A stretch of 64,000 nt of DNA from an uncultured Clostridia bacterium (GCA_900016865.1 FIZI01000005.1:37895-101894); one strand, 5' to 3'. Counted from the first letter of the stretch, positions 1-64,000 are shown. Notes: generated by a model not told the origin, from the sequence alone. A program made the numbers and translations.

Positions 1-36
1 GCAAACGGCAGCTCAGGCAGACAGCCTTCTCGAGTC

Positions 37-426
37 ATGCTCGTAGCGTCATACGTAAAGCGCCTCAGCTCAGAGAGATTCCAAGTAGTAGTTGAGTTGA
101 AGCTAGGAGACAAGCCCATCACCGGCAGCAGCGACGGCACAGTTGGACACGAGTCTGTACAACAAGTGTCTGCATCTGCTACCGTCAACGCTCTGTCCAC
201 ACTGCTTCCTGGAGCCCAGATCGCAGCTCAGATTCAGGTGATCGGCAGCTACTGCATAGCCGACATAGTGATGACTGATGAGGAAAACCCACACGGACTG
301 AATTTAGTCGGTGCGGTCAAGTTCACGGGAGATATCCCCTGGGATGTCTCCCGTGCTGTCTTAAAGGCCCTTAACCGGAAGCTAAGTCTAGCTATTGTTG
401 ACTACGCTGAAGCGGTTTCGCCTTAG
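37..426 (+). CDS. hypothetical protein. The reading frame is open to the window edge, so it is possibly 5'-truncated.
   Basis: 129-aa ORF with no upstream stop before position 1. No motif that I can assign confidently; a weak SpoVS/Alba-like pattern (AAQIQVIGS) was considered and not accepted. Confidence 0.3.
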   Translation: MLVASYVKRLSSERFQVVVELKLGDKPITGSSDGTVGHESVQQVSASATVNALSTLLPGAQIAAQIQVIGSYCIADIVMTDEENPHGLNLVGAVKFTGDIPWDVSRAVLKALNRKLSLAIVDYAEAVSP

Positions 427-565
427 TGACCTGACTTGCTACTACCAAAGCACTGTTGGGAGTCAATTGGAGCCTTAGCGGTTTTAGCCAAGCCAAGCGA
501 AAGAGACCCCGTTTTAGACAAGCAAAGCCGACGCTTCGAATACCAATCACATGGAGGTGCGGCAA

Positions 566-661
566 ATGAAGAAGGGGTTCTTCGCAGTGATCGTCGCCGT
601 GGTGCTTCAGCTAGTTGCTGTCGCCACAGCTTTCGCTGATACCATTCAAATAGTCCGGTAA
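566..661 (+). CDS. small hydrophobic peptide (31 aa), candidate membrane/leader peptide
   Basis: ATG at 566 is preceded by GGAGGTG (554-560) at 5-nt spacing. Translation is MKKGFFAVIVAVVLQLVAVATAFADTIQIVR, which is TM-like. It lies just upstream of the HD-GYP gene and is not in the ORF track (<60 aa). Confidence 0.25.
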   Translation: MKKGFFAVIVAVVLQLVAVATAFADTIQIVR

Positions 662-695
662 GGCTAACAGCTAGGCTTTAGGGAGATGTAGGGCG

Positions 696-2000
696 ATGAG
701 CGACAGACGACGTTTAGCCACTCTGGTTCTTGGGGCCATCGGCCTGCTGACCATTATCTTGTTGGCGGTCGCTGATGGGATCCAGTCGTCACTCTGGCGA
801 GTAGTGCTACACACCGTGCTGTTGCTCATCGCCTCCTCGTCTCCTGTGCCCGTTGGAAATGTAAGAATATCCCTTCTGTTCCCAGTCCTGCTTCCGGCCA
901 TTGTGACTCAACAGCCAGTAACTGCTTCGGTTATAGGCGCTTTGGGTTCCATTCAGAAGGCCCAAATAGAGTCTGGCATAGATCTCTTGGTGGCTAATCG
1001 GGCGCTTGTCGGCGTCCCTACCCTGGTTGCTTCTGCGCTTTACCACGCAATAGCGAGAGGTGCTGACTTGTGGTCTCTACGGAGCCTAGTCTCGATGGTG
1101 GTAAGTGCCTATGTATATACCCTAACAAACCACCTCTTGGGGATTGGGCTGGTAAGAATCCAGAAAATGAAGCAGGAACTGCCTGTGTTCTCACTCATGG
1201 TTCGCAATCTGAGCTCTTTTGCGTTTTCTCTATTGCTAGGTTTGCTACTAACGTTTGTGTACACCATTAGCGAAGCGTTCTTCGCAGTGCTGGTAATACT
1301 CTTTTACCTCAACAGAGAAACGCTGTATGCCAACATAATGAACCAAAACCTATACACGCAAATCATCAATGCGATGGTGAAAGTGATTGAGAACGTTGAC
1401 CCTTATACGAAGGGTCATTCGGAACGAGTTGCGGCATACTGCCAGGCGATCGGAAAAGAGCTTGGCATGCGGCCACTTCAGCTCAACCGCCTCCATCTCA
1501 TCGCAATGCTTCACGACCTGGGAAAACAGTCTGTGCCTGCAGAAATACTGCGCAAGAAAGGCACACTGACAGAGGAAGAATTCGCGTTGGTGAAGCTGCA
1601 CCCGCAAACGGGAGCAGATACGCTCAAGGGAATCTCTCTGTTCACCCCAGACCAACTAGGAGCAATTAGCGAGCACCACGAGAGATGGGACGGCACAGGT
1701 TATCCGAAAGGTCTGTCAGGCGAAGATATCAACCTGTGGGCCAGGATCATTGCAGTCGCAGATGCGTTCGATGCCATGACCACTGACAGACCGTATAGGC
1801 CGGCAATCACGCCAGATGCAGCTCTCCGCGAACTCCAGCTTGGAGCAGGATCGCAATTCGACCCTAGATTGGTGGCTATATTTGCGTCAGCCTATAACAC
1901 GTCTTCAGTAGTACAAGAGGCTCTTAAGTCAAGACTTGAGCCTCAACCCAATCCATCGTTTGATGCAAACCACGAGCAGGCAGATCCTTTATCCTATTGA
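696..2000 (+). CDS. membrane-anchored HD-GYP domain phosphodiesterase (c-di-GMP hydrolase family)
   Basis: N-terminal ~220 aa carry multiple hydrophobic helices. The C-terminal HD domain has HDLGK and HHERWDGTGYP motifs (HD...GYP signature). Confidence 0.85.
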   Translation: MSDRRRLATLVLGAIGLLTIILLAVADGIQSSLWRVVLHTVLLLIASSSPVPVGNVRISLLFPVLLPAIVTQQPVTASVIGALGSIQKAQIESGIDLLVANRALVGVPTLVASALYHAIARGADLWSLRSLVSMVVSAYVYTLTNHLLGIGLVRIQKMKQELPVFSLMVRNLSSFAFSLLLGLLLTFVYTISEAFFAVLVILFYLNRETLYANIMNQNLYTQIINAMVKVIENVDPYTKGHSERVAAYCQAIGKELGMRPLQLNRLHLIAMLHDLGKQSVPAEILRKKGTLTEEEFALVKLHPQTGADTLKGISLFTPDQLGAISEHHERWDGTGYPKGLSGEDINLWARIIAVADAFDAMTTDRPYRPAITPDAALRELQLGAGSQFDPRLVAIFASAYNTSSVVQEALKSRLEPQPNPSFDANHEQADPLSY

Positions 2001-2174
2001 ACCAATGACTCAACGCATTTCCAGTTGTTTGATCATGTCGCAATTAGTGCCTTGACAGTGAGCTGCTCCAGTTGTATATCGCTGAAGCCAGCGGTTGTCC
2101 AAAAGTGTCGCCCTGGCACAACCTGTTTTCATCAGTCTGATCGGCTTGGAGACACTAATTGCGGAGGTGTTTCA

Positions 2175-2336
2175 GTGGCCAAGTTGATGTCAGATCGGTT
2201 CAAGTACGAGCTGGCAAGAGAACTGGGATTTGCACACAAAGTTCAAAACGGCGACTGGGGAAACATCACTACTCGTGAAGCAGGATTGCTGGTAAAGGCT
2301 GCTATTAACAAAGCCCAACAGGCGATGCGTCGGTAA
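2175..2336 (+). CDS. alpha/beta-type small acid-soluble spore protein (SASP)
   Basis: The C-terminal 50 aa (MSDRFKYELARELGFAHKVQNGDWGNITTREAGLLVKAAINKAQQA) match the conserved SASP core (KYEIA.E.G ... T.R..G.V...LV..A). The SD GGAGGTG at 2163-2169 favours a GTG 2175 or ATG 2187 start, so the track ORF from 2025 is over-extended. Confidence 0.8.
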   Translation: MAKLMSDRFKYELARELGFAHKVQNGDWGNITTREAGLLVKAAINKAQQAMRR

Positions 2337-2343
2337 GATCGAA

Positions 2344-2381
2344 GAGACACTGGCCCGCAGTTTGCAGGGCCAGTGTCTCTT
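2344..2381. terminator. 14-bp GC-rich inverted repeat (agagacactggccc/gggccagtgtctct) between convergent SASP and DUF4139 genes
   Basis: Perfect stem with a 10-nt loop seen directly in the sequence. The U-tract is weak on both strands, so it may be a bidirectional terminator or stabiliser. Confidence 0.5.
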
Positions 2382-2413
2382 TCTGAGAACCCGGCTACTT
2401 CATCAAGCTTCCA

Positions 2414-3883
2414 CTACCAGGTGAACATAGCCTCGTAAGTTACATCCACTTGAGAGTTTGCAGGGACTTCTACAACAAACGACACAGTATTGGCGTCTAT
2501 CTTCGTATACTCGTGGCTGCTCTGCAAGATCTCGTAGTCTCCATACAATGACTCGACAACTTGGATCTCCACGGTCTCGTCTTTATGATTTCTTAGTTCG
2601 ATTCTGAACGCGTCTTTCCGCGAGTTGGATCCAACTCTTGTCGTGCTGACATTGATCCTCTTGCCTGTTACATCAAAAGCATCGCCAATATAGAGGGTGA
2701 TCTCCTCATCCTTGGGTGTATGGTCAATCGAGTCCTCGCCTACGAACTCAAGGCTGCCATCTACATCGGCTTTGTTGACTCTGACCCTACCCTCAGGTAG
2801 AGGCATGCCCATGTTGTTTTCCTTGGAGTTCTCCAACTTAAGAACCACTTTTACATTTTCCGAGTATGAGTAAGGCTGTGTATACCCGGGAATCCTGCCA
2901 AACACGTATTGCTTCTTAACCGGGATTCCGGACACTGACAACAACTGAATCTGCTTAGTCTGGTTGTTCTTTACAGTGGTCGGGAACTCGAGTTTATAAA
3001 GGTGATATTCAAATAGAGATCTCTCCTCAAAGGACTCCGGAGCAGGACTCGCTGTCCTTCCGACGGCCATGAGGTCGTAGTACACGACCTTGTCCGCAAC
3101 TCGGTGTACATCGCCCGCAACCAGCTTGAGTTCGGCATTTTCAAACTCTACACCGCTATTATTGGTTATCGTAACCCAACCAGTCAGGTCGGCAGTCTTG
3201 TCGTCGTCGCCAAGCGTCAGGACGTAGTCCGCAGACCACGACAGGCCTCCGGTGAGATAGGAGACTTCCATCTCGTGATCAGTCTGATCAGAAGTATTGA
3301 TCATGTTCCAGACCAAGGTCGGCTTCATCACAAGTCCTTCGGGCAGGCTTGGATACCTTATAACTTCGATCTCGCTTCTCGCTATAGAAGTGATCGATCC
3401 GCCGAACGGCCTATCGGCGAGGATCAAGCTCCCACCGCTGGTAGGGACGTTGATCAGATAACCGGCATACTCGGTCCCATCTTTTGTGCGGACCTCGATG
3501 TGCTGACCTAGGAACTTTGATAGCAGCTTGTCGCCGCTTACTGTATCGTACTCGTAGTTTTGTTCGAGGATCCTTATGCTGCCCTCCTCAGTCAACGACC
3601 TGAGGATCACAGACGTCGCGTCTATTCTAGACGGTATGTCAGTAAAGGAGAGAACCGAGTTTCCCAATGGCACTGTTAGAACCCGCACGTCTCTGACGAG
3701 AGCGAGGTTGTCGTTGTATATGGTTAGAAATAGCTTCCTGCCAGTGGGTGCATATGTGTCATCTGTGCCTTCAACAGACGGATTTGTCTGGGCTGCAAAC
3801 ACACTCCCGGCGAGGAGACTTGCGACAATGACTACAGCTGCCAGTATCGCGGGAGTTTTCCAACAAGCTTTCATATAACGCAT
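2414..3883 (-). CDS. secreted DUF4139/DUF4140-family protein (MuiA-like), signal peptide
   Basis: 489 aa with an N-terminal signal peptide (AILAAVVIVASLLAGSVFAAQT). Overall architecture resembles TIGR02231/DUF4139 proteins. The family call is from memory only. Confidence 0.5.
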   Translation of the reverse strand: MRYMKACWKTPAILAAVVIVASLLAGSVFAAQTNPSVEGTDDTYAPTGRKLFLTIYNDNLALVRDVRVLTVPLGNSVLSFTDIPSRIDATSVILRSLTEEGSIRILEQNYEYDTVSGDKLLSKFLGQHIEVRTKDGTEYAGYLINVPTSGGSLILADRPFGGSITSIARSEIEVIRYPSLPEGLVMKPTLVWNMINTSDQTDHEMEVSYLTGGLSWSADYVLTLGDDDKTADLTGWVTITNNSGVEFENAELKLVAGDVHRVADKVVYYDLMAVGRTASPAPESFEERSLFEYHLYKLEFPTTVKNNQTKQIQLLSVSGIPVKKQYVFGRIPGYTQPYSYSENVKVVLKLENSKENNMGMPLPEGRVRVNKADVDGSLEFVGEDSIDHTPKDEEITLYIGDAFDVTGKRINVSTTRVGSNSRKDAFRIELRNHKDETVEIQVVESLYGDYEILQSSHEYTKIDANTVSFVVEVPANSQVDVTYEAMFTW

Positions 3884-4045
3884 GCCCTCACACCTTTCGT
3901 TCAGCGTTTGACGGTCTCACTCAAACTGGACGAATAACCTGGTAGGAGGTTCCCCAAGCTTTGATTTCTAGCAGTACATATTTATGGAAACATCTAGACG
4001 AGCCGCACCGGTTCTTCGATCACCTAAGACAAGTCGATCGATCGA

Positions 4046-5077
4046 TCACTCAACTCTGTCTGCATCATTTGCCTGAGGTTCATCGATCTCATCTGCAGAC
4101 TCCGGCTTTGGCGCTGAAATGAATGTCCCGATATTTCTGAACTTCTCGTACCTCTGTCGGACTAATTCATCGGGGCTGAGACTCGAAAACTGGGATAATG
4201 CGCGTATCAGAGACTCCCTGAGATTCTTGGCAGTACCTTCTCGATCCCTGTGTGCGGCACCACCGGACTCAGGCACGATCTCGTCGATGATTCCAAGGCG
4301 CAGCAGATCATCCGAAGTGAACTTAAGCACCTCGGCTGCTTCCTGCCACCTGCTACCATCTCTCCAGATTATCGCGGCGCACGACTGCGGTGGGCAAACA
4401 GAATAGATGGCGTTCTCCAACATGAGCACCTTGTTCGCTACTCCCAAGGCAAGAGCACCGCCACTACCTCCCTCGCCTGTCACAGCAGCGATCACGGGAA
4501 CCGGCAGTCGCGACATCTCTAGGAGGTTCTGAGCTATAGCTTCGGCTTGCCCTCGCTCCTCTGCTCCGGAGCCTGGGTAAGCTGCAGGAGTGTCGATCAG
4601 TGTGATGATTGGGCGGTTGAACTTGGCAGCCTGCTTCATCAGCCTGAGGGCTTTCCTGTAGCCTTCAGGATACGGCATACCAAAATTTCTCTTGATATTC
4701 TCCTTGGTATCTCGCCCCTTTTGGGTACCAATGACAGTGACAGGCATCCCCTCTAAAAAGGCAATGCCACCGACTACTGACGGATCATCGCGAAATGCCC
4801 TGTCACCGTGGAGCTCGATGAAGTCAGTAAATATACAGGATATGTAGTCCAGTGTAAACGGGCGGCCAGGATGCCGGGCCAACTGGTAGCGCTGGGACGG
4901 GGAGAGATTCTTGAATATTTCATCCCGCAGGCGTTCCGCCCGTGCCTCCAATGCGGCGAGCTCATCAGAAACATCAAACTGCCGCTCACCAACGAAGTTT
5001 CTAAGCTCCTGTATGCGCTTTTCAAGCTCAATGAGAGGCCGTTCAAAGTCAAGGGTAAAGTCACTGGCCATCTGCAA
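4046..5077 (-). CDS. accA: acetyl-CoA carboxylase carboxyltransferase alpha subunit
   Basis: ARHPGRPFTLDYI, PVTVIGTQKGRDTKENIKRNFGMP and PAAYPGSGAEERGQAEAIA motifs. The start overlaps the accD stop by 17 nt (translational coupling). Confidence 0.95.
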   Translation of the reverse strand: MQMASDFTLDFERPLIELEKRIQELRNFVGERQFDVSDELAALEARAERLRDEIFKNLSPSQRYQLARHPGRPFTLDYISCIFTDFIELHGDRAFRDDPSVVGGIAFLEGMPVTVIGTQKGRDTKENIKRNFGMPYPEGYRKALRLMKQAAKFNRPIITLIDTPAAYPGSGAEERGQAEAIAQNLLEMSRLPVPVIAAVTGEGGSGGALALGVANKVLMLENAIYSVCPPQSCAAIIWRDGSRWQEAAEVLKFTSDDLLRLGIIDEIVPESGGAAHRDREGTAKNLRESLIRALSQFSSLSPDELVRQRYEKFRNIGTFISAPKPESADEIDEPQANDADRVE

Positions 5078-6095
5078 CGCCCCTCTCAGTTGCAGTGTCC
5101 GCCCCCAAGTCTACCTCCTGCAAGGCTGCGTTCGACTGCGACTCTACAGCAGTGGCCTCCGAACTAGCAGCCGCATCGTCCAACTGGCCCAGTATAGGGC
5201 CTTCGCTGTTCTCAGCGCCCTCACGCTCGAGTGCTGAATCCTCTCGTTCAACCAAATGGAGGTCCAACAGCTTGCTCAAGGTCTGTTTCAGCGACTTCCT
5301 CTCTACGATCATGTCTATCAAGCCATGTTCCAGCATGAACTCAGCTGTCTGAAACCCCTCGGGCAGCCGTTCTCCTGTCTGTTCGATAGTGCGGCGCCCC
5401 GCAAAGCCAATGGCAGCACGCGGCTCGGCTATGATTATGTCTCCCAACCATCCAAAACTGGCACTGACTCCACCATAGGTCGGACTCGTCAACACCGATA
5501 TGTACAGAAGACTCTCGTCATGCAGACGCGACAAGACGGCACTGGTCTTTGCCATCTGCATCAGAGAAAGCATGCCCTCGTGCATCCGGGCTCCGCCTGA
5601 AGTGGAGACGATTATGAGCGGCAGTCTACGCTCAACAGCGGCCTCGACAGCCAATGCAATGCGCTCTCCCTCCATGGACCCCATCGTAGCTCCAATGAAC
5701 CCAAAGTCCATGCACACCAGAACCACTCTGTGTCCATCGAGCAAGCCAATGCCTGACAAGACAGCGCAGTCAAGGCCTGTCTCCTCTTGAGCACGCTCTA
5801 TCCTCTCATCGTAGTTGGGGAATTCCAAAACATTGTAGAAGACAGTTTGGTCAATCAGCTCCTCAAATGTACCCTCATCGATAAGCTGACACACCCGCTC
5901 AGGCGCTGAAACTCTGAAGTGGAATCCGCAACGGACACAAACCATCAGGTTTTTCTTGAGTTCCTTGTTATAGATGATCTGCCCACAGCCTTCACACTTG
6001 GTCCAGAGCCCTCCGGGTATCGCCCTGGTTGCCTCCGATTCGCGAGGCCTCAGTGTCGCATATCTATGCTTGCTACGAAACAGACTGTTCAGCAT
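5061..6095 (-). CDS. accD: acetyl-CoA carboxylase carboxyltransferase beta subunit with N-terminal Zn ribbon and C-terminal acidic extension
   Basis: CEGCGQIIY...CVRCGFHF zinc ribbon followed by a full AccD core (GGARMHEGMLSLMQMAKTS, FAGRRTIEQT). Confidence 0.95.
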   Translation of the reverse strand: MLNSLFRSKHRYATLRPRESEATRAIPGGLWTKCEGCGQIIYNKELKKNLMVCVRCGFHFRVSAPERVCQLIDEGTFEELIDQTVFYNVLEFPNYDERIERAQEETGLDCAVLSGIGLLDGHRVVLVCMDFGFIGATMGSMEGERIALAVEAAVERRLPLIIVSTSGGARMHEGMLSLMQMAKTSAVLSRLHDESLLYISVLTSPTYGGVSASFGWLGDIIIAEPRAAIGFAGRRTIEQTGERLPEGFQTAEFMLEHGLIDMIVERKSLKQTLSKLLDLHLVEREDSALEREGAENSEGPILGQLDDAAASSEATAVESQSNAALQEVDLGADTATERGVADGQ

Positions 6096-6110
6096 CTATT
6101 GTCCTCCCTC

Positions 6111-6128
6111 GTGAGTGTGCGCACTCAC
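6111..6128. promoter_or_regulatory. perfect palindrome GTGAGTG-TGCG-CACTCAC abutting the accD Shine-Dalgarno sequence
   Basis: Seen in sequence. It lies 3 nt from the GGGAGG SD of accD and directly downstream of the DUF2007 gene stop. It could be an RBS-proximal hairpin or a protein operator. Confidence 0.3.
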
Positions 6129-6156
6129 AGGCAGCGAGACAGCCGAGTAGGGTGTA

Positions 6157-6351
6157 TCAAAGCTTCTCGTCCAACACCTGCTGGGCCTCTTCAGCCTCAG
6201 ACTCAAGGACAAGCACTTCAATACTGCCTGATTCGCCTTGGCTTGACCCGCCCATGGGTCTCAATCGGACCATTATGCCCTCAGCCTCGAGGACCGACCT
6301 AACTTGTTGAGCATTGACATCATCGAGTGCTACATGGACTACTGTCCACAT
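6157..6351 (-). CDS. small DUF2007-like protein (putative signal-transducing protein)
   Basis: 64 aa, acidic. Its position upstream of accDA is conserved in some Firmicutes. Low-complexity similarity only. Confidence 0.4.
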   Translation of the reverse strand: MWTVVHVALDDVNAQQVRSVLEAEGIMVRLRPMGGSSQGESGSIEVLVLESEAEEAQQVLDEKL

Positions 6352-6640
6352 CTTCTGTCATACCCCTTCCGCGATCACCGACAAATGTGCGCAAATACAG
6401 CAAAACCTGTTTTCAAATCCCTTAAGGTATTATATCCACAGGCCCTTTGCTATAGAGCCCGGTGCATGGACAGTAGTGTCATTCTACCTGTACGCTGCAT
6501 TTCCTGCACTTGGCGACAATCCTGGAGCCGACAGAGTCTGGCCCTTGGCCTATATACACTATGATGGGTTAGCGCAATACAGCACCAACCCATCTGAATT
6601 ATACCACACTTGAGAACGGCAGTGCTTTGGATCTGGATGG

Positions 6641-6770
6641 CTCCACATGTATATAGCATCTGATTTGCGTATATGGGTAAATGTAAACGACGAGAAAAAA
6701 TCTCGTCGTATGTTGGACACCGCATACGGGTTCGATGTACTACTAGTGCAACTGCATCCAATATATGCAA
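6641..6770. repeat. copy 1 of a ~125-nt conserved intergenic element (candidate sRNA/REP-like repeat)
   Basis: About 75% identical to 51361-51485 and, as reverse complement, to 15364-15484. Shared blocks are ctccacatRtatat, gtatatgg, aaacgacgagaaaaaatc, accgcatacg and tgcatccaatat. A perfect hairpin acgacgaga-aaaaa-tctcgtcgt is present. Confidence 0.6.
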
Positions 6771-6843
6771 ATCACATCTGTGCAGGTTTATCTCTCGACT
6801 CCTACTCGCTATTCAGTCCGTGATTCTGGCTCCGTGAGCTGTC

Positions 6844-7734
6844 TCATTTGCTGTGCGCCACATCAGGTCTAGCCACCAGCTGGGCCTTTAGCGACGAGAC
6901 CAATGCCCCAACGGCCTCGAGGGCTTCTCGCTCGCCCCCATTGCCGCCCTTGCAAACCTTGTCAGAGATCGTACTCACGATAACGCTTCCGACTATGACC
7001 GCGTCAGCAAGAGCACCGGCTTTTGCTGCTGTGAGTGGATCGCCGACGCCAAACCCCACTGCCACAGGGATGTCCGTCCTGGCTCTCACTCTGCCGACCA
7101 AGTCAGTCACCTCAGCCGGCAATTCGGCTCTGACACCTGTTACACCAGTTGTTGATACACAGTATACGAACCCCGATCCTCCTTTGAGTATCGCTTCAAC
7201 CCTGCGGTCGTCACATGTAGGAGAGACCATTGGGATCAGGGAAATCGCTCCGGGCCTCTTGGCCGCGGAGGTGATTCGCTCAAGCGGATCCTGTATCAAA
7301 TGCCTTTCCTCTACAGGGAGATCAGGTACTACTAGTCCGTCAATTCCTACTCTTAGGCAGTCCTCTAGGAATCTGTCTATGCCGTACCTATAGAGGGTGT
7401 TGATGTAGACAAGCAGGACCAGAGGATTGGAGTAGCCTTCAGACCGGACCCTAGAGACTGCTTCAAATACGTCCCGTGTTTTCATTCCGCTCAGTATTGC
7501 CTGAGTATTGGCATTCTGAATGACCGGGCCGTCTGCCAGTGGGTCAGAAAATGGAACACCGAGTTCAACAACATCTGACCCGGCATCAAACATCCGCTTT
7601 ATCACCTCTACCGTGAAGTCGACTGATGGATATCCGGCAGTGACAAAGGTGATCAACGCCTTCTCGCCGTTTTGCAAACCTGCACGGATATGCTCTTCGA
7701 TCCTGGATCTCGTTAATTGCAGGCGCGTCTTCAT
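6844..7734 (-). CDS. trpA: tryptophan synthase alpha chain
   Basis: [25 protein letters not shown] motif. It is the last gene of the trp operon and overlaps the trpB stop by 4 nt. Confidence 0.95.
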
Positions 7735-8960
7735 ACTGTCATCTCCCCGATCTTCGAATCCTGGCTTCTAATGATATCCTGTACGTCCTTGTCACCCCGT
7801 CCACTTAGGTTGACAATGACTATGCTCTCTTTTGGCATGCTTTGCGCCATCTTCACCGCATAGGACACCGCATGTGAACTCTCAAGGGCAGGTATGATAC
7901 CCTCCAACCTACTCAATGTGCGGAAGGCGGATACTGCCTCGTCATCAGTAACAGCTACATACTTCGCCCGTCCGGTGTCGTGAAGCATACAGTGCTCCGG
8001 CCCTACTCCCGGATAGTCAAGCCCTGCTGCGATCGAATGCGTTCCGGTGATCTGGCCGTCCTCGTCGCACAGGAGGTATTGAAACGACCCGTGAAGGATC
8101 CCTTTCGTTCCACCAGATATGGATGCAGCATGCTTGTTGGTCGCAAGCCCAAGGCCCCCGGCTTCTACTCCGATCAACTGCACATCCTTATCCGGAATAA
8201 AGGCGTGGAACGCCCCGATTGCATTGCTGCCTCCGCCAACGCATGCTACCACCGCATCAGGCAACCGTTTCTCCTGATCCAGGATCTGTTGCCTGGCTTC
8301 CCTTCCTATGACTGATTGAAACTCACGCACTATTAGTGGGTAGGGATGTGGCCCTGCTGCAGAGCCGACTGCGTAATGGGTGTTGCGGACATTCGTTACC
8401 CAGTCGCGAATCGCTTCGTTCATCGCATCCTTTAGTGTGCTGGTGCCAGAAGAAACGGAACGCACCTCTGCTCCGAGGAGCTTCATACGGTAGACATTTA
8501 ACGACTGCCTCTTGATGTCTTCGGCACCCATATAGATACAGCACTCAATGCCAAATAGGGCGGCAGCTGTAGCTACTGCTACGCCGTGCTGTCCCGCACC
8601 GGTCTCAGCGATTACCCGGCTTTTTCCGAGGCGCCTTGCGATGAGCATCTGCCCGATGGCATTGTTGATCTTGTGCGCCCCCGTATGGTTTAGGTCTTCT
8701 CGCTTGAGGTATATGCGTGCACCACCGCACTCGGCTGTCAGTCTTTCTGCGAAGTACAGAGGTGTAGGCCGCCCGCAATACGTTGTGAGGTAGTGATCCA
8801 ATTCTGCAACGAAACTGGGATCGTCCTTCAGGCGGCCAAACGCTTCTATGAGTTCGTGAAGAGCCGGAATGACGGTCTCTGGGACGAACATGCCCCCATA
8901 CTCGCCAAAACGGCCTGTCTCAGTTGGCTCTGAGTTGCCCCAAGCGAAGCCGGCTCCCAT
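7731..8960 (-). CDS. trpB: tryptophan synthase beta chain
   Basis: [25 protein letters not shown] and GGGSNAIG motifs. The track start 9113 would overlap trpF by 98 nt. The internal ATG 8960 ([23 protein letters not shown]) gives a typical N-terminal length. Confidence 0.9.
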
Positions 8961-9015
8961 CTCGGGCCCGCGCACCGCACCAGTTGCCGTTGCCCTGACC
9001 TCTGCTTCTCTTCCA

Positions 9016-9717
9016 CTATTCAATCCGATCAATCCTCCCCTGGTTGCTCTCAACGCCTCGAACTTCCAAGACCGCCGATGCGACTTTCTGTCTGTCCTTT
9101 TTGCCGGGTTCATTCTCGACTGCAGAGTTTAGATCCACCATATCCGGCCCGACCGCCTCAACACAGCGGCCTACATTGCCAGGGCCGAGTCCTCCGGCAA
9201 TCGCCAGGCCTCTAAAGCCGTATCCCGGGCTACGCAGCCCCAGCTCGTCCATAGCTGCGCGCAACGCTGCAGCTTTCGGCCAATTCGCCAATTGGCCGGT
9301 TCCACCTAGCTTGCCTTTCTTGTAAGCATCCACTAGCAAGTATGATACGTTCGGCAACTGCGCTATACCCAGTACCTCATCTAATGAGCAATTCTCTGTC
9401 AACCGCACAGCTTTGATCACACGCAGATTGCCAAGCTTACTGATATATTCTTGATCCTCAAAACCGTGCAACTGAACATAGTCAAGGCTGCAGCGCGCAG
9501 CTATCGACTGGATTTCCTCCACGTGCTGGTCTGCAAACACCCCCACCAACCGTGCATAGCCCAAGACCGCCTTTGAGATGTCTACACCTTGCTGCAGCGA
9601 GATCCTCCTAGGGCCGCCAACAAAATTCAGTCCAATCAGATCAACTCCTTCAGCGACACAGGCTAAAGCATCGTCTGGACTTGTTATCCCGCAGACCTTG
9701 ACTAAGACTGCTGACAC
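9016..9717 (-). CDS. trpF: phosphoribosylanthranilate isomerase
   Basis: [13 protein letters not shown] at the N-terminus, a QLHG motif and a ~30-aa C-terminal extension. Confidence 0.9.
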
Positions 9718-9745
9718 AGCCCATCATGCCTCCTAGACTGTTTTC

Positions 9746-10597
9746 TCACCGCGCAGAGCATCGTAGGGCAACTGCCGGATCAGACAAGCGGCAACGACGA
9801 ACCGCCCTTACGCTGCGCATCTCCGCAAGCAGCGACTCAGGCTGATCCGATTTCACCAATGCCTCGCCCACCAGGACTGCATCTACCCCGGCACCTGCGA
9901 GCATCTCAACCTGACTTCTACTGGAGATACCGCTCTCACTTACCACTAGGACGCCTTTTGGAATCTCGACCGCCTCAAGAACCCGCATGGTGGCAGACAG
10001 ATCTGTCTTGAAGGTCGAGAGGTCCCGGTTGTTGATCCCGATCAATTGCGCTCCAAGGTCAATGGCTCTATGAAACTCCTCGACTGTATGCACCTCAACC
10101 AAGCAATCCATATCAAGGCAGTCAGCAACATACATCAGCTTCTTTGCCTTGTCCTGGGCAATCACAGCAAGGATCAGGAGAATCGCGTCCGCTCCCATTC
10201 GCCTGCTTTCGAGGACCTGAAGTTCGTCGATTATGAAATCTTTCCGGAGCACAGGCACATTGACGCTCTTTCGCACCAACTCCAGATCCGCGCCGCTTCC
10301 TCCAAAGAACACTCGATCAGTGAGAACTGATATAGCAGAGGCTCCGCCGGAAACGTACGATTCCGCAAGCTCTCTAGGATCGAGATCTCGTCGTATGATC
10401 CCTGCAGAAGGTGAAGAGCGCTTTACCTCCGCTATCACTCCGATGCCCTCGTCTCTAATCAGGGCATCCCTGAAACGATGACGGTGTGTGGCGGGTTCGA
10501 ATTCGAGGCTCTTTGCACTGTACTCCCTGCACAGATGCCCGATCTCACTGCATTTTTGCCTAAGAATGGCTCTCAAAATCGTCTGCATTGCGAACAC
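9746..10597 (-). CDS. trpC: indole-3-glycerol phosphate synthase
   Basis: IAEVKRSSPSAG, SVLTD and VPVLRKDFIID..Q motifs. Confidence 0.92.
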   Translation of the reverse strand: MFAMQTILRAILRQKCSEIGHLCREYSAKSLEFEPATHRHRFRDALIRDEGIGVIAEVKRSSPSAGIIRRDLDPRELAESYVSGGASAISVLTDRVFFGGSGADLELVRKSVNVPVLRKDFIIDELQVLESRRMGADAILLILAVIAQDKAKKLMYVADCLDMDCLVEVHTVEEFHRAIDLGAQLIGINNRDLSTFKTDLSATMRVLEAVEIPKGVLVVSESGISSRSQVEMLAGAGVDAVLVGEALVKSDQPESLLAEMRSVRAVRRCRLSDPAVALRCSAR

Positions 10598-10614
10598 TCC
10601 ATGGCTCGTACTTG

Positions 10615-11649
10615 CTACGCAGTAGCGACGCTGCGCCCGAACTCGATCAGGTCCCTTAGCTTGGCCATAGCCGCTCCCGAGTCGATACTGTCTGCAGCTG
10701 CTTGAATCCCAGTTCTGAGATCGGGGGCCTCTCCACTGACGTAGATGGCAGCAGCAGCGTTGAGGATGACAATGTTGCGTGCGACTCCTGTACTACCTGA
10801 CAAAACATCTAGTATAAGCCTGGCGTTGTCAGCTGCGTTGCCTCCGCGTATTTCATCCAGGCTTCCACTCAGACCCATGCCGTGATCTCTCGGGTCGAGC
10901 TCAAACTCGACTACGGACCCTCGATCGATCAAGCAGGCACGAGCAGTTTCAAAGCAGGGGATCTCATCGAGCCCGCTCGCACCCGATACCACCATGCCTC
11001 GCTCAATGCCGAGCATCGCCAAAGCTTCGGCCATCTTCCGGACGATGTGCGGCGAGAAGACACCCACCACTTGGTGATTAACTCCTGCAGGATTCGCGAG
11101 AGGCCCGAGGATGTTAAAGATGCTCTTGATGCCGATCTCTCGCCGCGGAAGAGCTGCGTGTCTCATAGCCGGATGATACGTAGGCGCAAACAAGAACCCT
11201 ATACCCACCTGCTCGATAGCCATCTTGGTTTGATTGGGAGTCATGTCTACTGAGACACCCAGGGCCTCCAGCACATCTGCACTGCCGCAGCGGCTTGAGA
11301 CGGAGCGATTGCCGTGTTTTGCGACAGGTATGCCACACCCTGCGACAACAAATGCCGCAGCGGTAGAAACGTTAAAGCTGTTGGAGCGGTCTCCGCCAGT
11401 GCCGCAAGTATCAATCAGTCGATCGACTTTGGGATTGATCTTAACTGCCCTATCTCGCATTGTCTGGGCAGACCCTACTATCTCATCGACAGTCTCGCCC
11501 TTAATGCTCATGGCAGCCAGATATGCCCCAATCTGGCTATGAGTCGCTTTGCCGCTCATGATTTGATCCATGACAGCCGCTGCTTCTCCTTGAGACAGAT
11601 CTACCTTCATTACCAACTTGTGGATGGCTTGCTGTATCACTGCTCGCAC
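10615..11649 (-). CDS. trpD: anthranilate phosphoribosyltransferase
   Basis: DTCGTGGDRSNSFNVSTAAAFVVAGCGIPVAKHGNRSVSS motif. Confidence 0.92.
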   Translation of the reverse strand: MRAVIQQAIHKLVMKVDLSQGEAAAVMDQIMSGKATHSQIGAYLAAMSIKGETVDEIVGSAQTMRDRAVKINPKVDRLIDTCGTGGDRSNSFNVSTAAAFVVAGCGIPVAKHGNRSVSSRCGSADVLEALGVSVDMTPNQTKMAIEQVGIGFLFAPTYHPAMRHAALPRREIGIKSIFNILGPLANPAGVNHQVVGVFSPHIVRKMAEALAMLGIERGMVVSGASGLDEIPCFETARACLIDRGSVVEFELDPRDHGMGLSGSLDEIRGGNAADNARLILDVLSGSTGVARNIVILNAAAAIYVSGEAPDLRTGIQAAADSIDSGAAMAKLRDLIEFGRSVATA

Positions 11650-11693
11650 CTCCTGACTAAACCAAGATCAAGCGCGGGTTTTACTAGAACGGC

Positions 11694-13289
11694 TCACTCC
11701 AAGCCGACGCATTCACGTTCCAAACTTCTGGCTAGCTCAATAGCGCTGTTCATGGCCTGGGCCTTGTTGACCGTCTCTTCGTATTCCCTAGTCGCGTCAG
11801 AGTCTGCGACTATTCCGGCCCCCACCTGAACTTGTGCAACTCCGTCGGCTATCACCAACGTCCTGATCGCTATGCACATATCCATGTTGCCTGAAGCCCC
11901 GAAGTAACCGACCGCACCAGCGTAAATGCCGCGGCGACTGAGCTCCTGCTCCTCAATGATCTTCATCGCCTTGGCCCTGGGCGCCCCAGTCACTGTACCT
12001 GCAGGAAAGGTCGCCTTGAGCAGGTCATACTGGTCGTATTCAGGAGACAGCTCGCCCTTCACAGATGACACGATGTGCATGACATGCGAATAACGTTCTA
12101 TCCGCATTTGCTCTTGTACTCGAACAGTACCGGGTACGCATACACGGCTCAAATCGTCTCTGCTGAGATCAACAAGCATGGAGTGCTCGGCACGCTCCTT
12201 CGCGTCTGCGAGGAGGTCTCTCTCCAACCACTGGTCTTCCTCTGCTGTCTCCCCGCGGCGCCTGGTCCCGGCTATGGGCCTCACCTCTACATCTCTGCCA
12301 TTGAGCCTCACTAGCATCTCTGGAGATGCGCCGACTACTTGCATATGCCCGAAGTCTAGTAGGAACATGTACGGAGATGGATTTATGGACCTCAAGGCTC
12401 TGTACACAGCCAGTGCGCTTGACTGAATGGGGATGAGCACCCGTCTGGAAAGGACTACCTGTGACACCTCAGTGTTCAATATGCAGCGTTTAGCCGCTCG
12501 AACGGACCTCTCAAAGCTCTCTCTGTCGGCAAGCACTTCACCAACACTCGAGGCGGGGGTCTCATGGCCAGTGCGACGGTAGCTCTGAGAAGCGCTCACG
12601 TAGCTTTGAGCAGTGCGCAAGTAGGTTTCAAACGTGCGGCTAGAAGGCTTCTCTTGACTGATAGGTTCGCTGAATAGAGGTGTGGACTCATTCGACTTGA
12701 GAATAGACACGAGTTTGCGGAGCTCAAGGATCGCAGATTCGTAATGCGCTTCATTAGCCCCATTGTCGACTCTGCAGTTCACCACAACGGTCAGCGTATG
12801 CCTGAGATGGTCAAACGCCATTACACATCTGGGCACAGCCACCAAGATGTCTGGAAACCTCGTCAATTCAGGCTGCGAGGCGACTCCCTCAAGGAGACGG
12901 GCGTAATCATATCCCACATATCCGACACACCCGCCAAGCAGAGGCGGAAGGCCTCCGATACTCGGTGACCTGAGAGCCTGCATTGCCTCTCTCAAAGCAA
13001 TCAACGGGTCGTGTGAGAACCCTTGAGTGACGTTGCCATCCTGTACGATCAAGTACCTGCTGCCCCTCGACTCAAACACCATCAAAGGGTCACAGCATAC
13101 AAACGAATAACGCCCTACCTTTTGGCCTTGCTCAGCGCTCTCTAGGACGAACATGTGACCTCGCTGTCTAAGGCGGCAGGCAACACTCATTGGGGTCTCC
13201 AGATCAGCGACGACTTCGGCCCAGACAGGCACCATCGGGTAATCCTTGGCGAGTTTCAAGAACTCAGTAGCTGATAAACCGAGCATCAT
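11694..13289 (-). CDS. trpE: anthranilate synthase component I (no fused amidotransferase domain)
   Basis: Chorismate-binding core (NPSPYMF, IAGTRRRG, GAVGYFG). The track start 13505 lies inside the attenuator terminator stem. ATG 13289 is preceded by AGAGGTGA and reproduces the TrpE N-terminus (MMLGLSATEFLKL...). Confidence 0.9.
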   Translation of the reverse strand: MMLGLSATEFLKLAKDYPMVPVWAEVVADLETPMSVACRLRQRGHMFVLESAEQGQKVGRYSFVCCDPLMVFESRGSRYLIVQDGNVTQGFSHDPLIALREAMQALRSPSIGGLPPLLGGCVGYVGYDYARLLEGVASQPELTRFPDILVAVPRCVMAFDHLRHTLTVVVNCRVDNGANEAHYESAILELRKLVSILKSNESTPLFSEPISQEKPSSRTFETYLRTAQSYVSASQSYRRTGHETPASSVGEVLADRESFERSVRAAKRCILNTEVSQVVLSRRVLIPIQSSALAVYRALRSINPSPYMFLLDFGHMQVVGASPEMLVRLNGRDVEVRPIAGTRRRGETAEEDQWLERDLLADAKERAEHSMLVDLSRDDLSRVCVPGTVRVQEQMRIERYSHVMHIVSSVKGELSPEYDQYDLLKATFPAGTVTGAPRAKAMKIIEEQELSRRGIYAGAVGYFGASGNMDMCIAIRTLVIADGVAQVQVGAGIVADSDATREYEETVNKAQAMNSAIELARSLERECVGLE

Positions 13290-13473
13290 CTCATTCACCT
13301 CTGAACAGCATGAGGGACAGCGTGAGCTCTCGTGCTGACAAGGGTCTAAACATACAAAAAGACTCCCTGCAGCACCACCTGCCGGCTCATATACGCTGTG
13401 CGAAACAGGCAAGTATAAGGCCTGCACAGCGGTGTCCGGCTTCACCGTTGATGGCAAGGAGTCAGACGTATAG

Positions 13474-13506
13474 ACAAAAATGCCGGACTGGAAGTAGCCC
13501 GGCATT
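13474..13506 (-). terminator. trp leader attenuator terminator (intrinsic)
   Basis: Minus-strand RNA ATGCCGGGCU-ACUUCC-AGUCCGGCAU followed by UUUUUG. The 10-bp stem is immediately 3' of the TRAP triplet array and ~185 nt upstream of the trpE start. Confidence 0.7.
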
Positions 13507-13519
13507 AAACTCGCTCGAC

Positions 13520-13612
13520 AGTCTACTCCTCAGCTCATCTCAGCTCAACTCAACTGCTCTCTGCTATAGACTAATTAACCTCAACTCACGACTCTAAGCT
13601 ATCTAGCACTGA
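13520..13612 (-). promoter_or_regulatory. TRAP-binding (G/U)AG triplet-repeat array in the trp leader RNA
   Basis: Leader RNA reads UAG-a-UAG-cu-UAG-ag...GAG-uu-GAG ... GAG-caguu-GAG-uu-GAG-cu-GAG-au-GAG-cu-GAG-gag-UAG. That is at least 11 GAG/UAG triplets with mostly 2-3 nt spacers. Confidence 0.75.
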
Positions 13613-13616
13613 TCGA

Positions 13617-13871
13617 CTAGCTGTCACCCTCCCCGTGACGTCTATGGCCCTCGGACGTGATACCGCCAAACTTGGTCAGTATCTGGGCTTTCCCACGAAT
13701 CTTCATGGCAGACGTGTGCTCCGTGAACTGAGCTATCATAACCTCACCCATATCCAGCTTCTCGCTATGATGAAAACGGGTGTCCTTACCTCTGGTCAAA
13801 CCTATGATAGTCACGCCGTCTTCGAGGGCTTTGATGACAACATACTCGCCCTGCACAGCTTGCTCAGTCAC
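13617..13871 (-). CDS. mtrB: trp RNA-binding attenuation protein TRAP
   Basis: The [53 protein letters not shown] segment is near-identical in pattern to Bacillus MtrB. The GGGAG SD favours the GTG at 13869-13871 (track start 13880). Confidence 0.85.
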
Positions 13872-13900
13872 ACACAACACTCCCAGCCCATGTTGGATTT

Positions 13901-13929
13901 ATTGTATACGACACTCGAGTCGCTGTCAA
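13901..13929 (-). promoter_or_regulatory. sigma-A-type promoter for mtrB (TTGACA-17-TACAAT)
   Basis: Minus strand reads TTGACA (13924-13929 rc), a 17-nt spacer and TACAAT (13901-13906 rc), about 25 nt upstream of the mtrB start. Confidence 0.5.
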
Positions 13930-13967
13930 TAAAAACATGCATCGATGCTCGCACCTAGTCCGAAAGG

Positions 13968-15242
13968 CTATCGGCGAATAGCCGATAGCTCACTGGCGCG
14001 AGTCCTGATCTCCTCCAAGTCTCTATCCAGCCTGGCTACACCGCTCTTCATCGCAGCTTCTGCAACTCGAACTGCGACATTGGGCACGACTCTCGCATCA
14101 AACGGAGCCGGAATGATGTATTCCTCAGACAGCTCGCTGTCAGAAATCAGCTCTGCGATCGCCTCGGCTGCTGCGAGTTTCATCTCTTCATTGATGTCAG
14201 TAGCTCGGACGTCCAAGGCACCCCTAAAGATCCCTGGGAATCCAAGCACGTTGTTGACCTGATTTGAGTAGTCTGACCGTCCGGTTGCTACGACGGCTGC
14301 GCCCGCAGCCGTTGCCTCGTCCGGCCAGATTTCAGGATCAGGGTTGGCCAGTGCGAAGATCAAAGGATCTGAACTCATCGTCCTCACGTGCTCCGCAGTG
14401 AGGACTCCGCCTACTGACACGCCGATAAACACGTCTGCATCTACAACAGCGTCCGCCAGTGTACCAGTCACTCCCGACGGATTGATCCTGCGGGCAAGCT
14501 CTTCCTTCGCCCTGTTGGAGCTGCTCTTCCCTTGTGGGCGGATGATGCCCGATCGATCACACACAACAAGCGATCCTGCTCCCGCGTCACAGAGCAGCTT
14601 AGCTATAGCTATGCCCGCGGCGCCTGCGCCATTGATCACTATCTTGACCTCGTCAAGTGCCTTGTTGACAAGCCTTAGCGCGTTGATAAGCCCGGCGAAC
14701 ACCACTACAGCCGTCCCGTGTTGGTCGTCATGGAATACCGGTATGTCTAGCTCCTGCTTTAGCCTGGCCTCGATTTCAAAGCATCTGGGCGCCGATATGT
14801 CCTCAAGGTTGATGCCGCCAAATGTAGGAGATATGTTTACGATCGTCTTGACAATCTCGTCAACGTCGTATGTATCAAGTACAACTGGAAACGCGTCGAT
14901 TCCTGCGAACTCTTTGAAGAGTATGCTCTTGCCCTCCATCACGGGCAGAGCAGCTCTTGGGCCGATGTCGCCCAGGCCAAGGACAGCCGACCCGTCAGAC
15001 ACCACTGCCACCGTGTTTCCCTTTGATGTGTACTCGTAGACGTCGTCAGGCGAGTCCGCTATGACTTTGCACGGCTCGGCTACTCCAGGCGAATAGGCCA
15101 GGCTGAGGTCCCAAGCGTCGCGAACCCTCACTTTGCTATGAACTGCTATCTTTCCTGTATTGCTTCGGTGCAGCTCCAGTGCATCCGCTTTGAGGTCTCT
15201 CTGCATAGATTTTCTCCTTCCAGCGACTAGGCTAATCCACAA
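13968..15242 (-). CDS. NAD(P)-dependent malic enzyme (short MaeA/YtsJ type)
   Basis: LAYSPGVAEPC, VVSDGSAVLGLGDIG and INGAGAAG (Rossmann) motifs. Confidence 0.9.
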   Translation of the reverse strand: MWISLVAGRRKSMQRDLKADALELHRSNTGKIAVHSKVRVRDAWDLSLAYSPGVAEPCKVIADSPDDVYEYTSKGNTVAVVSDGSAVLGLGDIGPRAALPVMEGKSILFKEFAGIDAFPVVLDTYDVDEIVKTIVNISPTFGGINLEDISAPRCFEIEARLKQELDIPVFHDDQHGTAVVVFAGLINALRLVNKALDEVKIVINGAGAAGIAIAKLLCDAGAGSLVVCDRSGIIRPQGKSSSNRAKEELARRINPSGVTGTLADAVVDADVFIGVSVGGVLTAEHVRTMSSDPLIFALANPDPEIWPDEATAAGAAVVATGRSDYSNQVNNVLGFPGIFRGALDVRATDINEEMKLAAAEAIAELISDSELSEEYIIPAPFDARVVPNVAVRVAEAAMKSGVARLDRDLEEIRTRASELSAIRR

Positions 15243-15363
15243 ACCCTGCCTTATCTGTCCGATCTGCAGCAGTCATTACGTCAAGTATACATGAACAAAA
15301 AAACTGTGTCCACGAGACCCAAACCACAGTTTGCGCAAAGGGATTGACGCGACCCCCAAATCA

Positions 15364-15484
15364 TGGATCCACTTATACTGATGATATTCTCAACACGTAG
15401 GCGAAGTACAGCACAAGACGAGATTTTTCCTCGTCATTTGCATGTGACCATATACGTACACCAGACCTAATGCATATGGAGCCC
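15364..15484. repeat. copy 3 (inverted orientation) of the ~125-nt intergenic element
   Basis: The plus strand here (gacgagatttttcctcgtcatttgcatgtgaccatatacgtacaccagacctaatgcatatggagcc) aligns to the reverse complement of copies 1 and 2. Confidence 0.55.
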
Positions 15485-15709
15485 TCCAGACTTAATGAGG
15501 CAGCACCGACTTCGGATTCCTCGAATCCAGTGTCAGCACTGGATTCGCTATTCGTCGCGTAGCTCGACACAAAGCTCAACACACGCTCCGTGTACATAAA
15601 AAAACCCTCGGTCTCAGGCACAGGGGCTGGCGTGAACATCTATCTAAAGACGCTTGACAGCGTGTTGTAGTCGCATAGAGTCCCCTCTTACATCTGCGGG
15701 ATAGTGGGG

Positions 15710-15859
15710 TTACTTCACTATCCCGACAGAGAAGAGGCCCAGTCTGCGTCGTCTATCCTCGCGGACTTCCTGATAGGACTTACGAGTCAAGTCACCCGCG
15801 CACTTCTTGCAGTACTCGGCAAATGAGAAATTTCTCTCCTTGCAGTCTGGACAAATCAT
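15710..15859 (-). CDS. small zinc-ribbon protein (49 aa, CPDC...CKKC, basic C-terminus)
   Basis: Not in the ORF track (<60 aa). Minus-strand ATG 15859 is preceded by GGGAGGTGA at 6-nt spacing. Translation: MICPDCKERNFSFAEYCKKCAGDLTRKSYQEVREDRRRRLGLFSVGIVK. Confidence 0.5.
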   Translation of the reverse strand: MICPDCKERNFSFAEYCKKCAGDLTRKSYQEVREDRRRRLGLFSVGIVK

Positions 15860-15970
15860 GAATAATCACCTCCCTAACCACTTCTCGCGTGGGACGAATA
15901 TCGCCCCGGCGGGACTCATCCCACCCGCCCATTTACATTATACAATGAACGATTTGTAAAACAATCGCCC

Positions 15971-16023
15971 AAAACAAGACAGGTGAGCCGACAACGGCGA
16001 TCTTCGCCGGTTAGCTCACCTGT
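15971..16023 (-). terminator. valS intrinsic terminator
   Basis: Minus strand has a 10-bp stem ACAGGUGAGC/GCUCACCUGU with an internal sub-hairpin, followed by CUUGUUUUGGG. Confidence 0.65.
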
Positions 16024-16115
16024 TGTGCTTAGATGTCAGTATACCTGCAAAACGGGGCCTGTACGCCGTGCTCAACACGGGACTTGCCCGCATGGGCCTA
16101 GCACCGCCCTATAGA

Positions 16116-18812
16116 TCACAAAGACCTAAGCTGCTCAAGCCGTTTGACGACCGCTTCGCGTTTTTCAACGCTATCTCTGCGACGCTGCCGCTCTCTCTCT
16201 ACCACTTCGGCAGGAGCTTTTTTGACAAAGCCCTCGTTCGCGAGCTTGCGGTCAAACATCTCAATCTCAGCGTCTAGCTTAGCCAGCTCGCTTTCGAGAC
16301 GCTGAGTCTCCTTGGCTATGTCAACCAGCCCGACCAGGGGCAGATAGATCTGCAGCCCAGGCACTATGGCCGCAGCGGCGTTATCAGGTTCACTGGTCTC
16401 CCCCGGCCGTATCTCTAGGTCGGATATCCCAGCAAGCACCTTCAAGAGATCCTGGTCCCTCTCAACAATCGCGCACCGCTGCGAATCTCCCTGCAAGATC
16501 GCTGGAACTCTTCGTGCGGGCTCGACGTTCATCTCTGCCCTGACATTCCTCACCGCGCGAACGAGGTCCATCAAAACGCCGACCTCCGACTCTACCTCGA
16601 GGTCTCGTTGGCTCTCATCGACAACAGGCCACGGAGCGATGACGATCGACTCACCTTCGTGCGGGAGGCGCTGCCAGATCTCTTCAGTTATGAAAGGCAT
16701 GAACGGGTGCAGGAGCCTCATGGTGTGTTCTAGCACGTGCGAAAGGGTAGCCTGAGCGACTCGTCTGCTCTCGTCGCCGCGCTTCCCATAGAGTCTCGGC
16801 TTGACCATCTCAATATACCAGTCGCAAAGCTCTCCCCAGATGAACTCATATATGACTCGAGCAGCTTCACCTAGGTCAAACCGCGTGAGGAACCGAGTGA
16901 CCTCAGAAATCGCGTTGTTCAAACGAGATAGGATCCATCGGTCCTCCGTCTCAAGTGCCAAGTCGGCCAAGCTTGTCACTGACCCCGGGTCATAATCCCC
17001 AAGGTTCATCAGAGCAAACCGACTTGCATTCCAAATCTTGTTGGCGAAGTTGCGCGATGCCTCTACTCGCTCATCATAAAACCTCATGTCGTTGCCCGGA
17101 GCATTGCCAGTGACCAAGGTGAATCTGAGGCTGTCTGCTCCCACCTCGTCTATGACCTCAATCGGGTCAACTGAGTTACCTAGGGATTTGCTCATCTTCC
17201 GGCCTTCGCCATCTCTTAGCAGCCCGTGTATGAACACTGTCCTAAACGGCACGTCGTTCATAAACTCGAGGCCCATAAAGACCATGCGCGCGACCCAGAA
17301 AAAGATGATGTCGTAACCCGTAACAAGGACTGACGTGGGATACCAATGCTCGAGCTCCTCTGTCTGATCAGGCCACCCCATGGTCGAAAACGGCCAAAGT
17401 GCGGAGCTAAACCACGTATCCAGTACATCAGGGTCTTGGAATATGTCCACACTTCCGCAGTGCGAACACTCTGTAGGATCTTGGCGGGCCACTGTCATTT
17501 CAGAGCAATCACGGCAGTACCATACCGGTATGCGGTGCCCCCACCAAAGCTGCCTGGAAATACACCAATCATGAATGCCTTCCAGCCAGTTGGTGTAGAT
17601 CTTTGCAAAGCGTTCGGGGACAAATCGTATGCGCCCGTCTTGAACTGCCTTGAGCGCGGGCTCTGCCAGCGGCTTCATCTTGACGAACCACTGTTCTGAG
17701 AGATACGGCTCAACCACAGAGTCGCATCTCTGGCAGTGGCCGACCGAATGCTGGTGGTCCTCTAGCTTCACCAGAAGTCCCAACTTGTCCAACTCAGCGA
17801 GGATAGACTTGCGGCACTCGTAGCGGTCCATTCCAGCCATAGGCCCTGCCTCGTCGGTCATCCTGCCGTCCGGCCCTATGACTGTGATCTGCTCAAGGTT
17901 GTGTCTCAATCCTACCTCGAAGTCGTTTGGATCGTGTGCGGGAGTTATCTTGACCGCGCCTGTTCCAAACTCCGGATCGACGTATTCATCTGCGATGATC
18001 GGGATCCTGCGGTTCATGACAGGCAGGATGGCTGTCTTGCCGACGAGATCTTTGTACCGTTCGTCTGCAGGGTTGACCGCCACTGCTGTATCACCTAGGA
18101 TCGTCTCTGGCCGCGTGGTTGCGACGGTGATGTATCCGGACCCGTCCTCCAGCGGGTACTTGACGTAGTGAAGCCTGCCTGCAGTATCGGAGTACTCCAC
18201 CTCAATGTCCGACAAGGCAGTCTGGCATCTAGGGCACCAGTTGATGATTCTTGTGCCCTTGTATATGAGGCCTTTTTCAAACAGGCGCACGAATACCTCT
18301 CGGACAGCCCTGGAGCAACCCTCGTCCATGGTAAAGCGCTCTCTGTCCCAGTCGCAGGATGAGCCCAGACGCTGAAGCTGACCTATGATGCGATTGCCAA
18401 ACCGCTCTTTCCACTCCCAGACGTGCTTCAAGAACTCCTCACGGCCCAAATCATGTCTCGATACGCCCATGGTCTCACGAAGGTGTTCCTCGACCTTCAC
18501 CTGAGTAGCGATGCCTGCATGATCGGTCCCCGGTATCCACACAGTGTTATGCCCCTGCATCCGGTGCCATCTCACGAGTATGTCTTGAAGGGTCTCATCG
18601 AGCGCATGACCCAGGTGCAAATGGCCGGTCACATTGGGCGGTGGAATTACCATGCTAAAGGGTGTGTTGCTCTTGTCCACTTCAGCATGGAAATATCCCT
18701 TCTCAATCCAATACCGGTACCATTTGTCCTCCACGTCTGCAGGATTGTACCTCATACTTAACTGTGTATCTCCCATATAGATCACTCCGATCATGTTGTC
18801 TACGACACTCAC
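16116..18812 (-). CDS. valS: valyl-tRNA synthetase
   Basis: PPPNVTGHLHLGHA (HIGH) and KMSKSLGN (KMSKS) motifs, editing domain and C-terminal coiled coil. The start may be the ATG at 18776 (SD GGAGTGA) rather than GTG 18812. Confidence 0.95.
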   Translation of the reverse strand: MSVVDNMIGVIYMGDTQLSMRYNPADVEDKWYRYWIEKGYFHAEVDKSNTPFSMVIPPPNVTGHLHLGHALDETLQDILVRWHRMQGHNTVWIPGTDHAGIATQVKVEEHLRETMGVSRHDLGREEFLKHVWEWKERFGNRIIGQLQRLGSSCDWDRERFTMDEGCSRAVREVFVRLFEKGLIYKGTRIINWCPRCQTALSDIEVEYSDTAGRLHYVKYPLEDGSGYITVATTRPETILGDTAVAVNPADERYKDLVGKTAILPVMNRRIPIIADEYVDPEFGTGAVKITPAHDPNDFEVGLRHNLEQITVIGPDGRMTDEAGPMAGMDRYECRKSILAELDKLGLLVKLEDHQHSVGHCQRCDSVVEPYLSEQWFVKMKPLAEPALKAVQDGRIRFVPERFAKIYTNWLEGIHDWCISRQLWWGHRIPVWYCRDCSEMTVARQDPTECSHCGSVDIFQDPDVLDTWFSSALWPFSTMGWPDQTEELEHWYPTSVLVTGYDIIFFWVARMVFMGLEFMNDVPFRTVFIHGLLRDGEGRKMSKSLGNSVDPIEVIDEVGADSLRFTLVTGNAPGNDMRFYDERVEASRNFANKIWNASRFALMNLGDYDPGSVTSLADLALETEDRWILSRLNNAISEVTRFLTRFDLGEAARVIYEFIWGELCDWYIEMVKPRLYGKRGDESRRVAQATLSHVLEHTMRLLHPFMPFITEEIWQRLPHEGESIVIAPWPVVDESQRDLEVESEVGVLMDLVRAVRNVRAEMNVEPARRVPAILQGDSQRCAIVERDQDLLKVLAGISDLEIRPGETSEPDNAAAAIVPGLQIYLPLVGLVDIAKETQRLESELAKLDAEIEMFDRKLANEGFVKKAPAEVVERERQRRRDSVEKREAVVKRLEQLRSL

Positions 18813-18856
18813 AGGTAGAACCCTTCAGGACATGAGACCGCGAGTTGCCGTATTCT

Positions 18857-20260
18857 CTACTCGTCCTCTTGGTCCAAACTTCTGAGGACGAGCCCTGTAA
18901 GGAGCTTGGGGTAGAAATACGTTGACTTCTGAGGCATAGTCTCTCCTGCAAGTGCAACCTGCCGCACCTCGTCTACTGACGTCGGGTTCAAGAGGAGCGC
19001 AACCTGACACTGCCCGGAGTCGACTAGTGAAACCGCCTCTCTTAAGCTCCTCGTGTATTTCAGGTTTTTCTGGTGAAGCTGATCCTCGTCGCTTATGTTC
19101 ATGATATGGCCTATAATCACCGAATGAAGGACGCTCACATCCAGTCTGCGCCATGCCTCGCTGCGGCTGGCATCCATGAGTGACTCCACCTTCGAACGAT
19201 CTCTCAACTTCAACAAGTACAACCTGCCGGCTACGTACAACCCAAAGATGGGCGTGTCCGCAGCAGGCTTCACGTCTCCTGACAATGAGTCCAGAAATCG
19301 CTCAGGGGTCATATCCTCTATATCCGCCAACCGCTTGGGATCGGCCTCCTCGACGTCGAACCATTTGGCGCACTCTGCCACGAGCACTGCCGGATCCAAA
19401 TCATTGAGCCCGTGAATGACTCTGTGAGTAGGCAACACAACCAGCCCGGTCCCGTGCATGTTGACCAGCATCATCATTGTATAATCGCTTGGGATCCTCT
19501 GGCTCTCATCAGTCAGGCCGAGCTTCTGCCTTACCTCTCTTTGGTAGTTCAAACTGGTCTCATACCTATGATGGCCGTCGGCAATGAGGATTTGGCTGTC
19601 CTGCATGCCGCGCCTGACCGCCTCAATCGCGCCGCGATCCGATACAGCCCAAATCCGGTTGACTGTGCCCGAGTCATCAAGCACGACTAGGGCCTCCGTG
19701 TTGCTGGCCTGATCCCTCAGCGCCGCCTCAATAGAACCGCTCTCATCGGAGTAAATGCCAAAGATAGGGCTCAGATTGCACCTGGTTGCCCGCATCAACT
19801 GCAACCTGTCCGCTTTTGGCTTAGAAAGGGTTTGCTCGTGCGGCAGTATACCACCCACTCCGAAGTCCTGCAAACCAACAGCTGCTATGAACCCAAAGCG
19901 GGTGTATTGGTTACCTCCGACTTCAAACAGCTGCTCGTAAGCATAGAGGGCCGGCTCGGGATCCCGTCTCAGGATCCCGTCGCAGCGCCACTGTCTCAAG
20001 AGAGCAGCGGCGCGAGTATAGCGGTTGTCAGACTCATCGTCGCTGTCATAAGCCTTTCCGAGCACCAACCGAACGACGTTGTATTCGCAACGGCTGTATA
20101 GCTCCTCCCGCTGCTCGTCTGATATGACGTCATAAGGAGGACATGTAACCAGGCCTAAGCTGCCGACCCTGTCTACGGCGTACCTTAGGCCTGCAAACGG
20201 CTTAACTTCCACCACCGGCCTCACCTTCCATGAATCAATGTCGTCGATGTCGCCCGTCAC
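18857..20260 (-). CDS. DUF1015-family protein
   Basis: 467 aa. The location downstream of serA matches the conserved DUF1015 context. The family call is from memory only. Confidence 0.7.
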   Translation of the reverse strand: MTGDIDDIDSWKVRPVVEVKPFAGLRYAVDRVGSLGLVTCPPYDVISDEQREELYSRCEYNVVRLVLGKAYDSDDESDNRYTRAAALLRQWRCDGILRRDPEPALYAYEQLFEVGGNQYTRFGFIAAVGLQDFGVGGILPHEQTLSKPKADRLQLMRATRCNLSPIFGIYSDESGSIEAALRDQASNTEALVVLDDSGTVNRIWAVSDRGAIEAVRRGMQDSQILIADGHHRYETSLNYQREVRQKLGLTDESQRIPSDYTMMMLVNMHGTGLVVLPTHRVIHGLNDLDPAVLVAECAKWFDVEEADPKRLADIEDMTPERFLDSLSGDVKPAADTPIFGLYVAGRLYLLKLRDRSKVESLMDASRSEAWRRLDVSVLHSVIIGHIMNISDEDQLHQKNLKYTRSLREAVSLVDSGQCQVALLLNPTSVDEVRQVALAGETMPQKSTYFYPKLLTGLVLRSLDQEDE

Positions 20261-21837
20261 AGGCGCACGTAATAAACGTCCAGTACCCCGTCAACTGTCT
20301 TAATCGCATCTAGAGACTGCCTGGAAGGCAAGCCGTCGATTCCGAGCAACATGACAGCCTGCCCGCCGATCTCCCTGCGGCCGACGTGCATAGCTGCAAT
20401 GTTTATCTTCTCCCTCCCAAGTAGTTGACCCACGGCGCCTATCACGCCAGGCTGGTCGATGTGAGGGATCAACAGCATGTCGCCGTGCGGTGCGAAGTCC
20501 ATGCGGTAGCCGTCCACCTCGATAATGCGCATCTCTGACCCGGCGTACACAGTTCCCGATATGCTGCGGCTCTTCTCCTTGCCGACTGCTCTAGTGCGAA
20601 TAGCCGGCGGCACCCCCTTGTGGTTCTTGCTCTTGGTCTCTGAAACCCGTATTCCGCGAGATCTGGCAATCAACGGAGCGTTGACAATAGTCACATGGTC
20701 CTCAGTTACCGATGACAGGAATCCCTGAAGCAAGTAATTCGTGACAGGGCTGACATCGAGGTCGGCCAGTTCTCCTGTATACTCGATCTCAACCGCCTCC
20801 AAGCTTCCTCTGCAAGTCGCCCCAAGGAACGCACCGAGCCTCGAAGCAAGCGACAGATAAGGCTTGAGATGGTCGTATGTCTCTGGGTCGATGCTTGGGA
20901 GATTGACTGCATTTCTGAACGACTGGCCCTTGAGGACATTGATCACCTGTCTTGCAGCATCGATCGCCACATTGTCTTGGGCCTCCTCTGTAGAAGCTCC
21001 CAGGTGCGGCGTCAGAACGACGTTGTCCAGCGCTAGCAATTCGCTCGAGGTGGGGGGCTCGTTTTCGTAGACGTCGAGAGCTGCAGCAGCCACAGTTCCG
21101 CTCTTGAGTGCCTCTATTAGCGCAGCCTCGTCTATGATTCCCCCTCTAGCGCAGTTGACTATCCTCACCCCGGGCTTCACAAGGCCCAACCTGCGCGCGT
21201 CTATGAGCCCGCGGGTCTGCTCGTTGAGTGGCGTGTGGACAGTGATGAAGTCTGACTGTCTGCACAGATCGTCCAGATCAGCCAATTTGACCTTGAGCGG
21301 ACGGGTCACATCTGCAGAAATGAACGGATCATACCCGATTACTTCCATACCGAGGCCGACAGCGGCCTTGACGACTTCCATGCCAACTCTACCGAGCCCG
21401 ATGACTCCCAAGACCTTGCCTCGGACCTCTACTCCAATGAACCTCTTTCGATCCCACTTGCCTTGCTTCATGCTCATGTGGGCTTGAGGAATATTGCGCG
21501 CCATGGCGAGAAGCATGGCGATAGTATGCTCTGCAGTAGATGCGCTGTTGCCGCCGGGGGTATTCACTACGATTATCCCGCGTTTGGTGGCGGCATCCAG
21601 ATCGATGTTATCAACACCTACACCCGCGCGGCCTATGACCTTTAAGCTGGTAGCGGCTTCAATGACGTCGGCTGTGACTTTGGTAGCGCTTCTGACGATC
21701 AGCGCGTCGTACTTGGGTATCTCGGCTATCAGCTCTTCTGGAGAGAGTTTCGTATTGACTACGACCTCCATACCCTCTTCGGCCCGAAGCAATGCAAGTC
21801 CCTTTTCGGACAGCGAATCACTGACTAGAACTCGCAT
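20257..21837 (-). CDS. serA: D-3-phosphoglycerate dehydrogenase with C-terminal ACT domain
   Basis: VIGLGRVGMEV NAD-binding motif, catalytic RGG..D.. pattern, ~526 aa long form. Confidence 0.9.
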   Translation of the reverse strand: MRVLVSDSLSEKGLALLRAEEGMEVVVNTKLSPEELIAEIPKYDALIVRSATKVTADVIEAATSLKVIGRAGVGVDNIDLDAATKRGIIVVNTPGGNSASTAEHTIAMLLAMARNIPQAHMSMKQGKWDRKRFIGVEVRGKVLGVIGLGRVGMEVVKAAVGLGMEVIGYDPFISADVTRPLKVKLADLDDLCRQSDFITVHTPLNEQTRGLIDARRLGLVKPGVRIVNCARGGIIDEAALIEALKSGTVAAAALDVYENEPPTSSELLALDNVVLTPHLGASTEEAQDNVAIDAARQVINVLKGQSFRNAVNLPSIDPETYDHLKPYLSLASRLGAFLGATCRGSLEAVEIEYTGELADLDVSPVTNYLLQGFLSSVTEDHVTIVNAPLIARSRGIRVSETKSKNHKGVPPAIRTRAVGKEKSRSISGTVYAGSEMRIIEVDGYRMDFAPHGDMLLIPHIDQPGVIGAVGQLLGREKINIAAMHVGRREIGGQAVMLLGIDGLPSRQSLDAIKTVDGVLDVYYVRL

Positions 21838-23006
21838 TTGCTCATCACCTCCATAGCTGCCTTGACACCCGCTCCGATCTCGATCGGACGTCCGAGATCG
21901 TTCAGAGCCAGCTCAACAGCAGCCCATGTCGACACCATGTCGATCCTGTCCATATATCCCATGTGGCCGATTCTAAAGATGACGCCCTTCAGCTCGGACT
22001 GGCCTCCTGCCACCTCTATGTTGTACACCGTAGCCAGGCGCTTTCGCAGCTTCTCTACATCGAATGTCGAATCGCCCCTGATCGCTGTTATTGTTCGCGA
22101 AGCCACTTCATCCGAAGCAAAAAGCTCCAGACCGGTTGCTCTCGCAGCTGCTCGGATCATATCTCGCATGTCCTGATGCCTACGGTAAACATTCTCAAGC
22201 CCTTCTTCTTCGATCATAGCCGTCGTCTGATCGAGAGCGTAGAACATGCTGACAGCGGGAGTAAACGGAGTCGTCTCCTTGTCCATGTTTTTCCTGCAGG
22301 CTATGAGGTCGAAGTAATACCGAGGACTTCGGCACTTCTCAATCACCGACCATGCCTTTTCAGAGACACCTATGACTGCAAGCCCGGGCGGGAGCATCAA
22401 GGCTTTCTGAGAACCAGCTGCGACTATGTCAACGCCCCAGTCGTCCATTCTCATCTCGATGGCTCCAAGCGAACTGACCGCATCTACGATCAGGAGGGCG
22501 TCTGTATCTCTGACTATTCTCGCAACAGACTCGACGTCGTGCTCTACTCCTGTAGACGTCTCGTTCTGCGTGATGAACACAGCTCGAGTCTCCGGTGCGG
22601 CCTTCAGCGCCTGCTCTACTGCAGCCGGGTCCACAGCCTTCCCGGGTTCTACGACTATCTCCTCGACCTCGGCGCCAAAGGCTCTGCAAAGCTCGGACCA
22701 GCGTTCGCCAAACTTGCCGCCTACCACGACGATCACTTTGTCCGAAGCTGAGACCGTGTTGGCTACTGCAGCCTCCATGGCCCCCGTTCCTGACGAGGCA
22801 AATGTGTACACGTCCGCTTTGGTCCCTAGAATTCGCTTGAGGCGTTCAGTCGTCCGCATGAGGATCGATGAAAACTCCTCTGTCCTGTGTCCCATCAGGG
22901 GTCTGCTCAAGGCCCTCAACGCTTGTGGAGGCACTGGGGTTGGCCCTGGGATTCTCAATTCTCGCTTCTCTCGAAACACGCTTCTCATTCCTCCCAACAA
23001 ACACAT
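21825..23006 (-). CDS. class V aminotransferase (serine-pyruvate/phosphoserine aminotransferase type)
   Basis: PGPTPVP at the N-terminus and a class-V PLP fold pattern. It overlaps serA by 13 nt. Confidence 0.8.
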   Translation of the reverse strand: MCLLGGMRSVFREKRELRIPGPTPVPPQALRALSRPLMGHRTEEFSSILMRTTERLKRILGTKADVYTFASSGTGAMEAAVANTVSASDKVIVVVGGKFGERWSELCRAFGAEVEEIVVEPGKAVDPAAVEQALKAAPETRAVFITQNETSTGVEHDVESVARIVRDTDALLIVDAVSSLGAIEMRMDDWGVDIVAAGSQKALMLPPGLAVIGVSEKAWSVIEKCRSPRYYFDLIACRKNMDKETTPFTPAVSMFYALDQTTAMIEEEGLENVYRRHQDMRDMIRAAARATGLELFASDEVASRTITAIRGDSTFDVEKLRKRLATVYNIEVAGGQSELKGVIFRIGHMGYMDRIDMVSTWAAVELALNDLGRPIEIGAGVKAAMEVMSKCEF

Positions 23007-23188
23007 AGATAAGCGAAAGGAGCTTCGACCGCCTCAAGACGTAAGAAGCTCCCGCGTAACCAATATGGTCTTGCCCGAACTCGCCTTATAAAAGAGCTCG
23101 CAGCGATACCCATCGCACGCGGCAACGGGCCGGTCTCGGACCGCATTGTTTCAGTTTGCTACCATACTACAGGACTCTAAACTGCTTG

Positions 23189-23779
23189 TCAATCCAACCA
23201 GATGATACGGCCTCGCTTCCGAACTGCGACCACTCTGCCTAGGATCTCAGATAGAGGTCGAGGGCCGACATCCTTGAAGCTGCTGTCAGGCCCTTCTGAC
23301 GGGTCGTTCGCAAGCAAATACACACAGCCTTCGGGCACAACACCCTCCTGGGTGACGCTGGTATGAGCCCCTAAGCTGCTGCTTCTGACTGGAATCGGAT
23401 CGCCCGCGACCGCCGCTACCTTTCGAACTACCAGGCGCCTTTCCTCGTCTGCAGACGTATCCTCGTCGTCCTCTGAGCTGTCTACTCTGTCCGAATCCGG
23501 ATCCTCAGAAGATGAGCCTTCGGCAGCTTCGGGCGCCCCAACTGATGCAACATCCCAGCTGGCGCACTTAATCGAGGCGACAACTATATCTCCCGTTTTG
23601 ACCGGGCGGTCTGTATCTCCCGTATCAGCTGCGACTATATCGCCTGCCTTGAGTTCGGGCGCCATAGCGTTGTTCGACATTTTGAAGGTTGTGATAGACA
23701 AGCCGCTCTTGAGCGCTATGCTCAGTCGCAGGCGCAGGCACAGCCAAACAAGGAACCTGTATTTCCGGCTAGTCTCCAT
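23189..23779 (-). CDS. S24/S26-clan (SipW/Sec11- or LexA-like) peptidase homolog with acidic Ser/Asp/Glu-rich insertion
   Basis: The N-terminal hydrophobic anchor is followed by NNAMAPELKAGDIV, which aligns to the SGSMEPxxxxGDIL box B/C. A 30-aa insert is AEGSSSEDPDSDRVDSSEDDEDTSADEE. Confidence 0.55.
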   Translation of the reverse strand: METSRKYRFLVWLCLRLRLSIALKSGLSITTFKMSNNAMAPELKAGDIVAADTGDTDRPVKTGDIVVASIKCASWDVASVGAPEAAEGSSSEDPDSDRVDSSEDDEDTSADEERRLVVRKVAAVAGDPIPVRSSSLGAHTSVTQEGVVPEGCVYLLANDPSEGPDSSFKDVGPRPLSEILGRVVAVRKRGRIIWLD

Positions 23780-23845
23780 TTATACTTTCGCTCCAGTGCA
23801 CAGATAGACACAGGGCCGGCAGAACCGGCCCGAAGTCAGCGGAAA

Positions 23846-25918
23846 TCAGCCTTCTCGCTCTTTCTTGGCTTCCTCAATCACTTTCTCTGCGATGTGATCC
23901 GGAACCTCTTCGTAGTCGTGGAACTCCATAGTGAAGTCTCCGCGAGCTTGGGTCATAGAGCGCAAATCAATGGCATACCGATACATCTCGGCAAGCGGAG
24001 CCATAGCCTTGATCACTTGGTATTCCCCGTCTGGTTCCATGCCGAGGATGCGACCCCTACGCTTGTTCATATCGCCCATGACATCGCCCATGTATGCTTC
24101 CGGAACCCGGATCTCGACATACATGACAGGCTCAAGAAGAACGGGCCTAGCAGTCTCCAATGCCTTCTTGATCGCTAACGAGGTGGCTATCTTAAACGCC
24201 ATTTCAGATGAGTCGACTGCGTGATAAGATCCATCCAACAATGTCACACGGACATTGACCATGGGGAATCCCGCATAGGGGCCTTCAGCAAAGGTCTCTT
24301 GAGCGCCCTTCTCGACAGCAGGGATGTAGTTTTTGGGCACTGCTCCTCCGAATATCTTGTCTACGAACTCGAACTCCTGGTCCTGGAGCGGCTCGATCTC
24401 GAGGATCACATGCCCGTACTGGCCTCTGCCTCCGGTCTGTTTCTTGTGTTTGCCCTCACCCTGCGCCTTTGCCCTTATGGTCTCTCTGTATGGGACCTTC
24501 GGCGAGCGCAACTCTATGTCTGCTCCAAACTTCTTCTTCAGGCGGGCCTTGACGATCTCGATGTGCAGTTCGCCCATACCGGAGATGAGAAGCTCTCTCG
24601 TCTCGGTGCTTCGCTCTACAGTAACAGTGGGGTCTTCCTCTGTAAGTCTGGCGAGACCGGACGCGATCTTGTCTTCGTCGCCCTTGGCGAGCGGGTAAGC
24701 AGCGAGAGTCAGTTTGGGTTTGGGGAACTCTATAGGAGGAAAGACCACCGCTGCGGATTTGTCCGCCAGTGTATCTGCTGTGGTCGTCTCATCAAGCTTG
24801 CCTACAGCAGCAATGTCGCCAGCGACCACTTCTTGGACCGGTATCTGCTCTTTGCCGAATGTCAAGAAGACCTGGCCAACTCTCTCTTCGACTCGCTTGG
24901 TCGCATTGAACACTGTGGAGTCGGACTTCAATGTCCCTGAGAACACTTTAAACAATGAAAGCTTGCCGACATAGGGGTCAGCCATGGTCTTGAAGACCAG
25001 TGCGCTAAACGGCCCTTCAGAGGATACTGGCCGCGAGATCTCGTCCTCGGTCCCTGGCTTCAGCCCAGTTGCCTCTCCCATTTGGTCCGGAGACGGACAG
25101 TATCCGGCAATGAAGTCAAGAAGCGTGGCTACTCCTACTGCTGAATGCGAAGAACCACACAGGACCGGCACCAACCTGCGCTTGAGAATCCCGTCCTTGA
25201 CTCCTGCTCGGACCTCTTCGGCAGTAAGCTCCTCGCCCTCGAGATATTTCATCAGTGCCTCATCATCATACTCTGCCGCCGCCTCAAGCAGAGGAGCCCT
25301 GTGCTCTTCGACCAGATCGGCCATATCTGCAGGGATCTCTGTCTCTTTGACGTTCTTTCCGTCAAATACATATGCTTTGAGCTCCACCAGGTCAACTACG
25401 CCCTTGAAGTCGGACTGAGACCCTATAGGCAGTTGAACTGCAGTGACTCTGTTGCCAAAGAGCTCGCGCATACGTGAGTACACCTTGTAGAAGTCCGCAT
25501 TCTCCCTGTCCATCTTGTTGACAAAGACCATCTGCGGGAGCTCCCGCTGATCAGCGAGCCTGTAGGTGCTCTCCGTCCCAACCTCTACTCCGGAGACGGC
25601 ACACACGACTGAGAGAGCACAGTCTGCAGCCCTGAGTCCGCTGACAACCTCACCTACAAAGTCCGTGTATCCTGGAGTGTCAATGATATTGACCTTTATA
25701 TCTTTCCATTCACAGGGGACGACCGAGGCGTTGATCGAAATCTGCCTCTTGACTTCCTCGGGATCGTGGTCAGACAGGGTGTTGCCTTCCTCGACCCTTC
25801 CCATCCTGGTCGTTTTGCCGCTCACATAGACCATGGCCTCAGTCAGAGTAGTCTTGCCGCACCCGCCATGACCAATCAGCCCGATGTTTCGAAGCTGTCC
25901 GGTCCCATACGTTTTCAA
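23846..25918 (-). CDS. elongation factor G paralog (EF-G2-like translational GTPase)
   Basis: Full five-domain EF-G architecture and length (690 aa). G1 is GHGGCGKTT, G3 is DTPGY and G4 is NKMD. The TTG start is preceded by GGGGAGG. Confidence 0.85.
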   Translation of the reverse strand: MKTYGTGQLRNIGLIGHGGCGKTTLTEAMVYVSGKTTRMGRVEEGNTLSDHDPEEVKRQISINASVVPCEWKDIKVNIIDTPGYTDFVGEVVSGLRAADCALSVVCAVSGVEVGTESTYRLADQRELPQMVFVNKMDRENADFYKVYSRMRELFGNRVTAVQLPIGSQSDFKGVVDLVELKAYVFDGKNVKETEIPADMADLVEEHRAPLLEAAAEYDDEALMKYLEGEELTAEEVRAGVKDGILKRRLVPVLCGSSHSAVGVATLLDFIAGYCPSPDQMGEATGLKPGTEDEISRPVSSEGPFSALVFKTMADPYVGKLSLFKVFSGTLKSDSTVFNATKRVEERVGQVFLTFGKEQIPVQEVVAGDIAAVGKLDETTTADTLADKSAAVVFPPIEFPKPKLTLAAYPLAKGDEDKIASGLARLTEEDPTVTVERSTETRELLISGMGELHIEIVKARLKKKFGADIELRSPKVPYRETIRAKAQGEGKHKKQTGGRGQYGHVILEIEPLQDQEFEFVDKIFGGAVPKNYIPAVEKGAQETFAEGPYAGFPMVNVRVTLLDGSYHAVDSSEMAFKIATSLAIKKALETARPVLLEPVMYVEIRVPEAYMGDVMGDMNKRRGRILGMEPDGEYQVIKAMAPLAEMYRYAIDLRSMTQARGDFTMEFHDYEEVPDHIAEKVIEEAKKEREG

Positions 25919-25969
25919 ACAGATCGCCTCCCCAGCACGACTCGTATCCTAGTTCAAACTCACCTTTAT

Positions 25970-25998
25970 ATTCTACACATAACTATAGCTGATTTCAA
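25970..25998 (-). promoter_or_regulatory. promoter for EF-G paralog (TTGAAA-17-TAGAAT)
   Basis: Minus strand TTGAAA (25993-25998 rc), a 17-nt spacer and TAGAAT (25970-25975 rc), ~50 nt upstream of the start. Confidence 0.45.
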
Positions 25999-26075
25999 CA
26001 AGCCTCGGTTGCTCAGCGGGCTATATCTCACGGATTCGCAATCTCTTGGGGCTTCGCATGCAAAAAGCCCGTAGG

Positions 26076-28361
26076 TCAGCCGCACCTCGAGTACCCGCAG
26101 CAAATGCACGTAGCGCACCCGTCCTGATAGACTACATGCCCGCCGCAGTCAGGACACGCTCCAACGTGATTATCCAGATCGCTCAGGCCGTTTCCCTTCT
26201 TTACTGACGAATCGCTCGAAGCAGCAGGCTCTGCCGTGCTTGACTGCTCGTCAGACGTATTTCTAAAGCCTACTTGCTCCAGCACTCTTCCAATTGCATC
26301 AGGACACGAGTAGATGACTTGCCCGTTGTGCCAAGCCGACGAAGGACAGCGTATCCCCTTGAGATGGTGAATGATAGCCTCTGTGCTGATGCCGCTCCTT
26401 AGGGCAAGAGATATCAAACGGCTTATGGCTTCGGACTGCGCGGACGCGCACCCGCCGGACTTCCCAATCGAGGTGAAAACCTCACAGAGTCCGCACTCGT
26501 CTTGATTGACTGTGACATACACGTTTCCACAGCCGGTCTTGACCTTGACCGTCTGCCCGTAGGTCACGGCAGGCCTATCCCGCGGAATCCTGGCAACTGC
26601 GCCGGCTTCGCTGCCGGGCTGCTCAAGCTCAGCGTCCTTTGAGTCGGACTTCCTCTGAACGGACAGCACCTGGGATTCACGACTGCCGTCTCTGTATACT
26701 GTAACTCCCTTGCACCCGAGCTTGTAAGCCTCGACCAGCACTTCTTTGACGTCCTCTCTCGTTGCACTGTTCGGTAGGTTGACAGTCTTTGATACCGCGT
26801 TGTCCGTGGCCTCCTGAAACGCAGCCTGGATTCTCACGTGTTCAAGAGGTGTGATGTCATGGGCTGTGACAAAGATCCTTTGGACGTCCTCAGGTATCTC
26901 GTCGATTCCGACCACAGTCCCATGAGAAGCAACGGTCTGCATCAGCTCGGGCGTATAGAAGCCCCGCTCCCTAGCTACCTGCTCAAAGAGGGGATTGACC
27001 TCTATCAACCGGTCGTTGTCCATGACATTGCGCACAAAGCAAACAGCGAACAACGGCTCGATACCACTCGAACACCCAGCTATTATGCTGATCGTACCCG
27101 TCGGTGCGATCGTCGTAAGGGTTGCATTCCTAAGGCAAGGCACCTTGTCTGCATAGACGCTGTCTTCAAATGCAGGGAAGCTCCCGCGCTCCTCTGCGAG
27201 GGAAATCGATGCCTCCTCGGCTCGCGCTCTTATAAACTTAACGATCTGCCTGGCCGTGTCCACTGCAGCGTCAGAGTTGTACGGAATGCCAAGCCGGATC
27301 AACATATCTGCAAAGCCCATCACTCCGAGGCCGATCTTTCGCGTGAGTTTGGTCATGCGCTCAATCTCAGGCAGCGGATAGCGGTTGGCGTCAATGACAT
27401 TGTCCAAAAACCGGACTGCCGACCGCACTGTCGTGCCAAGCAAGTCCCAGTCTATCTCATAGCCGGCTTCACCGCGCTTGAGCATACGGCTAAGGTTGAT
27501 AGATCCCAGATTGCAGCTCTCGTTTGGCAGCAGGGGCTGTTCCCCGCAAGGATTTGTGCTCTCGATCTCCCCAAGCTTTGGCGTAGGGTTCGCATCATTG
27601 ATGCGGTCGATAAAGACGATGCCCGGCTCGCCGTTGCGCCATGCCGAATCGACTATGAGGTCAAACACCTCTCTCGCCCTGAGCGATCCGGTGATCTCAC
27701 CTGTCCGCGGATTTATCAGGTCGTACTCCTCGTCATCCTCAACTGCATTCATGAAATCCTCGGTCAGCGCAACCGATATGTTGAAGTTGGTCAGCTCGTC
27801 GTTGTCCTCCTTTGCCCGGATGAACTCCAGGATGTCCGGGTGGTCGACGCGAAGTATACCCATATTGGCTCCGCGTCTTGTACCTCCCTGCTTGACAGCG
27901 CTGGTGGCAGCGTTGAAGACTTTCATGAAGGAGACCGGGCCGCTTGCTACCCCACCAGTAGAAAGGACCTGGTCGTTCTTTGGCCTGAGTCTGGAAAAAG
28001 AAAACCCTGTACCCCCACCACTCTTGTGAATCAGGGCCGCGTTCTTGATCGCATCGAATATTGCCTCCATCGAGTCCTCGACGGGCAGTACGAAGCAAGC
28101 ACTGAGCTGCTGCAGGTCGCGTCCGGCGTTCATGAGAGTGGGCGAATTCGGCAAAAACTGCAAATTCACCATCATCTCATACCATGTTTGTTCCCAAGCA
28201 GCCGCTGTCTCCTTACTCGCTCCGTAGATCTCGGTCTCAACCTCTGCGATGTTGCGAGCGACTCTGCGAAACATGTCCTCAGGCGTCTCTACCACCCTAC
28301 CATTCTCTTTGCGAAGATAGCGTCTCTCAAGGACAATCCGAGCGTTCGCTGTCAACTCCAT
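26076..28361 (-). CDS. nrdJ: adenosylcobalamin-dependent (class II) ribonucleotide reductase with C-terminal Zn finger
   Basis: RNR class II core and a C-terminal CPDCGGHVVYQDGCATCICCGY motif. The ATG at 28361 (MELTANARIVLERRYL) has a GGGAGG SD; the track start 28586 adds 75 non-homologous residues. Confidence 0.9.
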   Translation of the reverse strand: MELTANARIVLERRYLRKENGRVVETPEDMFRRVARNIAEVETEIYGASKETAAAWEQTWYEMMVNLQFLPNSPTLMNAGRDLQQLSACFVLPVEDSMEAIFDAIKNAALIHKSGGGTGFSFSRLRPKNDQVLSTGGVASGPVSFMKVFNAATSAVKQGGTRRGANMGILRVDHPDILEFIRAKEDNDELTNFNISVALTEDFMNAVEDDEEYDLINPRTGEITGSLRAREVFDLIVDSAWRNGEPGIVFIDRINDANPTPKLGEIESTNPCGEQPLLPNESCNLGSINLSRMLKRGEAGYEIDWDLLGTTVRSAVRFLDNVIDANRYPLPEIERMTKLTRKIGLGVMGFADMLIRLGIPYNSDAAVDTARQIVKFIRARAEEASISLAEERGSFPAFEDSVYADKVPCLRNATLTTIAPTGTISIIAGCSSGIEPLFAVCFVRNVMDNDRLIEVNPLFEQVARERGFYTPELMQTVASHGTVVGIDEIPEDVQRIFVTAHDITPLEHVRIQAAFQEATDNAVSKTVNLPNSATREDVKEVLVEAYKLGCKGVTVYRDGSRESQVLSVQRKSDSKDAELEQPGSEAGAVARIPRDRPAVTYGQTVKVKTGCGNVYVTVNQDECGLCEVFTSIGKSGGCASAQSEAISRLISLALRSGISTEAIIHHLKGIRCPSSAWHNGQVIYSCPDAIGRVLEQVGFRNTSDEQSSTAEPAASSDSSVKKGNGLSDLDNHVGACPDCGGHVVYQDGCATCICCGYSRCG

Positions 28362-28454
28362 AAAGCCAGCCTCCCAATAAGAACAATAAGATACCAAATC
28401 TCCTTCAAGCGGGCAAACTAACACAGAAACAGTCAGATAAAGAAAGATGAAAAG

Positions 28455-28502
28455 CGGTGTCAAATCACAATATGTAGTGTCTCGGTTTAGTGTATCATAC
28501 AA
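28455..28502. promoter_or_regulatory. tandem NrdR boxes in nrdJ promoter
   Basis: tcacaatatgtagtgt (28455-28470, 14/16 match to acaCwAtATaTwGtgt) and the perfect palindrome atacaacatgttgtat (28487-28502). Centres are 32 bp apart. Confidence 0.55.
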
Positions 28503-28630
28503 CATGTTGTATATAAAGAAACCCAAAGGGCGATGATTGGGGGTTTGAGCCCGGTGATCCGATTTACTGTCGCTTTTCCGCCTCAAGGTGTACAGCAGAT
28601 GGACGACTGCTGCTTGACAACTGTCTCAAC

Positions 28631-28676
28631 AAAAAAATCCCTGCGAAGGCACCTAAAGCCGATCGCAGGGATTTTG
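28631..28676 (-). terminator. lon intrinsic terminator (bidirectional hairpin)
   Basis: A7 then ATCCCTGCGA, a 15-nt loop, TCGCAGGGAT and T4. On the minus strand the stem is followed by UUUUUUU. Confidence 0.7.
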
Positions 28677-28730
28677 ACTGTATCGGGTCAATCAACTTGC
28701 CCTAGTCCAAAAGCTGTCGACTCACCGCCA

Positions 28731-31187
28731 TTAGACTTGAAGCGATGCTCCTGACCCCTGATCGTGCACATTTTCTGTCATTGGTATGATCTCAGACCGA
28801 CCGCTGTCATCTGATGTTAGCCTGAAATCCCGAAGCGCCACGACAAGGACCTCATCCATGTGGTCTACAGTAACAAACGTCATCTCCTGCTTGATGTTGT
28901 CGGGAATTTCGTCTATGTCCCGTGCGTTCTCAGCAGGCAGTATGACTGTCCGTATTCCAGAACGGTGAGCAGCCAACACTTTCTCCTTCAAGCCGCCTAT
29001 AGGCAGCACCCGCCCTCTTAGGGTTATCTCTCCAGTCATGGCAACGTCACGGCGCACAGGTTTATCGGTCAAGGCGGAAACCAGCGCAGTCGCCATAGCG
29101 ATCCCGGCGGACGGGCCGTCTTTTGGTATGGCGCCCTCCGGCACGTGAATGTGAACGTCGTACTTCTCATGGAAGTCGGGATCCACTCCGAGGCTCTCGG
29201 CCCTGGATCTGACATAGGAGAATCCTGCTTGAGCAGACTCCTTCATGACGTCTCCAAGCTTGCCTGTAAGGTTGAGCTGGCCTTTGCCCTGCATCACACT
29301 GACCTCAATAGAAAGGATCTCGCCGCCTACCTCGGTCCAAGCCAGGCCTGTTGCGACACCCACTCTATCTTCAGATTCCATGACGCCAAACCTGTAGAGA
29401 GGTATTCCGAGGAATCTGTGGATGTTCTTTGGCAAGACCCTTATCGGCCTGCTGGCACCGCTAACTATCTCCTTTGCAGCCTTCCGCAGTACGGTCGCGA
29501 TCTTCCTCTCCAGCTCCCGCACTCCGGATTCACGAGTGTAGCTACGTATTATCTCACGTATGCTCTTCTCGCCTATAAAGACGTCCTTGTTGGTAAGGCC
29601 GTTTTCTCTCAACTGATTCGGCAAGAGGTGCCTCAATGCGATTTGCACCTTCTCGTCCTCAGTGTACCCGGGAATCCTGATTATCTCCATCCTGTCCCGC
29701 AGTGCATGAGGGATGTCGTAAAGCACGTTGGCTGTAGTGATGAACATCACGTCAGACAAGTCCACGGTGACCTCCATGTAGTGGTCACTGAAGTTGCAGT
29801 TTTGCTCCGGATCCAGCACTTCGAGCAGGGCCGAAGCGGGATCGCCTCTGAAGTCTGACGCCAGCTTGTCAATCTCATCCAGAAGTATCACAGGGTTGGA
29901 GGTCCCCGCTTGCTTCATCGCTTGGATGATCCGTCCAGGCATCGCACCTACGTACGTCCTACGGTGCCCTCTAATCTCCGCCTCGTCTCGGACGCCTCCC
30001 AACGAAAACCGGACGAACTTGCGGCCGAGTGCACGTGCGATTGACTTACCCAGTGATGTCTTGCCGACACCCGGAGGACCGACGAAACAAAGGATTGGCC
30101 CCCGGATCTTCTTGGTCAGCTGTCGCACTGACAGGTACTCAAGAATCCTCTCTTTGACCTTGTCAAGGCCATAGTGATCCTCGTTGAGGATGCGCTCTGC
30201 CTGCTTGATGTCAAGTCCATCTTCTGTCTTGACACTCCACGGGTAGGAAATGAGCCAGTCGAGGTAATTGCGAACCACAACAGCCTCTGCGACCATAGGA
30301 GGCATGCGTTCAAGCCTGTCTATCTCTTTTTGGGCCTTTTCGAGGGCTTCCTCAGGCATGCCCAGGCTCTCGACTTTCTCTCTCAGCTCAGCTATTTCCT
30401 GAGCGCGGTCGTCTCTATCTCCGAGCTCTTTCTGAATAGCCTTAAGCTGCTCGCGCAGGTAGTACTCCCGCTGTGTCCTCTCCATCTGCTTGCGAACACG
30501 GGAGTGGATCTTCCTCTCCAGCTCCAGGATCTCTATTTCCTTCATGAGAAGCATGCAGACCTTCTCGAGGCGCTCCTTAGGCGAAAGGCATTCGAGAACA
30601 GCCTGTTTTTGATCAACTTTCAGGGGCAAATGCGAAGCTATGTCATCAGCCAACCTGCCCGGTTCCTCTATGCTGGACACCGACACCAGGATCTCAGGGG
30701 GAATCTTCCTGTTTAGCTTCACGTACTCCTCGAAATGGCGAAGAGCAGTTCGCATCAGAGCCTCGATCTCCCTGTCCACTGTCTTGGGATCAACGACCGA
30801 CGATATCTTGACCCTGAAATGCGGATCATTCTGAACGTAGTCAAGAATCTGAACTCTCACTATCCCCTCAACAAGGATACGGATAGTTCCCTCGGAGATC
30901 TTCGCCAGCTGCTTAACCTCTGCCACAGTACCAACACTGTGAATACCGTCCGGGCTCGGGTCTGGCTCGCGAGTCTCCTTTTGAGCTGCCAAAACAATCA
31001 GCCTGTTATTCATCATCGCGTCTTCCAGCGCACTTACCGACTTCTCTCTACCGACGTCCAACGGAACAGTCATATATGGAAAAACCAGCATGCCCCGGAG
31101 CGCAAGCAACGGCAAAACATCTATGTTCGCAATATTCTGATCGAGATCGCTGTCAGCCAGCTCTCTGTTTGCGCTTTCCGCTGCCAA
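28731..31187 (-). CDS. lon: ATP-dependent protease Lon (LonA)
   Basis: N-terminal LON domain, AAA+ GPPGVGKTS and protease [14 protein letters not shown] motifs. Confidence 0.95.
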
Positions 31188-31399
31188 TCTATTCAGCCTC
31201 CTCCCAGCACACCGCTACCGAGTGATCGGTCTCTATTGATGCAAAATGCAGACATACAGCCACAATGTCTTCTTCTCGTATGATAGCGGTTATCCTCTGA
31301 TAACTGCGCGGACACATGCTGCCATCTGCAGCATTTACCTCCACATCAGGATGCAGTCGGCATCCCAAGGCGCCGCTGCTATCCAAAATCTATATTACC

Positions 31400-33046
31400 T
31401 CAAACAAGAATCGATTTCATCAAGGATCTGTCTGCCCCTCTAAAGGCCTCTCCGATTGCCTGCTCAATCGTTGACACTGGGATCACTTCTACACCTGTAT
31501 CGGACAGCATCTCTTGCCAGTTCTCCTGCGGTATCAAGACTTTCCTCGCGCCCGCACGCCTAGCCGCTTCGACTTTGGCTGGGATCCCGCCAACTGGTTT
31601 GATCACGCCTCGAATCGACACTTCTCCTGTCATAGCCATAGGAGTCGATATGGGCAGTCCCGTTATAGCCGAATACACCGAGCACGCCATAGTCAAGCCG
31701 GCCGATGGGCCGTCCACTGGATAGCCTCCTGGGAAGTTTACATGTATATCATAGTCCCTATAATCTATTCCAAAACACCTGCTGAGAACAGTCAGTACGT
31801 TCTGCATAGAATCCTGTGCCATGCTCCTACGCCTAAGGCGCATTCGGGAGCCGCCTATCTCCTCTTCCTCAACCAATCCGGTTGTGACAAGCCTTCCCGT
31901 ACCCTTTGCAACCGGGATTGAGCTCGTTTCTACCTCTATTACAACTCCTAGATTTGCTCCGATAACGCCGAGGCCATATGCAAGGCCAACAACTGGAGTT
32001 TGCACAATCTGACGGTCGGGCCTGGGATGATACTGCCCGCTGTTTATCACCCATTCTATCTCCTTAGCTGTTATCTTTTGCTTGCCCTCTGTTGTACAAA
32101 TACCTGCTGCTACCTGCAATAGGTTTACTGCCTCTCTCCCGTTTGTGGCGTATTTGCGTATCACCTCAATAGCCTGTCTCTCGACTTCGAAGCCTATCTT
32201 TGACGCGGCATTCAGTGCGATAGTCTCTATGTGATCAGGCCCTAGAGGTTTGAAGAACACCTCGAGGCACCTGGAGCGGATCGCAGGCGGTATCTCTTCG
32301 GGGCTTCGAGTCGTTGCTGCAACTAGTCGGAAGTCTGCGGGAAGGCCATTTTGGAAAATATCGTGGATGTGCCTCGGAATATTCGTATCTTCACTGTTGT
32401 AGTAGGCACTCTCAAGAAAGACCTTGCGGTCCTCCAACACTTTGAGGAGCTTGTTCATCTGGATAGGGTGGAGCTCCCCTATCTCGTCAATAAACAACAC
32501 ACCTCCGTGCGCCTTAGTGACTGCACCGGGCTTGGGTTGAGGAATTCCTGCAATGCCCAGCGGGCCAGCGCCTTGGTAGATGGGGTCGTGGACCGATCCC
32601 ATCAGCGGGTCCGCTATGCCTCTATCATCAAACCTGGCAGTAGTGGCGTCGATCTCTACGAACTTGGCGTCGCGCCTAAACGGTGAGAGCGGGCTCCTCT
32701 TCGCCTCCTCGAGCACCACCCTCGCAGCCGCCGTCTTTCCAATGCCCGGAGGGCCGTAGATGATAACGTGTTGAGGGTTGGGTCCACACAAAGCAGCGCG
32801 CAAGCTCTTGAGCCCTTCCTCCTGGCCGACTATGTCCTCAAAGCGCGATGGACGGGTCTTCTCAGCCAAGGGTACAGACAGCGAAATGCTCCGCAACCTG
32901 GCGAGCTGCTCCATCTGCTTGCTCGATTCCCTGTTCACAGCAGACTTGCTGGTCTGCTGGGCCTTTAGGAGATTCCAGAAGTATAAGCCAATGACGATTG
33001 CAAAGAAAAGATTGAGGAGGCCCAGAATACCCGTAAGCGAACTCAA
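31400..33046 (-). CDS. lonB: LonB-type ATP-dependent protease (sporulation Lon paralog) with N-terminal membrane anchor
   Basis: TM helix at the N-terminus, AAA+ GPPGIGKTA and DGPSAGLTM protease motif. Position between clpX and lon as in sporeformers. Confidence 0.85.
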   Translation of the reverse strand: MSSLTGILGLLNLFFAIVIGLYFWNLLKAQQTSKSAVNRESSKQMEQLARLRSISLSVPLAEKTRPSRFEDIVGQEEGLKSLRAALCGPNPQHVIIYGPPGIGKTAAARVVLEEAKRSPLSPFRRDAKFVEIDATTARFDDRGIADPLMGSVHDPIYQGAGPLGIAGIPQPKPGAVTKAHGGVLFIDEIGELHPIQMNKLLKVLEDRKVFLESAYYNSEDTNIPRHIHDIFQNGLPADFRLVAATTRSPEEIPPAIRSRCLEVFFKPLGPDHIETIALNAASKIGFEVERQAIEVIRKYATNGREAVNLLQVAAGICTTEGKQKITAKEIEWVINSGQYHPRPDRQIVQTPVVGLAYGLGVIGANLGVVIEVETSSIPVAKGTGRLVTTGLVEEEEIGGSRMRLRRRSMAQDSMQNVLTVLSRCFGIDYRDYDIHVNFPGGYPVDGPSAGLTMACSVYSAITGLPISTPMAMTGEVSIRGVIKPVGGIPAKVEAARRAGARKVLIPQENWQEMLSDTGVEVIPVSTIEQAIGEAFRGADRSLMKSILV

Positions 33047-33235
33047 AGAGCCATACCTCCGAGCTAGGGGTTGTTGTAAGAACCTTTCCAGCCCTATTGT
33101 TTCCCCAATAAGCTCGAATATCCGGCTCAGCCGCCAATAGAAGGCTCGTTGAGCGTATCGAAAGCGCTGTATTACAAAGAGGAGACAGCTCAGGCGGCCG
33201 TCTCGCTCTCAGTGCGTTCAACCTGCGGAGAAGAC

Positions 33236-34504
33236 CTAGGCAGTCTCTTCTTTTGTCTTTTTGCTCTTCTTCTCGTTCAGCATAATAATGGGCTCGGATT
33301 TGCCCTCTATGACTTCAGGAGTCACGACACACTTGCTGACGTCACTCCTTGAAGGTATATCAAACATCACATCCATCATGACGCCCTCGATAATGGAGCG
33401 AAGGCCGCGGGCCCCTGTCTTGCGCTCTATAGCTTTCCTCGCGATAGCAGTCAAAGTCTCCGGGAGGAACTCCAATTCCACTTTGTCGATTTCGAAGAAC
33501 TTCTGATACTGCTTGACGAGTGCGTTCTTTGGCTCCGTAAGAATGCGCACGAGATCCTCCTCTTTGAGGGGATCCAACGTGACGACTATCGGGAGACGTC
33601 CAATGAACTCGGGTATCAGCCCGTACTTGAGAAGGTCCTCAGGCATTACCTGCGACAAGATGGAGCCGATATCTTCGCTGTCCTTCTTGACAGGCTCTGA
33701 GCCAAAGCCGACCACTCTTTTTCCTACTCGAGAGGAGATTATCTTCTCCAGGCCGTCGAACGCCCCGCCGCATATGAACAGGATATTGGTGGTGTCAAGC
33801 TGTATGAACTCCTGATGAGGATGCTTTCGTCCACCCTGCGGAGGCACGCTTGCCACAGTGCCCTCAAGGATCTTGAGTAGCGCCTGCTGGACCCCCTCCC
33901 CGGAAACGTCTCTGGTGATCGACGGATTCTCCGACTTGCGAGCGATCTTGTCGACTTCATCGATGTATATGATGCCTCGCTCTGCCTTCTCGATGTCATA
34001 ATCCGCAGCCTGGATCAACTTGAGCAGTATGTTTTCAACATCTTCTCCTACATATCCGGCTTCTGTAAGGGAAGTCGCATCAGCGATTGCAAACGGTACC
34101 TTCAGGATCCTAGCCAAAGTCTGCGCGAGGAGGGTCTTACCACACCCGGTAGGCCCCAACATAATGATGTTGCTCTTCTGGAGTTCGACATCGTCAGTGC
34201 TAATTGGGTTGTTTATCCTCTTGTAGTGGTTATATACAGCGACCGAGAGCGCCTTCTTGGCCGCCTCCTGTCCAACTACGTATTGGTCAAGTATAGCCTT
34301 GATTTCCTTAGGCTTGGGCACGGAACTAAACTCCGCGTCGGCGCTCTCGGTTAGCTCTTCTTCGATGATCTCATTGCACAACTCGACGCACTCGTCGCAG
34401 ATGTACACACCGGGGCCGGCAATGAGCTTCCTTACCTGCTCTTGCATTTTGCCACAAAAAGAGCATTTTGGCTGACCCTTGTCGTCTCCAAATTTGAACA
34501 TCAA
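33236..34504 (-). CDS. clpX: ATP-dependent Clp protease ATP-binding subunit ClpX
   Basis: CSFCGK...C..C zinc-binding N-terminus, GPTGCGKT Walker A and a GRLP pore-region motif. Confidence 0.95.
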
Positions 34505-34514
34505 ATCACTCCTC

Positions 34515-35126
34515 TTAGGTCCTGAGTTCGCCGCCGCCGAATATGCCGTCGATTATCCCGTAGTCTTTGGCTTCCTGCGAGGACATAAAGAGGTTTCGAT
34601 CCATATCGCGCTCGATCTTCTCTCTAGGCCTCCCGGTATGCTTTGCCATAATCTCGTATGTGATCTCTCTGAGATTGAGAATCTCTCGAGCCTGTATCTG
34701 CACGTCTGTCGCTTGGCCTCTAGCTCCGCCCCAGGGCTGGTGTATCATGATGCGAGAATACGGCAGCGCATAGCGCTTGCCCTTTGTCCCGGCTGCCAGC
34801 AAAAGTGCTGCCATGCTTGCAGCCATGCCAACGCAGGTAGTTGACACGTCAGGCTTGATATACTGCATCGTATCGTATATCGCCAAACCGGAATAGACGA
34901 CACCGCCCGGGCTGTTGATGTACAGGTTGATATCTTTGTCCGGATCCTCACTCTGCAGGTAAAGCAATTGCGCTATGACCAGGTTTGCCACATAGTCGTC
35001 AATTGGCCCACCTATGAATATGATGCGCTCCTTCAAGAGCATAGAATAGATGTCATACGCGCGTTCGCCCCTTGCAGTCTGTTCCACAACGACTGGAACC
35101 AGCGCAGAGCCCAGTAGATCTGCCAT
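34515..35126 (-). CDS. clpP: ATP-dependent Clp protease proteolytic subunit
   Basis: GMAASMAA (Ser) and IMIHQP (His) catalytic motifs. Confidence 0.95.
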
Positions 35127-35239
35127 GGTACCACTCCTCCGGATTACTGGCCGTTCGTGATAATCGGCCTTTCACCTAACATCTTACCGCAAAACCGGCA
35201 ACCCTTCCACAATAACATGTCTCAGCCCAGTAACAGATC

Positions 35240-36544
35240 TCAGCCGACGACTATCCGCATTGACGCATAATCCTTTAGCTTAGCCACTGTCTTCTCTATG
35301 CGAAGCGACTCCTTGAGAGAATCCATTCGATCCTCTTTCTCATACAGCTCCTTGAGCTCATCGACAGACCTCGAATACTGCTCTGCCAGTTCGGATAGCT
35401 TCTGATCGACGTCTTCATCTGTTACCTCGATACCTTCAGCCCTAGATACCGCGTCAAGAACCAAATCGATCTTGACTTGCTTCTCCGCCTCGGGAGCGAA
35501 CTCGTCTCTCAGCTGCTGCTCAGTCATCTCGCGCATCTGCAGGTACTGCTCCAGGGTCATCCCTGAATAGCGCAGTCTGATAGACAGCTGATCCATCATC
35601 CTGTCGACTGTCCGATCAACCAGTATCTTGGGTATGTCAACACTGCATCTGTCAGCGACCTCTGAAGTCACCTTGTCCTCGAACTCTCTCTCGGCTCTTG
35701 CTGCTGCCTCGCTCTCCAAGCGCTCTTTGATAGCAGATCGCAGCTCATCCAGACTCTCGTAGTTGCCAACGTCCTTGGCAAACTCGTCGTCGAGTTCAGG
35801 CAGGCGCTTCTCCCTTATGTCGTTTAGTTTTACCTTAAACCTCGCGTCCTTACCTGCAAGTTCGCTGCTGTGGTAGTCATCCGGGAACTTGACGGAGATC
35901 TCTCGTTCCTCTCCGACAGCCATACCGACCAACTGATCCTCAAAGCCAGGTATGTAGGAGTTGCTGCCTATCTCGAGAGTCGCGCCTTTGTGAGAAAGCC
36001 CTTCAGACTCTACACCCTCTACCGAACCCTCGAAGTCTATATCTGCGAAATCGCCTTTCTCAAGGGACGGTTTGTCAACGCTGACCAACTCAGCGAACCG
36101 CTCTCTCATTGAGTTGATGACATTTCGAACTTGCTCATCCGTTATCTCAACGGATTCCTTTTGAACTCGTACAGCCCTATAGTCACCCAATTCGACCTCG
36201 GGCAATACCTGAACCTTTGCCTTAAATGTGTAAGGGCTCCCTTCGACTAGGTCAGGCAGCTCGTCCACCACAGGCCTATCTATGGCTTGGATTCCTGACT
36301 TGTCCAAAGCCCGCTGGTACGCGTCCGGAATCAGGTCTTCGAGTGCCTGAGCAAGAATGGCCTCCTTGCCGAACCTCATCTCTAACACCCTGCGCGGGGC
36401 TTTTCCCTTTCTAAAGCCGGGGATATTGACTCCGCGGGCAATAGACCGAACTGCTTTCTTGACTGCCTCATCCACGTCCTCAGGAGGGACTGTCACGGTC
36501 ATCTGAACCTGATTGCCCTCTAGTTTCTCGACCGACACATCCAC
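35240..36544 (-). CDS. tig: trigger factor
   Basis: GFRKGKAP ribosome-binding signature, PPIase domain and C-terminal arm. Confidence 0.95.
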   Translation of the reverse strand: MDVSVEKLEGNQVQMTVTVPPEDVDEAVKKAVRSIARGVNIPGFRKGKAPRRVLEMRFGKEAILAQALEDLIPDAYQRALDKSGIQAIDRPVVDELPDLVEGSPYTFKAKVQVLPEVELGDYRAVRVQKESVEITDEQVRNVINSMRERFAELVSVDKPSLEKGDFADIDFEGSVEGVESEGLSHKGATLEIGSNSYIPGFEDQLVGMAVGEEREISVKFPDDYHSSELAGKDARFKVKLNDIREKRLPELDDEFAKDVGNYESLDELRSAIKERLESEAAARAEREFEDKVTSEVADRCSVDIPKILVDRTVDRMMDQLSIRLRYSGMTLEQYLQMREMTEQQLRDEFAPEAEKQVKIDLVLDAVSRAEGIEVTDEDVDQKLSELAEQYSRSVDELKELYEKEDRMDSLKESLRIEKTVAKLKDYASMRIVVG

Positions 36545-36794
36545 TGTTGGTCACCTCATCAATAGTCCTTTTCCTGCCGCCAATCGACTCATTCAGTACA
36601 AACAGTATAAACGCACCCTATCCCCATTCATAACAAACACCCAAACACTGCAATACGCCTTCGGCGGCGCTCTAACGCAGCAATAATAGCACACGAGATG
36701 CTGAAAAGCAACCGCGGCGGCATCAGCTCGAACAGGGGGCGATGTGTGGTCTCCTCCGCTTGCCCTCTCCATCGTACCGGCTTCGCGCACTCCG

Positions 36795-36838
36795 ACAAAC
36801 AAACAGAGTGGGCTCCAGGCTTAGGAGACCCACTCTGT
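36795..36838 (-). terminator. intrinsic terminator after MurF-like gene
   Basis: Minus strand stem CAGAGUGGG-CUCC/GGAG-CCCACUCUG followed by UUUGUUUGU. Confidence 0.55.
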
Positions 36839-36906
36839 CTAAAATAATCCGCATTTCAACCCACCTTTTTTTGAGTCGGTGCAGATAACGTCTTTTGCAG
36901 GACGGA

Positions 36907-38028
36907 CTACCGTCGTTTGCTAGGTGGTCGGTCACCTTTGTTTTTCAGCATCCAAACCAGGGAGCTGAATCCGTATCTGTGAGACGCCTTTAGCAGGACT
37001 ACTGAACCATGGGGGATTGCTCTGCGAATTCCTATTACTGCTTTGCCCAAGTTGTCAAAATGCTTTGTCTTGTTTGATGGAAATCCACGTTCAATAGCGC
37101 CTTCACGGATGAGCTTGGCAGCGTCGCCTACAGTGACTAGCTTGCTAACTCTTTTCTCTGCGATGTAGTGCCCAATCTGTCTGTGGATTCGGTCTGAACT
37201 CCTACCGAGGTCTGCCATACCTCCGAGAACCGCAACTGCTGGCCTATCCTTCTTTAGTTTTACCAGCACGTCGATTGCGGCCTTGACTGCTTCGGGTATG
37301 GCGCTATAGCTGTCATCAATCACAATGACATCATTGATACCTTTACTTACCCGCAGCCTTCTCCTCATCCGGTAGTATCGCGCGAGCCCGCGCCTGATGT
37401 GCTCGACAGAGAAGCCAAGTTCTCTGGCAGCTGCCATTGCCGCCAGAGCGTTATACACATTGTGCGCCCCGTATATGGGAATGAAGAACTCCTCGTCACT
37501 GCCATTGATGGTGACTGTAAATCTCATCCCGTTTTTCGCATATCTAATATTCCGGCCCTTGTATTCGCACTCGTTCTTAACTCCGAAGTAGATGGTCCTG
37601 CCTCTAAATCGGCCTTTATCCAAAAGACGAGTTCTTGGGTCATCTTTGTTGAGTATCAATAGTCCATTAGGGTCCATTCCCCGAATGAGTTCGCCCTTTG
37701 CTTCAATCAGTTTGGAGAGGCCGCCGAACTTCCCTATGTGTGCGGTTCCGAGGAGGGTGATAATCCCAATAGTGGGCTGCTTGATGCGGCAATGCCGAGC
37801 TATCATGCCCGGTCTGCTGGCGCCGAACTCCAAGACACATGCTTGGTGAGACGGTTTGAGCCCCTGAAGTAGCTTCCTTATGTGGCTTGGGGCGTTGTTA
37901 TTGCCGATGCTTTTTAAAATTCTCCACTTCTGACCAAGTATGGAGGCAAGCATTTCCTTTGTGGTACTCTTCCCGGAACTTCCGGTTATCGCGATCACCG
38001 GGATCCGCTTGCGCCTGTTTATCCACAT
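36907..38028 (-). CDS. Mur ligase family protein, MurF-like, lacking the N-terminal substrate domain
   Basis: ITGSSGKSTTKEM (MurF P-loop), DDSYSA, HNVYNALAAMAAARELG. The start has a GGGGGA SD and no upstream coding potential for the ~80-aa N-domain. Confidence 0.7.
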   Translation of the reverse strand: MWINRRKRIPVIAITGSSGKSTTKEMLASILGQKWRILKSIGNNNAPSHIRKLLQGLKPSHQACVLEFGASRPGMIARHCRIKQPTIGIITLLGTAHIGKFGGLSKLIEAKGELIRGMDPNGLLILNKDDPRTRLLDKGRFRGRTIYFGVKNECEYKGRNIRYAKNGMRFTVTINGSDEEFFIPIYGAHNVYNALAAMAAARELGFSVEHIRRGLARYYRMRRRLRVSKGINDVIVIDDSYSAIPEAVKAAIDVLVKLKKDRPAVAVLGGMADLGRSSDRIHRQIGHYIAEKRVSKLVTVGDAAKLIREGAIERGFPSNKTKHFDNLGKAVIGIRRAIPHGSVVLLKASHRYGFSSLVWMLKNKGDRPPSKRR

Positions 38029-38131
38029 ACACTATCCCCCGAGTCTACCTAATCTGTCTGCTACACCGCTTGTTAAGCCTCTCTGTGTATGCTATTCAGT
38101 CAGGCCTTTGCTGCTGATAGTGGCAGTGGCA

Positions 38132-38160
38132 TTGACCTTGAATTGTTCCTGTAGTATCAT
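38132..38160 (+). promoter_or_regulatory. promoter for IMPDH-family gene (TTGACC-17-TATCAT)
   Basis: Seen on the plus strand ~45 nt upstream of ATG 38206. Confidence 0.4.
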
Positions 38161-38205
38161 GATTAAAATCTGATTGTATTGACCACGGGGAGGAGGAGAT
38201 CGCCT

Positions 38206-39738
38206 ATGGCCAAGATCGTCTTTGACGAGCCGTCGAGGACTTTCGCGGAGTACTTGCTGCTTCCGGGCCTTACTACAAAGCGACACACTCCGGACAATGT
38301 TTCGCTAAGAACACCTCTTACGAAGTACCGCAAAGACGACGGGCCGAATCTGATGCTGAACATCCCATTTACCTCAGCGATCATGCAGGCCGTTTCAGAT
38401 GATCGATTGGCGATTGCGTTGGCACGGGCAGGAGGCATGTCGTTCATCTACTGCTCACAACCAATCGACAGGCAAGCTGAAATGGTGAAGAAGGTCAAGA
38501 CTCACAAAGCCGGCTTCGTAGTGAGCGACTCAAACCTGCGTCCGGATCAGACTCTGCAGGAGGCCCTCGATTTGATAGAGGTCACAGGGCACTCCACGAT
38601 CGCTATCACTGAGGATGGAGGTCCGCATTCGAAGCTGTGCGGCATTCTTACAAAGCACGACTACTGGCAGTACAAAGACGATTTGAGCCTCCCCGTCTCA
38701 GAGTTCATGACCCCAATAGACAAGCTCGTGACTGCTCAGGATGGAATCTCCATATCTGAGGCTAACGAGATCATCTGGAAAAACCGCATTCCGGTGCTTC
38801 CGATCCTCAACTCCAGACAGGAACTGATGTACCTAGTGTTCAAGAAGGACTACGACGACCACAAGATCAACCCGCTTGAGATGCTTGATACGCAGAAGCG
38901 ACTGATGGTGGGTGCTGGAATCAACACTAGGGACTACAAGGAAAGGGTTCCTGCGCTCGTCGAGGCGGGAGCCGACGTGCTCTGCATTGACTCCTCCGAC
39001 GGGTACTCAGAGTGGCAAAAGGAGACTGCACTCTGGATTCGCGAGCAATATGGCGACTCGGTCAAAGTAGGCGGAGGCAATGTAGTCGACCGCGACGCGT
39101 TCTTGTATCTGGTGAAAGGGGCCGATCTTGACTTCGTCAAAGTCGGCGTCGGACCCGGTTCGATCTGCATCACGAGAGAAGTGAAGGGCATAGGCCGCGG
39201 GCAGGCCTCTGCTGTACTGGAGGTTGCCAAAGCTCGGGACGAATACTTCGAGGAAACCGGTATCTACGTTCCGATCTGCTCCGACGGAGGCATTGTCCAC
39301 GACAACCACATCATCATAGCTCTAGCACTCGGAGCCGATTTCGTGATGATGGGCAGGTACTTCGCTCGGTTTGAGGAGAGCCCTGCTGAAAAGAAGCGCA
39401 TAGGAATGCACACGGTCAAGAGATTCTGGGGCGAAGGCTCATATCGAGCTCAGAATTGGCAGCGATATGACCATGGCTCAAAGGGCAAGCCTACGCTGTC
39501 ATTCGAAGAGGGTGTTGATGTTTACATCCCCTACGCAGGTTCGCTCAGAGAAAACGTCGAAACATCGCTTTCCAAGATCAAAGCTGCCATGTGCAACTGC
39601 GGGGTTTTGACAATAAGTGAACTGCACAAAGAGGCGAGGCTCGTTGTCGTGTCGCAAGCAGCTATCAGAGAAGGCAGCGCTCACGACGTTATCCGAATCG
39701 AGTCAGCTGAGGACCTCAATGACTACCCTATGACCTAG
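38206..39738 (+). CDS. IMP dehydrogenase/GMP reductase-family protein with CBS pair (divergent GuaB-like)
   Basis: Catalytic loop [11 protein letters not shown] and CBS domains. ATG 38206 is preceded by GGAGGAGGAG; the track TTG 38179 start runs through that SD. Confidence 0.8.
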
Positions 39739-39831
39739 TGTTTGGCTACTGACATCAGCAGCCGTAGGCTCAGCCGATTGATCGGATAAGGATCGAGCCG
39801 TTGAACTCGATTCGATATGTCTTCTTGAACC

Positions 39832-39867
39832 AAAAAGGGCCGGGGATTTTGATCCCCGGCCCTTTTT
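39832..39867. terminator. bidirectional terminator between IMPDH-family gene and PFOR
   Basis: AAAAA-GGGCCGGGGA-ttttga-TCCCCGGCCC-TTTTT. Confidence 0.7.
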
Positions 39868-39893
39868 CTACCGCACTATTGCCAACTCAGGCA

Positions 39894-43481
<3,588 letters not shown>

Positions 43482-43610
43482 CTAGGCAATCACACCGCGG
43501 AGATCAGTCCAGGCCGTATGCATAAAAACTGTTACTCGCGGTCTGTCAGCCTGGACACCCAAATAACAGTATAACAAAAGGATGGGCAAGTGTCACCCTG
43601 TGGCTGGCAA

Positions 43611-43640
43611 CAGAAAACCTCGCGGCAAAAACCGCGAGGC
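43611..43640 (-). terminator. opp operon terminator
   Basis: Minus strand CCUCGCGG-uuuuug-CCGCGAGG followed by UUUUCUGUU. Confidence 0.6.
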
Positions 43641-43683
43641 ATATACCAAACAGACCTCAACCTTGTCGCCTGAGCTAAGGCTG

Positions 43684-44562
43684 CTAACCCTGGATCTTGG
43701 GATCCATAATATCTCTAAATGCATCGCCGATTAGGTTCCATGCCAGAACAAAGAGCACTATTGCAAGCCCGGGATAGACAACTGCATACCAGTACGCTAG
43801 CGGATTGTCGGGAGTGCCGAGTATCCAGTTTCGGGCGTAGCTAATCATCTGTCCCCAGTCCGCATAGCCCTCAGGGGCGCCAAATCCCAAGAAGCTCAAA
43901 GATGCAACTGAGACCACAATCGAGCCGATGTTCATCGATGCCTGTATGAGCGTAGGATAGATGGTATTTGGAATTATGTGACGCATGAGTATCTTTGCGT
44001 CACTGACCCCAGCCGCACGGGCAGCGGCAATGAACTCCTCCTCTTTCACCTGAAGGACGCTTCCGCGCATCAGCCGTGCATAACCTGCCCACCTAAAGAC
44101 GATCATCGCTGCCATGACCTGAGTAAGGCCTCTGCCCCATATGGTGGTGACCACGATGGCTGCAATGAGAAACGGGAAGCTCATAAAGACGTCGGCTATG
44201 CGCATCACGATCTCATCAAACCGACCGCCGATATATCCAGAAACCGATCCCACAATGACCCCTATGAGGCATGTAGCTGCAGTCACGGTTATACCGACTC
44301 TAAACGCAGTCCGAGTGCCCCAAACGAGGCCATACAGGATATCATGTTGTTGGTGCGTCAACCCCAACGGATGCTCCGGCGACGGAGGCGACGGGGCTGC
44401 TCTCCATCCGTACCTCGGTATTCTATAAGGATCATCCTTGTATCTCTCAGGGGTCGGAGCTATGACAGGTGCGAATATCGCAACAAGAACAAAACCCAAC
44501 AGGAGAACCAACCCCAGCAGAGATACAGGATTGCGAAGCAGTTTCTTGAATACCATAGCCAT
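43684..44562 (-). CDS. peptide ABC transporter permease (OppC/DppC family)
   Basis: Binding-protein-dependent permease signature with an N-terminal Pro-rich insert. Confidence 0.85.
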   Translation of the reverse strand: MAMVFKKLLRNPVSLLGLVLLLGFVLVAIFAPVIAPTPERYKDDPYRIPRYGWRAAPSPPSPEHPLGLTHQQHDILYGLVWGTRTAFRVGITVTAATCLIGVIVGSVSGYIGGRFDEIVMRIADVFMSFPFLIAAIVVTTIWGRGLTQVMAAMIVFRWAGYARLMRGSVLQVKEEEFIAAARAAGVSDAKILMRHIIPNTIYPTLIQASMNIGSIVVSVASLSFLGFGAPEGYADWGQMISYARNWILGTPDNPLAYWYAVVYPGLAIVLFVLAWNLIGDAFRDIMDPKIQG

Positions 44563-44567
44563 AGTCC

Positions 44568-45605
44568 TTACTCCAATCTAACCCGCGGATCGATCACGGC
44601 GTATAGAATATCGACTACGAGATTGCCCAACACCATGAGCAATCCAAAGAACAGCGTGGTGCCTAGAACCAGCGTGTAGTCGAGCTGCTGTGCGCCTTGA
44701 GCTATCAGCATTCCAACTCCTTTGAAGTCAAAGACCGTCTCGACGATGACCACACCGCCCAGCAACCCGATAACCATAGATCCGGCTACAGTTGCGACTG
44801 GAATCAATGCGTTTCTTCTTACGTGTCTCGTGACGACCTTTCTTTCAGGAAGCCCTTTTGCACGTGCTGTTCGCACATGATCCTTATTTAGGACATCAAG
44901 CATACTCGATCGAGTAATCCGCAGTATAAACGCCCACCAAAGATAGGCGAGTGTTATGACGGGCCCAACCAAATGCCTCAAAGCATCAAGAAACACTTGC
45001 CACTCACCGTTTAGTATTGCATCTATTGTGTTCATGCCCGTATAGCGGACAAACGAACTCGACATCACGATTTGGTCGGCCCATACTGACAGCCTTCCCG
45101 GCGGAAACCACCTTAGCGCTCCATAGAAATACATGAGGAACAACAAGCCAAAGACAAAATCAGGGAGTGACCACCCGACTATCGCAAATATGCGTATTCC
45201 GTGATCAAGCGGCTTGTTGTGATTCATCGCCGCTGTCTGGCCCAATATGACCCCGCCCATGATCACCGGTATCACAGCAAACAGAGCCAGCTCGATCGTA
45301 GCAGGCAAACGCTTTGTCAGCGCCTCCACAACGCTCATGTTTGCAGACTCCGACCAGCCCAGATCACCGCGAACGAGATTCTTCAGCCAATTCCAATAGC
45401 GGACGTAAAAGGGCTGATCAAGTCCGTATTTCGTTACCAGTGCGTCCAGGTTGCCCGCGTACCGCCGAAGCTCATCGGGATCCTTTACATGCGTAGCCAG
45501 CTGCTGATACGGCGAGAGAAAAGCCGTGGTCAAAAATACAAAAAAGGTCACAGCCACAAGCACTATAGGCAAAAACAGAAGCCGCCGAATGATGTAATTC
45601 AGCAT
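44568..45605 (-). CDS. peptide ABC transporter permease (OppB/DppB family)
   Basis: Permease EAA-loop pattern and family-typical length. Confidence 0.85.
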   Translation of the reverse strand: MLNYIIRRLLFLPIVLVAVTFFVFLTTAFLSPYQQLATHVKDPDELRRYAGNLDALVTKYGLDQPFYVRYWNWLKNLVRGDLGWSESANMSVVEALTKRLPATIELALFAVIPVIMGGVILGQTAAMNHNKPLDHGIRIFAIVGWSLPDFVFGLLFLMYFYGALRWFPPGRLSVWADQIVMSSSFVRYTGMNTIDAILNGEWQVFLDALRHLVGPVITLAYLWWAFILRITRSSMLDVLNKDHVRTARAKGLPERKVVTRHVRRNALIPVATVAGSMVIGLLGGVVIVETVFDFKGVGMLIAQGAQQLDYTLVLGTTLFFGLLMVLGNLVVDILYAVIDPRVRLE

Positions 45606-45668
45606 GATCTAATCCCCCAATGGCCGTTCTATGCACCGGATAGCTCATGTTTCCGAACCCGGATGTCT

Positions 45669-45693
45669 AGTTCGGCCCGGGAGAGCCCTTAGC
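45669..45693 (-). promoter_or_regulatory. intra-operon stem-loop after the substrate-binding-protein gene
   Basis: GGGAGAGCCC-uuagc-GGGCUCUCCC, a 10-bp stem with no U-tract. Such a structure is typical for differential stabilisation of the SBP message. Confidence 0.35.
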
Positions 45694-45738
45694 GGGCTCT
45701 CCCCGTATTGCTGCATACAGTTTCACCCAGAAGCAGCG

Positions 45739-47553
45739 TTAGTTGACTTCCTTCCAGACGGTGTAGAAATCGTAGTTGCAGCTGAATGCCGGGTTGAAGA
45801 CGAAGCCTTTCACCCAGTCTCTGTGGACCCTGTGGTCTACTGCGTCATAGTAGAACAGACACGGTGCGAGGTCCTTCACCTTCTGCTGCAACTCTCTATA
45901 GATGGCCGCGCGCTCCTCAGGGTCTGTTGCCGAGATGCCAGCTTCGACCAAGGCATCGAAGTTCTCCTTTGCAAACTCCCTCATGCAGGGCTCGGCAAAC
46001 GTTCCCTTTGAGTGCAAGAACGGAACATAGAAGTTGTGGATGTCCGGGAAGTCCATTGCCCAGCCCATGAAGAACGCAGGCAATGATCCGGTAGTGAGCT
46101 TGTCGAGGTAGGTCGCCCACTCCATACCCTGCACGTCGATCTGGAACTTCGGGTTGATAGATTCTATGACGTATTCCAGCATCTGAGCTGCGGTCATTCG
46201 CTGGGTGTTGCCGCTGTTGTAGAGCAGGGTCAGCTTGAAGCCCTTCTCCCAGAGCTCGCCGCCAAACGCCTTCTTGAACTCCTCTGCTGCAGCGTCCGGA
46301 TCAAAGTCGTACCAAGGTATGTCCTTGTCGATGAATGGCAGAACCTGGTGAGCTGCGCCGTATGGCTTGAACCCTAGACCCATTGCGACATCCTCGATAT
46401 AGGCAGCGTAATCAAACGCGTAGTTGAAGGCTCTGCGGACATGGACGTCTGCAAAGAAGTCACTGGGCACGCCGTTGCCATCCAGCTTGCCGCTGCCGAC
46501 AATCGCCTCGTTGCCCTCAACAGGGAAGTTGAAGTTGAAGATCAGAACGCTGTTGGCTATCCTGGGCAGATTCTCCACTATCTCGACGCCCGGAATGCCC
46601 CTGACCTGATCCAGGAACTGAGCATTGACGACGACCGCGTCAGCTTCACCGGTCTTGAGCATGAGCTGACGAGTGCTGTCCTCGTCGATGTACTTGATGA
46701 CAACTCTAGCGAGCTTTGCAGGTTCGCGCCAGTAGTCGTCAAACCTCTCGAGTATGATCTGACCAGTAGCCTTGTCCCAAGTTACCAGCTTAAACGGACC
46801 GCATCCGTTCTCCTTGTCATATGCTGCCAGGCTCTCCTTGGCATTCTGGTAGTACTTCGGCCAAGTGTCAGGCTGGCCATCCCATGCGCCATTTTCAATC
46901 ATCCAGCTCTTGCACAAGATTGATCCCCAGCTGCCGCCTTTGGCAAGGATGTTCAAGAACGGCCCATACGGAGCTGCCAGCTTGAACACGACGTAGTTGC
47001 CGTCAACTTCGATTGCCGCGTCGACAGCCTCGTATACCTTGCGGACGATCTCAGCATCGAGGTCCTCGACGCTCTCAAACGAATCCGGTCCACCGAGTTT
47101 CGCCACCAGCTGAGCCAGACTGTGTACCCCAAACAGCGGCTCATAGAACATGAGCTGCGGGCCACCCATCGGATCTGCCAGCAGGTTTCTCTCAAATGTG
47201 TACTCGACGTCTTCCGGAGTCAAGACCTCACCGTTGTGAAACTTCACGCCCTCACGTATAGGGAACTTGACGATTGTGCCGTCCTCAGATATGAGCCCGT
47301 TCTCGACGCTCGGAACCTCTGTCGCGAGCATCGGGATTAGCACGTCCAGGCTACTCCCTTCGTAGGCGATGAGGTTGTCGTAAATCTGATGGATAATCTC
47401 ACCACTGGCGGTGTCGTAGCACTCCGCAGGGTCAAGCGTGTCCGGCTGGCCGAACGTCACGAACACGAATGTGTCCGGATCAGTTGCAGCATATGCCGTG
47501 GCCGCGAAGACCACCATGACAGCGACTACGACAGCAAACAACTTAGTCTTCAT
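45739..47553 (-). CDS. peptide/nickel ABC substrate-binding protein (family 5), lipoprotein/secreted
   Basis: Signal peptide MKTKLFAVVVAVMVVFAATAYA and an SBP family 5 fold, 604 aa. Confidence 0.85.
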   Translation of the reverse strand: MKTKLFAVVVAVMVVFAATAYAATDPDTFVFVTFGQPDTLDPAECYDTASGEIIHQIYDNLIAYEGSSLDVLIPMLATEVPSVENGLISEDGTIVKFPIREGVKFHNGEVLTPEDVEYTFERNLLADPMGGPQLMFYEPLFGVHSLAQLVAKLGGPDSFESVEDLDAEIVRKVYEAVDAAIEVDGNYVVFKLAAPYGPFLNILAKGGSWGSILCKSWMIENGAWDGQPDTWPKYYQNAKESLAAYDKENGCGPFKLVTWDKATGQIILERFDDYWREPAKLARVVIKYIDEDSTRQLMLKTGEADAVVVNAQFLDQVRGIPGVEIVENLPRIANSVLIFNFNFPVEGNEAIVGSGKLDGNGVPSDFFADVHVRRAFNYAFDYAAYIEDVAMGLGFKPYGAAHQVLPFIDKDIPWYDFDPDAAAEEFKKAFGGELWEKGFKLTLLYNSGNTQRMTAAQMLEYVIESINPKFQIDVQGMEWATYLDKLTTGSLPAFFMGWAMDFPDIHNFYVPFLHSKGTFAEPCMREFAKENFDALVEAGISATDPEERAAIYRELQQKVKDLAPCLFYYDAVDHRVHRDWVKGFVFNPAFSCNYDFYTVWKEVN

Positions 47554-47623
47554 ACTGTCTCCTCCCTTAATGAATGCTGATCAAGTGCTTTATGCAGCAA
47601 GACCGAAGCGGGCGCCTGCCTTG

Positions 47624-48730
47624 CTAGGCTCCTTGCCTCAGGCTGACACCAGCCAGGTCCAGCTCCCTATATCTGTGGCAGCTGACATAGTGACTGCCAA
47701 CCTCGTCTTTCTTGCCATCAACCCGTGTCAACTGAGGCGTCTCTCTCGAGCAGATGTCTGTGGCATACCTGCAGCGAGGGTGGAAATGACAGCCACTGGG
47801 CGGATTGGATGGACTCGGCACGTCGCCCTCCAAGATGATCTGCTCCATCTTGAAGTCCGGATCAGGAACAGGAATGGCAGAAAACAGGGCTTCCGTGTAG
47901 GGATGACGTGGGTTTTCAAACAGCGAATCCACATCGGCCATCTCCACAATCCTGCCAAGGTACATGACAGCCACTCTGTCGCTGATGTGCTGAACGACCG
48001 AAAGATCGTGAGCTATAAAGAGGTATGTCAACCCGTACCGTTCCTGGAGCTCTTCCAGCAGGTTGATCACTTGAGCCTGAATGGAAACATCGAGAGCAGA
48101 GACAGGTTCATCACATATGATCAAAGAAGGATTCAGCGCCAATGCCCGCGCTATCCCTATCCTCTGGCGTTGCCCGCCGCTAAACTCATGCGGGTATCTG
48201 TCCATATGAGACTTACTGAGGCCAACGGCTTCCATCAGTTCTTCTACGCGTGCGTACCTCTCTGCACGGTTTTTCATCCCTTGAGCTTCGAGAGGCTCAG
48301 CTATAATGTCTCGCACTCTCATGCGGGGACTGAGAGAAGAATACGGATCCTGGAATATGATCTGAATATCTTTGCGCAGACCCGCTATGGTTTTGCGGTC
48401 TACATTGATCCACTGCCCGTCGCGGTTAAACCTTATCGTTCCGGCTGTAGGCTCTTCAAGCTGCATTATGCAACGGCCTGTAGTGGTCTTGCCGCAACCG
48501 CTCTCTCCAACCAACCCGAAGGTCTCGCCGCGTTTGACGTAAAAATCCACACCGTCAACGGCCTTGACCCATCCAACAGGCCTCCTAAACACACCGCCAA
48601 GTATAGGGAAGTGCTTCTTTAGGCCTTTGACTTCAAGCAGAACGTCCTCGCGATCAACCTCATTCAATGGCTCGCCAGGTCGTTCGTCACCCGTAAAGCC
48701 GTTATCCTCAAACTGTTTATCAGCAGTCAT
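47624..48730 (-). CDS. peptide ABC transporter ATP-binding protein (OppF-type) with C-terminal oligopeptide-transporter extension
   Basis: Walker [18 protein letters not shown] signature and a C-terminal Cys cluster. Confidence 0.85.
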
Positions 48731-48749
48731 CTTTCAACAAGCCCTCCCA

Positions 48750-49826
48750 TCACTCATAGAGCCAGCAGCGAACTTCATGTCCTTGCGCAACTTCAACAAG
48801 CGGAGGCTCTTCGCTGCACACGGACATGGCTCTCGGACATCTCGGTCTGAAGCTACAGCCCTCCGGAATCTCGGTGATGTCCGGCACTGTGCCCTCGATT
48901 GGAATCAACTTGCTGCGCCTGGAGCCGAGTCTCGGTATGGAGTTCATCAGTCCGACTGTGTATGGATGAGCGGGCTCTTTGAAAATGGCCTCGACAGGGG
49001 CGCTTTCGACGATCTTCCCCATGTACATGACTGCCACATCATCGCACATCCTGCTGACAACCCCAAGATCGTGCGTAATCATAATGATCGACATGTGGAA
49101 CTGATCCTGAAGCTTGATCATCAGATCAAGGATCTGCGCCTGTATGGTTACATCAAGTGCAGTTGTCGGTTCATCCGCAATAAGAAGGCTGGGGTTGCAC
49201 GAGAGCGCCATGGCGATCATCGCTCGCTGCCTCATGCCTCCGCTCATTTGGTGGGGATACTCCTTTGCCCTCTGGGCCGGACTCGGAATTCCTACCTTGT
49301 CCAGCATGTCGATGGCCATGTCCCAAGCTTCTTTCCTTGTCACATCTTGATGCAGAAGAATAGCCTCAACAATCTGATAACCGACGCTGTACACAGGGTT
49401 CAGCGACGTCATGGGCTCCTGAAATATCATCGCTATCTCATTGCCCCGGATGTTCCTCATGACCGGGCCCTTAGGGTCAAGACGGGCGATGTCTATGGGG
49501 CCGGACTCACGCCTGTTGTACAGGATTCGTCCGGAGTGAATCCTTCCGCTGTGCTCGGGTACGAGCTGCATGATTGAGAGGGCTGTCACGCTCTTGCCGC
49601 AACCGCTCTCCCCGACCAATCCGAGCACCTTTTGCCTCTCTACCTCAAACGATACTCCGTCAACTGCGCGTACGGTACCCTGTTCGTATGAGAAGTACGT
49701 GCAGAGATCCTCAACCTTCAAAAGCGCAGACGGGCCCATCTCCATCTTAAGTCCATTCTGATCGAGCTGAACGGCGTTGTGACCGCCGTTCCTCCTAAGA
49801 ACCCTAGCCAATGTGTCCAAGCCCAT
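48750..49826 (-). CDS. peptide ABC transporter ATP-binding protein (OppD-type)
   Basis: GESGCGKS Walker A and MSGGMRQR signature. ATG with a GGAGGT SD. Confidence 0.85.
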   Translation of the reverse strand: MGLDTLARVLRRNGGHNAVQLDQNGLKMEMGPSALLKVEDLCTYFSYEQGTVRAVDGVSFEVERQKVLGLVGESGCGKSVTALSIMQLVPEHSGRIHSGRILYNRRESGPIDIARLDPKGPVMRNIRGNEIAMIFQEPMTSLNPVYSVGYQIVEAILLHQDVTRKEAWDMAIDMLDKVGIPSPAQRAKEYPHQMSGGMRQRAMIAMALSCNPSLLIADEPTTALDVTIQAQILDLMIKLQDQFHMSIIMITHDLGVVSRMCDDVAVMYMGKIVESAPVEAIFKEPAHPYTVGLMNSIPRLGSRRSKLIPIEGTVPDITEIPEGCSFRPRCPRAMSVCSEEPPLVEVAQGHEVRCWLYE

Positions 49827-50125
49827 GATCTAGTACCTCCAACCCGTCTAAACCAAACCAGCGCCCTTGACGAATACTCTGTATTTCCTCTAGCCTTCGT
49901 GCAGACTCCAGAGCGGTCAAGCGGCCGCGATCGGCACCAGCGATCGCTCCCAGAATACAGATATGCACAAAGGATCTGACATCTCGTGATCAGATCCAAT
50001 GACGAGGTGCAACTGCTTCCAACAATATACTTCCGAAATTATTTCGAATAGTATACTAGTGGTAGTCTAACACTAATAGCCCACACATGTCAAAGTTGTT
50101 TTTTACCTGTCCTGACGTGTGACCA

Positions 50126-50380
50126 TCACAGCTTAATCCCAGCTCCGGGCATATATTCAGGATTGAGATAATCAGATGGGTCTGTGCTTATAAGCCTGAC
50201 CACTTCCGCCATGCCTTCTCCGGTTTCACACACGATGAGGCGCGCACCTCCTCGGACTACCTCACGATACCGTTTGGGGTCCAATGCAGCGCTCGTCATT
50301 ACTAGAGACTCGACTTCCTGGCCGTGGAGCGACTGCCAATCTGCGAACACAACTTCTGGAGGAATCACTGAATACAGCAC
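50126..50380 (-). CDS. hypothetical small protein (84 aa) downstream of tepA-like gene
   Basis: The ORF has a 5-nt gap to the upstream gene (coupled). No recognisable motif. Confidence 0.35.
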   Translation of the reverse strand: MLYSVIPPEVVFADWQSLHGQEVESLVMTSAALDPKRYREVVRGGARLIVCETGEGMAEVVRLISTDPSDYLNPEYMPGAGIKL

Positions 50381-50385
50381 AGCTG

Positions 50386-51258
50386 TTACTCCTTGTCCTT
50401 GCCGGTTTTTTCGCTAGACTCTATGAGCTCATGCAATTTGGCAAGTGCAGCGGACAACCCGCCCACCTCATCGATCAAGCCTACCTCGACAGCCTCTGCA
50501 CCGACCATGACTGTACCTACATCCCGCACTAAGTCCCCTGTTCGAGTCATCAGCTCGCGGAACTTCTCTGCCTCGATTCGAGAATGTTTAGTGATAAAAC
50601 GTATCACCCTGTCCTGCATTTTGTCCAGATACTCATAGGTCTGAGGCACGCCTATGACAAGGCCTGCGAGTCTTATGGGATGGATGGTCATTGTAGCAGT
50701 GGGGGCAATAAACGAGTAGTCTGCGCTGACTGCTATCGGAATGGCGATCGAATGGCCTCCTCCAAGAACTAGTGACACTACCGGCTTTGAGAGGGTCACC
50801 AACAGTTCTGCGATGGCCAGCCCTGCGTCAACGTCCCCTCCTACGGTGTTCAAGACGACGAGGACGCCCTTTATGCTCGGGTCCTGCTCTATTGCCACCA
50901 GCTGGGGAATGATGTGTTCGTACTTGCTTGTCTTGTTTTGAGGAGGGAGGACCAAGTGTCCCTCGATCTGCCCGATTATGGTCACGCAGTGGATCTCAGA
51001 TCTGTGAGCTCCTAGAGGTGGCGTTTGGCCCATTTGTTTCACTGACTCCATGGTCGATTGGGCCGAGTAATCCCTGTTCTCCTCAACATTCTCTTTGCGC
51101 TCAGCATTGGATGCCCTGCTTCTGCCTGGATCTGCAGTGGCTCTCCTCCCGCCGATCTGCTCGGACAGAGCAGAATCCTTGCCTGATAGCAGCAACTGAG
51201 TGTGCATACTCTCCGGAGTCATGAAATCACCATCTTTCCATATATAAAAGGCGTACAC
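50386..51258 (-). CDS. ClpP-family protein (TepA/translocation-enhancing protein-like)
   Basis: ClpP fold with a GGGHSIAI Ser and a MTIHPI His region. The N-terminal extension is non-homologous; an alternative start is ATG 51222 (SD GGTGA). Confidence 0.7.
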
Positions 51259-51360
51259 AAATCAAACAGCCGTATGACTAGTATGCATTCAGCTCGCAGC
51301 TGCTATGCCACACATGCAAAGCCCAGCGCAGTACAGGGTTGTGAGTGGTTCTCTTAACGT

Positions 51361-51485
51361 CTCCACATATATAGGGTCCGGTGTACGTATATGGTCGAAT
51401 GCAAACGACGAGAAAAAATCGCATCGTTTGTTAGATACCGCATACGAGTCGAGTGCACTATAGGTGCAGGTGCATCCAATATTTG
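51361..51485. repeat. copy 2 of the ~125-nt intergenic element
   Basis: Aligns base-for-base with 6641-6770 at roughly 75% identity, including the hairpin region and the tgcatccaatat end block. Confidence 0.6.
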
Positions 51486-51640
51486 GGGTAGGTGTCAGTC
51501 GCATCCACGGCCCATGTCCACACTTCACTTGACAATCAGCAGTCGGTTTGGTTCAATTACAGCGGGTGGACATCGTGGGCGGGTTGCTCCGCAGGTCTAC
51601 CGAGTTTACGAGACCCACTCCGGGATAGAAAGGAGCCGCC

Positions 51641-51655
51641 ATGTTCAGCAGGTAA
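51641..51655 (+). promoter_or_regulatory. 4-codon leader uORF (MFSR) of ABC-F attenuator
   Basis: AGGAG SD at 51631-51635, 5-nt spacer, then ATG TTC AGC AGG TAA. A terminator lies downstream before the ABC-F start. Confidence 0.5.
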
Positions 51656-51813
51656 CCGACTTGTGGTACGCAGCCTCAAAAAGCGTCATCACTTAGGTCG
51701 AACCTGCAGTGGTTGGGCTCTCGTCTTTCATTGCGCTGTTTGGAGTGATTCACCGGGATAGGACCGCCTAGTCCAGTCCTATCCGATCACCCATAAGCTA
51801 CGTGTGCGCTCAG

Positions 51814-51853
51814 GGCCACGGCAGGTTTGACCGCCGTGGCCTTTGCTTGTTTG
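51814..51853 (+). terminator. leader attenuator terminator upstream of ABC-F gene
   Basis: GGCCACGGC-aggtttgacc-GCCGTGGCC followed by TTTGCTTGTTTG, ~40 nt before ATG 51894. Confidence 0.65.
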
Positions 51854-51893
51854 CGAGACTATTTTGCGCTCACAGCCTTGGGGGTGGACGTCA

Positions 51894-53528
51894 ATGCTAT
51901 TGAGCTGTAACCGGATTCGGAAGCAATATGACGGGATCGAAATACTGAAAGGCATCGATCTCGATATCGCGTTTGGTGAAAGGATCGGTCTGGTCGGACC
52001 CAACGGGGCTGGCAAGACCACTCTCATGCAAGCCATTGCTCACGAGGTGTCGATTGACGATGGAGATATCACCTTCTGGCTGCCTCGAACGAAAATAGGA
52101 TATCTGCGCCAGTCTGTCGGAGCCTCGCGTTTCTCTGAAGGATACCGCCTCATCACAGTGACCCGCAGACTCGAGTCGGGCAAGACCATAGTCGAACCGC
52201 CAGCCGCAGATACTGATGAGCTTCGTGAGCTGCTGAAGATCTCGAGTCAGTTAGGCATCGGGTATTTAGACGAGTGGAGTGCACAGCACATCAACGGCCT
52301 CAGTGGAGGAGAGCGAGCAAAGCTTGCACTGGCAAGGATCTGGTCGGCTCAGCCTGATCTCTTGTTGCTCGATGAGCCCACCAATCATATGGACCTCAAC
52401 GGCATAGACTGGCTTATCGATCAGCTCAGACAGTACACAGGCGCGGTCCTTGTAATCTCACATGACCGATATTTTCTTGATCAGGTTGTATGCAGGATCG
52501 TAGAAATCGATGACGGCAAAGCTGAGAGCTACAGCGGCAACTACTCCTTCTATAGAGAAGAGAGGGCAAGAATTCGAGCAGCCCAGCTAAGACAGTATGA
52601 AGAAGCAAAGAGGCAGGAGAAACGCTTAGAAGAGGACGTTTTGCGCACCAAGCAATGGGCGGCCAAGGCTCACAGGGAGGCAGGCAAAAAGTCGGAGATA
52701 AGGTCGGCAAAGGTCGGCGACAGAGCCCGAGCAAAGCGGATCGATAGGCAGGCCAAAGCAAAGGTCAAGCGGCTCGAACGGCACAGGGCAAGAGCGCCGA
52801 GAAAACCAAAGGACGACCCGAATATTCGCTTTCAGATCAAGAGCGCAGAGAAACACGGCAGGCGAATGATCTACGCCAAGGGGATCTCCAAGGAGTACTC
52901 GGGCAGGGCCTTGTTTAGAGACAGTAGTTTCTACATCCTCAGAGGTGACAAAGTCGGATTGCTTGGCAAAAACGGCTGCGGCAAGACAACCCTCCTTAAA
53001 ATCATCCTGGGAGAAGAAACTCCTGATGAGGGCGAGGTCTGGATCAGTCCATCTGCGTGCATCGGATACCTCGCTCAGGGAGATCCGCTGTCAGGCGCAG
53101 ATGGATCGACGCTGGATGTTCTCGGCCTATCGAGTAGCGTGCTCGCGTCAAAGGCAAGGACCTTGCTCGCACAGATGGGTATCGGAGAGGATCTGGTTCA
53201 TAAGCCCGTCAGCGTCCTCAGTGCGGGCGAAAGGACCAAAGTGGAGATAGCGAGACTGATCATCAACCAGGCAAACCTTCTCCTCCTCGACGAGCCAACC
53301 AATCACCTGGACATCTATGCTAGAGAGCAACTCGAAGCGGCGCTAGTCGCCTATGACGGAACCATAATCATGGCTTCTCACGACAGGCGCATGCTAGAGT
53401 CGGTCTGCAACCGAATCCTCGTATTCGAAGACGGGCAGATACGACCTATGAGAGAAGAGGCCGATCCACCCGACGTAGACATAGAGTGGTGCTTTAGCAG
53501 CGACGACATAGAGCTCGATCTGCCCTAG
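51894..53528 (+). CDS. ABC-F family ATPase (two ABC domains, no TMD; ARE/translation-factor type)
   Basis: Two Walker A motifs (GPNGAGKTT, GKNGCGKTT), two LSGGE signatures and a ~80-aa Lys/Arg-rich interdomain linker. ATG 51894 has a GGGGGTGGA SD. Confidence 0.85.
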   Translation: MLLSCNRIRKQYDGIEILKGIDLDIAFGERIGLVGPNGAGKTTLMQAIAHEVSIDDGDITFWLPRTKIGYLRQSVGASRFSEGYRLITVTRRLESGKTIVEPPAADTDELRELLKISSQLGIGYLDEWSAQHINGLSGGERAKLALARIWSAQPDLLLLDEPTNHMDLNGIDWLIDQLRQYTGAVLVISHDRYFLDQVVCRIVEIDDGKAESYSGNYSFYREERARIRAAQLRQYEEAKRQEKRLEEDVLRTKQWAAKAHREAGKKSEIRSAKVGDRARAKRIDRQAKAKVKRLERHRARAPRKPKDDPNIRFQIKSAEKHGRRMIYAKGISKEYSGRALFRDSSFYILRGDKVGLLGKNGCGKTTLLKIILGEETPDEGEVWISPSACIGYLAQGDPLSGADGSTLDVLGLSSSVLASKARTLLAQMGIGEDLVHKPVSVLSAGERTKVEIARLIINQANLLLLDEPTNHLDIYAREQLEAALVAYDGTIIMASHDRRMLESVCNRILVFEDGQIRPMREEADPPDVDIEWCFSSDDIELDLP

Positions 53529-54382
53529 AACGCTACTACCAGTCCTCCCTGGTCACCATAGACAGTGGTTATTCCGGCTCCGTTAACAATGATCACGTCC
53601 TTGAACTTGAGCCTCTCCAAAATCAGGTCGCGGAGTTGCTCTGCCTTTTCTCTGCAGTTTACATGAGCGATTCCGCAGATCTTCTCCTCAAACTGCTCGC
53701 CTTTTTCTGCGATTATGTCCACGAGCCTTTGGAGTGCCCGCTTTGCTCCTCTCACCTTGTCCGCCAGCTCAATCGTGCCTTCGTCGGTTTTTGCCAGGAT
53801 CAACCTCACGGAAAGGACAGAACTCAACTTGGCAACGATCTTGTTCAACCTTCCGGACTTAACAAGGTTGTCCAGAGACTCGAGTAGACAGTAGGTCTTC
53901 TGACTCTTGATGTAATCCGTGACCTTTTGGACTATTTCCGTTTCCCCGCAGTTCTTTCGGATGAGCTCTATAATCTTCAGATTCACCAGAGTCTGGCCTA
54001 CAGATGCGGTCTTTGAGTCAAACACGTGGACGAACCGAGCAAGTTTGTCTTCTATAGCCATTCTCGCTGCAAGCATTGCGTTGGAGTATGAAGCACTGAG
54101 TCTCGAGGAGACCGTCACAGCGAAGACGCAGTCTTCGCCTGCGAACTCTCGCATGAAGTCTCCAGGCGAGGGGCTCGATGTCTTGGGACCCGCACCTGAC
54201 TTCTTCATCTCATCCAACAGATCTTGTACATTGAGCGACTCGTCATCAACGAACTCCCGGTCACCGAGCAATATCGCCAAAGGCACTCGTTTGAACCGGC
54301 CACTGCTAACGAGTTCGTCAACAGGATCGCACGCGCTGTCTGTGACCAGCTTTATATGCTTCACACAGTTTCCTCCATTCAA
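53525..54382 (-). CDS. DegV-family fatty-acid-binding protein
   Basis: KLVTDSACDP at the N-terminus and a DegV/EDD fold pattern. Its stop codon overlaps the ABC-F stop on the opposite strand. Confidence 0.85.
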   Translation of the reverse strand: MNGGNCVKHIKLVTDSACDPVDELVSSGRFKRVPLAILLGDREFVDDESLNVQDLLDEMKKSGAGPKTSSPSPGDFMREFAGEDCVFAVTVSSRLSASYSNAMLAARMAIEDKLARFVHVFDSKTASVGQTLVNLKIIELIRKNCGETEIVQKVTDYIKSQKTYCLLESLDNLVKSGRLNKIVAKLSSVLSVRLILAKTDEGTIELADKVRGAKRALQRLVDIIAEKGEQFEEKICGIAHVNCREKAEQLRDLILERLKFKDVIIVNGAGITTVYGDQGGLVVAF

Positions 54383-54436
54383 CTTCAGCTTGCTTAAGTT
54401 TATCAGATCAGAGATGGCAATACCAGACCATTTCAG

Positions 54437-56071
54437 TCAGTTTTTCATCAAGCACCTAGTTATCCGCCCTTCGATCTCAAGAGCGATAGGTTCCGCAAAC
54501 GACTCTAGATACGCAACAAACGCATCAAGGTCATTAGCTACTACCATTGGGTTCCTGCCTTCCAAGAAGGCCGTAAAGCCATTGCCGCCGTAATACAGGA
54601 AGCTGTTAACGGCAACTGTATACACCTGCTCATCCCCAATCTGCGTGCCGTCTGATAGCGAAGCAGACACTATCCTATTGCCAATAGGCAAACTGTCGTC
54701 GTAGCAGTAGGTCATGCCTGACATTTGGAGAAACCTTACTTGGACTCCATCCTCCGTCTCCTGCCACTGCTGGTTGAGCGCGCTGAGGATCTGCTCACCG
54801 GTCATCTCGATCTTGACGATTTCATTGCCAAAAGGCAAGACAGCGTACAGTTGCCCCCATGTCAATATCCCGGGCTCCAAGTCCGAGCGCAGCCCGCCCG
54901 GGTTGACAAACGCAATCTGAGCTTTGGAGATCCACCTTTTCGAATCAGCAACCAGATTGCCGAGCACAGACTCACCCTGATCTCTGCCTTCCCTTCCAAG
55001 ACGGGTAGCGGCAACTGCGACCGGACGGTTGACCAATGCCTCCACAAGCGGCCTGTATCGATCAATCAAGGCCTCTATCCTAGGATCCGGCGGCCTCATG
55101 TCCGACCACACGGTCACCAGCTCTGCAGTAGACGACACGACGTCTCCTGTCGCCCTATCGATCAGTAAGTCTATGTCTACAAAGGCAGTGCCGTTAGAAT
55201 ACGCCTGTGTGACCAGCTTCCCATCGATGTAGCCGACATAGCCCTGGTGAGTGTGTGCGCTGATTATGACGTCGACAGAATCGTCTATGCCATGGGCCAG
55301 CTTGGCTATGGGCCCAACGATCTCACCTGACGAACTCACATACCCGCCTTCGTGTGCGAGAACTACAATAGCCTCCACACCTCTGTCTCTGACGATCTCT
55401 GCATAGGTGTTTATCACTTCGACCGGGTCGATGACCTTGAGGCCTTGAATGCCTGCCGGCGTCACAGAGGCCGGCAACTCCTCTGTAATGACGCAGATAA
55501 ATGCCACAGGGACTCCTTCGACCACTTTGACGACATACGGCGGGAAGACAGGGCCTCCGGTCTCAGCCGAGACTAGATTTGCGAGCCCGAGAGGAAACGA
55601 GCTGCCAGCGAAATAGCCCGAAACTTCATGAAACCCTCCATACTGAAGCCTGTACAGCTCGGCGATTCCCTCATCGAATTCATGGTTTCCCGGAACTCCC
55701 ACATCAAATCCCATGAAACTCAACACTTCGATAGTAGGCTGATCCTGCAACAGTCCTGAGATCGGAGGGCTCGCGCCAATCATATCGCCTGCATGCACCC
55801 TGAGAGTGTTGACAGCATCGGCCTCCCGCTCGAGCATGTACGTTGCGAGGTACGCAACGCCGCCAACAGGCCTGCCGTCAAGATACTCAGTCTGTTCGAT
55901 ATGCCCGTGCAGATCGTTTATGGCGAGTATCTGCAGACAAACCAGGCCATCCTCAGCAAACGCCAAGCCCGCATCTCCGGGCACCAGCCACGAGACTACC
56001 AACGCGATCAAAAGGCAAACCGCACTTAGTAGTCTAGCCCGCTTTTTCATCTTCGCACCCCCCGTCGGCAA
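54437..56071 (-). CDS. secreted bifunctional metallophosphatase/5'-nucleotidase (UshA/CpdB family)
   Basis: Signal peptide, NDLHG and GNHEFD metallophosphoesterase motifs and a C-terminal nucleotidase domain. Confidence 0.85.
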   Translation of the reverse strand: MPTGGAKMKKRARLLSAVCLLIALVVSWLVPGDAGLAFAEDGLVCLQILAINDLHGHIEQTEYLDGRPVGGVAYLATYMLEREADAVNTLRVHAGDMIGASPPISGLLQDQPTIEVLSFMGFDVGVPGNHEFDEGIAELYRLQYGGFHEVSGYFAGSSFPLGLANLVSAETGGPVFPPYVVKVVEGVPVAFICVITEELPASVTPAGIQGLKVIDPVEVINTYAEIVRDRGVEAIVVLAHEGGYVSSSGEIVGPIAKLAHGIDDSVDVIISAHTHQGYVGYIDGKLVTQAYSNGTAFVDIDLLIDRATGDVVSSTAELVTVWSDMRPPDPRIEALIDRYRPLVEALVNRPVAVAATRLGREGRDQGESVLGNLVADSKRWISKAQIAFVNPGGLRSDLEPGILTWGQLYAVLPFGNEIVKIEMTGEQILSALNQQWQETEDGVQVRFLQMSGMTYCYDDSLPIGNRIVSASLSDGTQIGDEQVYTVAVNSFLYYGGNGFTAFLEGRNPMVVANDLDAFVAYLESFAEPIALEIEGRITRCLMKN

Positions 56072-56089
56072 TACTGTGGCACGAATCCG

Positions 56090-56998
56090 TCAGTATTGAT
56101 ATGACCCCAGAACCTTGAGAGAAATAACCTTTTCGCTGAGCCTGTCCAACGATTCCTTGAGTGCGGCATCTGTCACAGTCCCTTCTACGTCGATGAAAAA
56201 CACGTAATCGCCGTAACCCTGGCGCGAAGGCCTTGACTCAATCCTTGTCAAGTTGATCTGTTTGGCTGCGAACACTCCAAGCAGCTCATACAGGCTTCCC
56301 GGCCTGTCGCGCTCTATTGCACAGACGATCGACGTCTTATACGGCAGTCCTGCCTCAACAAGCAGTGACTTCCGCTCGTTGTCCCCTTTCGATAAGACCA
56401 AAAACCGAGTCACATTGTTCTGCAAGTCCTGAATATCTCTAGCAACTATGTCCAGGCCGTAGATCGACGCACACTGCTCAGTGCCGATCGCAGCTAGCGG
56501 CAATGAGTTAACTGAGACGACCCTGGCTGCTTCTGCAGTGCTGGCTGTCTCGAACTGCTTGGCGTTCGGCAGGTGTTCCGAAAGGAACCTCCTGCACTGC
56601 GCCAGAGCCTGTGGGTGCGACAACACAGTCCCTACTGACGAGAGCTTGGTCCCGCGCTGCACCAAGAGGTGATGCCGGACAGACACAAGCACTTCTCGGA
56701 TGATCTCTGCCGAAGAGTCATGGAAGAGGATGTCCCAGGTAGGGCTAACCGATCCTTCGTAGGAGTTCTCGGCAGGTACAACCGCGTAGTCTATCTCTCC
56801 TGCGTCAACTGCAGAAATGAGAGCTGCTATCCCTTTGTAGGGACTGTAATGCACGCTGTACTGCACGGGCTCCCCCGGCTTGGGTGAAACGCTTGAACCG
56901 ACACTACGAGCTCCTTTTTCTAATAGTGTTCCGACTCTGCGGGCAGCTTCTTCGGAGAACGTGCCCATCGGTCCCAAGTACCCGATTTGTATGTTCAT
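56090..56998 (-). CDS. pheA: prephenate dehydratase with C-terminal ACT domain
   Basis: PDT domain with TRF(LVL) and an ESRP ACT motif. ATG 56998 (MNIQIGYLGPMGTFSEEA) has a GAGGTGA SD, one nt after the aroF stop. The track start 57076 is over-extended. Confidence 0.85.
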   Translation of the reverse strand: MNIQIGYLGPMGTFSEEAARRVGTLLEKGARSVGSSVSPKPGEPVQYSVHYSPYKGIAALISAVDAGEIDYAVVPAENSYEGSVSPTWDILFHDSSAEIIREVLVSVRHHLLVQRGTKLSSVGTVLSHPQALAQCRRFLSEHLPNAKQFETASTAEAARVVSVNSLPLAAIGTEQCASIYGLDIVARDIQDLQNNVTRFLVLSKGDNERKSLLVEAGLPYKTSIVCAIERDRPGSLYELLGVFAAKQINLTRIESRPSRQGYGDYVFFIDVEGTVTDAALKESLDRLSEKVISLKVLGSYQY

Positions 56999-56999
56999 C

Positions 57000-58058
57000 T
57001 CAATTATCACCTCGCAGACAGCCGATATCTTTGACTCTGCTTTCATCATCAGAGAAACGCAATGCCTGATACTCACGCCTCAGTCTCCGAGCGAGGACTT
57101 CGAACTCGTCAGGTGTTAGAGACTGAGGGCCGTCGGAAAGCGCCTCGTTTGGACTCGGATGCACCTCTACCATCACACCGTCCGCACCCGTTGCAAGAGC
57201 AGCTCTCGATAAAGGCATAACGAGTTTCCATCGGCCTGTCGCGTGGCTTGGGTCGACAATCACTGGCAAATGGCTCAACTCCTTGGCAAGAGCCACCGCA
57301 GACAGATCCAGAGTATTGCGGGTGTATGTCTCGTGCGTTCTGATTCCTCGCTCGCACAAGATCACGTCGTGGTTTCCTTCTGACATGATGTACTCGGCAG
57401 CCAGCAGCCACTCCTCAATCGTCGCAGACAACCCACGCTTGAGTACAACCGGACGGTCGACTCGGCCAATCGCCTTTAGCAGTGCAAAATTCTGCATATT
57501 CCTGGCTCCTATCTGCAAGATGTCGCAGTAGTCCGCAACCATGCTGACGTCCTCAGGACTGACTACCTCTGTGACAACAGGCAGTCCCGTAGCTTCCCTC
57601 GCCTCTGCCAAGAGCTTCAGCCCACTCTCCTTTAGGCCCTGGAAGCTATATGGCGAGGTTCTAGGCTTGAACGCTCCTCCTCTCAAGATCGTGGCGCCGG
57701 CAGCTTTGACCCTGAGCGCCACCTCCAATAGCTGCTCTCTGCTCTCAACTGCACAAGGCCCGGCTATGAGCGTGAACGCTCCCCCACCTACGCGAGTTGC
57801 GCCCACTTCTACTACTGTGTCCTCTGGCCTAACCTCCCTCCCACACAGTTTGAAGGGCTGCAGGACGGGTGACACGTGTTCAACAAAAGGCATATAGCGC
57901 AAGTCTGCAAGCCGGTCTCGCCTGCCGTTGCCTATGGCTATTACCTGGCTCCTCCCGTTGCCGTCTATCACGTGAGGATCGAATCCGAGGCTGCTCAACA
58001 TCTCCTTGACAGCTGCAATGGACTCCTCCGGGCAGCCGCTAGTCATAACGACCTTCAC
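57000..58058 (-). CDS. aroF: 3-deoxy-7-phosphoheptulonate (DAHP) synthase, class I-beta with N-terminal ferredoxin-like regulatory domain
   Basis: KDO8PS-like (beta/alpha)8 core ([28 protein letters not shown]) with an N-terminal ~70-aa ACT/FL domain as in Thermotoga-type DAHPS. Confidence 0.85.
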
Positions 58059-58147
58059 TGCTCACCTACTCCCTTCTTCTTGAGCATATGTGAGTTAGGC
58101 CCTACATGAGCTGCAACGCACTTCGATCAAGACGTACTTCCAACAAC

Positions 58148-58517
58148 CAAAAAAGCCCTTCGTCCTAAGGACGAAGGGCCTAACCCTCCGCGGTACCACC
58201 TTGGTTGATCTACAACTCAAACGAGATCCGCTCGATAGAGTACGGGACATGCTCCACGAGAGTCGCCTTCGCAAGCTCTCCAGCGGACACATCCGATACC
58301 CCCTTCCCTGTAACGGAGGAAGCTGCCGTCGAGGCCTACTACTCAGCATCCCTGGCTGGGACGCCGGATTCAGCCTGAGACTCCGGAGCGAACTTCGGAC
58401 TGGTTCATCGCATCGGGCTCCCACCCCGGCTGCTGCCGGCCCCGACTCTCTGGTGCGACTACACAGCCTACTTTGCTCCTTCATAGTCTGTGAACAAATA
58501 TGGCAACAACTGAATTT
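58148..58517 (-). promoter_or_regulatory. T-box riboswitch leader controlling aroF-pheA
   Basis: Minus-strand RNA contains the AGAGAG stem-I base motif. It contains the T-box sequence AACCAAGGUGGUACCGCGGAGG (58186-58207 rc), immediately followed by the terminator GCCCUUCGUCC-uuag-GGACGAAGGGC-UUUUUU (58148-58181). Confidence 0.75.
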
Positions 58518-58523
58518 AGAGTC

Positions 58524-58552
58524 ATTCTACCACAGCAAGTGCATGCGGTCAA
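58524..58552 (-). promoter_or_regulatory. promoter of T-box leader (TTGACC-17-TAGAAT, extended TG)
   Basis: Minus strand TTGACC (58547-58552 rc), a 17-nt spacer and TAGAAT (58524-58529 rc) with an upstream TG. Confidence 0.5.
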
Positions 58553-58601
58553 CGGATGTGCTTGCGCTGATAATGCACCGGAGTCGTCCTCAGGATGCCC
58601 T

Positions 58602-59831
58602 CTACCCTTTGATCACCGCTATCGGACGCACAGTCCTGATCGGTTTGACCAAGTCACGCTCGTAGGCCAGCACTTCATCGATGTCCTTGTATGCTTCGAT
58701 GAACTCATCGACCACAGCGTGGCTCTTGGGAGTGCCGAGCACGACGTCACGAGCCGACAGATCTCTCATCATTTGATCGACAGTAAACCTACGCTTGGCC
58801 TCGTTGCGGCTCATGACACGGCCTGCGCCATGAGATGCAGACTCAAAGGACTCTGGATTTCCGAGGCCCTCGACAAAGTAGCTCTTGCCGCCCATAGCTC
58901 CAGGGATAATGCCCTTTTCGCCTTTTTTTGCGCGAATCGCACCCTTCCTGTGGACGACCACTTCTTCACCGTAGTGTCTCTCGATCGACGCGTAGTTGTG
59001 ATGACACTGCACTACCTGCCTCACATTTGCAGTGACCGAGGCGTGCTTGGACAGGCGTTCTTGAACGATCTCTGTCGCGATTTGCATCATCACAGACCTA
59101 TTCTTCGCAGCAAACCGGAGTGCGAGGTCCATCCACTTGAGGTACATCCGGCCGAGCTCGTGTTCTGTTGGGAGATACGCCAACTGCCAGCTAGCCGGGA
59201 CCTCGCTCTTCATTTGTTCGTTGAGTTTTTTCGCCAGGTTGTTAAACGTGTTTGCGACTTTGTAACCGAAGTTCCGGCTGCCGCTGTGAACCATGATCAC
59301 GAGCTCGCCGGTTGACCCATCCTCCTGCAGTTCTATGAAGTGATTGCCACCGCCAAGGGTGCCACACTGATACGGGGCACTCTCCCACTCCTTGCACAAC
59401 GACTTGATCTCGCACATATCGGCTGTCGGAGACATCTCCGGATCGATTGGCCGCTTCCTGTGTTCAAATCCCAGTGGGATTGCACGCATGATATCCCCTG
59501 TGAGAGCCTGAGCAAGCGTTCCGCTGCCTGTCTTGACTTCTCTCAGCAGCTTCGCAGGTGCATCGAGCACTGAGCCAATCAGGCCGCATCCGATGTCTAC
59601 TCCGACTGCGTTCGGTATCACCGCACCCTTTGCAGCTATGACTCCTCCGATAGGCATTCCGTAGCCCTCGTGTACATCAGGCATGAGTGCGACATGGCTC
59701 ACCAAAAACGGAAGCCTTGAAAGGTTTAGCGCCTGAGCCATAGCTCCCGACTCAATATCGTCAGCAGACTCCAACCAAGCCTTGATAGGTACTCTCTGGA
59801 CGCTACGATCAAAGATGGTGATCATCTGCAC
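58602..59831 (-). CDS. rtcB: RNA 3'-phosphate/5'-OH ligase RtcB
   Basis: GGNHFIE, CHHN and SHGAGR metal/GTP-binding motifs, 409 aa. Confidence 0.9.
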   Translation of the reverse strand: MQMITIFDRSVQRVPIKAWLESADDIESGAMAQALNLSRLPFLVSHVALMPDVHEGYGMPIGGVIAAKGAVIPNAVGVDIGCGLIGSVLDAPAKLLREVKTGSGTLAQALTGDIMRAIPLGFEHRKRPIDPEMSPTADMCEIKSLCKEWESAPYQCGTLGGGNHFIELQEDGSTGELVIMVHSGSRNFGYKVANTFNNLAKKLNEQMKSEVPASWQLAYLPTEHELGRMYLKWMDLALRFAAKNRSVMMQIATEIVQERLSKHASVTANVRQVVQCHHNYASIERHYGEEVVVHRKGAIRAKKGEKGIIPGAMGGKSYFVEGLGNPESFESASHGAGRVMSRNEAKRRFTVDQMMRDLSARDVVLGTPKSHAVVDEFIEAYKDIDEVLAYERDLVKPIRTVRPIAVIKG

Positions 59832-59858
59832 GAACTCCTTTGTCTGTTGCTAGTTTCT

Positions 59859-61559
59859 CTACTCTAAGCTTATCACGAAGTGGCAAACCGACAAAGCCGG
59901 AAGCGTGTATTGGAAAGCCTTATCTTCGAGTTCCATGGGCGAATCAAGCTTCCTTATGTCGGGAGATCCACTGTCAAACGCCCAAACCTCAATATCGGCT
60001 ATCTTGCGGTCAGTGGCGATCGTAAAGAACGAATCCGCCAAAGGCTCCTTCGTCTTGTTCAACGCAATAATGTGCACTTTCTGCACTCCGCTGCCTTCTT
60101 CTGTCTGATCCGCAGCACTCGTTGTTGCAGCGTACACAGATGTCTTGGCAACGTCTGAACTGGTCGCTTTCAAGCTCACATCGCCGAACGTCGACATGTT
60201 ACCGTCGTAGTTGCGATAGATTCTATAGGCAGCAGCAACGTAGTCTACCTTCTGACTCACCTGCCAGAAGTTCGCGGCATATACTCCATACCTCCCAAAG
60301 ATACCCAAGGTATCTGCCATTGCGATACCGCCAGAGATGTGGTCTTCGGCCCCATAAGAGAACTCTGTTATGGCGAGTTTGGTCCCCGGGTAGTACTTCT
60401 CTATGGACGCCAGGACCCGCGGCAGCAATGCTATAGCACCTTGGCGAGTAGTCCCGACACCTGGGATCTCCCTGGAGTGCGCTCTCCATTGGCTTATCCA
60501 GCTATCCTCCACGTACTCCAGGTCCCACAGCGAACGGGGCGCCTGCAAGCGCGCAGCGACGTTTTTTTCAGAAGTCGCATTGCTCTCAAATACGATCCGG
60601 TTGTCTCCGCGGGCTTCAGGATACCAATGCAGATCCAGCACATCCAGCAATCGCCTCCCTGCCGTCTCAGACGCCTTCCTCATCTCGTCGAGGTAGTAAT
60701 CTATGAACCAGGAATAGCCCTTGCCAAGCTTAACGCGGTTCCAGTCGGGAGCATCCTGGAAGGTGTCAAACGCCGCAAACCCATAGAGCACAGGACCAAA
60801 GATTTCGGCATAGGGATCCACGTCTTTGACAGCAGACGCGAGCTCGATGGTTTTTTGGACTATCTCTTCACACGTCGTCTTGTGCGGATGTATGCGCGGA
60901 TGCGTATGCGGCCACAGTGCGGGCTCGTTGTCTATCGAGTATCCCTTGACACCAGTCGGCGTCGATGCGTCTCCATACTTGGTGACAAGGAAGTTAACCA
61001 GCTCGTCCATGTAAACGTAGTCATCGAATCTGCTCGGTTTCAAGCTGAATGGTTCGCCTTTTCTAGACTTAACCTCCTTCCACCTCTTGGAAGGGGCTGT
61101 CTCGGCCTCACTGACAGGCCCTTGACGGTCAGCAGCGACGTACCCCGCAGCCTGGAGGGTCACTATAGTGTACGATGCGCCCATCTCCAACGACTTCTCG
61201 TGGAAGTCCATGAGGGCCTTCGCTGGCTCAACGCTCGAGGACAGATAGCCATCGCTAGAATGATACCAATCAGCGCCTGCATTGGACGCGTTTGTCTCCC
61301 AGTTGTAGCCCGTAAGTCTGTTGCCTCCGTATCGCTGCGACTCGATATTCTCCTGAGGCCCCAGGGTGTGGAAATTGGTGCCGTAGATATACGGGCTGAT
61401 GCGGTGGCCCGGTTCCGTGGCGTCTACGAAGAACTGAACAGATGCGGACGCGATACGCGGCAGGGCAACGTCAACGATCAACAAGATAGCGGGCACAAAT
61501 GCACAGGCCATCGCCAGGAGTGCAACGGTTCTCACAGTACTCACCCCCAACGGTTTCAA
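59859..61559 (-). CDS. secreted clan GH-A glycoside hydrolase (GH44-like endoglucanase/xyloglucanase candidate)
   Basis: N-terminal signal/anchor. IDNEPALW (acid/base NEP) and AITEFSYG (nucleophile TE) motifs. GGNRLTGYNWETNASNAGADWY resembles GH44. Confidence 0.55.
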   Translation of the reverse strand: MKPLGVSTVRTVALLAMACAFVPAILLIVDVALPRIASASVQFFVDATEPGHRISPYIYGTNFHTLGPQENIESQRYGGNRLTGYNWETNASNAGADWYHSSDGYLSSSVEPAKALMDFHEKSLEMGASYTIVTLQAAGYVAADRQGPVSEAETAPSKRWKEVKSRKGEPFSLKPSRFDDYVYMDELVNFLVTKYGDASTPTGVKGYSIDNEPALWPHTHPRIHPHKTTCEEIVQKTIELASAVKDVDPYAEIFGPVLYGFAAFDTFQDAPDWNRVKLGKGYSWFIDYYLDEMRKASETAGRRLLDVLDLHWYPEARGDNRIVFESNATSEKNVAARLQAPRSLWDLEYVEDSWISQWRAHSREIPGVGTTRQGAIALLPRVLASIEKYYPGTKLAITEFSYGAEDHISGGIAMADTLGIFGRYGVYAANFWQVSQKVDYVAAAYRIYRNYDGNMSTFGDVSLKATSSDVAKTSVYAATTSAADQTEEGSGVQKVHIIALNKTKEPLADSFFTIATDRKIADIEVWAFDSGSPDIRKLDSPMELEDKAFQYTLPALSVCHFVISLE

Positions 61560-61655
61560 AGTCAGTTGTTCTTGCTTTCAAAGGATAACAGGGCGCCGCA
61601 CCTCGCGGCGCCCTGCTGCAGTAGGTTGGGAACCACGACACTTGCCAAAGCAGCC

Positions 61656-62903
61656 TTACTGCTTGAACAGATCGTCGATCTGCGACTGGATCTGAGGATA
61701 GATCTCGTCGATGTACGCGGCTGCGCTCTTTTCGCCGTTGAACACGGGATCCAGCGGGATGGTGAGCGTGCCCTCCATGATGTCAAACTCACCCTCCCAG
61801 TTCTCGATTCCTTCCATCATGATCTGCGCGGACTTCTCATCCCTGACCCACCATGGAATCCACTGGTCAAACATAGTCATTTCATGCCATTCGGCGGACG
61901 GCGCTATGTAGTTGACCAAAGCGATCAGCTTCTCAGGCTCTTTCGCGTTAGCTGGCAAGTAGAACATACAGACTTTGTCCGTCGGGAACACGTATTTCGT
62001 TGCATTCGGACCCTTTGGCAGTGGGACTACTCCATAGTTCAGCTCTGTTCCCATGAGCGTCCAGAACTGCCAGCTGATCACGCCAGTCATTGCCCTAGTG
62101 CCCGCCAGGAACTCTCTGATATCCCAGGTGCCTTGAGAGACCTTGAGAAGGGTTCTCCAGCGGTACACAAGGTTGATAGCCTCGAGTGCCTCGGGTTGGT
62201 TGAACGCGAACACAAACTGGCCATCAACGAGGTCGACAGTACGAGCGCCGTTTGGAATGAGCGTGAAGAGCGTCCTCATCTCGCCAATGCCGTACTGGTC
62301 GATCTCTCCGTCATTATCCGTGTCCTTGGTAGCCATCAACGCTATCTCCTCAACCTTGTCCCAAGTCCACTCGCCCTTATCATACAACTCGTAAGGATCC
62401 GGGAGACCGTCTCTCTCAAATATGTCCTTGTTGAACACCCAGAACACCATGTCGTTGAGCACTGGTATCCAGGAGTGGAACGCGTAAGTCTTGCCATCCA
62501 TCTTGAGCTTGTTAATCCGCTCTATTATGCTCGGATCGAGATAGTCAAAATGGTCTGCCGGCAGCATCTCGTCCACAGCCAACACTGCATTGTTGCTGAC
62601 GAGTTGCACGAAATGCGGATGCCCCATCATCCATACATCGTAATCAGAGTCACCGGACAGCAGCCTTGCCATCGCCATTTCAGTGTAGCTATCCCAGTCC
62701 ACAACCTGCATCTCGAACTTGAAGTTGAACAGTTCCTCAGCTTCAGCCACAACATCGGCGTCGAGAGGGTTATTCGGATCGTAGTAGAGGAACGTAATAG
62801 TCTTTCCTCCGAAGTCGAGATTGTCATAGTCGTAAGCCATGCTGACACTCGCACACGCTACTATGACCGTCAAGACGATCATCAACGACAACCTTGCCTT
62901 CAC
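61656..62903 (-). CDS. carbohydrate ABC transporter substrate-binding protein (SBP family 1)
   Basis: Signal peptide plus lipobox-like start, 415 aa with SBP-1 pattern, adjacent to sugar permease genes. Confidence 0.7.
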   Translation of the reverse strand: MKARLSLMIVLTVIVACASVSMAYDYDNLDFGGKTITFLYYDPNNPLDADVVAEAEELFNFKFEMQVVDWDSYTEMAMARLLSGDSDYDVWMMGHPHFVQLVSNNAVLAVDEMLPADHFDYLDPSIIERINKLKMDGKTYAFHSWIPVLNDMVFWVFNKDIFERDGLPDPYELYDKGEWTWDKVEEIALMATKDTDNDGEIDQYGIGEMRTLFTLIPNGARTVDLVDGQFVFAFNQPEALEAINLVYRWRTLLKVSQGTWDIREFLAGTRAMTGVISWQFWTLMGTELNYGVVPLPKGPNATKYVFPTDKVCMFYLPANAKEPEKLIALVNYIAPSAEWHEMTMFDQWIPWWVRDEKSAQIMMEGIENWEGEFDIMEGTLTIPLDPVFNGEKSAAAYIDEIYPQIQSQIDDLFKQ

Positions 62904-63017
62904 TTCAACTTACCTCCTTCTTTGTTATGCCTTGCTTTCGCCCGAAGCTACTTCAAGATTCCACATCGATCAATAGCTACACCCTTTCTGATAACCACCT
63001 CCCGGCAAGACAGGCCT

Positions 63018-63959
63018 TCACCCAACTAGTCCAGTTCTCTCCACGCTCTCAATGAAGTATCTCTGCAGCACTATATACAGAGTGACCAGCGGCGCAATGA
63101 GTAGAAGACTCCCTGCGTTATTAAGCAAAGAACCATAAGCCCTCATGACATGCTCAGTTCCTGCAACCGTCAGATCTCGCGAATACTCACCGGTAAGCTG
63201 TGCCAGCGCATTTGGAAGCAAGTGTCTGTTTCCGGCGAATATGTTGACAAAGAAGTAGTCATTCCACTGCCAGACGAAGGCAAAAAGGAAGACGACGACC
63301 ATAGCAGGCACGGCGCTTGGAAGCATCACGGAGAAAAACGTTCGGAAGACTCCCGCGCCGTCTATGTAAGCAGCCTCTTCAAGGTCCCTCGACATACCTC
63401 TAAAATACTGCCGCATGATATACACAAAGAGTCCGTTTTTCACACCAGTAGCAGTCGAAGCCATAAGCACCAGCGGCCAGTAAGTGCCCAAGAGATTTAG
63501 CTGCATTTCCTTAGCCAAACCGAAGAAATCGAAATAGCGATAGTTCAGATACAGAGGGATCATGATCATCTGAGGTGGAACCACCAGAGTGAACAGCACA
63601 GCCGCGAATAGAACCTCCCGGCCTCTCCAATCAAACCTCGCAAACCCGTATCCCACGACTGTGCAGCTTGCAAGCTGAAGCAGGCTCAGGCCCAAGGTAA
63701 GAGCGAGGGAGTTCACAAACGCAGACGGATATTTCATGTATTTGATCGCGTTTCTGTAGTTGTCCAAAGTGAAGTGCTTCGGTATCCAATGAACAGTCTT
63801 GTCGAATATGTCAATCTCAGCCATGAATGACGTAGCGATCTTCGCCAAGAGAGGAAACAAGATTGCATAAGAGACCCCGATCAACACCCCCAGGCGACCT
63901 AGACTTACCAGCAGGCCACCGAGATTGCGGGGGGTAAACAGTTTTTGCAGCCTCTCCAA
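63018..63959 (-). CDS. carbohydrate ABC transporter permease (MalG-like)
   Basis: EAA loop LEEAAYIDGAGVFRTF and 6 TM segments. A partner permease probably lies beyond the window end. Confidence 0.8.
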   Translation of the reverse strand: MERLQKLFTPRNLGGLLVSLGRLGVLIGVSYAILFPLLAKIATSFMAEIDIFDKTVHWIPKHFTLDNYRNAIKYMKYPSAFVNSLALTLGLSLLQLASCTVVGYGFARFDWRGREVLFAAVLFTLVVPPQMIMIPLYLNYRYFDFFGLAKEMQLNLLGTYWPLVLMASTATGVKNGLFVYIMRQYFRGMSRDLEEAAYIDGAGVFRTFFSVMLPSAVPAMVVVFLFAFVWQWNDYFFVNIFAGNRHLLPNALAQLTGEYSRDLTVAGTEHVMRAYGSLLNNAGSLLLIAPLVTLYIVLQRYFIESVERTGLVG

Positions 63960-64000
63960 CGCTGCCTTAGCCGGAGTCTGTTGGAACCTTGCGCCTATGC

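Follow-up and report, generated by a model that had tools for sequence, protein, structure and literature searches.

On the minus strand of the window (the whole 64-kb stretch of DNA that was analysed), the segment 58552..58149 in front of aroF and pheA comprises a full-length T-box leader together with its conserved promoter and its intrinsic terminator. We judge this leader, with a probability of about 0.9, to be a class I transcription-attenuating T-box that is specific for tRNA-Phe and controls aroF-pheA in an uncultured Bacillota lineage. The leader is a new member of the known T-box family, with insertions that are decorative, and it leaves unchanged how T-boxes work. The first-pass annotation had placed a T-box riboswitch in front of aroF-pheA, and both parts of that claim were borne out: RF00230 was matched over its full length with all canonical motifs present and with structure and covariation kept in five relatives, and Pfam identified DAHP_synth_1 plus FXD, then PDT plus ACT, directly downstream. 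In annotations of this lineage, aroF-pheA can be entered as an operon under the control of tRNA-Phe charging.

Family assignment and structure of the leader

A scan of the whole window at Rfam gathering scores returned no match to any family, and in this form the covariance check proposed in the first-pass annotation failed. In E-value mode the same check succeeded over the full model length: RF00230 (T-box) matched the region with 85.3 bits (E = 6.4e-19) against a gathering score of 93, a cut-off that curators set for reporting and that has no biological meaning of its own. The match spanned model positions 1-219 of 219. When the whole window was searched against all 4227 families the RF00230 match had E = 4.6e-17, and no other family was found at E<0.01. 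Four further families, IR_84, anti-hemB and two of snoRNAs, matched only weakly, far under their cut-offs, and were rejected; the first two merely overlapped the terminator hairpin. The T-box assignment rests mainly on the covariance-model score. [quoted passage not shown] The leaders of five relatives likewise scored under the RF00230 gathering score (72.0-90.7 bits), and the low score therefore reflects the leader architecture of the lineage and not damage to the copy in the window.

Every canonical class I T-box element is present in the leader (Table 1). The K-turn of stem I is built from the strands AUGAAGG...CCGGAGU, and its specifier loop carries the AGUA/GAA S-turn. The stem I helices were paired in 6/6 sequences (the window and the five relatives), and the CGC helix among them showed compensatory changes. 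Both sequence motifs of the putative elbow platform, AGAGAG and GGUGGGA, were present, and the apical loop also holds an extra 5-bp hairpin, here called ES1. The AGAGAG motif had been pointed out from the sequence alone and was located at 58451..58446 (-). The apical heptamer read GGUGGrA in 5/6 lineage sequences and GAUGGAA in L170. An A-U to G-C compensation was seen in the base helix of stem II, and in stem IIA/IIB none of the 8 pairs varied, and all of them formed in the six sequences. Stem III was flanked by GAGCG or GAGAG on its 5' side and by AA on its 3' side (6/6 sequences), with a U-A to C-G compensation in the stem; the RRRNG-stem III-AA motif has been described (PMC7778990).

Table 1. 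Features of the aroF-pheA leader and its surroundings, in window coordinates.
Feature	Position	Strand	Basis or remark
sigma-70-type promoter: -35 TTGACC, 17-nt spacer, extended -10 TGTGGTAGAAT	58524..58552	-	10/12 consensus matches + TG
T-box leader, extent of RF00230 match	58164..58493	-	85.3 bits, E 6.4e-19
Stem I: K-turn (UGA/GA), specifier loop (5' AAAGUA, 3' GAAGUUCG), middle helices, AG bulge, distal helix, apical loop	58380..58487	-	model alignment
AG bulge (ACCAGAGAG), one half of putative tRNA-elbow platform	58446..58454	-	aligned to model AGAGA; invariant in relatives
ES1, 5-bp hairpin CCGGC-AGCA-GCCGG, 14 nt, 5' part of stem I apical loop	58426..58439	-	scored as 19-nt insertion
Apical-loop heptamer GGUGGGA (model GGUGaaA), second half of putative elbow platform	58419..58425	-	sequence, relatives
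Specifier codon UUC (Phe), then conserved purine G (58389)	58390..58392	-	model alignment, conservation
Stem II with S-turn (GAA/AGUA)	58330..58378	-	model alignment; 22-nt insertion
ES2, 9-bp hairpin at stem II apex	58342..58368	-	folds; 22-nt model insertion
Stem IIA/IIB pseudoknot, F-box CCGUUA (58316..58311), IIB = CUUCC with GGAAG	58303..58328	-	model alignment
ES3, linker hairpin, 58 nt, flanks invariant UAUCGG...CCCGUA	58241..58298	-	inside 66-nt model insertion
Stem III and flanks, GAGCG-stem-AA (RRRNG-stem III-AA motif)	58205..58233	-	sequence, relatives
T-box sequence and antiterminator: helix A1, 7-nt bulge UGGUACC, 8-bp helix A2	58167..58206	-	model alignment
Intrinsic terminator: 13-pair stem (11 Watson-Crick), UUA loop, U6	58149..58181 (stem 58153..58181)	-	terminator scan
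Spurious 129-aa Arg-rich ORF over stem I through terminator	58095..58484	-	ORF scan
aroF, DAHP synthase (type I-beta) with N-terminal ferredoxin-like regulatory domain	57000..58058	-	Pfam DAHP_synth_1 8e-85, DAHP_snth_FXD 9e-10
pheA, prephenate dehydratase with C-terminal ACT domain	56090..56998	-	Pfam PDT 2e-57, ACT 4.5e-12

The elements on the minus strand follow the order promoter, leader (~370 nt), terminator, spacer (~90 nt), aroF and pheA. A consensus scan of 57800-58900 returned a single promoter-like site (shuffle mean 0.3), and this was the TTGACC-17-TAGAAT promoter named in the first-pass annotation (58552..58524, -), which was found to carry a TG extension as well. The pattern GTTGAC-17-TGTGrTArrAT was common to all six lineage sequences at a fixed distance from the T-box, and the flanks had diverged. 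At the other end of the leader, the strong terminator that had been described as an 11-bp stem with U6 was recovered as 13 pairs, 11 of them Watson-Crick, at 58181..58153, followed by six T. The antiterminator sequence claimed for the minus-strand leader was likewise found: the T-box core GGTGGTACCGCGG at 58200..58188 (-) was the sole match in 64 kb with 1 mismatch allowed (shuffle mean 0.02).

The antiterminator is formed by the T-box sequence AAGGUGGUACCGCGG with the bulge UGGUACC, whose UGGU occupies 58198..58195 (-). Its 3' arm is also the 5' arm of the terminator, and the two folds are mutually exclusive. Before the terminator 3' arm exists, the antiterminator was the best fold of the nascent RNA, at -14.5 kcal/mol; with the whole expression platform in its terminator state, a small upstream hairpin included, the value was -26.4 kcal/mol. 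The terminator was thus more stable than the antiterminator by ~12 kcal/mol in the window, and by 9.5-14 kcal/mol in the relatives. A stronger terminator and a weaker antiterminator constitute a default-off arrangement, as expected for the T-box family. In the six sequences the antiterminator was paired in 100% of cells, with a G-C to A-U compensation, and the terminator in 97.4%. At alignment column 375 a C->U change was accompanied by G->A in the antiterminator partner and by G->A in the terminator partner. Since this column covaries with both partners, both alternative folds are supported.

By analogy with the mechanism established for the family, the leader would bind tRNA, sense its charging and regulate the operon as follows. 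Transcription would start ~7 nt past the extended -10, and stem I would bind tRNA-Phe(GAA) by pairing of UUC with the anticodon and by stacking of the AG-bulge/apical-loop platform on the tRNA elbow. The 3' ACCA end of uncharged tRNA-Phe would pair with UGGU of the 7-nt bulge, and this pairing would stabilise the weaker antiterminator (-14.5) against the terminator (-26.4 kcal/mol) and allow readthrough into aroF-pheA. With charged tRNA-Phe the terminator would form, and transcription would end at the U6 tract.

The start of pheA lies 1 nt past the aroF stop, and gene calls on contigs with the identical sequence concur. The FXD and ACT domains of the two enzymes probably add allosteric feedback to T-box control. 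The aroF start falls at 58047-58058 (-): members of the cluster with identical aroF were called as 352 aa (GTG) or as 348 aa (ATG, codon 5), and the Pfam FXD profile aligned from residue 1 of the 352-aa form. An RtcB gene lies upstream of the leader on the same strand. On the other side, 40 nt past pheA, a secreted 5'-nucleotidase/metallophosphoesterase with a signal-peptide-like N-terminus is encoded at 54437-56050 (-), and simple scans of the gap between the two genes (56051-56089) found no promoter-like or terminator-like site. The gene order aroF-pheA-nucleotidase was kept in 5/5 relatives. The nucleotidase gene may be co-transcribed under the Phe T-box, a functionally odd pairing. No tRNA or tmRNA genes were found in the whole window (1-64000).

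Relatives and covariation

Many metagenome assemblies encode an aroF protein identical to that of the window, as do NCBI MAGs that carry the label Bacillota bacterium. On three fetched contigs that encode it, the leaders were identical to that of the window and added no variation. Among GTDB species representatives and JGI metagenomes, aroF relatives reached at most 64% identity, most of them without a T-box, and in the nearest GTDB species representative aroF was only ~60% identical. A large protein collection yielded five relatives from uncultured Bacillota with aroF identities of 73-78%. Their synteny was RtcB-(MtaB)-gap-aroF-pheA-5'-nucleotidase, and in 5/5 of them the gap before aroF contained a full-length RF00230 match. 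The gene between RtcB and the leader, an MtaB-family gene (PF12176, ~460 aa), was present in three of the five relatives, L167, L170 and L173, and absent from the window and L164. Gene calls in two of these loci ran into the leader. In L170 (2501-3904, P0004) aroF was called as 467 aa, with ~115 extra N-terminal residues across the T-box, and in L164 (2103-2369) an 88-aa gene with no Pfam match was called inside it.

The structure was tested with 60 hand-drawn pairs on the six-sequence alignment (window plus five relatives), which gives 360 cells. Standard pairs were found in 98.6% of these cells, compared with 38-53% when the 3' partners were slid by 1-3 columns. Six pairs were altered on both sides, and 0/500 shuffles attained the observed covariation score. 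Because the six leaders are close relatives, in which most pairs are invariant, the covariation is to be read as supportive of the proposed structure but not as strong evidence alone.

Several more distant loci differed in how the region upstream of aroF, or the operon behind it, was arranged. In L178, L179 and L180, aroF homologues with 63-65% identity head the operons aroF-tyrA, aroF-pheA-tyrA and aroF-tyrA-aroA, and the gaps of ~330-380 nt upstream of aroF contained no T-box or other Rfam match at E<1e-4; these genes may be under other control. In L028 (Firmicutes MAG UBA4053) the stretch 2547-3000, past the first terminator, holds a second stem III-like hairpin, the T-box sequence GGGTGGTACCGCG (2910) and a U-tract terminator, with no recognisable second stem I, as if the expression platform had been duplicated in tandem or in part. 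In L056 (Clostridiaceae MAG) DAHP synthase (FXD plus catalytic domain) and prephenate dehydratase lie in one 558-aa ORF at 2884-4560 with no ACT domain; aroF and pheA appear to be fused there, downstream of a UUC T-box, though the start listed for the ORF falls inside the leader.

Specifier codon and alternative readings

The specifier loop of the RF00230 model has eight unpaired 3' positions (GAAauuca), and these were filled exactly by GAAGUUCG of the window, within GAAGUUCGC at 58396..58388 (-). UUC takes positions 5-7 of this 8-nt loop, and the next base is an unpaired G in 6/6 sequences, all of which read GAAG-UUC-G. The register was fixed by comparison with the loops of other aroF leaders. 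Those with UAC read GAAA-UAC-A (L020 and L100, Pelosinus-type) or GAA-UAC-C (L008, Syntrophomonadaceae MAG), and the other UUC leaders (L028, L056, L059, L101 and L181) read G/CAAG-UUC-A/U. Position 25 was A in 3/6 sequences and G111 never varied. The C25-G111 pair is hence not conserved, which leaves G111 unpaired as the purine that follows the codon. A 7-nt-loop register, GAA-GUU-C, was rejected, given that it needs the unconserved C25-G111 pair and would place a pyrimidine after the codon.

The UUC leaders stood before aroF plus prephenate dehydratase in 9/11 cases, among them L028, L056 and L059, and before aroF alone in the remaining 2/11. All three UAC leaders (L008, L020 and L100) stood before aroF plus prephenate dehydrogenase. 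This pairing of specifier and operon was tried prospectively on four more loci, which proved informative only in part; L178, L179 and L180 had no T-box, and L181 had UUC before aroF alone. With near-identical loci collapsed, the comparison comes down to ~4 UUC versus 2 UAC lineages (exact p roughly 0.07), and we regard the correlation between specifier and operon as corroboration, not proof. The criteria of TBDB for specificity are the specifier codon, the match of the discriminator to UGGN and the function of the downstream gene (PMC7778990). Applied to frame 0 in the window, all three (UUC, the UGGU bulge, and aroF plus pheA downstream) agreed with Phe. The discriminator of tRNA-Phe is usually A73, which fits UGGU; G73, the usual base in bacterial tRNA-Ser, could pair with UGGU only by wobble. 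The first-pass annotation had offered UUC followed by a purine as an uncertain candidate, with UAC and UGG as the codons to be compared. Judged by its codon position in the model's 8-nt loop, the invariant unpaired G and the operon correlation, the specifier resolves to UUC.

A functional T-box might nevertheless read the codon one position off, as GUU (Val, -1) or UCG (Ser, +1), or might answer more than one tRNA. Two or three admissible frames are on record for thousands of leaders (TBDB, PMC7778990), and in every UUC leader seen a G preceded UUC, so that the 4-mer GUUC makes GUU as conserved as UUC. Yet a GUU specifier would call for the rare anticodon AAC; in TBDB, no more than 8.6% of U-ending specifiers were found to have a tRNA partner (PMC7778990). 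The base after UUC varied among UUC leaders (G, A, U), so that the +1 frame would need different Ser isoacceptors. Val and Ser are both ill-suited to an operon for DAHP synthase and prephenate dehydratase, the UUC-pheA/UAC-tyrA correlation fits frame 0 only, and the C25-G111 pair needed by the 7-nt-loop alternative was absent in 3/6 sequences. We consider such a shifted or mixed specificity improbable, and take UUC in frame 0 as the specifier.

Still less probable is a decaying or non-functional relic. Decay would explain why the leader scored 85.3 bits and not 93, and why it carries large insertions at three places, including the apical loop that binds the tRNA elbow. It is at odds with the intact state of all functional motifs in the leader, and with the conservation of leader, promoter and terminator across relatives whose aroF differs by 22-27%, where compensatory changes maintain the helices. 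The insertions folded as hairpins in every relative, and the score deficit was common to the whole lineage (72-91 bits), which fits an architectural variant and not a broken copy. Relatives also bear on the 129-aa Arg-rich ORF, which is uninterrupted from its ATG start and could be taken for a real small protein or leader peptide, the more so as the equivalent place in some relatives was called as a gene of 88 aa or as an N-terminal extension of aroF by 115 aa. Its frame, however, met a stop after 8-66 codons in 5/5 relatives when aligned, its start codon varied (ATG, GTG, GCG), and indels were not multiples of three. Variable columns by codon position (43/103, 36/102 and 42/103) showed no third-position excess. 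The ORF had no Pfam match, was not called on identical contigs and runs through the intrinsic terminator. We give a protein product hardly any credence, and agree with the earlier view of this ORF as an artefact of the T-box leader that overlies it.

Inserted hairpins and comparison with known systems

ES1 lies directly 5' of the apical GGUGGrA. Its length was fixed and its stem kept in the six sequences, with a different tetraloop in each, and none of the 8 other aroF T-boxes examined had it. The counterparts of ES2 in the relatives are all hairpins, 27-73 nt long, each with a sequence of its own. ES3 folded at -26.9 kcal/mol (z = -3.5), and in the relatives hairpins of 31-35 nt stood in the same place. 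The ES3 flanks with a short hairpin were also found in L028, L059, L101 and L181, and in L056 as the variant AUAUCGG...CCCGUAU; what sets the window apart is only the length of ES3, expanded to 58 nt.

ES1 is the only mildly unusual feature of the leader. No description of a hairpin insertion in the stem I apical loop was found in a non-exhaustive search of the literature. That ES1 creates a structurally distinct elbow-binding platform, the apical 'loop' having turned into a bulge capped by a helix, seems to us doubtful. ES1 might provide an additional contact with tRNA-Phe or tune the kinetics of binding, and ES2 and ES3 might serve as extra contacts or as transcription pause elements. The inserted hairpins, and above all ES1 in the elbow-binding loop, offer a natural test of how much decoration the T-box core tolerates. 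For annotation, the Rfam cut-off of 93 bits conceals a bona fide T-box in at least six related genomes, and gene callers put false products there.

Compared with class I T-box leaders of the tyrS type (RF00230), the leader in the window has the same domain order and conserved motifs, a codon followed by a purine, a UGGN bulge and mutually exclusive folds. It differs from them in its three extra hairpins, ES1, ES2 and ES3, and in its score of 85.3 bits versus 93. T-boxes for Phe and Tyr have reportedly been found before aromatic amino acid biosynthesis genes of Firmicutes, which would be a precedent for the present case. The window resembles these Firmicutes systems in that DAHP synthase and a branch-specific enzyme are together under a T-box. 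T-box control of tyrosine biosynthesis has been described in the B. cereus group (PMC2494555). Compared with other aroF T-boxes, the host in the window belongs to an uncultured Bacillota lineage, and among those examined the ES1 hairpin occurred only in this lineage. In the staphylococcal glyS T-box a lineage-specific stem, Sa, is likewise inserted in an otherwise canonical T-box, and its authors considered it undetectable with current bioinformatics tools (PMC9177973). [quoted passage not shown]
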